The notes under the pieces: generated by a model
What the model was told of the DNA's origin: nothing
Seen by the model: the letters and a program-made list of their open reading frames with translations, nothing else
The model's database searches: none
Position numbers and translations under genes: made by a program
DNA from: Promethearchaeota archaeon
GTDB lineage: Archaea > Asgardarchaeota > Thorarchaeia > Thorarchaeales > Thorarchaeaceae
Length of the DNA stretch: 28,763 nucleotides
Reading direction: 5' to 3'
Assembly: GCA_048940825.1 (NCBI GenBank)
Contig: JBHLOD010000001.1
Coordinates: forward strand, 1 to 28,763
Shown: one piece after another, positions 1 to 28,763 of the stretch
Layout: each line of letters begins with the position of its first letter
Position numbering within the stretch: position 1 is the stretch's first letter

Positions 1-216
1 ATCACCTTCAGCGATTATGTCCTCGATGGTCATGCTTGTGTCCGAGAAGCTGGCGAAGTACGCCTTCTGGTACTGCTTAAAGGCTTCTAGGTCCATTGCG
101 GGATTTCCGCCGATATGGGCGATGAAGCCGGGGGTGCATAGTTCTACAGGGGTCCTCTCTTGACTATTCGCCCTCTCGAAGAAGCTACGAACGAGTGCCT
201 TGTTATCCTCCATCAT
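1..216 (-). CDS. SnoaL-like ester cyclase / NTF2-fold protein, 3' end runs off the left edge (partial)
   Basis: Not in the ORF track. My translation of 216->1 is MMEDNKALVRSFFERANSQERTPVELCTPGFIAHIGGNPAMDLEAFKQYQKAYFASFSDTSMTIEDIIAEGD. The N-terminal 'NKALVR.FFE' helix and 'F.D...TIEDIIAEGD' are typical of SnoaL-like proteins. A GAGGAGG SD lies just upstream of the ATG. Confidence 0.8.
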   Translation of the reverse strand, partial: MMEDNKALVRSFFERANSQERTPVELCTPGFIAHIGGNPAMDLEAFKQYQKAYFASFSDTSMTIEDIIAEGD

Positions 217-336
217 GACGTCCTCCTCTAGGACTTCAAACCATCATGGTTCACTATAGTTAAATAACCATGGAAAGCTGCATGTCATGAGTCCTTGAGC
301 TGAGCTATCTCGTTCGGGGTGCCACTATTCCACGCT

Positions 337-414
337 CTAGGTGATAGACAGTAGCATGTTGAATTCTGCAGAGGCGTACGAATGAGTAGAAGCCCCAGAC
401 AAGTAGCGATGTCC
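337..414 (-). pseudogene. Displaced remnant of a nadC 3' end (last ~20-25 codons plus stop)
   Basis: 337..400 matches 1106..1169 at 50/64 nt. The remnant reads SGASTHSYASAEFNMLLSIT* versus SGALTHSYESADFNMLLSIT* in nadC. Weak similarity continues to ~414 after a 2-nt indel. No start codon or upstream nadC sequence is recognisable. Confidence 0.85.
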
Positions 415-555
415 TCCTTCTCTAGATGCACATTTCAGCCGCACCACGATTGACTGACAGCCTCTCTCCGCAGCCTGTGCGGGGTGCATTCTCCTCAATC
501 ATGAATGTCTTACATCTTTCTTTCTTGATCTGCGTGGGCGAATACTCAGTCGCAG

Positions 556-999
556 TCATTTTCTGCAGTATTGACGTACGCCTGGAATGTGCAACACAAT
601 CACTTCAATCATTGAGAGAACACCAACCACTATGAAAAGAACAACTTCAGCATTATGCAATAGAAAGACAATGAGTGGAAGAGTCATGAATGTAATTATC
701 ATAATCACTACGCTCACTATGACTCCAAGTTTCCAGCCGCGGATTCTTCTTCTCCACAACAGCCTTGCCGACCAGATATCGACTAGTCCAAAGAAGAAGA
801 ACCATGGCGGTGCTGTCACAGCCATAGCTATGACGTCAGGTCCATTGGGATAGCTGGGCCTCTGTCCATAATTGACGTATAGTATCCAGTTGAGGGTGAT
901 GAGAAGCAGCCCTCTGGTCGCTAGCAGCAGCGCTGCGAGCACAACGCTATCGGGTCTTGTTGAAGTTGCCTTACCTGCTATCTCGGAGATTTCTCTCAA
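556..999 (-). CDS. Hypothetical membrane protein (about 4 TM helices)
   Basis: 147-aa ORF with four hydrophobic stretches and a TTG start after AGGTGG. No family recognised. Confidence 0.6.
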   Translation of the reverse strand: MREISEIAGKATSTRPDSVVLAALLLATRGLLLITLNWILYVNYGQRPSYPNGPDVIAMAVTAPPWFFFFGLVDIWSARLLWRRRIRGWKLGVIVSVVIMIITFMTLPLIVFLLHNAEVVLFIVVGVLSMIEVIVLHIPGVRQYCRK

Positions 1000-1105
1000 C
1001 CACCTGTTTCCGAATACTGAGTATTCGGAAGCTTGACTTTTCTATCTATGGATAAACAGGGGGTCCAACTCCCTCCCAGATTCAGGAAACATCTGCTTCT
1101 TCAGG

Positions 1106-1963
1106 CTATGTGATAGACAGCAGCATGTTGAAGTCTGCAGACTCGTAGGAATGGGTGAGGGCTCCCGATGATATTATGTCCACCCCGCTCTGAGCGAAGT
1201 CTTTGATATTGTCCTCGTCAACCCCGCCAGAAACCTCTAGCAGCACCTTGTCACGCAGCCCTCTCTGCTTCAGGACTTCGTGGACTCCGCCGACATCTTG
1301 AGGGATGAAATTATCCAGCAGGATAATGTCCGCCCCAGCTTCTATGGCTTCAATGGCTTCTTGTAGCGTTCGGACCTCACAGGACACCTTCTTACTGAAG
1401 GAAACACGTTCACGGGCTGCTTTCACTGCACTGGTGACTCCTCCAGTCATGGCGACATGGTTGTTCTTGATCAGTATCATGTCGTCGAGAGCATATCGAT
1501 GGGTGTCTCCACCTCCTATCTGGACAGCACGTTTTTCGAAGTATCTGAAACCGGGCGTGGTCTTTCTCGTGGCTGCTACCCTGACTTTTGGATTCATCTC
1601 CCTTGCAGCGTGCACCATCTTGTAGACCTTTGTAGCAATGCCGCTCATTCGCATCACGATGTTCAGACATACACGTTCCACGCCTAGGAGTGTCCGGGCC
1701 CTTCCTCTCAGCAGCACGATTGGTTCTTGAGGTGATACCCAGTTGCCCTCGAACGCAGAAACCTCATAGTCAAGACCGCTAATCTCTGCTATGGCAATTA
1801 TCTCTTGAACTCCGGCCAGTACTGCATTGCCCTTTGAGAAGATTGTGCCTACTCCAGTTGCATCGGGAGGGACTGTTATCTCTGAAGTCAAATCGCCAGA
1901 CCTTATGTCCTCTTGAAGGTAGCTCTTCAATGTTTCAATCGCTGAGGGGGGAAGTTTCGCCAT
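1106..1963 (-). CDS. nadC: Nicotinate-nucleotide pyrophosphorylase (quinolinate phosphoribosyltransferase)
   Basis: Motifs 'EDI.SGDLTS', 'ERVCLN...RMSGIAT', 'ATRKTTPG.R.FEK.AV..GGG.THR..L.D.ILIK.NH', 'GADIILLDN', 'EVSGG', 'GALTHS'. Confidence 0.97.
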   Translation of the reverse strand: MAKLPPSAIETLKSYLQEDIRSGDLTSEITVPPDATGVGTIFSKGNAVLAGVQEIIAIAEISGLDYEVSAFEGNWVSPQEPIVLLRGRARTLLGVERVCLNIVMRMSGIATKVYKMVHAAREMNPKVRVAATRKTTPGFRYFEKRAVQIGGGDTHRYALDDMILIKNNHVAMTGGVTSAVKAARERVSFSKKVSCEVRTLQEAIEAIEAGADIILLDNFIPQDVGGVHEVLKQRGLRDKVLLEVSGGVDEDNIKDFAQSGVDIISSGALTHSYESADFNMLLSIT

Positions 1964-1979
1964 AGTATTTCACATCTCG

Positions 1980-2609
1980 CTAGCTCCTAGAATGTCTAGG
2001 GTTTCTCACAATCTCTCCCCGGGGGGAAGTTTCACCGAATAGCTCGGCCTGGAATGCATTGAACTCAGTACCTAGGTCCCTCCAGAGGTCTTTGTGGAAG
2101 CCTGCCTTATTGCAGGTGTGCTCAAGGAAAGTCATCGTATCCCAGCCGTACTCTACGGCAACCTGAGGGAGAAGTAGTCCGCGCATCATTCCTCTGCTGG
2201 CAATCAGTCCATCTCTGCCGACTTTCACCAACTCAAGGAGCTCGTCAGGACTGGAGTATTCGAGTCTACTTGGTGGAGTTAGGACACTGAGTTCAACCAC
2301 AATCTTGTCCAGCTCTTCAGGACTCACGGGCCTGAATCTTGGATCATGGACTGCCGCATCGATGGCTGAATCGACCGTGGCCTCAATCAGAGGTTGAGTT
2401 GGATAAGGCCGACCAATACATCCCCGGAGCCTGACATGAGCGCCATCCACTACATTGAGAGTCACAAACACCCCCGACTTCTCTACTAGGTTGGGAGAAG
2501 CACCGTCTGGAATGCTGGGTCTGGTTTCGCTCTTCACGTATTCATCAACAGTCCGCCTTGCCAATCTCACGAGAAATGTACCTTCTTCGTCAGAGTAAGC
2601 ATGGTCCAA
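1980..2609 (-). CDS. AMMECR1 domain protein (AmmeMemoRadiSam protein A family)
   Basis: 'GVFVTL...LRGCIG', 'A..DPRF.PV...EL', 'ELSVLT', 'GRDGLI', 'GLLLPQV..EYGW', 'C.KAG'. TTG start preceded by GGTGG. Confidence 0.93.
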   Translation of the reverse strand: MDHAYSDEEGTFLVRLARRTVDEYVKSETRPSIPDGASPNLVEKSGVFVTLNVVDGAHVRLRGCIGRPYPTQPLIEATVDSAIDAAVHDPRFRPVSPEELDKIVVELSVLTPPSRLEYSSPDELLELVKVGRDGLIASRGMMRGLLLPQVAVEYGWDTMTFLEHTCNKAGFHKDLWRDLGTEFNAFQAELFGETSPRGEIVRNPRHSRS

Positions 2610-2661
2610 TCAGTATCCACCGGACTTTCCCAACACTTTCGACCGGTTATGCTTTTCGCAT

Positions 2662-3984
2662 TCACCACACTTTGCGTACAGGCACTCTGCCGACCATTCC
2701 GGGGTCAACCAAGAACTCGCCGCGGTCGTAGACGATGTTTCCTTCTACTATGGTGATTATTGGACGAGCAGAAACGGGTCTCCCTTCAAAGGGAGTGACC
2801 TTGGCCATCGATTGGAAATCAGCACCACGAATCTCCCACTCTTCCTTGGCGACGACTACGATATCAGCATCATACCCCTGCGTCAGTACGCCCTTGCCGT
2901 GTATATTCAGTATCTTGGCGGGGCCAGAACAACAGAATCGAAGATAGTCAATCCAGCTAATGTTGCCCTTGAACACCTCTGTCAACATCAATGGAACAGT
3001 GGTTTCGAGTCCAGGGGTTCCTGCCTCTGCCTCAAGGAACGACACCGTCTTCTCATCCTTCCTATGTGGGGCATGGTCTGATGCAACACAGTCGATAGCA
3101 CACGTCTTTGTGAGTCCCTCTAATAGTGCCACATTGTCATAGGGGGACCTTAGTGGAGGAAGCATCTTAGCAGTCCCATCCTTATGGGTGAACCCTCCTC
3201 CAGACAAGAAGAGATGATGAGGCGTGACCTCGGCAGTTAGGGTTTCCTCGGCGCGATTCTCAGCTATCAATCGTGCGGTAGTGCCACAGCTGACATGGCA
3301 TACGTGTAACCGCCCTCTTACCTGATCCCTCACAGAAAGAAACAGCTTGAGTGACTTGACCTCACTCTCACAGCTGTGAAGCAGCAGGTAGTCGCTGAGC
3401 GCCTTTGGTTTCTTGGTCCGGGATGCAGCGTCCGGATGCAACAGCAGTGGTATGTTATATTGAGCAGATAGCTTCAGGCACTCAAGCGCTCGTTTCTTCG
3501 TGTACCTAGTGCCTTTGTCAAGAGGCGCATGTGGGTAGACCTTCATTCCAAGAATCTGCGGAAGCATGGTCTTGTCGAAGTCTGCTGTCTTCTTTGGGAT
3601 TCCAGCATAGAAACCAACATTGACGTAACGGTCTATCTCTGCACATGCAATCTTTCCCTCCAAATCTTCGCTGCCAAGTATTGGAGGCTTTGAGTTCGGC
3701 ATGTCTATGACTGTTGTCACTCCTCCCGCTGCTGCAGCCCTAGTTCCGGTTTCAAAGGTTTCCTTGTCGGACTCACCCAAATCTCGAAGATGAACATGAA
3801 TATCAATTGCCCCCGGAAGGATATGCATTCCCTCGCAATCTATTCTCTCTGAGGCGGTAGGCTCCCTGCCCACAGCATAAATGCCCTCTATCTTGCCGGA
3901 GCTTACTCCGACAGAACGGACAACTTCTCTACCCTCCAGTATCACTATGCCATTGCTGAGAAGCAGGTCCACAGGCATGTCCAT
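2662..3984 (-). CDS. pyrC: Dihydroorotase (amidohydrolase superfamily, type I / allantoinase-like)
   Basis: 'PGAIDIHVHLRD.G...ETF.TGT.AAAAGGVTTV.DMPN..PP', 'EVTPHHL', 'K..PPLR', 'ASDHAPH', 'G..GLET', 'K.TPFEG'. Confidence 0.85.
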   Translation of the reverse strand: MDMPVDLLLSNGIVILEGREVVRSVGVSSGKIEGIYAVGREPTASERIDCEGMHILPGAIDIHVHLRDLGESDKETFETGTRAAAAGGVTTVIDMPNSKPPILGSEDLEGKIACAEIDRYVNVGFYAGIPKKTADFDKTMLPQILGMKVYPHAPLDKGTRYTKKRALECLKLSAQYNIPLLLHPDAASRTKKPKALSDYLLLHSCESEVKSLKLFLSVRDQVRGRLHVCHVSCGTTARLIAENRAEETLTAEVTPHHLFLSGGGFTHKDGTAKMLPPLRSPYDNVALLEGLTKTCAIDCVASDHAPHRKDEKTVSFLEAEAGTPGLETTVPLMLTEVFKGNISWIDYLRFCCSGPAKILNIHGKGVLTQGYDADIVVVAKEEWEIRGADFQSMAKVTPFEGRPVSARPIITIVEGNIVYDRGEFLVDPGMVGRVPVRKVW

Positions 3985-4023
3985 TGTGTAGTCACGGCGC
4001 GTTAAGATTGTGTCGCCGAAGTA

Positions 4024-4842
4024 TCACTCAGCACTTTCTGGAACCTTGAATTTGTTTGCAATGAACCGAGTGAAATCAGTTGCACTGATGATTCCAACCA
4101 GTCTGTTTCCTTTGCCAACTACAGGCAGAGTGTTCAGGTAGGCATCAAGCATCTTCTCTACGGCAACGGCAATGGAGTCATCTTCAGAAACTAGTGGTGG
4201 CTGCTGAATCATTGCGTCGACGACACGAATCTGTCTTACCTGATTCTTCCGGTGCTTATCAGGCACCTCTACACTGAAGCGGGCCATCGCCTCAGCCACT
4301 GCCCGCTCGGTAAGTAGTCCTAGCACGCGTCCGCCATCAGTCACTGGGAGTCCCGAGTAACCTTTGTCGAGCATCTCACTTCTCGCTTTTACCAGTCGTT
4401 CAACTGGATTGACAACCAAGAGATCCTTCGTAGTCATGAGGTCGCCTACTGTTACATTTTCGAACTTCTTCACGATAGAGGACAGTTCTGTCTTGGAGAT
4501 CACGCCGACAAGCTTGTCCTCCTCATCGACCACTGGGCAGCCGCTCATCCCCCTGTCTATCATCAACTCTGCTACATCGGTAATCTCATCATCCGGAGAC
4601 ACCGTGATTACAGTGTCAGTCATGGCGCTTGAAACATGAAGCCTTCCGATTGAGACCGCCACCACTTTACTAACACTCAGTCTATCCGCAATGTCGGCAT
4701 ATGTGAGAATCCCGCGAACCCCGCCATTTTGAGTAACAACAAGCCTGTCTACACGCTTCTTGGCCAGAAGCTCAAGTGCCCGAGACAGTCTCTGATCTTT
4801 GTCTATTGTCACGGGCTTCGCCATAATCTGACTTACCTTCAA
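4024..4842 (-). CDS. CBS-domain protein (four CBS domains)
   Basis: Four CBS repeats (e.g. 'V.QIM.KPVTI', 'SG.PV.D..KLVGVIS'). I moved the start from the track's 4887 to TTG at 4842, giving MKVSQIM. It sits 8 nt after a GGAGG, a spacing similar to that at tfrA. Confidence 0.88.
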   Translation of the reverse strand: MKVSQIMAKPVTIDKDQRLSRALELLAKKRVDRLVVTQNGGVRGILTYADIADRLSVSKVVAVSIGRLHVSSAMTDTVITVSPDDEITDVAELMIDRGMSGCPVVDEEDKLVGVISKTELSSIVKKFENVTVGDLMTTKDLLVVNPVERLVKARSEMLDKGYSGLPVTDGGRVLGLLTERAVAEAMARFSVEVPDKHRKNQVRQIRVVDAMIQQPPLVSEDDSIAVAVEKMLDAYLNTLPVVGKGNRLVGIISATDFTRFIANKFKVPESAE

Positions 4843-4887
4843 TTCACAGTCCTCCCTATACTGAACCATCTGTAATGTTTCAACCAA

Positions 4888-5451
4888 CTAACTTCGGCAC
4901 ACTTCACACAAGTACCGTCCGTCCTCCAACGCCAAATCCGTGGAATACTCGCCACAGCTATCACATATACCTCCGAAGGCTATTAGTTCATCCTCTTCCT
5001 CCTCGTTTCTGGCACCATGATTATTCTGTAACCTTAGCGACTCGACCAAGATGTCGATGAGCTCAGGAGACCAGCGCAGGATATCCCTTGATGTGATGAT
5101 CCCGGCTAGAGAGTCATTTTTCAGCACAGCCACTCTTCGTATATTACTCCTTGCCATGACACGCATTGCTTCAGTAAGAGCTGTGTCAGGGGTGACATGC
5201 ACAAGGGGCGAACTCATTATTTCCCTTGCCTTGGTTGTCTTTGGATTCCTCTCCTCCGCAACCACTCTGCGGGCGATGTCCGATTCTGTTATGATTCCAA
5301 CTGGGCGTGTTCTGTCCATTATAATGATGGAACCAATGTCCATCTCGGACATTCGTGAGGCCACATCACGTACTATTGCATCTGGTGGCATCGTGACCAC
5401 ATTTACTTCCATCAAATCTCTGACGGACATGGAATGCGTACGGCTAGACAT
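4888..5451 (-). CDS. CBS-domain pair protein with C-terminal zinc ribbon
   Basis: Two CBS domains, an acidic linker, then 'GICDSCGEY...RYLCEVCR' (2x CxxC). This architecture is common in archaea. Confidence 0.88.
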   Translation of the reverse strand: MSSRTHSMSVRDLMEVNVVTMPPDAIVRDVASRMSEMDIGSIIIMDRTRPVGIITESDIARRVVAEERNPKTTKAREIMSSPLVHVTPDTALTEAMRVMARSNIRRVAVLKNDSLAGIITSRDILRWSPELIDILVESLRLQNNHGARNEEEEDELIAFGGICDSCGEYSTDLALEDGRYLCEVCRS

Positions 5452-5619
5452 CGAAAGTACCTCGGCGCTTCAGAAAGCTGATTCAACGCCCAGAGCATCT
5501 GGGCTCTGGGGTGCGTCCTTGACTCCCTCATTCCTGCACGGATTTAAACGTGTCTGTGTTGGCTTGCATTAACACTAAGGCACATCAAACACTCTCTTAG
5601 TGATTCAGAAGGAACATCC

Positions 5620-7632
5620 TCAGGGAGGCTTGATTTTGCCTCCTCCTGCAGGGAGGACACGCATCATATCCTCCTGAGGAATCTGATCAACGAGTTGTGA
5701 TTCTTCCTCAGGCATCAGTCCTTTCAAAGCGTTTGAGATGTTTTTCACTAGCTGCCCCTTCTTCTCTTCACCTGGAAAGACCCTTAGGTAGTATTCAGAG
5801 AGAAGTGAGATTGCAGAAGGAGGCCCGGACACAGGAATCGCGAATTCGTCTTCTATTATCACTCCTACTGCGAGTTCTACAGGAACTGAGCGAATGTAGT
5901 TCTTAGTGCCGTATAACATCACAGCCCCGGACGGTAGGTACTCTCCCGATGGTGGACTGAAACTGACCTGTTCTGGGTTGACCCAGTAGGCATCACCACT
6001 GGACAGCCCATCCTGCCACGCGCGGGAGAAAGTGACTGAGAATTGGGCGGCCTCCTTGAGAGTCTGTTCTCCTGGAGGACTGTCAGCTACCTTCACAACC
6101 ACGTAGGGGGCGCCATGAATAGATGCATGTAGGAACACGTCGTTTGGGTCCATTTGCCGCTTGGCAAGCCTCTCGTTGGTCTTGGCATCACGACCTCCTA
6201 TGACCAGAAAGCCCTCTGAAGATATGAACCATCGAAACTTCTCATACCACCGTTTCTTCCTTACTTTCATTGGCCGGGTTGGCTTTTCGCTGGGTTCGAT
6301 CTTCGTCTTCTCCAATTCCTGGAGTTTCGCTCGTGTCTTCTCAATCTGTCTTTGTGCCCCAATCATCTTTGACTCGGACTTCTTCGCTTGTTCGTATGCA
6401 AGCGATGCATTGTCCTGTGCGTTCTGTCTGATATCAAGGTCCACTTGAGTGCCAGACAGATTCACTATAATCTTGCCTTGAGAGGGTATGATTCTCTCTA
6501 TGCTCTTTGCAGATGTAATTCCCTTCTTCTTGCCTTCCTCAACTCTGTTCATTATCTCTGTCCAAGACAGGCCGTCCGCCCGCGCCTTGGAGATTGTATC
6601 TAGAATCTCTTGGGCAAGCTGAAAGTTCGCGTAAATCATTTCCCCGGATGCTCTGAGACTCTCAGCCTTCTTCTCCAGTCTTAGAATGCTCTCTTCCTGC
6701 TTCTCAATTATCCTCTCCAGTCGTGCGCGCTCTTTGGTATGGGCATCCTGAATCTCCGCTTCTATCAACTCATTATCGGAGACTCCGAAGAAGCTGTCTA
6801 TTGCCTGACTAAACGAAGCAAACGTATCCCCCGGCAACTCACCATATATTTCGAACATGAAGGGGAGGAATGCAACTGAGCTCTGTTCCTCCTCAGAATC
6901 GTCATAGACAACTCGTGGCTCATTGATTCCGCTCTTGAACTTCTCTATGAACTGAAGGAAGCCCCCAGCCAAGTCTTTCATCTCCTGAGAATCCAGGGCT
7001 GACACCTTCGCATCTGGCTCAATTCCGCCGAGAGTGCAAATCTCCTCGCAACTCAATGCATCAAGATTCAATCGACTAGCAAGAGTACGAACAGCACTCG
7101 CATTGGAATCCGCTAGAATCTTCTCGAACGAATCTCTCTCGAGAGCTAGTATGTCAACACCTCGAGGGGGAGGGAACTCATACCTGGCCTTTGGTACTAC
7201 GTCTCGGTCTTTCATCTTTCTATATCGCAAAGCCACGAAGATTGTGTCGTTGGGATCCAGAAGGAGTAGGTTGCCATTTCCAAAGAGCTCGACGACCAAC
7301 TTATGCGAGCTGGATTCGTCGCCAACCTCAATCACGACTATGCGGTCAAGGTCATGCTGAGAAATTGAGAGAACTTTTCTCTCCCGCAGATACTTCCTCA
7401 GTGCGGCGCAGAACTTCGGAGGTACACGCGGAGCAACACGACGGAACTCCGTCAGATGAATCCGATGTCCCACCTGGAAGAGCAGCTGAGATGTTCCACC
7501 TGCGGGCTTGTAGAGCTTGAGCACAAAGACATCCCCATACTGATACACATTCTTGACAAACGAACCTTCTGCGGCCTCTTTCAGCTCTGGTAGAATCAAC
7601 CGGATGTCAGTGTTGCTCATTGTTTCCTTCAT
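5620..7632 (-). CDS. rqcH: Ribosome quality-control factor Rqc2/RqcH (NFACT/FbpA family)
   Basis: NFACT-N 'MSNTDI', 'P..FC..LRKYL', 'Q.DLDRIV', 'ELFG.GN..L'; coiled coil with 'G..IYANF'; NFACT-R 'WYEKFRWFISSEG.LVIGGRDA..NE', 'HA.IHGAP', 'FSRAW'. The start may be at 7620. Confidence 0.93.
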   Translation of the reverse strand: MKETMSNTDIRLILPELKEAAEGSFVKNVYQYGDVFVLKLYKPAGGTSQLLFQVGHRIHLTEFRRVAPRVPPKFCAALRKYLRERKVLSISQHDLDRIVVIEVGDESSSHKLVVELFGNGNLLLLDPNDTIFVALRYRKMKDRDVVPKARYEFPPPRGVDILALERDSFEKILADSNASAVRTLASRLNLDALSCEEICTLGGIEPDAKVSALDSQEMKDLAGGFLQFIEKFKSGINEPRVVYDDSEEEQSSVAFLPFMFEIYGELPGDTFASFSQAIDSFFGVSDNELIEAEIQDAHTKERARLERIIEKQEESILRLEKKAESLRASGEMIYANFQLAQEILDTISKARADGLSWTEIMNRVEEGKKKGITSAKSIERIIPSQGKIIVNLSGTQVDLDIRQNAQDNASLAYEQAKKSESKMIGAQRQIEKTRAKLQELEKTKIEPSEKPTRPMKVRKKRWYEKFRWFISSEGFLVIGGRDAKTNERLAKRQMDPNDVFLHASIHGAPYVVVKVADSPPGEQTLKEAAQFSVTFSRAWQDGLSSGDAYWVNPEQVSFSPPSGEYLPSGAVMLYGTKNYIRSVPVELAVGVIIEDEFAIPVSGPPSAISLLSEYYLRVFPGEEKKGQLVKNISNALKGLMPEEESQLVDQIPQEDMMRVLPAGGGKIKPP

Positions 7633-7656
7633 TTCGGTTCTCCATCTGACCGAGCG

Positions 7657-7664
7657 TTTTATAA
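7657..7664. promoter_or_regulatory. Putative TATA box (TTTTATAA) in the short divergent rqcH / EMC6-like intergenic region
   Basis: The only AT-rich box in the 74-bp gap between divergent genes. It reads as a TATA-like element on both strands. Confidence 0.45.
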
Positions 7665-7706
7665 CCTAGTCGATTATCGGGGGCACCAGTCCGTAGGTGC
7701 CAGAAG

Positions 7707-8063
7707 ATGTCTTCAGTAATCAATCCCCTCAAAGGCCTCTTCAAGACCATCTTTCGTAGATGGGAAGACTCCCCAGACAATCAACAGACCTACGTCAAGA
7801 TTTTCTTCGCATTTCTCAGTGCACTCTTCTGCGGTCTTCAGGGCACCAACTATGCTGGCATAAGGGGATTGGTCTTTGGTCTTCTAGTATACGCTCTGAC
7901 TCTTTTCGTGATTGTATACCTACTGGATATAGATCCCAAGGACATTGGTGGCCGTCAAAAACTCATAACTGCAGGACTTCCCACCTATTTGCTACTCTGG
8001 GTGCTTCTCTGGACATTGATCTACTCATTCATTCTGCCTCCAGCAATTCTCGGGGCTCTCTGA
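7707..8063 (+). CDS. EMC6/Rab5ip(OPTI)-like three-TM membrane protein
   Basis: 118 aa with 3 TM helices. The C-terminal 'KLITAGLPTYLLLWVLLWTLIYS' and the TM1/TM2 glycine pattern resemble EMC6 as I recall it ('[22 protein letters not shown]'). Confidence 0.65.
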   Translation: MSSVINPLKGLFKTIFRRWEDSPDNQQTYVKIFFAFLSALFCGLQGTNYAGIRGLVFGLLVYALTLFVIVYLLDIDPKDIGGRQKLITAGLPTYLLLWVLLWTLIYSFILPPAILGAL

Positions 8064-8085
8064 AACCGATGCATCACCTGCAACA

Positions 8086-8589
8086 TCACAGGAACGAGAG
8101 AATCTGTATCAGAATGTAGCCCAATAGCAGAAATGGAATCAGGGGAACAGCCTGGTATTCTTCATCGGAGTTGCTCTTCAAGCCACTCGACCGTTTCGTG
8201 TATGCATAACCGAGCAACAGCATGATGAAGAGCTCCAGTCCGCCACCAATAAGCGCCTCCAGTATCGGCGAATCCCACATAGCTAGCTCAATACCTGGAC
8301 TCACGATGACAACAATCAGCAGCGTTTTTGCATCCGCCCCTCCAATAGCGCCAATTCTGAAGAGGAGATAAGATACAGATGCCACAAAGATGACTGCAGT
8401 CAGGTGGAGCATCGAATTGGCTGTTAAATGGCCGGAGAGGACGACCAAACTGAAACCTAGCAGTCCTCCGATTGCAAGATACTCGTTTCGGACTAGGCGG
8501 CTGCGGAGGTCCATCGCGCTGTAGACAATCAGTAGGGCAAGCGTCACACTGAATACCAGCAAAGACGTGACTGACAGATCCAAAGTCAT
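8086..8589 (-). CDS. Peptidase A24 family (prepilin/preflagellin peptidase-like), short form
   Basis: Multi-TM protein with both catalytic-Asp motifs, 'AMDLRSRLV.N' and 'IGGADAK'. Confidence 0.8.
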   Translation of the reverse strand: MTLDLSVTSLLVFSVTLALLIVYSAMDLRSRLVRNEYLAIGGLLGFSLVVLSGHLTANSMLHLTAVIFVASVSYLLFRIGAIGGADAKTLLIVVIVSPGIELAMWDSPILEALIGGGLELFIMLLLGYAYTKRSSGLKSNSDEEYQAVPLIPFLLLGYILIQILSFL

Positions 8590-8776
8590 CTATGTCTAAT
8601 CCCTGTTCTTATCAACCGACGTGAAGACGTCCGGTCTAAAGTATATAATCCCATCAGAATCCCCGTCGTTCTGCTGTACAGACAGTAAGAAAGATTAGGT
8701 ACGTCTTGGGCTCCGAGCTTGTGCGGGGGATAGATTGAAGCGTCCCCTGAAGCAAACTGACTCAGAAGCTGATACA

Positions 8777-9664
8777 ATGAATGACCCAATGCAAGTCATT
8801 GAAGACACAACTGTTCGTCTTCTAAGAATGGCGGCCACGAAGCTGCCCAAAGATGTTGAGAATGCGTTGCGAGCCGCTCGCGAGATTGAAACCGATGAAA
8901 CAGCCAAGACTCAACTATCTGCAATCATTCAGAACATCGAGATAGCTGAGGAAGGCATTCCAATGTGTCAGGACACAGGAATCATAATCTTCTACGTCAA
9001 GGTTGGCTACGAATTCCCGTTTATGAGTGAGATTAGAGAGGCGCTAGCCAATGCAACTAGGAAAGCCACTGCTGAAGTACCGCTTCGACCAAATGCGGTG
9101 GATCCGATAGTCGGTGGAAACTCCGGGGACAACACAGGTACTAGGATTCCATGGATTAACTGGGAACTTGTGCCGGGGGACACGCTTGAAGTCATAGCGT
9201 TCCCGAAAGGCGGCGGGAGCGAGAACGTGTCAATTGTAGGCATGCTCAAGCCGGGAGTTGGTCTGAAGGGCGTGAAGAAGCTAGTCACAGACAATGCCAT
9301 GAGCTATATGGGAAAAGCATGTTCTCCGAACATAATTGGTGTGGGAATCGGTGGCGGTGCAGACATCGCCATGAAGATCGCAAAACAACAGTTGCTTCGA
9401 CCTATTGGTGACAGACATCCGGTGCCCGAGGTGGCCAAGATTGAGGAGGATCTCATCGCGGCAATCAATGCCACAGGCATAGGTCCAATGGGTCTGGGTG
9501 GCAAGACAACAGTTCTGGATGTGAAGGTCGACTATGCCATGCGTCATCCCGCCAGTCTACCTGTGGGTGTTGCGGTCCAATGTTGGGCTGCACGTCATAG
9601 TAAGGCAATCATATCCAAAGACTTGGAGGTCCGATATGTGACCCATCCAATGGAGGGTGCATAG
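8777..9664 (+). CDS. Class I fumarate hydratase / L-tartrate dehydratase, alpha (Fe-S) subunit
   Basis: 'PMCQDTG', 'VPLRPNAVDP', 'PKGGGSEN', 'AC.P.IIGVGIGG', 'GIGPMGLGG.TT', 'RHPASLPVGV..QCWAAR'. I moved the start from TTG 8735 to ATG 8777 (ATG 8789 is also possible). Confidence 0.92.
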   Translation: MNDPMQVIEDTTVRLLRMAATKLPKDVENALRAAREIETDETAKTQLSAIIQNIEIAEEGIPMCQDTGIIIFYVKVGYEFPFMSEIREALANATRKATAEVPLRPNAVDPIVGGNSGDNTGTRIPWINWELVPGDTLEVIAFPKGGGSENVSIVGMLKPGVGLKGVKKLVTDNAMSYMGKACSPNIIGVGIGGGADIAMKIAKQQLLRPIGDRHPVPEVAKIEEDLIAAINATGIGPMGLGGKTTVLDVKVDYAMRHPASLPVGVAVQCWAARHSKAIISKDLEVRYVTHPMEGA

Positions 9665-9665
9665 A

Positions 9666-10274
9666 ATGGCCGAGTATCATCTTACCACACCAATCTCTGA
9701 AGAAGCTGCCAGGAAGCTGAAGGTCGGAGATGTAGTCTTTGTGAGTGGGGAGCATGTCTATACGGCGCGTGATGAGGCTCATGAGAGAGCCTTGGAGATG
9801 TTCGACAAAGGTGAAACCCCTCCCGTCGATTTTGAAGGAAGTGTTGTCTACCATGTCGGTCCAGTGGCTTGGAAGAAAGATGGTAAGTGGAAGATAGTAT
9901 CGGCTGGGCCCACCACAAGCATCAGAATGGAGATGTTCGAGGACGACTTTCTACGAAAGTACAAGGCGCGGATTGTGATCGGAAAGGGCGGTATGGGCGA
10001 GAAGACTCTAGCGGCTCTAAAGGAGGTCGGGGCTGTCTACTGCAGCTTTACTGGTGGCTGTGGGGCTCTGGCTGCAAAGGGACTCAAAGAGGTTCGCAGC
10101 TACGAATGGCAAGACCTCGGAATGCCTGAAGCGCTATGGGTAATCACGGCCGAGGAATTTGGCCCCTTACTCGTTACAATGGACTCTCATGGCAACAGTC
10201 TTCATGCCGATATGGACAAGCAAGTCGCGGCACGCAAGGCCAGTGTCTATGCTCACATCGGAATCAAAGAGTGA
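9666..10274 (+). CDS. Class I fumarate hydratase / L-tartrate dehydratase, beta subunit
   Basis: 'L..GD.V..SG..YTARD.AH', 'AGPTTS.RM', 'IGKGGMG', 'LGMPEA.W', 'FGPLLV.MDSHGNSL'. ATG at 9666 follows GGAGG and lies 1 nt after the alpha-subunit stop. Confidence 0.92.
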   Translation: MAEYHLTTPISEEAARKLKVGDVVFVSGEHVYTARDEAHERALEMFDKGETPPVDFEGSVVYHVGPVAWKKDGKWKIVSAGPTTSIRMEMFEDDFLRKYKARIVIGKGGMGEKTLAALKEVGAVYCSFTGGCGALAAKGLKEVRSYEWQDLGMPEALWVITAEEFGPLLVTMDSHGNSLHADMDKQVAARKASVYAHIGIKE

Positions 10275-10361
10275 GCTTCAAACCACAATAGTAAGTCTTA
10301 AACGGACCTCCATTGCCCGACCGGTCAGGCTCGGAGAAATCTCTCCATCGGAGGACTGTGG

Positions 10362-12050
10362 TTGAACTACAAGACGATTCTATGTGATGTATTAGTAGTC
10401 GGCGCCGGGGGGGCCGGATGCCGTGCGGCTATCGAGGCATCAAGACACAACCTGGATGTGATCATGCTCAGCAAGGAGCTTCTCGGGAAGGCCCACACGG
10501 CCATGGCTGAAGGAGGATACAACGTATCACTAGGGAATGTCGACCCTGACGACAATCCCGAAACCCACTTCAAGGACACGATCACAGGTGGGAACTTCCT
10601 GAACAACCAGAAGCTTGCCGAGATATTGGTCAGGGATGCCTCAGAGAGAGTCTTCGACTTGGAGGAGTTTGGTGCCGTCTTTGACAGGACTCCTGAGGGC
10701 AAAATCGCTCAGAGACCTTTCGGCAAACAGTCGTGGAGAAGGACTGCCTACGCCTCAGACAGAACCGGATCCGAGATTATGGTCACATTGACAGAAGCAA
10801 TCAGGAAGACCTCTGTACGTGTCTTTGATGAGGTGTTTGCTACCAAGATACTCTTGGAGGGTAATCGAGTCGCTGGCGTAACAGCCATCGATTTGAAATA
10901 TGGGGACTACTTGGTCTTTCGAGCAAAGGCTGTCGTTATGGCAACTGGGGGTGCAGGGCGTGTCTACAAGGTGACAAGTAACGCACAGCTGGATGTTGGC
11001 GACGGCTATGGGATGGCCTTTGCAGCTGGCTGTGAGCTAGTGGACATGGAGATGGTGCAATTCCATCCAACGGGGATGGTCAAACCCGAGTCGGCAAAGG
11101 GACGACTTGTCACCGAAGCCGTTCGTGGTGAAGGTGGAATCCTCCTGAACAGTGAGGGTGAGAGGTTCATGCACAGATATTATCCTGAAGTGATGGAGCT
11201 GGCAGGCCGTGATCAAGTGGCACGATCAATAATGACCGAGGTACTTGAAGGTCGGGGTTCTCCAGACGGCGGAGTGTACCTAAGCATCTCACATCTACCG
11301 AGATCAATCATTGAATTCAGGCTTGAGAGTATGATTGAGCAGTTTGAGGATGCAGGAGTCGATATTCGGGATGAACCAATGCAGGTATCACCTACGTGTC
11401 ACCATTTCATGGGCGGCATCAAAATCAATGAGGAGTCGGGCACGAATATCATAGGCCTCTACGCCGCGGGCGAATGCACTGGCGGAGTTCATGGCGGGAA
11501 TAGACTGGGTGGAAACGCTCTTGCAGACACACAAGTCTTCGGCGCGCTTGCAGGTGAGAACGCCGCGAGATTCGCTAAGAAACACTCGCACACTGGCTTC
11601 GATAGGGACACAGTTGTCAAGGAGTTCGGGAAGCTAGAGTCTATGCTGGAACGAAAGGAGGGAATCTCTCCTGCCGATGCGAGAGCTGAACTTACCGAAC
11701 TGATGTGGGAGAAGGTCCAGATCTTCAGAAAGGAGGAGGACATAGAGTACGCAGTGAAGGAGCTTCGGCGAATCGAGAAAGAGGTTGTTCCCAATATCAA
11801 GGTCGACGTTCAGGTCAAACGATTCAATCCCGGATGGCATCAGGCAATCGAGTTTGAACATATGGTGACCACAGCTAGGATGGTCGCGGAAGCCGCTCTC
11901 AAGAGAAAGGGCAGCAGAGGTGCTCACTACCGTGTTGACGGTGACCCCAATGATAAGGGCTATTACAACATCGTCATCAGGAGGGGCAAGGACGGGGAGA
12001 TGGAGCTACGGAAGGAGGACCTGGTGATAACTTCAATCACACCACCATAA
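10362..12050 (+). CDS. tfrA: Thiol:fumarate reductase flavoprotein subunit A (SdhA/FrdA family)
   Basis: 'GAGGAG' FAD motif, 'AHTAMAEGG', 'QFHPTG', 'EAVRGEGG', 'RDQVAR', 'HHFMGG', 'HGGNRLGGNAL', 'SRGAHYR'. The Tfr subtype is inferred from the partner subunit. Confidence 0.88.
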   Translation: MNYKTILCDVLVVGAGGAGCRAAIEASRHNLDVIMLSKELLGKAHTAMAEGGYNVSLGNVDPDDNPETHFKDTITGGNFLNNQKLAEILVRDASERVFDLEEFGAVFDRTPEGKIAQRPFGKQSWRRTAYASDRTGSEIMVTLTEAIRKTSVRVFDEVFATKILLEGNRVAGVTAIDLKYGDYLVFRAKAVVMATGGAGRVYKVTSNAQLDVGDGYGMAFAAGCELVDMEMVQFHPTGMVKPESAKGRLVTEAVRGEGGILLNSEGERFMHRYYPEVMELAGRDQVARSIMTEVLEGRGSPDGGVYLSISHLPRSIIEFRLESMIEQFEDAGVDIRDEPMQVSPTCHHFMGGIKINEESGTNIIGLYAAGECTGGVHGGNRLGGNALADTQVFGALAGENAARFAKKHSHTGFDRDTVVKEFGKLESMLERKEGISPADARAELTELMWEKVQIFRKEEDIEYAVKELRRIEKEVVPNIKVDVQVKRFNPGWHQAIEFEHMVTTARMVAEAALKRKGSRGAHYRVDGDPNDKGYYNIVIRRGKDGEMELRKEDLVITSITPP

Positions 12051-12061
12051 TGGAGGAGTAG

Positions 12062-13627
12062 ATGATGACAAAGACAATCAAAGCGAAAGTCTTCAGGTAC
12101 AACCCAGACCTTGACAATAAACCATACCTTCAGGATTTCGACATTGAGTATGAGTCTGGCATGACCGTCCTTGATGCTCTCCTTCAGATTCAAGACATGT
12201 ACGATTCAAGCCTAGCCTTCCGATGGGAGTGCAGAGGTGGTCAATGTGGTTCTTGTGCCGTGAAGGTGAACACTATTGCACGGATTGCCTGCCGAACCAA
12301 GGTGAATCCGGATGAGAATCTGCTCCTCGAACCACTAGAGAAGATGCCTGTGATCAAGGACCTTGTAGTTGACATGGCTCAGACCACCTTCCGACTTAGA
12401 CGTATCCGGCCATACGTAGCCCGTGACAAGAAGCCAGAGAGACCCGAGATTATCTATGCCGAAGAGATAGAGAAGGTTAGAGAGATACGCAAATGCATAG
12501 AGTGCAGTGCATGTCTATCAAACTGCCCGATTGTTCATGAAACTTGGGACTATCCAGGACCCATGATCATCCGACAGATAGCACGTCTTGAGCTGGACCC
12601 GCGTGATGTAGAGGACCGTGTGGCTATGGCCATGAATGAGTCGGTCTATAGCTGTACGACCTGCAAGATGTGCGAGGATATCTGTCCAAAGAAGATCAAG
12701 ATTCCGTCTCTTGCAGTCGAGCTTCTCAGGGCGAAAGCTGTTGAGGCAGGCTATCCACTAGCTGAGGGCCAGCAGGGCTTCCTCGATTCCATAAACAAGA
12801 CAGGAAGGGCCGTCCCTGAGAAAGATGCGCCACTGCTCAAGGACATTGAAACAGCAGAATTTCTTGTTGACAACCCACGAGGACGTGTTGCATTCTTCAC
12901 TGGCTGTCTTATCGACTACAGAATGCAGAACACCGGCAGGGCATTGATTGAAGTCCTTAATCGAAACGATATAGATGTGATTGTTCCCAAGGAACAGTGG
13001 TGTTGTGCGAGTCCTGCTTTCAGGACGGGTGACCTTCACACCGCCCACGCGGCGGCAAAACGCGTGACCGAAATCTTCGAAGATGCTGCAGACAAATACA
13101 ATCTTGACACAGTGGTTGTTGCCTGTGCAGGATGTGGGAAGACTCTGCGTGAGGACCACCGACCATTCATTGAAGAAGGGCGTGGTGAACCGCTGAAATA
13201 CGAGGTTTATGACCTCGCTGAGTATATGATTCAAGTGATTGGTAAGGAGAACATAGTTCCACCCAAGGGAGAAATCAAGCTCAAGATTACCTACCACGAA
13301 CCATGTCATCTGGGAAGAGGTCAGCATGTATATGATGAGCCGGTCGAATTACTCAAGATGATTCCAGGAGTGGAATACATCGAGGATCCATACCGAAATC
13401 GATGTTGCGGTGCTGGAGGAGGTGTCCGTGCAGGTCAGCGTGAATTGTCACAGAAGATTGCAAACACAAAGAAGGAGTACATCAAGGCCACAGGTGCGGA
13501 GATGATTACTACCGAGTGCCCTTTCTGTACAATTCAGATAACCGATATCCTCGAGGAAACTGACATTCAGACTCGATACATCCCTGATCTTCTGGCAGAG
13601 TCCTACAGAAAAGGCGATGCGAAATAG
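12062..13627 (+). CDS. tfrB: Thiol:fumarate reductase Fe-S subunit B (Fer2 + 2x[4Fe-4S] + two CCG domains)
   Basis: 'CRGGQCGSC...C' [2Fe-2S]; 'CIECSACLSNCP' and 'CTTCKMCEDICP'; two HdrB/D-type CCG domains (FTGC...CCAS...CAGC and HEPCH...CCGAGGG...CPFC). No membrane-anchor gene is adjacent. Confidence 0.88.
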   Translation: MMTKTIKAKVFRYNPDLDNKPYLQDFDIEYESGMTVLDALLQIQDMYDSSLAFRWECRGGQCGSCAVKVNTIARIACRTKVNPDENLLLEPLEKMPVIKDLVVDMAQTTFRLRRIRPYVARDKKPERPEIIYAEEIEKVREIRKCIECSACLSNCPIVHETWDYPGPMIIRQIARLELDPRDVEDRVAMAMNESVYSCTTCKMCEDICPKKIKIPSLAVELLRAKAVEAGYPLAEGQQGFLDSINKTGRAVPEKDAPLLKDIETAEFLVDNPRGRVAFFTGCLIDYRMQNTGRALIEVLNRNDIDVIVPKEQWCCASPAFRTGDLHTAHAAAKRVTEIFEDAADKYNLDTVVVACAGCGKTLREDHRPFIEEGRGEPLKYEVYDLAEYMIQVIGKENIVPPKGEIKLKITYHEPCHLGRGQHVYDEPVELLKMIPGVEYIEDPYRNRCCGAGGGVRAGQRELSQKIANTKKEYIKATGAEMITTECPFCTIQITDILEETDIQTRYIPDLLAESYRKGDAK

Positions 13628-13636
13628 AGCCCATCA

Positions 13637-14152
13637 TTACGAGACTATGATAGACTCACGACAGACCGAACAGGTTACTGTTTCCCCCCTTACAGCGATA
13701 CGTTCCATTTCAGCTTTACAGTAAGGACACACTTTGATGGTCTTGGGAGGAGGCCCAGTGCCTGTACCGAGAATGAAGTCTCCTCCATCGTGGTCTATTC
13801 TGCCAGAGAGCTCGCGACCATCTAAAAGGTCAGTCAATATACGAGTCACGTTCATTGCGTTGACACCGGAATCTTGGGCAATCCGTTCAATTGAGATACG
13901 ACGTTTTGCCTGAACTACCTTCTTTACTGCAGTAACAGGGTCCGTCATTACGGTTTTGTCAGTTGGTGGAGGTTTGAGAGATTCACGTGCCTCCGAGAGT
14001 CCCGATGGCACACCGCCCGCCTCACGGAGCTTAGACCTCAGCTCTCCTGTCTTCTTGTTGTACTCATCCTCCGAAAGCATGCCACGCATGTAGTCTAGGT
14101 CGACGTCTTTGATGGCCGCTTCAATTCTCTTGATTTCTTCGGGGTCGCTCAT
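13637..14152 (-). CDS. Hypothetical protein: SHOCT-like helix hairpin + PCI-like winged helix + zinc ribbon
   Basis: 'DYMRGMLSEDEYNKKTGEL' (SHOCT-like), 'ISIERIAQDSGV...V.RILTDLL....LSGRIDHDGGDFIL' (PCI winged-helix pattern), 'CPYC...CSVC'. Confidence 0.6.
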   Translation of the reverse strand: MSDPEEIKRIEAAIKDVDLDYMRGMLSEDEYNKKTGELRSKLREAGGVPSGLSEARESLKPPPTDKTVMTDPVTAVKKVVQAKRRISIERIAQDSGVNAMNVTRILTDLLDGRELSGRIDHDGGDFILGTGTGPPPKTIKVCPYCKAEMERIAVRGETVTCSVCRESIIVS

Positions 14153-14234
14153 GAGCCGAAAATCTCCAGCGGTCTAGTGTATCCCCTTCAACAACTCATC
14201 AATATAAGCCGACCTGAGGGAAATACCTGTGACT

Positions 14235-14810
14235 CTAAAGACGTATCCCTTCTGGGAGTTCGTCCAGTAGGAGGCCCTCAGACTCAGCCTTCCTAACAGC
14301 CTTGAGGGCTTTACTTCCTCCTATGTTCTCCAAGGCTCCTGCAACGGTCTGCCTGACAAAGAGGGACTGATCGTGTAGTGCTCCAATCAGTGGGTCAACC
14401 GCAGCCTTGTCTTGTCGCTCACCCAGTTGCACAGCCGCGTAGATGCGAATCATATACCTCGAATCAGCAAGACACTCAATCAAGTGTGAAGTTGCCCTAG
14501 GGTCTTTAGTCTGGCCAAGACGGTCAACGGCGCCAAGTGAGATTTGCTCATCATCACTCTTTATTTCCTGTATGAGCTCATCAATAATCTGGGTATTCCT
14601 TACAGAGGATTCCTTCGTGCTTTTCTTCTTCGAAGACTTCACCTTCTTGGTTGGTGTCTTCTTCTTTGTGGTAGTCTTCTTGGTCTTGCTTGGAGGCTGC
14701 TTCGCCTTAGTCTTCTTAGCTGCCTTCCTTGTACTCTTCCCGACCTTCGCAGTTCCTCTTTTCGCCTTGCTTTTCGTAGTCTTCTTCGGTTTGTCTGATG
14801 TCTTGGACAA
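14235..14810 (-). CDS. HEAT-repeat (PBS-lyase-like) protein with Lys-rich N-terminal tail
   Basis: Likely TTG start at 14810 (MSKTSDKPKK), with GGAG upstream. The first ~66 aa hold 27 Lys, followed by about 3 HEAT-like units ('L.D....IR..AA..LG...D..AV.PLI.AL.D....VR..VA.AL..IG'). Confidence 0.75.
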   Translation of the reverse strand: MSKTSDKPKKTTKSKAKRGTAKVGKSTRKAAKKTKAKQPPSKTKKTTTKKKTPTKKVKSSKKKSTKESSVRNTQIIDELIQEIKSDDEQISLGAVDRLGQTKDPRATSHLIECLADSRYMIRIYAAVQLGERQDKAAVDPLIGALHDQSLFVRQTVAGALENIGGSKALKAVRKAESEGLLLDELPEGIRL

Positions 14811-14947
14811 CACCACATCTCTCCAAGATTGGCGAAAACGGTTGGTCAGCAATCCAACCTGTTCGTATTAATGGTTTTGACTCATCTTGCCGCATCAAAA
14901 ACACCTTAACTCATACTGAAGTAGACCGAATCGAGGAGAACACCGGT

Positions 14948-15337
14948 TTGCACGAGTTTTCAGCAGCATGTGCGATTGTGGACGCAGCACTTCAAGCTGC
15001 TGAAAGCTACAACATCAAGAAGATCACCACCGTCAATATTGAGGTGGGCGAGTTCACATTCCTAGTTCCAGAACAGCTGCAGTTCAATTTCGAGATTGCC
15101 AGCAAGAAGACGTTGGCTGAGGACGCCACACTGAACATCAATCTGGTGAAAGGGAGAATCAAATGTGATGACTGTGGATATGAAGGAGAGGCTCAGGATG
15201 AAGAAGACCTACCACCTGAGGTCGCAGTGTTTGCAACACTGAAGTGTCCCAGCTGTCAGAGTAGTGGAACAACAATAACTGGTGGCAAGGAATTTGTCAT
15301 AAGCAATATTGAGGCTGAAACCGACACCACAAGATAG
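14948..15337 (+). CDS. hypA: Hydrogenase maturation nickel metallochaperone HypA
   Basis: 'MHEFS' N-terminus from a TTG at 14948 after GAGGAG (the track over-extends to 14798), 'V.IEVGEFT...PEQL.F.F', two CxxC (CDDC, CPSC), 'GGKEF.I.NIE'. Confidence 0.93.
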   Translation: MHEFSAACAIVDAALQAAESYNIKKITTVNIEVGEFTFLVPEQLQFNFEIASKKTLAEDATLNINLVKGRIKCDDCGYEGEAQDEEDLPPEVAVFATLKCPSCQSSGTTITGGKEFVISNIEAETDTTR

Positions 15338-15352
15338 CGGGCTGTGTGAGCA

Positions 15353-15730
15353 CTAGATTAGTACGGCGTTGAGAATACCGTCTTGACCGGGCCGGCTTGT
15401 GACCATAGCATTACCCTTGGCCGTCTTGATAATCGTGCCGCGAGTGATGACCTTCCTGCGTTGGTAGTCCATGCTTGCAGGGTTTGTTTCAACATCCTGT
15501 ATCTCGACACGGAATGTCTGGTTCTTCTTCGGGTCTGTCACATTCACCATTGTCACCCGAAGTGCAGGGGCCTTTCTATTGTTGCCCTTGCTGACTATCT
15601 TCTTCCTCTTTGTTTCACCCATAACGGTTTCTGTTGGAGTGCGTCCCAGCTCGTGTTTTCTCTTGCTTCGAAATCGCTTAAGACGAGCTCCACTATCCGT
15701 TCGGGTCGATCTTCTGTGCCAGATACCCAT
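15353..15730 (-). CDS. rps8e: 30S ribosomal protein S8e
   Basis: 'R..SG.R....R.KRKHELGR.P..T', 'N.TDP', 'VE.NPAS.DY.RR.VITRG.II.T..G.A.VTSRPGQDG..NAVL'. Confidence 0.97.
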   Translation of the reverse strand: MGIWHRRSTRTDSGARLKRFRSKRKHELGRTPTETVMGETKRKKIVSKGNNRKAPALRVTMVNVTDPKKNQTFRVEIQDVETNPASMDYQRRKVITRGTIIKTAKGNAMVTSRPGQDGILNAVLI

Positions 15731-15884
15731 TTCTGACTACCTCTTGGTTGAGTCACTGACGCACTCTGCAGAGTGGTTTTAAATCTTGCTTACTGGCGAA
15801 GTTCCTGCAGTCGCCAAGTGCCAACAGTCCTGTTCAAATACGGCTGAGGACGCTAGAATCCTGACCGCGACTGGAGGTTGAAAT

Positions 15885-16898
15885 ATGGCCAGAATCGAGA
15901 GTGCGCATGGTGCCGGTGGAAAGGTTATGCACAGACTACTCCAGGAGATAGTTGTCCCCTCCTTCGGAAGGAGGAAGATAGGATCCATAGGCCTAGATGA
16001 GATGGATGACGGTGCCACATTCCACCACGAACAAAGCAACCTAATCGTATGTACAGATGCCCATACGGTACATCCGCTCTTCTTCCCAGGGGGTAACATC
16101 GGAAGCCTGGCTGCATCCGGTACGGTGAACGACCTCACCGTCATGGGTGCACGACCCGCTGCAATGACGAATACGGTCATTGTAGAGGAGGGGTTTGAGA
16201 TTGACAAACTCCAAACGATTCTGAGGTCTTTGAATGACGTAATCGAGCCGCTGGGAGTTGCCATGATTGCAGGTGACACGAAGGTCATGCCAAGTGGTAC
16301 CCTAGATGAAATGGTAATCTCTACAACTGGAATCGGAGTCATATATGGAGATGGCCCTGTGGCCGATAGCGGAGCCAAGAACGGGGATAGCATTATCGTC
16401 ACAGGACCAATTGGAGACCATGGAACCTCTCTTCTAGCACATCGAGAAGGACTCGATTTCGATACCGCCCTAACAAGTGATGTAGCGCCCTTATGGGAAC
16501 CTATCCGCGACTGTCTTGATGTTGGTGGAATACATGCCATGAAGGATCCAACTCGTGGTGGTACCGCAGTAGCGTTGAACGAGATTGCATCAAAGTCCAA
16601 TGTTGAGATTGAGATTGAAGAGCAGCTGATTCCAGTTCGCCCAGCAGTGAATTCCCTCTCTGAGATTCTAGGTCTTGATCCATTGCACATGAGCTGTGAG
16701 GGGACTGTCGTGATGTCCGTAGACCCCACAAAGACAGATGATATTCTTAAGGCACTTCAAAGGCACGCGCCAACTGAGGACAGTAAGGTGATTGGCAGGG
16801 CGTCAGAAGGCAATCCAAGAGTCACCATGCGGACTGAGATAGGTGGAAGGAAGATGGTCCAAGTCCCATACGGCGAGCCGGTACCAAGGGTATGCTAG
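15885..16898 (+). CDS. hypE: Hydrogenase expression/formation protein HypE
   Basis: 'I..AHGAGGK.M', 'DDGA', 'TDAHTV.PLFFPGG.IG.LA..GTVNDL', 'GDTKV', 'GDHG', 'AMKDPTRGG', 'LDPL...CEG', and the hallmark C-terminal 'PRVC'. Confidence 0.96.
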   Translation: MARIESAHGAGGKVMHRLLQEIVVPSFGRRKIGSIGLDEMDDGATFHHEQSNLIVCTDAHTVHPLFFPGGNIGSLAASGTVNDLTVMGARPAAMTNTVIVEEGFEIDKLQTILRSLNDVIEPLGVAMIAGDTKVMPSGTLDEMVISTTGIGVIYGDGPVADSGAKNGDSIIVTGPIGDHGTSLLAHREGLDFDTALTSDVAPLWEPIRDCLDVGGIHAMKDPTRGGTAVALNEIASKSNVEIEIEEQLIPVRPAVNSLSEILGLDPLHMSCEGTVVMSVDPTKTDDILKALQRHAPTEDSKVIGRASEGNPRVTMRTEIGGRKMVQVPYGEPVPRVC

Positions 16899-16987
16899 AC
16901 TTCCTGTGAGCATAGGCTACCAATGCTTTGTCGATTATAGGGGATGGTCCGAAACGCGCTATGCATCTGAAAACCGCCATGACCATG

Positions 16988-17539
16988 TCATGAGGTCTTC
17001 GATTCCAGTTCCGACTGCTCTTCAAGAATTCTCTTCATCTTGAAACGAAGCTGAGCCTTTAGCTTCACCCTGTCGTGGTCCAAACCAAAATAGTCCGCGA
17101 AGAGGCCGGTTGTCTTCAGCAGCTTGGTGCGACCCTCAGGAATTGCCTCTACGAATTTCTTCTCCACAAGTTCCTTGATGTGATCGTAACAATGGGTTCC
17201 CCTGTCCGCAACAAGATCTGACTGCAGAATTGGTTGCTTGAGAGCCACATAGACCAGGGTCTGAAGAGTTGCGAATGATAATAGTCCCCCTGGAATCAGT
17301 TTGGCAACCTTTGGGGTGAGCTCTGGCTTGAGCTGCAACACAAATCTCTCCCTAGGAAGCTCAACGACCTCCAGGGCTCCTTTTCGCTTATTGTAATGGT
17401 GACCAAGCTCCTCAAGCAGCCGCCTTGTAGTAGACTCGGCCTTGTCAATAATGCCCGCGAGTTCTTCTATCGAGATTGGCCTACCTACCACATACAGAGC
17501 AGCTTCGAGTTTGACCAAGTCCTCATCCACAGGCATCAC
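16988..17539 (-). CDS. scpB: SMC-Scp complex subunit ScpB (kite)
   Basis: 'LEAALYV.G.PIS..EL', 'LS.A.LQTL...A.KQPI....L...RG', '.L...KFV', 'L..TT..F..YFGL'. The true start may be 17536 (ATG) or 17530 (GTG). Confidence 0.92.
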   Translation of the reverse strand: MMPVDEDLVKLEAALYVVGRPISIEELAGIIDKAESTTRRLLEELGHHYNKRKGALEVVELPRERFVLQLKPELTPKVAKLIPGGLLSFATLQTLVYVALKQPILQSDLVADRGTHCYDHIKELVEKKFVEAIPEGRTKLLKTTGLFADYFGLDHDRVKLKAQLRFKMKRILEEQSELESKTS

Positions 17540-18256
17540 CTATCTCTCCATGGCAGGTTGTATTCCCTCAACATCATTCTCGAAGTCCTCTGGAGGCGGC
17601 GGAGATAACATCTTGACCCAGATAACCTGCTCTTTATCCATCCAGATGTCAATGAATGCTCTTGCAAAGAGATGAAGCAGAGCAAAGAAGACCCGCACAA
17701 TCTCTCTCCTGGTATTGTTCATGAGAATGTCTATGAATCTCATAGTTTCATCTATCTTCATGATCTTGGAGAGGTCATCATACACCTCCGCAATATTCTC
17801 CTCCACATCAGCTCGTGTCGTTTCAACTTGGAAGGCCAACGGGTCTGCCCTGCTACGATACCTCCTCCTTCTTGGAGTAGGACGGCTGCGAACACCTTTG
17901 CTAAGCACTCGGTCCATTGCTATCAGCAACTCTTCGAGTGTCACGCGCTGGTTGCTGATTCTGAATGGCGGACGAATCAATGGAATGACGAGGTCTTCCT
18001 CCTCATCTTCCTCAGGTGGGAGGATTCCCAATTCGATTAGCTCTCGAGTCTTCTTCATGAATATGACAGAGGCAGAGTATAGCGCACTTCCCGACACTCT
18101 GAAGTCGATATCCCCCAACCGCTTCATTTCGAGAAGGAATCCTGACACGAGCTTCCCAATGTCTACATTCCAAGGTTTGATTTTGTCTAGCTGAAGCACA
18201 TCTGTGAGAAGAATATATGGTGGAGCGGCCCAGAAGGGTATGTCATCATCGCTCAT
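17540..18256 (-). CDS. scpA: Segregation and condensation protein A (kleisin)
   Basis: 'I.PWNVDI..L...FL', 'DFRVSG.AL..AS..F.KK', 'R.VTLEELL.A', C-terminal 'V..FFALLHL.....I'. Its ATG overlaps the smc stop (ATGA). Confidence 0.9.
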   Translation of the reverse strand: MSDDDIPFWAAPPYILLTDVLQLDKIKPWNVDIGKLVSGFLLEMKRLGDIDFRVSGSALYSASVIFMKKTRELIELGILPPEEDEEEDLVIPLIRPPFRISNQRVTLEELLIAMDRVLSKGVRSRPTPRRRRYRSRADPLAFQVETTRADVEENIAEVYDDLSKIMKIDETMRFIDILMNNTRREIVRVFFALLHLFARAFIDIWMDKEQVIWVKMLSPPPPEDFENDVEGIQPAMER

Positions 18257-21200
18257 GCGGTCGCTGCCACCTCCTCTAGGTCCACAGACACAATTCTCGA
18301 AATACCATCTTGATTAGACACACCAATCAATAGATCCGCCTTTCGTACGGTAGTGTCTCTCAATGATACCACTATGAACTGCGATGATTTAGACATCTCA
18401 GAAATCAAGTTCGCAACATTGTGAGCATTGACATCGTCCAAGGCAGCATCGATCTCGTCAAAGACATAGAAGCTTGCAGGGCTGTACATCTGGACCGCGA
18501 AGATGAGTGCCAGACCAGTCAGAGTTTTCTCTCCACCGCTCATTGCATCCAAGGTCACGAGTTCCTTTCCCTGCGGCTTGGATCTGACAGTGATTCCACC
18601 CATTAGTGGATGCTCGGGGTTCTCCAGCATCAAGGTGGCCTCTCCGCCGGGAGAGAGCTTAGCAAACACCGTGGCAAAGTTGTCTGCGATATCGTTGTAG
18701 ACTTGGAGGAATTTGCGAGTCTTCTCAGCCTCAATCTCCTCCATGAACTCGATTATCTCCTTGTGTTCCTCTTCCAATCGAGTCTTCTTGTCGACAATCT
18801 CGTCGTACCTTTCTCTTTCAAGGTCATAGTCAGTCAACGCCTTGAGATTGACGGGGCCAAGTACCTCAAGCTCCCTCTCAAAGCCCTTGATCCTATCGTC
18901 AAAAGCATCAATTTCCTTGTAGGTGAGTTCTCTTTCCTTCGCCCTCTTGGCCAGCTCCTCGTTCGAGTCAGACATTTCGTTCAGCTCTGCAGTGAGCCCC
19001 ACAATATCAGTTTCGAGTCGTGATAGTTCAGTCTGTAGGCGATATACGGCCTTCTCGTTTCCGGTCTGCTCTTCTCTTATTTCCTCATGGCGCAATCTGA
19101 GATTCCGGAGCTTCTCTTTCAGTTCAAGCTGATGTACGCGCTTATCCTTCACTGCATCCTCAATCTTCTCTCTCTCAGCCTTGAGCTTGAGAAAGTCCTT
19201 CTCTTTCGTTGCCAGCTGTTCCTCAAGGAGTTTCACTTCTTCCTCTTGGCTTGGCATTACGGCGTTGAGTGACTCCAGACGATGTTCAAGCTCCACGAGC
19301 TTTGGCTTTAGTCTCTCGTCGATTGCCACCTTGAGAGAGGTCATCTCTCCCGTGAGAGCTTCACGCTCCTTATTGTGGTGTTTTAGCACTTCTTTCAAGT
19401 CTTTCAGGTACTGGCTCATCTTGGCTGTGTCTGATTTTGCTAGAGCCTCGTTGGCATCGTCGCGTTGCTCTCTCACCGTTTCTCTGTGCGCAGTGAGCTC
19501 TTCATCTCTTTCCCTCAAGCTCTCAATCTGGCTCTCCAGTTCACCTGTTGTAAGCTGTGCCTTACTGATCTTGTCCTTCAACAGGTTGATTCTGTTCTCC
19601 TTCTCTTCGAGTCGTTCCTCAAGGCTCTCTAGCTCCAGTCCTGCTCGATAATTACTCTTGGAGAGGTCTTGAATCTCTAGGTCCAGCTTGCCCTTGTCGG
19701 CGCGGAGTTGTTCCTGCTGTGCAGTAAGTCCAGATAGTATCTCCTCCAAGCCTCTGAGTTTCTTCTCAATCTCAGGACTTGTGTCTTCAACCTGAAGCGA
19801 AAGTCCCGTTGTTCCTCTATAGTAGTGTCCACCCGTGATTAGTCCGGATCTCTCGACTAGATCGCCCTCCAGAGATACTGATCTGAATCCCTTGAACCCC
19901 ATCGCCTTGGCAGTTTCGAAGTCCTCTGTGACTAGTGTGTCTGAGAACACGAACTCGAATGCCGGACGCATCTTGGAGTCAAAGGTGACAAGGTCTATTG
20001 CTAGTCCTATCACTCCCCTACCACTAGGCACCTTCTTGGGTCGTTTTGTGCTAATCTTGTTGAGTGGGATGAAGGAGGCGCGTCCAACTTTCTCAATCTT
20101 GAGGACATTCACGCATTTCGTAGCAACATCATCGTCGTCCACAACGATGTGAGAGAGTCTGTTGCCTCCAGCAATCTCCATTGCTACCGCGTACTCGGGG
20201 TCAATCTTCCCGAGCTCCGCCACTGTGCCATAGATTCCCTCAATTGTCCCCGTGTCGCGTAGTTCCAGGACCCTGCCAATGGCGCGTCTTCTCTTCAAGA
20301 ATGCCTCTTCCGCCTCTCTTAGGGCATCCTGCCTTGCCTGAACGCGAATCAACTCCTCTCTTGTGTCTTTCACAATCTTGGTTGACTCCAACACCTCCGC
20401 ATCCACAGTCTTCAGTCGACTCTCAATTGCTTCGACTTCTGTTCGCTTGCCCTTCTCAAGTTCCTCAGATTCCTGGAGTTTCCCTCTTCTTGCAGGAATG
20501 ACTTCTTGAAGGCCTGAAACCTCTTCCTCTGTCTTGGCGAGCAGTTCGTTCGAATCACGCAACTCCTCGTAAATCATTCCGAGTTCCTTGCCATCGGTCT
20601 TGATTGCCGAACGAACTTCAGAAACTCCCTCGTCGAGTGACCTCATCTGGTTGTTGAGATCCTGCAGTCGCTGGGTCAATTCGAAAGTATCAGCCTGCTC
20701 TTTCTCAATTCGTTCCTCAAGAGCAGTCATCTTGTTCTTGCAGCTTTCAATCTCACCATCCAGTCTGATGAGCTCCTGCTCCTTCTCATCCATCAGGGAG
20801 TCCGATCCACTGACCTGTTCCTGAATCGATTGAATCTCTATCTCAATTGACTCTCTTTCTCCGGCACTCTTCTCAAGCTCGACTCTTGCTCGTTCAAGGT
20901 TGCTGTTTGCATGATCCACAGCGGCCGAAATGATTCCATACTGCTCCGAGATTCTAGCAGAGTCTCCGCCTGTTATCTGATCAATCTCGGTGTCTATTTC
21001 CTCAATCTCCCCATCTGTAGTTTCAGTTGCCTGCTCCACCTCTACAAGCTCTCTGCTCAGCTGCTCCGCTTCTTCTGCTCTCTCCGCTAGGGTCTCGTGA
21101 ATGGTTTCGATTCTACTTCTTCCCTTTATTGCACGCCATGCCACACTATCAATCCGAATCTGCTTTATCTGATCATGAAGCTTCTGATAGCGAATCGCAT

Positions 21201-21843
21201 CCCCTCTCTCCTCTTCAAGCTTCTCGAGCTGGCGACGTCTTTCCTGGAGCTGCATATCTACCTTACCGAGGTTGGTTTCACTCTCTGCCAACTTCTTCAT
21301 GGCACGCTCTTTCTGCTCGTCATATGCAGAAATCCCTGCTATGTCTTCAATCAGTTTACGACGATCGCTGGGACTTACCTTTACTATCTGCGCTATCTCC
21401 CCCTGAAGAACCAGATTGTAGCCATTTGGGTCCACTCCAATCGCTCCAAGCACATCTAGAACGGCAGTCCTAGTTACAACCTTGCCGTTGATGCGGCACG
21501 TTGACTTCCCATTGTCGTCCAGTTCTCTCTCTATGACGACTCTATCTGCGTCTATCTGCAATTCTCTATCTCTATTGTCAAAATGAATCTCAACGTGTGC
21601 AGACTTGGCCTTGGGCGGCATGTCTGGTTTTGGGGGAGAATAGAGAAGATCTGAGAACACATTTGCTCTGAGTGTCTTTGCACTGAGCTGCCCGAGCACG
21701 AAGAGAACTGCATCAACAACATTGGACTTGCCCGAACCATTAGGGCCAACTATGCATGTGAAGCCAGGATTCAGTCTGATTGTGACATTGTCTCGGCCGA
21801 ATGACTTGAAGCCCTTACACACAAGCTTGTCAATGTGGACCAA
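18253..21843 (-). CDS. smc: Chromosome segregation protein SMC (condensin-type)
   Basis: Walker A 'GPNGSGKSN', Q-loop 'LQG', coiled coils, hinge 'G.YG.V.ELG...GG.RL..IVV' and 'G.L....GLITGG', signature 'MSGGEK', Walker B/D-loop 'FDEIDAALD'. Confidence 0.98.
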   Translation of the reverse strand: MVHIDKLVCKGFKSFGRDNVTIRLNPGFTCIVGPNGSGKSNVVDAVLFVLGQLSAKTLRANVFSDLLYSPPKPDMPPKAKSAHVEIHFDNRDRELQIDADRVVIERELDDNGKSTCRINGKVVTRTAVLDVLGAIGVDPNGYNLVLQGEIAQIVKVSPSDRRKLIEDIAGISAYDEQKERAMKKLAESETNLGKVDMQLQERRRQLEKLEEERGDAIRYQKLHDQIKQIRIDSVAWRAIKGRSRIETIHETLAERAEEAEQLSRELVEVEQATETTDGEIEEIDTEIDQITGGDSARISEQYGIISAAVDHANSNLERARVELEKSAGERESIEIEIQSIQEQVSGSDSLMDEKEQELIRLDGEIESCKNKMTALEERIEKEQADTFELTQRLQDLNNQMRSLDEGVSEVRSAIKTDGKELGMIYEELRDSNELLAKTEEEVSGLQEVIPARRGKLQESEELEKGKRTEVEAIESRLKTVDAEVLESTKIVKDTREELIRVQARQDALREAEEAFLKRRRAIGRVLELRDTGTIEGIYGTVAELGKIDPEYAVAMEIAGGNRLSHIVVDDDDVATKCVNVLKIEKVGRASFIPLNKISTKRPKKVPSGRGVIGLAIDLVTFDSKMRPAFEFVFSDTLVTEDFETAKAMGFKGFRSVSLEGDLVERSGLITGGHYYRGTTGLSLQVEDTSPEIEKKLRGLEEILSGLTAQQEQLRADKGKLDLEIQDLSKSNYRAGLELESLEERLEEKENRINLLKDKISKAQLTTGELESQIESLRERDEELTAHRETVREQRDDANEALAKSDTAKMSQYLKDLKEVLKHHNKEREALTGEMTSLKVAIDERLKPKLVELEHRLESLNAVMPSQEEEVKLLEEQLATKEKDFLKLKAEREKIEDAVKDKRVHQLELKEKLRNLRLRHEEIREEQTGNEKAVYRLQTELSRLETDIVGLTAELNEMSDSNEELAKRAKERELTYKEIDAFDDRIKGFERELEVLGPVNLKALTDYDLERERYDEIVDKKTRLEEEHKEIIEFMEEIEAEKTRKFLQVYNDIADNFATVFAKLSPGGEATLMLENPEHPLMGGITVRSKPQGKELVTLDAMSGGEKTLTGLALIFAVQMYSPASFYVFDEIDAALDDVNAHNVANLISEMSKSSQFIVVSLRDTTVRKADLLIGVSNQDGISRIVSVDLEEVAATA

Positions 21844-22001
21844 GACGCTCCCTTCCCGGCTCTGTATATATGTTACATATGAGGCGTGTCGATTGTAACC
21901 TCTCGATACTACGGTGGCCTAAATACGCTTGGTACTACCTTGGTAATACCCAGAGCATATTCAGATATGCCGCAGTGTATCTTCGACTAACCGGGGTTCG
22001 C

Positions 22002-22008
22002 AAAAAAA
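22002..22008 (-). terminator. Oligo-T (T7) archaeal-type terminator
   Basis: A7 on the + strand equals TTTTTTT on the - strand, about 30 nt downstream of the stop of 22039..22404. Confidence 0.5.
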
Positions 22009-22038
22009 GGTAACTCTGCGTACGACTAGTGTTGGAGG

Positions 22039-22404
22039 CTAGCCTATCATCGACACCAAGGCACGCTTAAGAGCCATCCTGACAAGCCCCATCGACTCGC
22101 GTGCACCCTCTCCTGCAATCCCCGCCAACACAAGTTTCACGTCGCCTAGGATTGCTATGAAGCCATTGTCAGTGGCAATTGTGACTTCCTTCAACCCTCC
22201 CTTGTCAAGTCCGCTTGCAAGCTGAGATGAATTGGCTGCAATCTTGACAGAAAGATCAGCTATGTCGGAGTGTTTGATTCCCCCAGTTATGGTATGACCG
22301 AAGATCACTTTCCCTTTCGCATCACAGACCACGATGCCTTGTAAGTCCTCATTCGCTGCCATTGTATCGGCAATAACCTGCTCAATCTTCTTCTGATCAA
22401 CCAC
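22039..22404 (-). CDS. Roadblock/LC7 domain protein (divergent)
   Basis: 'GIVVCDAKGKVI', 'L.KGGLKEVTI.T.NG.I', 'MGLVRMALKRA'. GTG start at 22404, 9 nt after GGAGG (the track starts at 22434). Confidence 0.8.
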   Translation of the reverse strand: MVDQKKIEQVIADTMAANEDLQGIVVCDAKGKVIFGHTITGGIKHSDIADLSVKIAANSSQLASGLDKGGLKEVTIATDNGFIAILGDVKLVLAGIAGEGARESMGLVRMALKRALVSMIG

Positions 22405-22577
22405 TTGATACATCCTCCGGGGATGAACTTGCACGCTATCAGACGTTTGAAGATGTCGTGTTTATATCTTATGTGTTAGTACTTTGTCCGATTTGCAGCT
22501 CCATGAGAGCACAACCGTAGCTGAGTTTTTATCCACAAAAGTGAACCATGGCCCAAGACTTTTGGAGTCGGTTATGA

Positions 22578-24209
22578 ATGCCTATGCTAAGAACTAGTTC
22601 GGAGGCTTTTCCGGCCTCCAAGAAGGTCCTTGGTGACCTTCCGTACGTCTTGCGTGTCGAGTTTGGAGACTTAGCACGCGACGTAACCAAGATTGTCGGC
22701 AAGCCCATAGCTTGCCAAAAATGCAATGGCTTTCTTCTAAGTGTAGATCAGATAAAGGACGACGACAAGGTTGGAAAACACTTCGTCTGTCCTTTCTGCG
22801 GAACACTGAACGTTATAGAAGGCGAGATTGTAGTAGCAGGTGATGACACGGACTTCGTTGTCGAAACGCCGCCCGAGAGGACCGAGGCCGACACGGACAT
22901 CATCTCGGTAGGAGGTAGGTCCTTCTTAGGACTGATTGATGTTTCTGGGTCGATGGCTGGGGCGAATCTTGCTGCGGTGAAGCGCAGTCTGAACACGTCT
23001 ATCGACAGCTTGGCCGCCAACGCACCCGACACTATGTTTGGGCTCATAGAGTTCGAGAGCTCAGTCCTGTGCAGGAATCTCGAAACCGGCGAACCCGTAG
23101 AACTCCCTCGAGAGTCTTTCATGAGCTTCGACAACATCACGGATGCAACCAAGCTTCTATTGGACCAGATTAAGCTAGTTCAGGTCGGTGAGAATGCTGA
23201 TAATCTGAAGAAACATGTCTCAGCCCTTAGAGACCAAGGAGGAACAGCTCTTGGTCCTGCTGCTGCCATGGCATATGTGATTGCCAAGCACAGGAATGTC
23301 GGTCGTATAGTGCTGCTCACAGATGGACTTGCGAATGAGGGAATTGGCGCCCTTGAAGGCTACCAGGTCACTCCTGCGGGCAGTTTCTATGAAGACCTTG
23401 GGGACAAGTTCAGGGAGCTCGGTGCTGCCGTTGACGTTGTCGGTATCGCCTCTGGTGCTGGAATGGAACTCAAGACCTTGGGTCTAATGCCTGAGGCCAC
23501 AGGAGGCACAATGTATTACGTCACACCCAATGAGCTTGATAGGAGTCTTTCTGAGCTTGCCGGAGCTGAACTACTGGGTCGTGATGTTGAGGTGAAGCTC
23601 ATCACACCCGCTGGCGTGCGCCTTAAGGATGCTTCAGGAGCCTCTAGAGCCGTACTTGACGAGCTGAGGAAGAAGGGCGGTGGCAAGATTGGGGTGGTAG
23701 GAGAAGACCACGAGCTCTACTTCGAGATTGAACCCGAGAAGAAAATCAAGGATGAAGAGGTTCCAATCCAAGTTCAGGTGGCCTATACTGATGAGGAAGG
23801 TGCCCGAAGAGTCCGTGCCGTCACGACAAAGCTGCGCGTGTCTGAGAAGGAGGACGAGATCATGAAGACCCTCGACCCAACCGTGGGTGCAACCTTTGTC
23901 ACGCAGAAGGCTGGCGAGGACGCAATCAGGGGTGAGAGATCCAAGGGCAAGAAACGCCTCGAGTCCTTCCGTTCTGCTATGAAGGCACGAACGAAGGCCG
24001 CACCTAAGGCCGTAAAGACAATGCTGGAGAAGGCCGACCGTGTTCTAGAAAGAGAGGAGGAGGAACTCGAGATTCAGGAGGCGCGAATGGCAGCCGCACC
24101 CGCAAGAGGTGCAGCCCCGTCTGCCGCCGCTGACATGTCTGCCGTAGAGAATCTAGCGCAGATGAAGAGGAGTTCGAAGAAGATCTTTGATGACGAAGAT
24201 GAAGAGTAG
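22578..24209 (+). CDS. Sec23/Sec24-like protein: zinc finger + vWA trunk + beta-sandwich + partial helical domain
   Basis: 'PIACQKC...FVCPFCGTLN' zinc finger; 'LIDVSGSM', 'GGTALGPA', 'IVLLTDGLANEGIGAL', 'FYEDLG....G.AVDV', 'TGGTMYY'; beta-sandwich 'IQVQVAYTDEEGARRVRAVT'; 'LDPTVGATFVTQKA' resembles the start of the Sec23 helical domain. Confidence 0.8.
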   Translation: MPMLRTSSEAFPASKKVLGDLPYVLRVEFGDLARDVTKIVGKPIACQKCNGFLLSVDQIKDDDKVGKHFVCPFCGTLNVIEGEIVVAGDDTDFVVETPPERTEADTDIISVGGRSFLGLIDVSGSMAGANLAAVKRSLNTSIDSLAANAPDTMFGLIEFESSVLCRNLETGEPVELPRESFMSFDNITDATKLLLDQIKLVQVGENADNLKKHVSALRDQGGTALGPAAAMAYVIAKHRNVGRIVLLTDGLANEGIGALEGYQVTPAGSFYEDLGDKFRELGAAVDVVGIASGAGMELKTLGLMPEATGGTMYYVTPNELDRSLSELAGAELLGRDVEVKLITPAGVRLKDASGASRAVLDELRKKGGGKIGVVGEDHELYFEIEPEKKIKDEEVPIQVQVAYTDEEGARRVRAVTTKLRVSEKEDEIMKTLDPTVGATFVTQKAGEDAIRGERSKGKKRLESFRSAMKARTKAAPKAVKTMLEKADRVLEREEEELEIQEARMAAAPARGAAPSAAADMSAVENLAQMKRSSKKIFDDEDEE

Positions 24210-24218
24210 TCACACGCA

Positions 24219-24256
24219 TGAGTGACGCTGACCAACCTCGCGTCACTCAGTTTTTT
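24219..24256 (+). terminator. Stem-loop plus T-tract terminator after the Sec23/24-like gene
   Basis: TGAGTGACGC (24219-28), 11-nt loop, GCGTCACTCA (24240-49), then GTTTTTT. The perfect 10-bp stem begins 9 nt after the stop codon. Confidence 0.7.
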
Positions 24257-24394
24257 CTGAACCTCGGCGTGGAATGCGCAACCTTTTGCGCAAACGAGCT
24301 ATTTTGAGACGAGAACATCATCAATAGTCTAAAATACCCAACTGCGGCGTTAGGAGTTGTCAAATGCAGATTTGACTGCAGCGGAGATTCTATA

Positions 24395-24685
24395 TTGATA
24401 AGCCAAGAGCGCCTCAAGAGCATCATCGACCGACTCAAAGCACAGGACGGTGTCCGTGGAGTCGTTGTGACTACCATGGAGGGCTTGCCCCTGAGTAGCG
24501 ATCTTGACCAAGAAACCACCGAGAATGTCGCTGCAATCATAACCTCTCTTGTGGGAAAGGCACTGGACACGGTGCGACTCCTACGGGAGGGTGCGCTGTC
24601 CTTCCTCACGCTGGACACAACACAAGGTCAAATAAACATCGCACCGGAAGAACAAGAGGGCCTGATATTAGTGGTCCTCAAGTAG
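24395..24685 (+). CDS. Roadblock/LC7 protein, dynein light chain roadblock (DYNLRB)-like
   Basis: 96 aa: 'RLKAQDGVRGVVV..MEGLPLSS.LD..TT', 'KALDTVR', 'LSFL', 'I.IAPE'. Lacks the last helix of MglB-type roadblocks. TTG start after GGAG. Confidence 0.85.
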   Translation: MISQERLKSIIDRLKAQDGVRGVVVTTMEGLPLSSDLDQETTENVAAIITSLVGKALDTVRLLREGALSFLTLDTTQGQINIAPEEQEGLILVVLK

Positions 24686-24709
24686 AACTACTGTTAAGGG
24701 GTTGTAACC

Positions 24710-25180
24710 ATGAGTGATCCAAAAGCGTTCGACAAGATCCTCACCGACATCATACGCCAGGACAAACACATCAAGAAGGTAATCCTGGTAGACAAGACTG
24801 GCTTGACCATAGCCAATGTAAGCAAGCTCTCGTATTATCCTGTGGATGTTGATTCCATCGGCGCGATTGCAAGCGCAGTGTTCTGTGCCAGTGAGGAGCA
24901 GGGCAAGAACCTCCAGATTGGTGAGCTGGAGATTGTGACCTCTGAGTTTTCAGAGGGTAAGATATTCGCTTCCGCCTGTGGGAAGGGCGTGCTCTGTGTC
25001 GTATCTGACCCTGAGGTCAACATCGGTATGGTCCGCCTGGTCATGAAGAAGCAGGGCGTACAACTTGCCGACGAGCTAGACAAGTTCTTGGCAGTGGAGC
25101 CTCTCACTCCCTCTGACAAGGACAAGGAGATTGACGAGGAAGATCTCAAGTCTGCCCTGGCAGAGCTTGAAAGAGTGTAG
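24710..25180 (+). CDS. mglB: MglB-like roadblock GTPase regulator with C-terminal acidic helix
   Basis: 'VILVDKTG', 'NIGMVRLVMKK' and C-terminal 'EIDEEDLKSAL' parallel Myxococcus MglB as I recall it ('VFLVDKNG', 'SLGLVRLRIKK', 'EMSDDDIDNLF'). Directly upstream of the MglA-like GTPase. Confidence 0.75.
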   Translation: MSDPKAFDKILTDIIRQDKHIKKVILVDKTGLTIANVSKLSYYPVDVDSIGAIASAVFCASEEQGKNLQIGELEIVTSEFSEGKIFASACGKGVLCVVSDPEVNIGMVRLVMKKQGVQLADELDKFLAVEPLTPSDKDKEIDEEDLKSALAELERV

Positions 25181-25324
25181 TTCGGGCACAAGTTTCCCCA
25201 ATGAGCCTCAATTGTGCCACAAAGGCTTTTATGAGACCACACTTTTAACACATCCACCCCCGAAGCAGGGCCTCTGGCTAGGGACCGGAAGAGCAGAAGC
25301 AGCGACGTACTGAGGTGAACAGCG

Positions 25325-25888
25325 ATTCGTAAAGACGACAAAGGGCGCATCCATCTGAAGTTGGTCTTCTATGGACCGTCTCTTGGAGGTAAGACGACTG
25401 CACTCCGATGGCTCTACGGGAAGGTCGAGGGGCTTCAGAAGGGCGAGTTCACTGCAATTGAGGATGAGACCAACCGCACGCTCTTCTTCGACTATGTACC
25501 GATGAGCGCAGGAGGGCGCGTTCTGTTTGACGTCTTCACGGTGGCAGGTCAGAAACGTCACCGACACCAGAGGAAGGTTGTACTTCAGGGGACTGATGGA
25601 ATACTGTTTGTCGCAGACTCATCACCTGATCAGAGAGATGAGAACACTGAGAGCTTCGAGGAGCTGAAGTTGTTCCTGGGCGACGCGTTGGGTCGTGAGA
25701 TTCCCATTGTCGTCATGTTGAACAAGCGTGACCTACCGAACAGGATGTCGCGCGATGAGATGCTCGACCTGCTTGGTCTTGGTGGGAATGTGCCAATCTA
25801 CGAGACCATCGCAGTCCAGGGCGTAGGAGTTAAGAGGGCGTTCCAAGCCATAGCGCGAGAAGTTATCTTGAAGAGAATGTACAAGTGA
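25325..25888 (+). CDS. mglA: MglA-type small GTPase (Ras superfamily)
   Basis: G1 'GPSLGGKTT', switch I 'NRTLFFDY' (intrinsic Arg), G3 variant 'TVAGQ', 'DGILFVADS', G4 'NKRD'. The track start at 25361 truncates beta-1. I propose ATT at 25325, 6 nt after GAGGTGA. Confidence 0.85.
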   Translation: MRKDDKGRIHLKLVFYGPSLGGKTTALRWLYGKVEGLQKGEFTAIEDETNRTLFFDYVPMSAGGRVLFDVFTVAGQKRHRHQRKVVLQGTDGILFVADSSPDQRDENTESFEELKLFLGDALGREIPIVVMLNKRDLPNRMSRDEMLDLLGLGGNVPIYETIAVQGVGVKRAFQAIAREVILKRMYK

Positions 25889-25906
25889 TATTGACAGGTG
25901 AGGCTG

Positions 25907-26278
25907 ATGTCAGAGACCCGCGGAGACACTTTGGAGGGCGTTCTTAACGAATTGCAGGGGAGTATCCCTGAGATTGAGGCCTGTGCAATAGTCAGCGTTG
26001 AAGGACTCCCGATTGTGTCAGCTTTGCCAACAGATGTCGATGAAGCAAAGGTCGCAGCGATGACAGCCGCCATGTTGACCCTTGGAGAGAAGGCTGCAAT
26101 AGAGCTCGGAAAGGGGAACTTGGAGCAGGTCAACATTAAGGGTGTAGAGGGCTGGCTACTCGTGATTCAAGCCGGAATGAACGCATGTCTCACTGTTTCC
26201 ACAACAGCTAGTGCCAAGCTTGGCATGGTCTTTCTTGAGATGAAGAGGGCGGCCGAGAAGGTTTCCCAGATGATCTAG
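25907..26278 (+). CDS. Roadblock/LC7 domain protein (canonical archaeal type)
   Basis: 'IEACAIVSVEGLPIVSALP..VDE.KVAAM.AAML.LGE.AA.EL.KG.LEQV.IKG..G', 'AKLGMVFLEMKRAAEK'. ATG at 25907 after AGGTGA. Confidence 0.9.
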   Translation: MSETRGDTLEGVLNELQGSIPEIEACAIVSVEGLPIVSALPTDVDEAKVAAMTAAMLTLGEKAAIELGKGNLEQVNIKGVEGWLLVIQAGMNACLTVSTTASAKLGMVFLEMKRAAEKVSQMI

Positions 26279-26358
26279 TGCTAGTGCATTGCTTGCTCCA
26301 GCATCAAGGCTATTAGGGTACACACTCTGCTTCAGAGTGAAACAGGAAGTGCAACTGA

Positions 26359-27126
26359 TTGAACCTGACTGGTCCTGTCTACAGGCTGTACGAGTACGTC
26401 TTGCATAGGCAGTTGCACAAAGACCAAGCTCCACGTCATGTAGGGATTATTCTTGATGGTAACCGACGCTATGCCAGACAACACGGTCTGGAAGTCCCTT
26501 GGTTCGGGCATCAAAAGGGTGCCCAAAAGGTGATGGAAGTACTCAGGATTCTGTGGGAGGCAGGAGTCAAGGTATGCACGCTTTACGCATTTTCCGTCGA
26601 GAACTTCGAGAGGAATCGCGATGAAGTAGAAGAGATAATGGCCATTGCCAGAGAGAAATTCAGTGAGGTAGTGGGAAACCCTGATGTCCACAAGCATAAG
26701 GTCCGCATCAAAGCAATTGGTCGAGTCGATTTGCTGCCTGAGGAGGTTCAACTGGCAATTGCGCAGGCAGAGACCGAAACTGAGAACTACAGCGACCACA
26801 TTCTCAATGTAGCCATCGGATATTCAGGCAGAGCAGAACTTGTGGATGCCGTACAGGCAATCGGTGAGAAGATTCGAGATGGTGAGCTAGACCCATCGAA
26901 AGTTGATGAAGAACTGATTGAAACCCACTTGTATACCAACGGGGTTCCTGATCCTGACCTCATTATCCGAACATCAGGCGAAGAGCGGCTTTCTGGGTTC
27001 CTTCTCTGGCAGTCCGCCTATTCCGAGCTCTACTTTGCCCAGATCTACTGGCCTGCTGTACGAAGAATAGACGTCTGGCGTGCTCTGCGCTCCTATGAGC
27101 GCCGCTCGCGCCGATTCGGCAAGTGA
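26359..27126 (+). CDS. uppS: cis-prenyltransferase (polyprenyl/undecaprenyl diphosphate synthase)
   Basis: 'HVGIILDGNRRYA', 'GH.KG', 'TLYAFS.ENF.R', 'DLIIRTSGE.RLSGFLLWQ.AYSELYF', C-terminal 'RRFGK'. Confidence 0.96.
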   Translation: MNLTGPVYRLYEYVLHRQLHKDQAPRHVGIILDGNRRYARQHGLEVPWFGHQKGAQKVMEVLRILWEAGVKVCTLYAFSVENFERNRDEVEEIMAIAREKFSEVVGNPDVHKHKVRIKAIGRVDLLPEEVQLAIAQAETETENYSDHILNVAIGYSGRAELVDAVQAIGEKIRDGELDPSKVDEELIETHLYTNGVPDPDLIIRTSGEERLSGFLLWQSAYSELYFAQIYWPAVRRIDVWRALRSYERRSRRFGK

Positions 27127-27166
27127 CTGCCTAACTTCGTAGTTGGACCCGGCATGAACCTGAGAA

Positions 27167-28426
27167 GTGGTGACACAGTCTTTTATATTGGCAAACCATG
27201 TCTTCGAGTCTGTTCAGGAGATCATTGCATTGGCCCGAAAGCCAATTGATGTATACCGTGGTCTGATTAACACCGGCATATCCGCAGAGATTGCTCCACA
27301 CATCGATGCAGTCGTAGAAAGGTACTCTGACCATGAGTTTGCAGAACTGAAGCTTTCCCACCATCTGAAACGATTCATTGACATCTGGTCAAAACACGTC
27401 GCACATCTGAATCAACGTGGTTCCGTAGAAATCCCAGACCTTACTGCAGCAATTGACCTGCTTGACTACTTCACATCCACATCAAAGTGGTGGGTCTTGT
27501 CTAGAGATGACCCGGGGCTTGTACTTAGACCCGCTTCTAGAGATCCTCGCAACTTCCTCAAGTCATTGCCACTCATCAACATTGGACAGGGCGCCTCGGG
27601 AAGAGTATCCGGGGCTGCGGAGAAGCTCTCGAGTTTCCTGAAAGAACACAATCTTGGAGCGACGGAATCGCGCATAGACCTACGTCAGCACATCGTTTCT
27701 GTTTGGCTACTACTCAGTGCCTTTGTGTGCAAGAGTCAAGGACGCAGCACTACTGAGGAAGCAGACTTCGAAACAGCGTATGACATTGTACGTGTGTTGT
27801 TCTTCTATACGCCCAAGGATGACTTCCTGGCACTTACTGCGGTACGTCAGATTGCCACGAACCCAACCTTGGCCAAGGCTGCAGAGATCAATTTCGCACG
27901 CGGTTTCGACCGCAAACTCGATTCGTCATTGGCAGCACGACTTGAACGATCTCATGGAGAGTATCTTACCAAGATTGTCAAGTTGACGCCTAGCGCATCT
28001 AGAAGCATTCTTACAAACTCACTTAGAGTCTTGGCACAGCTACAGGCATTGAAGCTGGGTATGAATCGAGTCGAGGCTGATGAGTATGATTCTGTGATAG
28101 TAGGAGCGATGAGTCTACTAGACAAAATAGAGGTTCCTTCAGCCCTGCTTCACGAACAGTCCAAGGTCCTTGAACTATTCAAGAGTCTACAGCCTGCGGA
28201 AGGGGTAGAGGAGAAAATGGCACTTATGAGAAGAAGGATTGAAGGACTCTTGGTAGATTCAACAGGTAACAGAGACTTCTTGCTACAGTTTGCCAAGTTG
28301 ATTCCAAGAATCACAGCATTGCTGCTGCTGCTTGCAGGTGGAACAAAGACTCAACACGGAGACCGACTGCAAGACGCTGATGTGAAAAGAGGCCTAATCC
28401 TACTCAATAGGCTGCTCAATGAGTAG
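27167..28426 (+). CDS. Hypothetical all-helical protein, apparently four ~105-aa AAA+-lid-like repeats
   Basis: Long 419-aa ORF with no stronger competing frame. Recurring '(R/G)..V...D...A..LL'-type helix ends at about aa 91, 200, 305 and 405. No Walker motifs. Confidence 0.7.
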   Translation: MVTQSFILANHVFESVQEIIALARKPIDVYRGLINTGISAEIAPHIDAVVERYSDHEFAELKLSHHLKRFIDIWSKHVAHLNQRGSVEIPDLTAAIDLLDYFTSTSKWWVLSRDDPGLVLRPASRDPRNFLKSLPLINIGQGASGRVSGAAEKLSSFLKEHNLGATESRIDLRQHIVSVWLLLSAFVCKSQGRSTTEEADFETAYDIVRVLFFYTPKDDFLALTAVRQIATNPTLAKAAEINFARGFDRKLDSSLAARLERSHGEYLTKIVKLTPSASRSILTNSLRVLAQLQALKLGMNRVEADEYDSVIVGAMSLLDKIEVPSALLHEQSKVLELFKSLQPAEGVEEKMALMRRRIEGLLVDSTGNRDFLLQFAKLIPRITALLLLLAGGTKTQHGDRLQDADVKRGLILLNRLLNE

Positions 28427-28436
28427 AGTTTCTTTT

Positions 28437-28763
28437 CTACTCAGGGCCCTCAATCAATATCCTTGCATCAACTACAAGAACACCTTTGCCCTCATCGTAG
28501 AGAAACACTGGATTGCAGTCTAGTTCTGTGATTTCCGGATTCTCCTCCACCATCTTTGAAACAGATATTATCACGTCAACCAAGGCATCCACGTCACGTG
28601 GAGCCTCTCCGCGTATGCCATCCAGAATCTTAGCGGCCTTAATCTCTCGAATCATCTCTCGCGCATCAATTTCGGTCAAAGGTATCAGGCGAAACGTCAC
28701 GTCTTTCAAGACTTCGACAAAGATGCCGCCGAGTCCAAACATTAGAGCATGGCCAAACTGAGG
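28437..28763 (-). CDS. Acetate/acyl-CoA ligase (ADP-forming), ATP-grasp/beta-subunit C-terminus; 5' part outside the window
   Basis: The frame stays open to the window edge: PQFGHALMFGLGGIFVE.LKDV.FR..P....A..MI, 'ELD.NP', 'VDARI'. Confidence 0.9.
   Translation of the reverse strand, partial: PQFGHALMFGLGGIFVEVLKDVTFRLIPLTEIDAREMIREIKAAKILDGIRGEAPRDVDALVDVIISVSKMVEENPEITELDCNPVFLYDEGKGVLVVDARILIEGPE

Follow-up and report, generated by a model that had tools for sequence, protein, structure and literature searches.

The locus described here carries a gene for a Sec23/24-like protein among four Roadblock genes and a gene for an MglA-type GTPase, which raises the question of whether these six genes encode one system. 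A sequence-only reading of the window (i.e., the whole stretch of 28,763 nt that was analysed) had proposed such a proto-coat or polarity module, in which the MglA-type GTPase is controlled by a Roadblock hetero-oligomer and, once bound to GTP, recruits an effector or adaptor, namely the Sec23/24-like protein, and in which the intrinsic arginine of the GTPase replaces the missing arginine finger of gelsolin. All six genes are real and placed as claimed, based on open reading frames and Pfam; they are listed below with their flanks and intergenic elements.

16988-17539, minus strand: flanking gene for ScpB (Pfam and synteny)
17540-18256, minus strand: flanking gene for ScpA (Pfam and synteny)
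18253-21843, minus strand: flanking gene for SMC (Pfam and synteny)
22039-22434, minus strand: RB1, divergent Roadblock/LC7 paralog (Pfam below cut-off, PDB 9jq8, synteny)
22578-24209, plus strand: Sec23/24-like protein, 543 aa (Pfam, fold match, profile match to Sec24)
24220-24256, plus strand: terminator-like element after the Sec23-like gene (perfect 9-bp stem, 11-nt loop, T6)
24285-24294, no strand assigned: perfect palindrome TTTGCGCAAA ~100 nt ahead of RB2, putative operator for its operon
24326-24337, plus strand: TATA-box-like element AGTCTAAAATAC, ~58 nt ahead of the start of RB2
24395-24685, plus strand: RB2, short Roadblock of the dynein-LC7/DYNLRB type, 96 aa (Robl_LC7 55.8 bits)
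24710-25180, plus strand: RB3, MglB-like Roadblock, 156 aa (Pfam and PDB MglB)
25325-25888, plus strand: MglA-family small GTPase, 187 aa read from ATT 25325 (PDB MglA match)
25898-26278, plus strand: RB4, full-length Roadblock (Robl_LC7 58.9 bits)
26359-27126, plus strand: flanking gene for a cis-prenyltransferase of the UPPS type (Pfam Prenyltransf 257 bits)

Roadblock proteins, GTPase, and intergenic elements

With pairwise identities of 18-27%, the four Roadblock proteins are distinct subtypes and not recent duplicates, as had been stated. RB1 reached 19 bits against Robl_LC7 and 17.8 bits against LAMTOR5 (both below the Pfam cut-off) and matched PDB 9jq8 ('Roadblock/LC7 domain protein') at an E-value of 7.7e-8; its gene reads away from the Sec23-like gene, is divergent from RB2 where the insertion is absent, and has orthologs at the same position in families f1, f2, f12, f4, and f8. 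The designations of RB2 as DYNLRB-like and of RB3 as MglB-like were both upheld, the former by PDB 7f8f as best match (E 2.9e-25) followed by the eukaryotic dynein light chain roadblock DYNLRB1 (E 4e-12), and the latter by MglB chains as top PDB matches (E 2.4e-5). RB3 additionally matched Robl_LC7 (36.2 bits) and MAPKK1_Int (25.8 bits) and has an acidic, helical C-terminal extension of ~40 aa, and RB4 matched PDB 7f8m (E 6.4e-23) and 9jue (E 4.5e-17).

The GTPase is of the MglA type (best PDB match MglA at E 1.8e-36 vs 1e-11 for Arf), and carries the motifs NRTLFFD, with the intrinsic arginine noted earlier, and TVAGQ. Invariant positions in the GTPase alignment (A2) were the P-loop G17 to T25, R51-T52, T72 to G75, and N133-K134-x-D136, and Q76 was kept in at least 90% of the rows. 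Orthologs were present in 38 of 41 relatives, with 99% identity within the genus. The codon at position -18 ahead of YGP is ATG, GTG, or TTG in orthologs and ATT in the genus of the window, and the start of the gene is most likely this ATT at 25325, not the TTG at 25361 at which the mechanically predicted open reading frame begins.

Like MglA/MglB of Myxococcus xanthus and Thermus thermophilus (with the accessory Roadblocks MglC and RomY), the locus combines a GTPase that has the intrinsic switch-I Arg-Thr, NKxD, and TxxGQ replacing DxxGQ with an adjoining Roadblock gene (RB3) whose product has MglB as its best PDB match. Unlike that system, it has no single MglB but four different Roadblock paralogs, arranged in a fixed order, one of which (RB2) is of the dynein-LC7 type; the host is archaeal, motility genes are absent near the locus, and GAP activity is predicted here. 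Several different Roadblock-fold subunits encoded beside a small GTPase are also reminiscent of Ragulator (LAMTOR1-5)/Rag, as are weak Pfam matches to MAPKK1_Int/LAMTOR3 and LAMTOR5 from RB3 and RB2. In contrast to Rag, which carries a C-terminal Roadblock domain, the locus GTPase is a single-domain protein of the MglA type, and a LAMTOR1-like anchor was not seen.

The caveat that a terminator lies downstream of the Sec23-like gene proved correct. A hairpin (24220-24248; stem arms GAGTGACGC / GCGTCACTC by direct sequence reading) is followed by T6 (24251-24256); it was absent from the automatic scan because the latter was limited to loops of up to 8 nt. Hairpin and T-run make a separate transcription unit probable for the Sec23-like gene, and a T run of at least 5 within 84 nt past its stop was present in 9/26 family loci. 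WWTGCGCAWW has a single match in the 28.7-kb window, i.e., the palindrome upstream of RB2, and the core TGCGCAA is present at almost every family locus, among them those of G019 and G018, which have no Sec23-like gene at this site. Similarly, AGTCTAAAATAC has one exact match within the window, and (A/C)TCT(A/C)AAATA is kept upstream of RB2 family-wide, with or without the Sec23-like gene, pointing to a putative promoter role; GGAG (24383-24386) follows 3' of this element, ahead of RB2. RB2 to RB4 would thereby be driven by their own promoter region. Both the terminator-like element of the Sec23-like gene and the conserved promoter elements of the RB2 operon argue against one system, as does the absence of the palindrome from the spacer between RB1 and the Sec23-like gene.

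Gene order across and within Asgard families

The order of RB1, divergently oriented, followed by RB2-RB3-MglA-RB4 is shared by no fewer than seven Asgard families besides that of the window. The ScpB/ScpA/SMC flank (16988-21843) is syntenic with RB1 in f1, f2, and f12, and the UPPS gene lies downstream of RB4 in f1, f2, f12, f13, f4, and f8. The full array from ScpB to UPPS, minus the Sec23-like gene, was found in G025 (f2), G035 (f12), and G019, all of which have the Sec23-like gene on another contig, while RB2-RB3-GTPase-RB4 also occurs in f13, f7, f4, and f8. The Sec23-like gene was placed in the RB1/RB2 spacer in the window's own family alone, there in 17/17 genera checked; outside this family, the linkage was missing, which is the first of two findings that the sequence-only reading had named as refuting it. 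Of the proposed single system, the four Roadblocks and the MglA-type GTPase stood as one conserved module, whereas the part that made the Sec23/24-like protein an integral effector or adaptor did not, since the module predates the linkage and survives its loss.

The Sec23-like gene, present in 24/41 relatives at 82-97% identity, is vertically inherited, judging by a tree that tracks taxonomy (f1, then f2, f12, and f20), and is therefore older than its position in the cluster. Three genomes of the family have this gene deleted, moved, or broken away, with the cluster or at least RB2 to RB4 intact. G018 (96% complete) has a clean 1.6-kb deletion that left the final 83 nt of the gene, with flanks 96% identical to a congener and a GTPase 97% identical to that of the window. 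In G392 (98% complete), colinearity ends just upstream of RB2, and a search of the genome for the Sec23-like gene did not find it. The relocated copy of G019 forms the longest branch within the family; constraint could have changed after the gene left the locus.

Linkage of RB1, the Sec23-like gene, and RB2 in all 17 genera and the divergence of the G019 copy speak for one system, as does the combination of an intrinsic arginine in the GTPase with the missing gelsolin domain of the Sec23-like protein. Against it, genomes with an unlinked, deleted, or absent Sec23-like gene have a complete and highly conserved module, and family synteny reaches SMC-ScpAB and UPPS, so that keeping the Sec23-like neighbour is not specific. 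In further genomes, the cluster also carries insertions of unrelated genes, which comprise a CLC channel, a TetR-accompanied methyltransferase, an arrestin-like gene, TnpB, and a Zn-ribbon protein. Retention in 17/17 genera would also fit selection for linkage.

Independent adjacencies outside the family also speak for one system: upstream of the Sec23-like gene lie a co-oriented gene for an MglA-superfamily GTPase at 33 bp in G193 (another family), a Roadblock at 213 bp in G160, and a Ras-type GTPase at 0.75-1.25 kb in one genus. In total, a GTPase or Roadblock gene was located within 1.3 kb in 4 of ~22 genus-level contexts, against ~1.8 expected from 33-103 small GTPases and ~15 Roadblocks per genome (Poisson P ~0.1). 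Taken with the evidence above, a single Roadblock-GTPase-Sec23/24 system is very unlikely, and functional coupling of the Sec23-like gene to the MglA/Roadblock module is unproven.

Affinities of the Sec23/24-like protein

Pfam matched the protein to Sec23_trunk (41.8 bits), slightly below cut-off to Sec23_BS (32.3 bits), and weakly to the zinc finger. Its domain order comprises N-terminal strands, a Cys4 zinc finger, a vWA trunk with complete MIDAS, a beta-sandwich, and a helical domain, followed by an Ala/Pro linker and a conserved acidic tail. In the alignment of Sec23-like proteins (A1), the Cys4 residues C46, C49, C71, and C74 and the MIDAS residues D121, S123, S125, T223, and D249 were invariant. 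The best 46 Foldseek matches of the AF2 model (pLDDT 82, pTM 0.84) were all Sec23/24, and VIA-align gave Z 25-29 over ~490 residues against Sec24 and Sec23. At Z 28.7, the match covered Sec23 residues 8 to 630 and left the C-terminal gelsolin domain outside, in line with the earlier statement that this domain, and hence the Sec23 arginine finger, is absent; absence of gelsolin in Asgard Sec23-like proteins has already been published (PMC11914678). By sequence, Sec24 is nearer (A1 profile, E 1.6e-10).

The same strands, zinc finger, vWA trunk, beta-sandwich, and helical domain in the same order as in COPII, together with the 33-103 Ras-superfamily genes per genome searched, would suit a proto-COPII inner-coat subunit that is served by an Arf/Sar-type GTPase encoded elsewhere and lies in the MglA cluster incidentally; GTP-dependent binding of one Asgard Arf to yeast Sec23 has been reported (PMC11914678). 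This is highly improbable, as the reported binding of that Arf to three Asgard Sec23-like proteins was weak and independent of nucleotide, and these three lack the Sar1-contact residues along with gelsolin (PMC11914678). No conserved GTPase neighbour was found across the ~22 contexts, and a MIDAS that is intact belongs to vWA domains of the adhesive kind; yeast Sec24 retains just the DxSxS portion of this motif. Further differences from COPII are the single gene instead of a Sec23/Sec24 pair and an adjoining GTPase of the MglA type instead of Sar1/Arf.

An ArnB-like regulatory scaffold, in which the Zn-ribbon, vWA-MIDAS, beta-sandwich, and helical parts bind phosphorylated or acidic partners without a GTPase, is unlikely. 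ArnA/ArnB of Sulfolobus (PDB 8s05) share the vWA, beta-sandwich, and helical core plus a Zn-ribbon, which is in the partner in ArnAB, and the model aligned with this complex at Z 24.9 over 366 residues. The entry title of 8s05 describes ArnAB as an archaeal ortholog of the Sec23/24 core motif, the domain arrangement of ArnB is common to Sec23/24 (PMC12852372), and the invariance of the MIDAS residues agrees with such a role. Yet the sequence profiles matched Sec24 and not ArnB, the Zn-ribbon is part of the same chain, like that of Sec23/24, while ArnAB has Zn-ribbon and FHA on the separate ArnA subunit, and no FHA, kinase, or phosphatase gene adjoined the Sec23-like gene in any context examined.

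A conserved module and its neighbour in Thorarchaeota

The locus is best explained as two things side by side, i.e., an ancient Asgard Roadblock/MglA module and a Sec23/24-fold protein. Every binding and GAP role named here is a prediction, set beside observed gene order, domain content, and conservation. The GTPase has its own catalytic Arg and Gln, like bacterial MglA, and its GTP/GDP cycle may be controlled by Roadblock dimers, with the MglB-like RB3, perhaps paired with another paralog, as the likeliest GAP subunit. The other Roadblocks may be co-GAP, GEF-like, or scaffold subunits, in the manner of MglB/MglC/RomY or of the Roadblock pairs in Ragulator.

The Sec23-like gene would have been translocated into the spacer between the divergent genes RB1 and RB2 in the common ancestor of a single family, Thorarchaeota according to source names. 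Its product is most likely an adaptor, similar to the ArnB/Sec24 core, that binds proteins in a metal-dependent manner, and the gene neighbourhood does not reveal its partner. Its position among Roadblock and GTPase genes does not by itself demonstrate a primitive vesicle-coat machine; this Thorarchaeota region probably holds a genuine MglA/Roadblock module and, next to it, a separately transcribed Sec23-like gene that was inherited vertically and translocated to this site.

Components of the cluster

All six genes described from RB1 to RB4 by the sequence-only reading were recovered as open reading frames with Pfam and PDB matches; they are listed below with their flanks and the signals between them.

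Features of the cluster (coordinates in the window; RB1–RB4, Roadblock paralogs)
16988–21843, (-): ScpB-ScpA-SMC flank
22039–22434, (-): RB1; Pfam Roadblock at 19 bits (under cut-off); solved Roadblock 9jq8 at E 7.7e-8
22578–24209, (+): Sec23/24-like (Sec23-like) protein, 543 aa
24220–24248: perfect 9-bp hairpin after the Sec23-like gene
24251–24256: T6 run after the hairpin
24285–24294: perfect palindrome TTTGCGCAAA upstream of RB2, unique in the window
24326–24337: TATA-like element AGTCTAAAATAC upstream of RB2
8 nt ahead of the RB2 start: GGAG
Between GGAG and RB3: RB2, 96 aa; Pfam Roadblock over cut-off; nearest 7f8f and eukaryotic dynein light chain roadblock (E 4e-12)
Between RB2 and the GTPase: RB3, 156 aa with an acidic C-terminal helix; Pfam Roadblock over cut-off; best PDB match MglB (E 2.4e-5)
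25325–25888, (+): MglA-family GTPase
Between the GTPase and UPPS: RB4; Pfam Roadblock over cut-off; nearest solved Roadblock/LC7-domain proteins 7f8m and 9jue
26359–27126, (+): UPPS, a cis-prenyltransferase
27167–28426: 419-aa ORF downstream of UPPS

A Roadblock domain was recognised in all four small proteins (in RB1 via 9jq8 only, the Pfam match being sub-threshold), and identity among them is only 18–27%, in agreement with their earlier description as distinct subtypes that include a DYNLRB-like RB2 and an MglB-like RB3. Literature searches by code for PDB 9JUE, 9JQ8, 7F8M, and 7F8F returned chance matches only. The RB3 ortholog of one f12 genome (G035; L038 9789–10495) is present as two overlapping reading frames, which could be due to a frameshift, an assembly error, or an intron.

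Against the PDB, the GTPase matched MglA at E 1.8e-36 and Arf at 1e-11. Its P-loop (GxxxxGK[ST]) is present as GPSLGGKTT, with G17, G22, K23, T24, and T25 invariant in the ortholog alignment (A2). The segment NRTLFFD, named earlier as carrying an MglA-type Arg, aligns to TDRTLFFD of MglA with its intrinsic switch-I Arg-Thr (R53/T54), and all 20 aligned orthologs keep the corresponding R51 and T52. The G3 motif with Thr for Asp (TxxGQ) is present as TVAGQ and aligns to TVPGQ of MglA (T72 and G75 invariant, catalytic Gln Q76 in at least 90% of A2 rows), and NKxD is invariant among the 20 aligned orthologs. Roadblock/MglB-type regulators adjoin the gene on both sides, RB3 upstream and RB4 downstream. 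The conserved N-terminus of the GTPase reads x-RKDDKGRIHLKLVFYGP; at codon −18 before YGP, orthologs carry ATG, GTG, or TTG and the window's genus carries ATT (25325), and no ATG, GTG, or TTG occurs from the upstream TGA (25316) to mid strand beta1 (25316–25363). Because orthologs place ATG, GTG, or TTG at that codon, the start is most likely the non-canonical ATT at 25325 rather than TTG at 25361, judging from the aligned sequences.

The Sec23-like protein has the domain order of Sec23/24 (vWA trunk, beta-sandwich, helical domain), with Pfam matches to Sec23_trunk (41.8 bits, over cut-off), Sec23_BS (32.3 bits vs. a cut-off of 33.5), and, weakly, zf-Sec23_Sec24 (18 bits). A Cys4 zinc finger N-terminal to the trunk (C46, C49, C71, and C74 invariant in the protein alignment, A1) aligns to that of Sec24, and the MIDAS is complete (D121, S123, S125, T223, and D249 invariant in A1); in yeast Sec24, the DxSxS part alone is kept. 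An AlphaFold2 model was built using 12 homologs (pLDDT 82, pTM 0.84), and the top 46 Foldseek matches of this model in the PDB were all Sec23 or Sec24, with VIA-align Z of 25–29 (28.7 with 485–497 residues aligned); the family profile matched Sec24 at E 1.6e-10. Most relatives carry one copy per genome, and one homolog is annotated as “SEC24 family transport protein.” As had been claimed, the C-terminal gelsolin-like domain (Sec23 Arg finger) is absent: nothing but a short tail follows the helical region, and gelsolin is left out of the match because VIA-align covers Sec23 8..630 only. Gelsolin-less Asgard Sec23-like proteins have already been published, and GTP-dependent binding of three such Sec23-like homologs to one Asgard Arf was not seen (PMC11914678). 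ArnAB of Sulfolobus (8s05), whose PDB title calls it an archaeal Sec23/24-core ortholog (cf. PMC12852372), also aligns to the model (Z 24.9). The C-terminus (24090–24209, residues about 505–543) consists of an Ala/Pro-rich linker and a conserved tail, LAQMKRSSKK-F-DE-acidic (F537 invariant; M529, S532, and S533 nearly invariant), which may be a short binding motif and is the sole part remaining in the deletion scar of one f1 genome (G018).

Gene neighbourhood within and beyond the family

The sequence-only reading had joined the Sec23-like protein, GTPase, and Roadblocks into one proto-coat/polarity system, which called for a linkage conserved across lineages having both parts. Linkage of the Sec23-like gene to the MglA/Roadblock cluster, for which no description was found in the literature searched, was confined to the window's own family (f1). 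There, the order ScpB-ScpA-SMC-RB1<>Sec23L-RB2-RB3-GTPase-RB4-UPPS-ORF419 (Sec23L, the Sec23-like gene; <>, divergent) occurs in 17 of the 17 genera examined; this is colinearity of the whole block and therefore says little on the Sec23-like gene in particular. Two genomes beyond f1, G025 (f2, of the same order as f1) and G035, carry the identical ScpB-to-UPPS block with RB1 directly divergent from RB2 and have their Sec23-like genes on other contigs. RB2-RB3-GTPase-RB4 recurs in f13, f7, f4, and f8, and the genomes of these families carrying it gave no Sec23-like match. GTPase orthologs (E 1e-40 or better) were present in 38 of 41 relatives and the Sec23-like gene in 24; across the phylum, the latter was found in 147 of 400 genomes (12 families), being unlinked in f2, f12, f20, f21, f27, f32, and most of f9 and f26. 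The Sec23-like protein tree follows taxonomy (f1, f2, f12, f20), which makes the gene an old one in the lineage, with a change in its position only.

The flanks of the cluster are also shared. ScpB-ScpA-SMC adjoins RB1 in three families (window 16988–21843; L037, L038), even at an SMC identity of 33%, and UPPS adjoins RB4 in still more families. The 419-aa ORF is syntenic throughout f1 at 45–75% identity and has no Pfam match.

Several f1 genomes deviate at the Sec23-like gene. In G018 (96% complete), it was lost by a clean deletion of ~1.6 kb that took out 1,579 of 1,662 nt, start included, and spared the last 83 nt; the flanks are 96% identical to those of a congener with the gene, and the GTPase and all four Roadblock genes remain intact. 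In G019, RB1 and RB2 are divergent without an insertion, and a divergent Sec23-like copy lies elsewhere; horizontal transfer of this copy was rejected, as it nests inside the f1 clade. In G392 (98% complete), colinearity ends ~60 nt ahead of RB2, and a search of the genome gave no Sec23-like match. Apparent absences in G365 and G341 were rejected as losses, being explained by contig ends. Unrelated genes occur inside the cluster in other genomes (CLC channel, methyltransferase with TetR, arrestin/Vps26-like, TnpB, zinc-ribbon protein); the spacers of the cluster therefore accept passengers. In one genus (G357; L079 6041–7087), the arrestin-N/C (Vps26-like) gene separates RB3 from the GTPase; with it, a second eukaryotic-signature fold of trafficking type has entered the cluster. 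The single-contig genome G004 (L032, L033) holds the RB1/Sec23-like junction twice, ~330 kb apart. At one site, the full Sec23-like gene lies with a partial RB1 match; at the other, RB1 and a partial SMC match accompany a Sec23-like fragment consisting of the first 180 aa. The duplication reflects either rearrangement or misassembly.

Outside f1, ~22 genus-level contexts of the Sec23-like gene were examined, and no conserved neighbour was found among them. Most neighbours were unrelated: transporters, Fe-ADH, hexapeptide transferase, beta-lactamase-fold protein, PadR, and enoyl-CoA hydratase. A GTPase or Roadblock lay within 1.3 kb in four contexts. Upstream of the Sec23-like gene and on its strand, G193 (L067 7261–9752) has an MglA-superfamily GTPase that carries a coiled-coil tail, at a distance of 33 bp, and G160 (L057 7580–9897) a Roadblock of 180 aa, at 213 bp; the other two contexts are a Ras-type GTPase 0.75–1.25 kb upstream in one genus and a Roadblock-domain protein two genes away (G167). 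G193 and G160 belong to unrelated Asgard families, each arrangement being a singleton among the genomes sampled. Sampled genomes contain 33–103 Ras-superfamily and ~15 Roadblock matches each, and ~1.8 such contexts are expected by chance (an estimate from these per-genome counts), with P(4 or more) of ~0.1; the excess is suggestive at most.

Candidate transcription signals around RB2

The terminator reported after the Sec23-like gene was found again as the 9-bp hairpin followed by T6. It was missed by the automated promoter/terminator scan because of its loop limit of 8 nt; the scan uses a sigma-70 model, which is not applicable to archaeal promoters. Palindrome core and TATA-like element are kept upstream of RB2 across f1, also in G019 and G018, which lack a Sec23-like gene at this site, and are a candidate operator and promoter of RB2. 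The RB1/Sec23-like spacer lacks the palindrome. Taken together, the hairpin with T6, the RB2 signals, and the palindrome-free spacer point to the Sec23-like gene and the RB2 operon as separate transcription units with no visible shared operator. Coverage of the Sec23-like gene, the spacer, RB2, RB3, and the GTPase by three sediment RNA runs (metatranscriptome) was limited to a few 151-nt pieces at depth 2–6. Of these pieces, one (24168–24318) spans the Sec23-like stop and the hairpin; DNA carry-over is possible for all of them, so that they carry no information on operon structure.

The MglA/Roadblock module and its Sec23-like neighbour

Of the proposed single system, the Roadblock and MglA part stands as a genuine, ancient module, which, by family membership, most likely operates as MglA/MglB does, with additional Roadblock subunits. 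The Sec23-like gene, unlinked in most families beyond f1 and lost or moved in some genomes inside it, is not supported as part of that system; it is a lineage-specific neighbour of the module, with signals that appear to be its own. Its coupling to the module is possible but unsupported, and we consider it unlikely. Prediction of a complex of the Sec23-like protein (A1) and the GTPase (A2) with GTP and Mg gave a score of 0.01 (mark 0.32), which counts neither for nor against binding. That a pairing would follow from position alone is unlikely, the comparative evidence being against it. Similarly doubtful is the fuller scenario that, in Thorarchaeota, a pre-existing Sec23/24-core protein was captured beside the switch as an MglA-GTP effector or adaptor, with the GTPase supplying its own Arg and a Roadblock dimer acting as GAP, which would make it a gelsolin-independent forerunner of the GTPase and inner-coat logic of COPII. 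If true, the partnership would give archaea their first example of a GTPase working with an inner-coat-like protein and would bear directly on the origin of COPII.

The natural deletion and relocation variants provide genomes in which to judge whether the module depends on its Sec23-like neighbour. The lasting value lies in the module itself: one MglA-type GTPase with four fixed Roadblock paralogs, among them one of dynein-LC7 type and one MglB-like, is deeply conserved in archaeal relatives of eukaryotes and is a tractable test case for the beginnings of multi-Roadblock GTPase regulators, e.g., Ragulator and MglB/MglC.

Follow-up and report, generated by a model that had tools for sequence, protein, structure and literature searches.

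A gelsolin-less Sec23/Sec24-core protein of Thorarchaeota belongs to an Asgard family that is sister to the eukaryotic cpRas-type zinc-finger/vWA proteins

The window, that is, the whole stretch of 28,763 nucleotides analysed here, carries at 22578-24209 (+) an open reading frame free of stops whose translation is a protein of 543 amino acids (Table 1). The gene lies among genes for Roadblock/LC7-like proteins and an MglA-type small GTPase, and about 60 Thorarchaeota genomes share the order SMC, RoblA, ZnF-vWA gene, RoblB, RoblC, MglA, RoblD, UPPS, which persists down to 51% identity of the ZnF-vWA protein. The MglA-type neighbour is itself 91-100% identical across Thorarchaeota, and its probable ATT start lines up with an ATG in seven MglA orthologues. 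The flanking sequence contains promoter-like signals upstream of the gene and terminator-like signals downstream; on account of these the gene probably shares no operon with the GTPase and appears to be monocistronic.

Table 1. Features of the locus, with positions in the window
Feature	Position	Strand	Basis and remarks
RoblA, divergent Roadblock/LC7-like neighbour	22039..22434	-	Pfam Robl_LC7 E 0.0012, weak; syntenic in ~59 Thorarchaeota loci
Putative own promoter and RBS: TTTTTAT box ~45-50 nt and GGAG 12-15 nt upstream of ATG	22525..22566	+	Suggested by sequence inspection
Whole gene, Asgard Sec23/24-like cpRas-type ZnF / MIDAS-vWA trunk / beta-barrel / helical protein, 543 aa	22578..24209	+	ORF, Pfam, orthologues, AF2
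Residues 1-41, N-terminal strands, first part of the beta-barrel	22578..22700	+	DSSP strands 4-6, 10-12, 23-28, 37-40; align to N-terminal barrel strands of Sec23A/Sec24
Residues 43-80, Sec23/24-type zinc finger (C46, C49, C71, C74)	22704..22817	+	Pfam zf-Sec23_Sec24, cysteine conservation
Residues 114-330, trunk (vWA domain)	22917..23567	+	Pfam; Rossmann-like beta/alpha pattern in model
MIDAS loop 1, D121-V-S123-G-S125	22938..22952	+	Invariant in Thorarchaeota, Asgard and eukaryotic alignments
MIDAS Thr223 (GGT-ALGPA)	23244..23246	+	Invariant in 133 family members; Ser in Sec24A
MIDAS Asp249 (LLTDGLAN)	23322..23324	+	Invariant in 133 family members; Gln in Sec24A
Residues 331-423, second part of the beta-barrel / beta-sandwich	23568..23846	+	Pfam Sec23_BS; model strands 332-422
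Residues 424-543, complete helical domain, acidic end, basic-Ser-Ser-basic motif	23847..24206	+	Six model helices
Terminator-like element: perfect 9-bp inverted repeat (24220-24228 / 24240-24248), then T6	24220..24256	+	Suggested by sequence inspection
RoblB, 96-aa Roadblock/LC7 protein	24395..24685	+	Pfam Robl_LC7 E 3.9e-15; synteny
RoblC, MglB-like Roadblock	24710..25180	+	Pfam Robl_LC7 E 5e-9; best solved relatives MglB chains 6h5b_B, 6izw_B
MglA-type small GTPase, probable ATT start at 25325	25325..25888	+	PDB MglA chains 134 bits, E 3e-38
RoblD, Roadblock/LC7 protein	25898..26278	+	Pfam Robl_LC7 E 4.3e-16; PDB 7f8m_A E 6e-23

The gene itself is already known, being an orthologue of a published, annotated protein in the 2025 Asgard set of "Sec23-like, gelsolin-less" proteins. 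Its orthologue in Thorarchaeota SMTZ1-45, which NCBI names "SEC24 family transport protein", is 77% identical over the full length and shares the locus organisation. More than 120 thorarchaeal orthologues are 74-100% identical to it; the gene occurs in 77 of the 85 genomes of the source organism's family, and the family in 147 of 400 Asgard genomes. A search of 1.84 billion representatives gave 1183 matches at E <= 1e-3, which puts the family far above chance. A homologue search among proteins of 1697-4845 amino acids returned one match, an unrelated vWA protein. One relative (P0275) sits on a eukaryotic contig, and family members go by 'Mg-chelatase subunit ChlD' or 'YegL' in some databases.

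The protein is the whole Sec23/Sec24 core without the C-terminal gelsolin domain. First, the Sec23/24-type zinc finger that the preliminary description had read in the sequence is present: its four cysteines (C46-x2-C49 ... C71-x2-C74-G-T-L-N) are kept in at least 90% of the 133 family members aligned. The Pfam model zf-Sec23_Sec24 matches residues 43-80 with an E-value of 0.0026, under its cut-off, and 24 of 65 eukaryotic relatives (best E 1.1e-8). The family profile also matches the Sec23A zinc-finger NMR chains 2yrc and 2yrd, and the alignment of the Asgard profile to Sec24 starts at position 41. Sec23_trunk covers residues 116-316 (E 1.3e-10, 41.8 bits for a cut-off of 27), and VWA and VWA_2 exceed the Pfam cut-off as well. 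The beta-sandwich, likewise announced by the preliminary description, was recovered as Sec23_BS at residues 336-422 (E 1.5e-7, 32.3 bits, slightly under the cut-off of 33.5), and the strongest local sequence match of this second barrel part is to Sec24 chains. Pfam returned no match on the 543 residues to Sec23_helical, to Gelsolin or to a GTPase domain, and none of the 65 long eukaryotic relatives matched Sec23_helical or Gelsolin; the helical domain was thus recognised from the structure.

The AF2 model computed from an alignment of 133 sequences (pLDDT 94.2, pTM 0.92) replaced one that used only 22 close thorarchaeal orthologues (pLDDT 46.5). In this model, residues 1-543 align to residues 13-623/624 of Sec23A and 383-946 of Sec24A, and the N-terminal strands within residues 4-40 contribute to the beta-barrel, as they do in Sec23/24. 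VIA-align gives a Z of 29.6 and an rmsd of 4.0 against Sec23A 13-623, with 493 of 543 residues aligned, and a Z of 29.5 against Sec24, the alignment to yeast Sec24 extending to residue 756; Foldseek retrieves Sec24A with an E-value of 6e-30. The C-terminal part has to be read differently from the preliminary description, which saw 'one or two helices, then an Ala-rich/acidic tail' and no room for a full helical domain. Indeed, six helices (425-430, 434-450, 454-472, 477-506, 516-529 and 533-542) match the whole Sec23/24 helical domain, which is complete and aligned up to Sec23A 623/624, and the Ala/Pro-rich stretch at about 503-515 is a loop within it. Towards its end, K530, S532, S533, K534 and F537 are invariant among the thorarchaeal orthologues. 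The absence of a gelsolin domain was correctly anticipated, as the chain stops where the helical domain of Sec23A and Sec24A ends in the structural alignment. Since the domain that bears the arginine finger is missing, a Sec23-type GAP action is excluded for this protein.

As had also been proposed from the sequence, the vWA domain carries a complete MIDAS. All five residues (D121, S123, S125, T223 and D249) are present, they are invariant in the alignments of 22 thorarchaeal orthologues and 36 Asgard members, and 65 eukaryotic relatives show no exception at the corresponding positions. The profile alignment confirms the degenerate MIDAS attributed to Sec24: human Sec24A reads D-V-S-H-N at the first loop, with S replacing the Thr and Q replacing the Asp.

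We then compared the family with its eukaryotic relatives. The thorarchaeal profile scores 107-137 bits against cpRas proteins, a 'circularly permutated Ras protein 1-like' of Diadema reaching 136.7 bits over positions 24-492, and just 22-31 bits against Sec24. With the Asgard-only profile, the eukaryotic cpRas-type ZnF-vWA clade scores a median of 232 bits (range 186-275), Sec24 80-93 bits (Sec24C/D lower, at 62-64) and Sec23 32-37 bits; for Sec23 and Sec24, the scores were obtained by running separate profiles on PDB chains. Conversely, the profile of the eukaryotic clade scores 298 bits against the 543-residue protein. Fold comparisons point the same way: the top Swiss-Prot match is Dictyostelium cpRas1 (E 5e-36, TM 0.76, 21% identity) and VWFA and cpRas proteins make up the top AFDB clusters. 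In a maximum-likelihood tree of Asgard, eukaryotic ZnF-vWA and bacterial vWA sequences, rooted on the last, the Asgard clade (100/99) and the eukaryotic ZnF-vWA clade (100/96) are reciprocally monophyletic. The protein falls outside the eukaryotic clade and within its Asgard sister clade, together with the non-thorarchaeal relative P0127, which makes it the archaeal counterpart rather than a strict member of the eukaryotic cpRas-type family. The cpRas fusion forms a derived subclade nested in the eukaryotic clade, the P-loop GxGGxGKS being restricted to about 20 eukaryotic matches of 690-970 amino acids.

Altogether, profile scores, fold and phylogeny agree with the preliminary description, which had placed the protein closer to the cpRas Zn-finger/vWA module than to Sec23/24. 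The Asgard family is sister to a pan-eukaryotic zinc-finger/vWA family, with Sec24 more distant and Sec23 still more so; its nearest eukaryotic relatives are little-studied zinc-finger/vWA proteins, including cpRas, rather than the COPII coat. The reading as an 'ancestral form' would fit the tree, which was built without Sec23 and Sec24. A literature search, with most subscription journals outside its scope, found no paper linking cpRas to Asgard archaea. The same data bear on the view that the protein is a generic prokaryotic vWA protein of the BatA, ChlD or YfbK kind whose resemblance to Sec23/24 is superficial. Some of the database labels would agree with such a view, as would the 23-29% identity that bacterial vWA proteins show over the vWA part. 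The latter, however, have no zinc finger and form a separate, long-branched outgroup (100/100), and the Sec23/24 fold match spans all 543 residues, with Sec23_trunk over the Pfam cut-off; this evidence from tree and fold rules the generic reading out, and we grant it next to no probability.

More attention has to be given to the idea of a true inner-coat subunit of a proto-COPII coat, that is, a direct Sec23/Sec24 ancestor or an orthologue, brought to membranes by an Arf/Sar-like GTPase and selecting cargo. Lists of Asgard eukaryotic signature proteins routinely include 'Sec23/24-like' proteins, which are taken as a hint of such a coat. The domain order and fold do equal those of the Sec23/24 core, at Z values of 29-30, and the Asgard-only profile scores 93.5 bits on yeast Sec24, its match running from the zinc finger through the helical domain, compared with 57-71 bits for the eukaryotic cpRas-type profile. 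Nonetheless, the missing gelsolin domain leaves the protein without the Sec23 arginine finger, the MIDAS lost in Sec24 is intact here, both sequence and fold are clearly closer to the cpRas-type family, and the adjacent GTPase is an MglA rather than an Arf/Sar. Three Asgard Sec23-like proteins did co-precipitate with Asgard Arf in yeast, weakly and independently of the nucleotide (PMC11914678), which also argues against this role. We thus regard it as unlikely.

The adjacent GTPase gene had been put forward as a 'Rosetta-stone' parallel to the fusion found in cpRas. This parallel turns out to be weak for four reasons: the neighbour is of the MglA type and not of the Ras type, the cpRas fusion occupies a derived branch of the eukaryotic clade, the two genes are kept close together in Thorarchaeota alone, and the gene appears to be monocistronic. 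Outside Thorarchaeota, we surveyed 27 loci in 20 further Asgard genera, and a small GTPase lies immediately upstream in only two of the genera, from different families (a Ras-family GTPase in 4/4 genomes of genus g70 and an Arf/Ras-like GTPase in genus g64). A Roadblock gene stands immediately upstream in one genus of the 20 (g50), a Rab-like GTPase is found 4 kb away in another (g39), and neither a GTPase nor a Roadblock gene neighbours the loci of the relatives P0127 and P0272. As about 1-2% of the genes in the surveyed non-thorarchaeal genomes belong to the Ras family (40-96 matches each), chance alone would yield about 0.4-0.9 flanking GTPases across 20 genera; these neighbours are therefore within chance expectation and we claim no enrichment.

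In the light of these results, the protein is probably best explained as a gelsolin-less, cpRas-type Sec23/24-core protein that would bind its partners in a metal-dependent manner and may serve as an adaptor or effector of the MglA module. Its most likely function is that of a metal-dependent protein-binding adaptor, possibly tied to small-GTPase signalling. It is a soluble protein of five parts, namely N-terminal barrel strands, zinc finger, vWA trunk, the remaining beta-barrel and the helical domain. A divalent cation held by D121, S123, S125, T223 and D249 would be completed by an acidic side chain of the partner, as in MIDAS-bearing vWA domains generally, and the zinc finger, barrel and helical domain may provide a Sec24-like scaffold and extra binding surfaces. 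In Thorarchaeota, a role as adaptor or effector of a switch made of the MglA GTPase and the products of the four Roadblock/MglB-like genes is the best available guess. Against this reading stand the restriction of the neighbourhood to Thorarchaeota, the transcription signals that the gene seems to have of its own, and the weak, nucleotide-independent co-precipitation of three Asgard Sec23-like proteins with an Asgard Arf (PMC11914678).

A part of this description could also fit a signalling scaffold like ArnB, that is, a vWA/barrel/helical regulator switched by phosphorylation, here with an ArnA-type zinc finger fused in cis. The Asgard profile detects ArnB (8s05) with 45 bits (E 5.7e-11), and ArnB 8s05_A aligns to the model at Z 25.5 over 363 residues. 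Moreover, ArnB retains a MIDAS that holds a cation, and the ArnA zinc finger is positioned on it as in Sec23/24 (PMC12852372). One may even speculate that the invariant K-R-S-S-K-K at the C-terminal end of the thorarchaeal proteins could be a phospho-site. Yet the similarity to ArnB is far below that to cpRas-type proteins or Sec24; the annotated neighbours are Roadblock, MglA, SMC/ScpAB and UPP synthase genes, which include no FHA-domain, kinase or phosphatase gene, and no archaellum gene was seen within the window. We consider an ArnB-like role quite improbable and prefer the reading as a metal-dependent adaptor.

A wider evolutionary scenario can be offered, more tentatively and as rather doubtful. 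The Asgard ZnF/MIDAS-vWA proteins could be orthologues of a GTPase-associated adaptor family of LECA age, represented today by cpRas/VWFA, while Sec24 and Sec23 would have arisen from the same stock through loss of the metal site and gain of the gelsolin domain. The thorarchaeal protein would then be a metal-dependent effector or scaffold of an MglA-MglB/Roadblock polarity switch, an adaptor that preceded COPII. If this is true, the published 'Sec23-like' label names the wrong eukaryotic descendant as functional analogue.

Our data lead to a more cautious picture of the Asgard proteins. They are much closer to a functionally uncharacterised cpRas-type ZnF-vWA family, with which they have in common an invariant metal-binding site that is gone from Sec24A, and they miss the domain that makes Sec23 a GTPase regulator. 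The choice of a eukaryotic functional model for them shifts accordingly. [quoted passage not shown]

Among known systems, the SMTZ1-45 'SEC24 family transport protein' shows no difference in the protein itself. ArnB and ArnE (vWA2) of Sulfolobus acidocaldarius (8s05, 5a8j), as well as Catenulispora 4fx5, resemble it (Z 22-25.5) by a vWA domain with a MIDAS, a beta-sandwich and a C-terminal helical domain, and 8s05 was titled by its depositors 'an archaeal ortholog of the Sec23/24 core motif'. However, the zinc finger of ArnAB is provided in trans by ArnA whereas it is in cis here, and ArnB has no N-terminal barrel strands and a much lower sequence similarity. Sec24 and Sec23 show barrel, zinc finger, trunk, barrel and helical domain in the same order, with about 495 aligned residues; they differ by the gelsolin domain, at an identity of 13-19%, and Sec24 in addition by its long disordered N-terminus and its MIDAS, altered in Sec24A at three of five positions. 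Finally, the eukaryotic cpRAS-VWA proteins (Dictyostelium cpRas1 Q75J93, Entamoeba invadens VWFA), described with their cpRas-less paralogues by Elias and Novotny 2008 (PMC2430557), have the four-Cys finger, the MIDAS-bearing vWA trunk, the barrel and the helical domain, and are gelsolin-less too. Unlike them, the archaeal proteins have neither an N-terminal extension nor a fused cpRAS GTPase; the N-terminal circularly permuted Ras domain of cpRas proper is also missing from the cpRas-less paralogues. The strings DxSGSM, TALGPA, TDGLANxGxG and TGGxxxxVxP, already named in the preliminary description, are the family consensus in our alignments and are common to the archaeal proteins and the cpRas-type family.

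The Sec24-like gene of the window encodes a protein whose translation contains every string that the preliminary description had claimed: a four-cysteine finger, the D121-V-S123-G-S125 loop of a MIDAS, its Thr223 (GGT-ALGPA) and its Asp249 (LLTDGLANEG). By sequence, its closest solved relatives are Sec24 chains. Together with the Pfam matches listed in the table, these motifs and relatives establish the Sec23/24-like finger and MIDAS-bearing vWA domain as real and well beyond chance. More than 120 orthologues were found in Thorarchaeota (74-100% identity), among which that of SMTZ1-45 (77% identity) is named "SEC24 family transport protein" by NCBI. A K-R-S-S-K-K motif that is invariant in an alignment of 22 Thorarchaeota orthologues, together with an acidic end, might speculatively form a regulatory tail.

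Features of the Sec24-like gene, its product (residue numbers) and its surroundings (nucleotide positions)
Feature	Position	Strand	Remarks
RoblA (Roadblock/LC7-like)	22039-22434	-	neighbour of the Sec24-like gene
Sec24-like gene	22578-24209	+	543 codons, open throughout
Four-cysteine finger	residues 46-74		C46-Q-K-C49 ... C71-P-F-C74-G-T-L-N
zf-Sec23_Sec24	residues 43-80		Pfam, E 0.0026, sub-threshold
Sec23_trunk	residues 116-316		Pfam, E 1.3e-10, over cut-off
VWA and VWA_2			Pfam, both over cut-off
Sec23_BS	residues 336-422		Pfam, E 1.5e-7, 32.3 bits (cut-off 33.5)
Inverted repeat and T6	24220-24256		directly 3' of the stop codon
RoblB	24395-24685		minimal 96-aa Roadblock form; also matches LAMTOR5
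RoblC	24710-25180		156 aa, closest to MglB chains
MglA-type GTPase	25325-25888		matches MglA of M. xanthus and T. thermophilus at 134 bits
RoblD	25898-26278		closest to solved Roadblock chain 7f8m_A
ORF	27167-28426		419 aa, no Pfam match

A structural model built from 22 close orthologues reached a pLDDT of only 46.5 and was replaced by one from a 133-sequence family alignment (pLDDT 94.2, pTM 0.92). In a Foldseek search of the PDB, its top matches were exclusively Sec24 and Sec23 chains (E 6e-30 to 1e-24, TM by query 0.64-0.74), followed by the Catenulispora vWA protein 4fx5 (E 1e-17) and ArnB 8s05 (E 1e-15). VIA-align superposed 493 residues on Sec23A (Z 29.6, rmsd 4.0) and matched residues 1-543 of the model to 13-623 of Sec23A, 383-946 of Sec24A and 179-756 of yeast Sec24. 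As these ranges stop where the helical domain stops, the gelsolin domain is the sole missing part. It had been proposed that the protein has no room for full helical plus gelsolin domains, and that the chain ends in one or two helices plus a tail after the beta-sandwich. The gelsolin domain is indeed absent, but the helical domain is complete: it comprises six helices (residues 425-542), and one of its loops is the Ala/Pro-rich stretch. The beta-sandwich itself is borne out by the Sec23_BS match, just below its cut-off, and by a barrel in the model that takes in four N-terminal strands (residues 4-40), as in Sec23/24.

The suggestion that the protein is closer to the module of circularly permuted Ras (cpRas) proteins proved correct. 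In Swiss-Prot, the top fold match is Dictyostelium cpRas1 (Q75J93; E 5e-36, TM 0.76, rmsd 4.8, 21% identity, residues 285-815); about 27 Sec24 entries follow (E 4e-31 to 5e-29). Among AFDB clusters, a 512-aa VWFA protein (TM 0.76/0.81) and a putative cpRas1 rank at the top. Searching 1.84 billion representatives with a profile of the Thorarchaeota orthologues retrieved 1183 proteins at E <= 1e-3 (668 at E <= 1e-10). Among the best 150 of these 1183, nearly all full-length proteins carry DxSxS, most have a recognisable CxxC...CxxC, and about 20 proteins of 690-970 aa harbour a GxGGxGKS P-loop at ~110-210, N-terminal to the finger. Named matches include the sea-urchin protein "circularly permutated Ras protein 1-like" (Diadema; 136.7 bits, profile positions 24-492), VWFA proteins of Entamoeba invadens, and proteins of Platysulcus, Anaeramoeba, Cantina, an acanthoecid choanoflagellate and Willaertia. 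These eukaryotic relatives are the family of Elias and Novotny, which joins a putative four-Cys zinc finger and a VWA/Sec23-trunk domain to a cpRAS domain, and also has cpRas-less paralogues (PMC2430557). In 65 long eukaryotic relatives, Pfam detected Sec23_trunk (54/65), the Sec23/24 zinc finger (24/65), Sec23_BS (14/65) and Ras (14/65), and neither Sec23_helical nor Gelsolin (0/65).

The Thorarchaeota-only profile scored cpRas-type proteins at 107-137 bits and Sec24 chains at 22-31 bits, with no match to Sec23 chains. With an Asgard-only profile (36 sequences), 97 eukaryotic ZnF-vWA proteins reached a median of 232 bits (186-275), yeast Sec24 93.5, Sec24A 87, ArnB 45 and Sec23/Sec23A 32-37. 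Sec24 scored lower with the eukaryotic ZnF-vWA profile (Sec24A 70.6 bits, yeast Sec24 57.7), which had no match to ArnB. By these profile scores, the Asgard family thus lies between the cpRas-type family, Sec24 and ArnB in sequence space.

In a 153-row tree without Sec23/24 sequences, rooted on bacterial vWA proteins, all Asgard-genome sequences (51 rows, SH-aLRT 99), including the window's, and all named eukaryotic sequences (97 rows, 98) formed two clean clades, with the cpRas fusion proteins nested as a subclade in the latter (23 rows, 99). A careful 74-row tree recovered both (Asgard 100/99, eukaryotes 100/96), and 100% of the bootstrap trees kept each of them monophyletic. On the Asgard side, the named sequences belong to MAGs of Hodarchaeales, Promethearchaeota and Hermodarchaeota, except for P0140 and P0143, whose MAGs bear the labels Eremiobacterota and Armatimonadota, through either mis-binning or transfer to bacteria. 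Of 400 Asgard species genomes, 147 carry the family, among them 77 of the 85 from the window's own family. Thorarchaeota isolate A361 has a copy 45-47% identical (L065:5001-6605), away from the SMC/Roadblock/MglA neighbourhood, that is either a divergent lineage or a paralogue. A complete chromosome from a Thorarchaeota genome of the window's genus has, in addition to the full gene, another match that covers just residues 1-179 (G369:C1:931706-932242; E 9e-111, open frame 225 aa) and may be a truncated duplicate. Altogether, this is a real, well-conserved Asgard protein that has been reported before, in a gelsolin-less "Sec23-like" set whose description mentions neither MIDAS nor cpRas (PMC11914678); our literature search, of incomplete coverage, found no link of cpRas to Asgard archaea. 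Of the labels for it, cpRas-type is the more informative.

About 60 Thorarchaeota loci share the gene order SMC, RoblA, Sec24-like gene, RoblB, RoblC, MglA, RoblD, UPP synthase. The ORF at 27167-28426 belongs to the same order (41-93% identity). Across these loci, MglA is 91-100% identical and the Sec24-like protein down to 51%. In the window, one MglA GTPase sits amid four differing Roadblock/LC7 paralogues. The Sec24-like gene carries its own putative TATA-like box and GGAG, and the perfect 9-bp inverted repeat behind it (GAGTGACGC / GCGTCACTC, then TTTTTT) looks like a terminator. The usual RoblC-MglA spacing, in the window and most other Thorarchaeota genomes, is ~150-250 nt; seven loci (L013, L016, L019, L030, L036, L042, L043) hold 0.5-4 kb of extra DNA there. 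Within 25312-25363, the GTPase gene offers no ATG, GTG or TTG from the upstream stop (TGA, 25316-25318) to halfway along strand 1. The ATT at 25325, 6 nt past GAGGTGA, lines up exactly with an ATG start in 7/10 orthologues and with ATT in the other three, and reading from it gives the conserved N-terminus R-K-D-D-K-G-R-I-H-L-K-L-V-F-Y-G.

The cpRas fusion had been proposed as a "Rosetta-stone" parallel to the adjacent GTPase gene. The adjacency holds in Thorarchaeota, but the parallel is suggestive at best because the GTPase families differ and the fusion arose inside eukaryotes. The MglA/Roadblock neighbourhood is absent at the family's loci outside Thorarchaeota. There, a Ras-family GTPase (Pfam Ras E 1e-44) lies directly upstream on the same strand in all four genomes of one Loki-type genus (L123:4625-5152, L124, L141, L142), an Arf/Ras-like GTPase does so in a second (L131:5135-5806), and in a third genus the gene immediately upstream encodes a Roadblock protein. 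Since the compared genomes hold 40-96 Ras-family matches each (73-93 in the two GTPase-adjacent genera), these upstream GTPases are within chance expectation. The proposed link to the adjacent GTPase is a lineage-specific lead.

None of the five MIDAS residues varies in the alignments of 22 Thorarchaeota, 36 Asgard and 65 eukaryotic sequences. Human Sec24A reads D-V-S-H-N, Ser and Gln at these positions in the family-profile alignment, which confirms the degenerate site anticipated for the coat protein. A Sec23-like GAP role is ruled out by the missing gelsolin domain. Beyond the observed architecture, conservation and placement, we infer metal-dependent partner binding: by analogy with other MIDAS-bearing vWA domains, the five residues would probably hold a divalent cation, completed by an acidic residue of the partner, and the Sec24-like scaffold could offer further binding surfaces. 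In Thorarchaeota, our best guess for the cellular context is the MglA-MglB/Roadblock switch. ArnB, an archaeal regulator with vWA, barrel and helical domains, binds a cation at its MIDAS and receives a zinc finger in trans from its partner ArnA (PMC12852372); in the Sec24-like protein, by contrast, the finger is part of the same chain.
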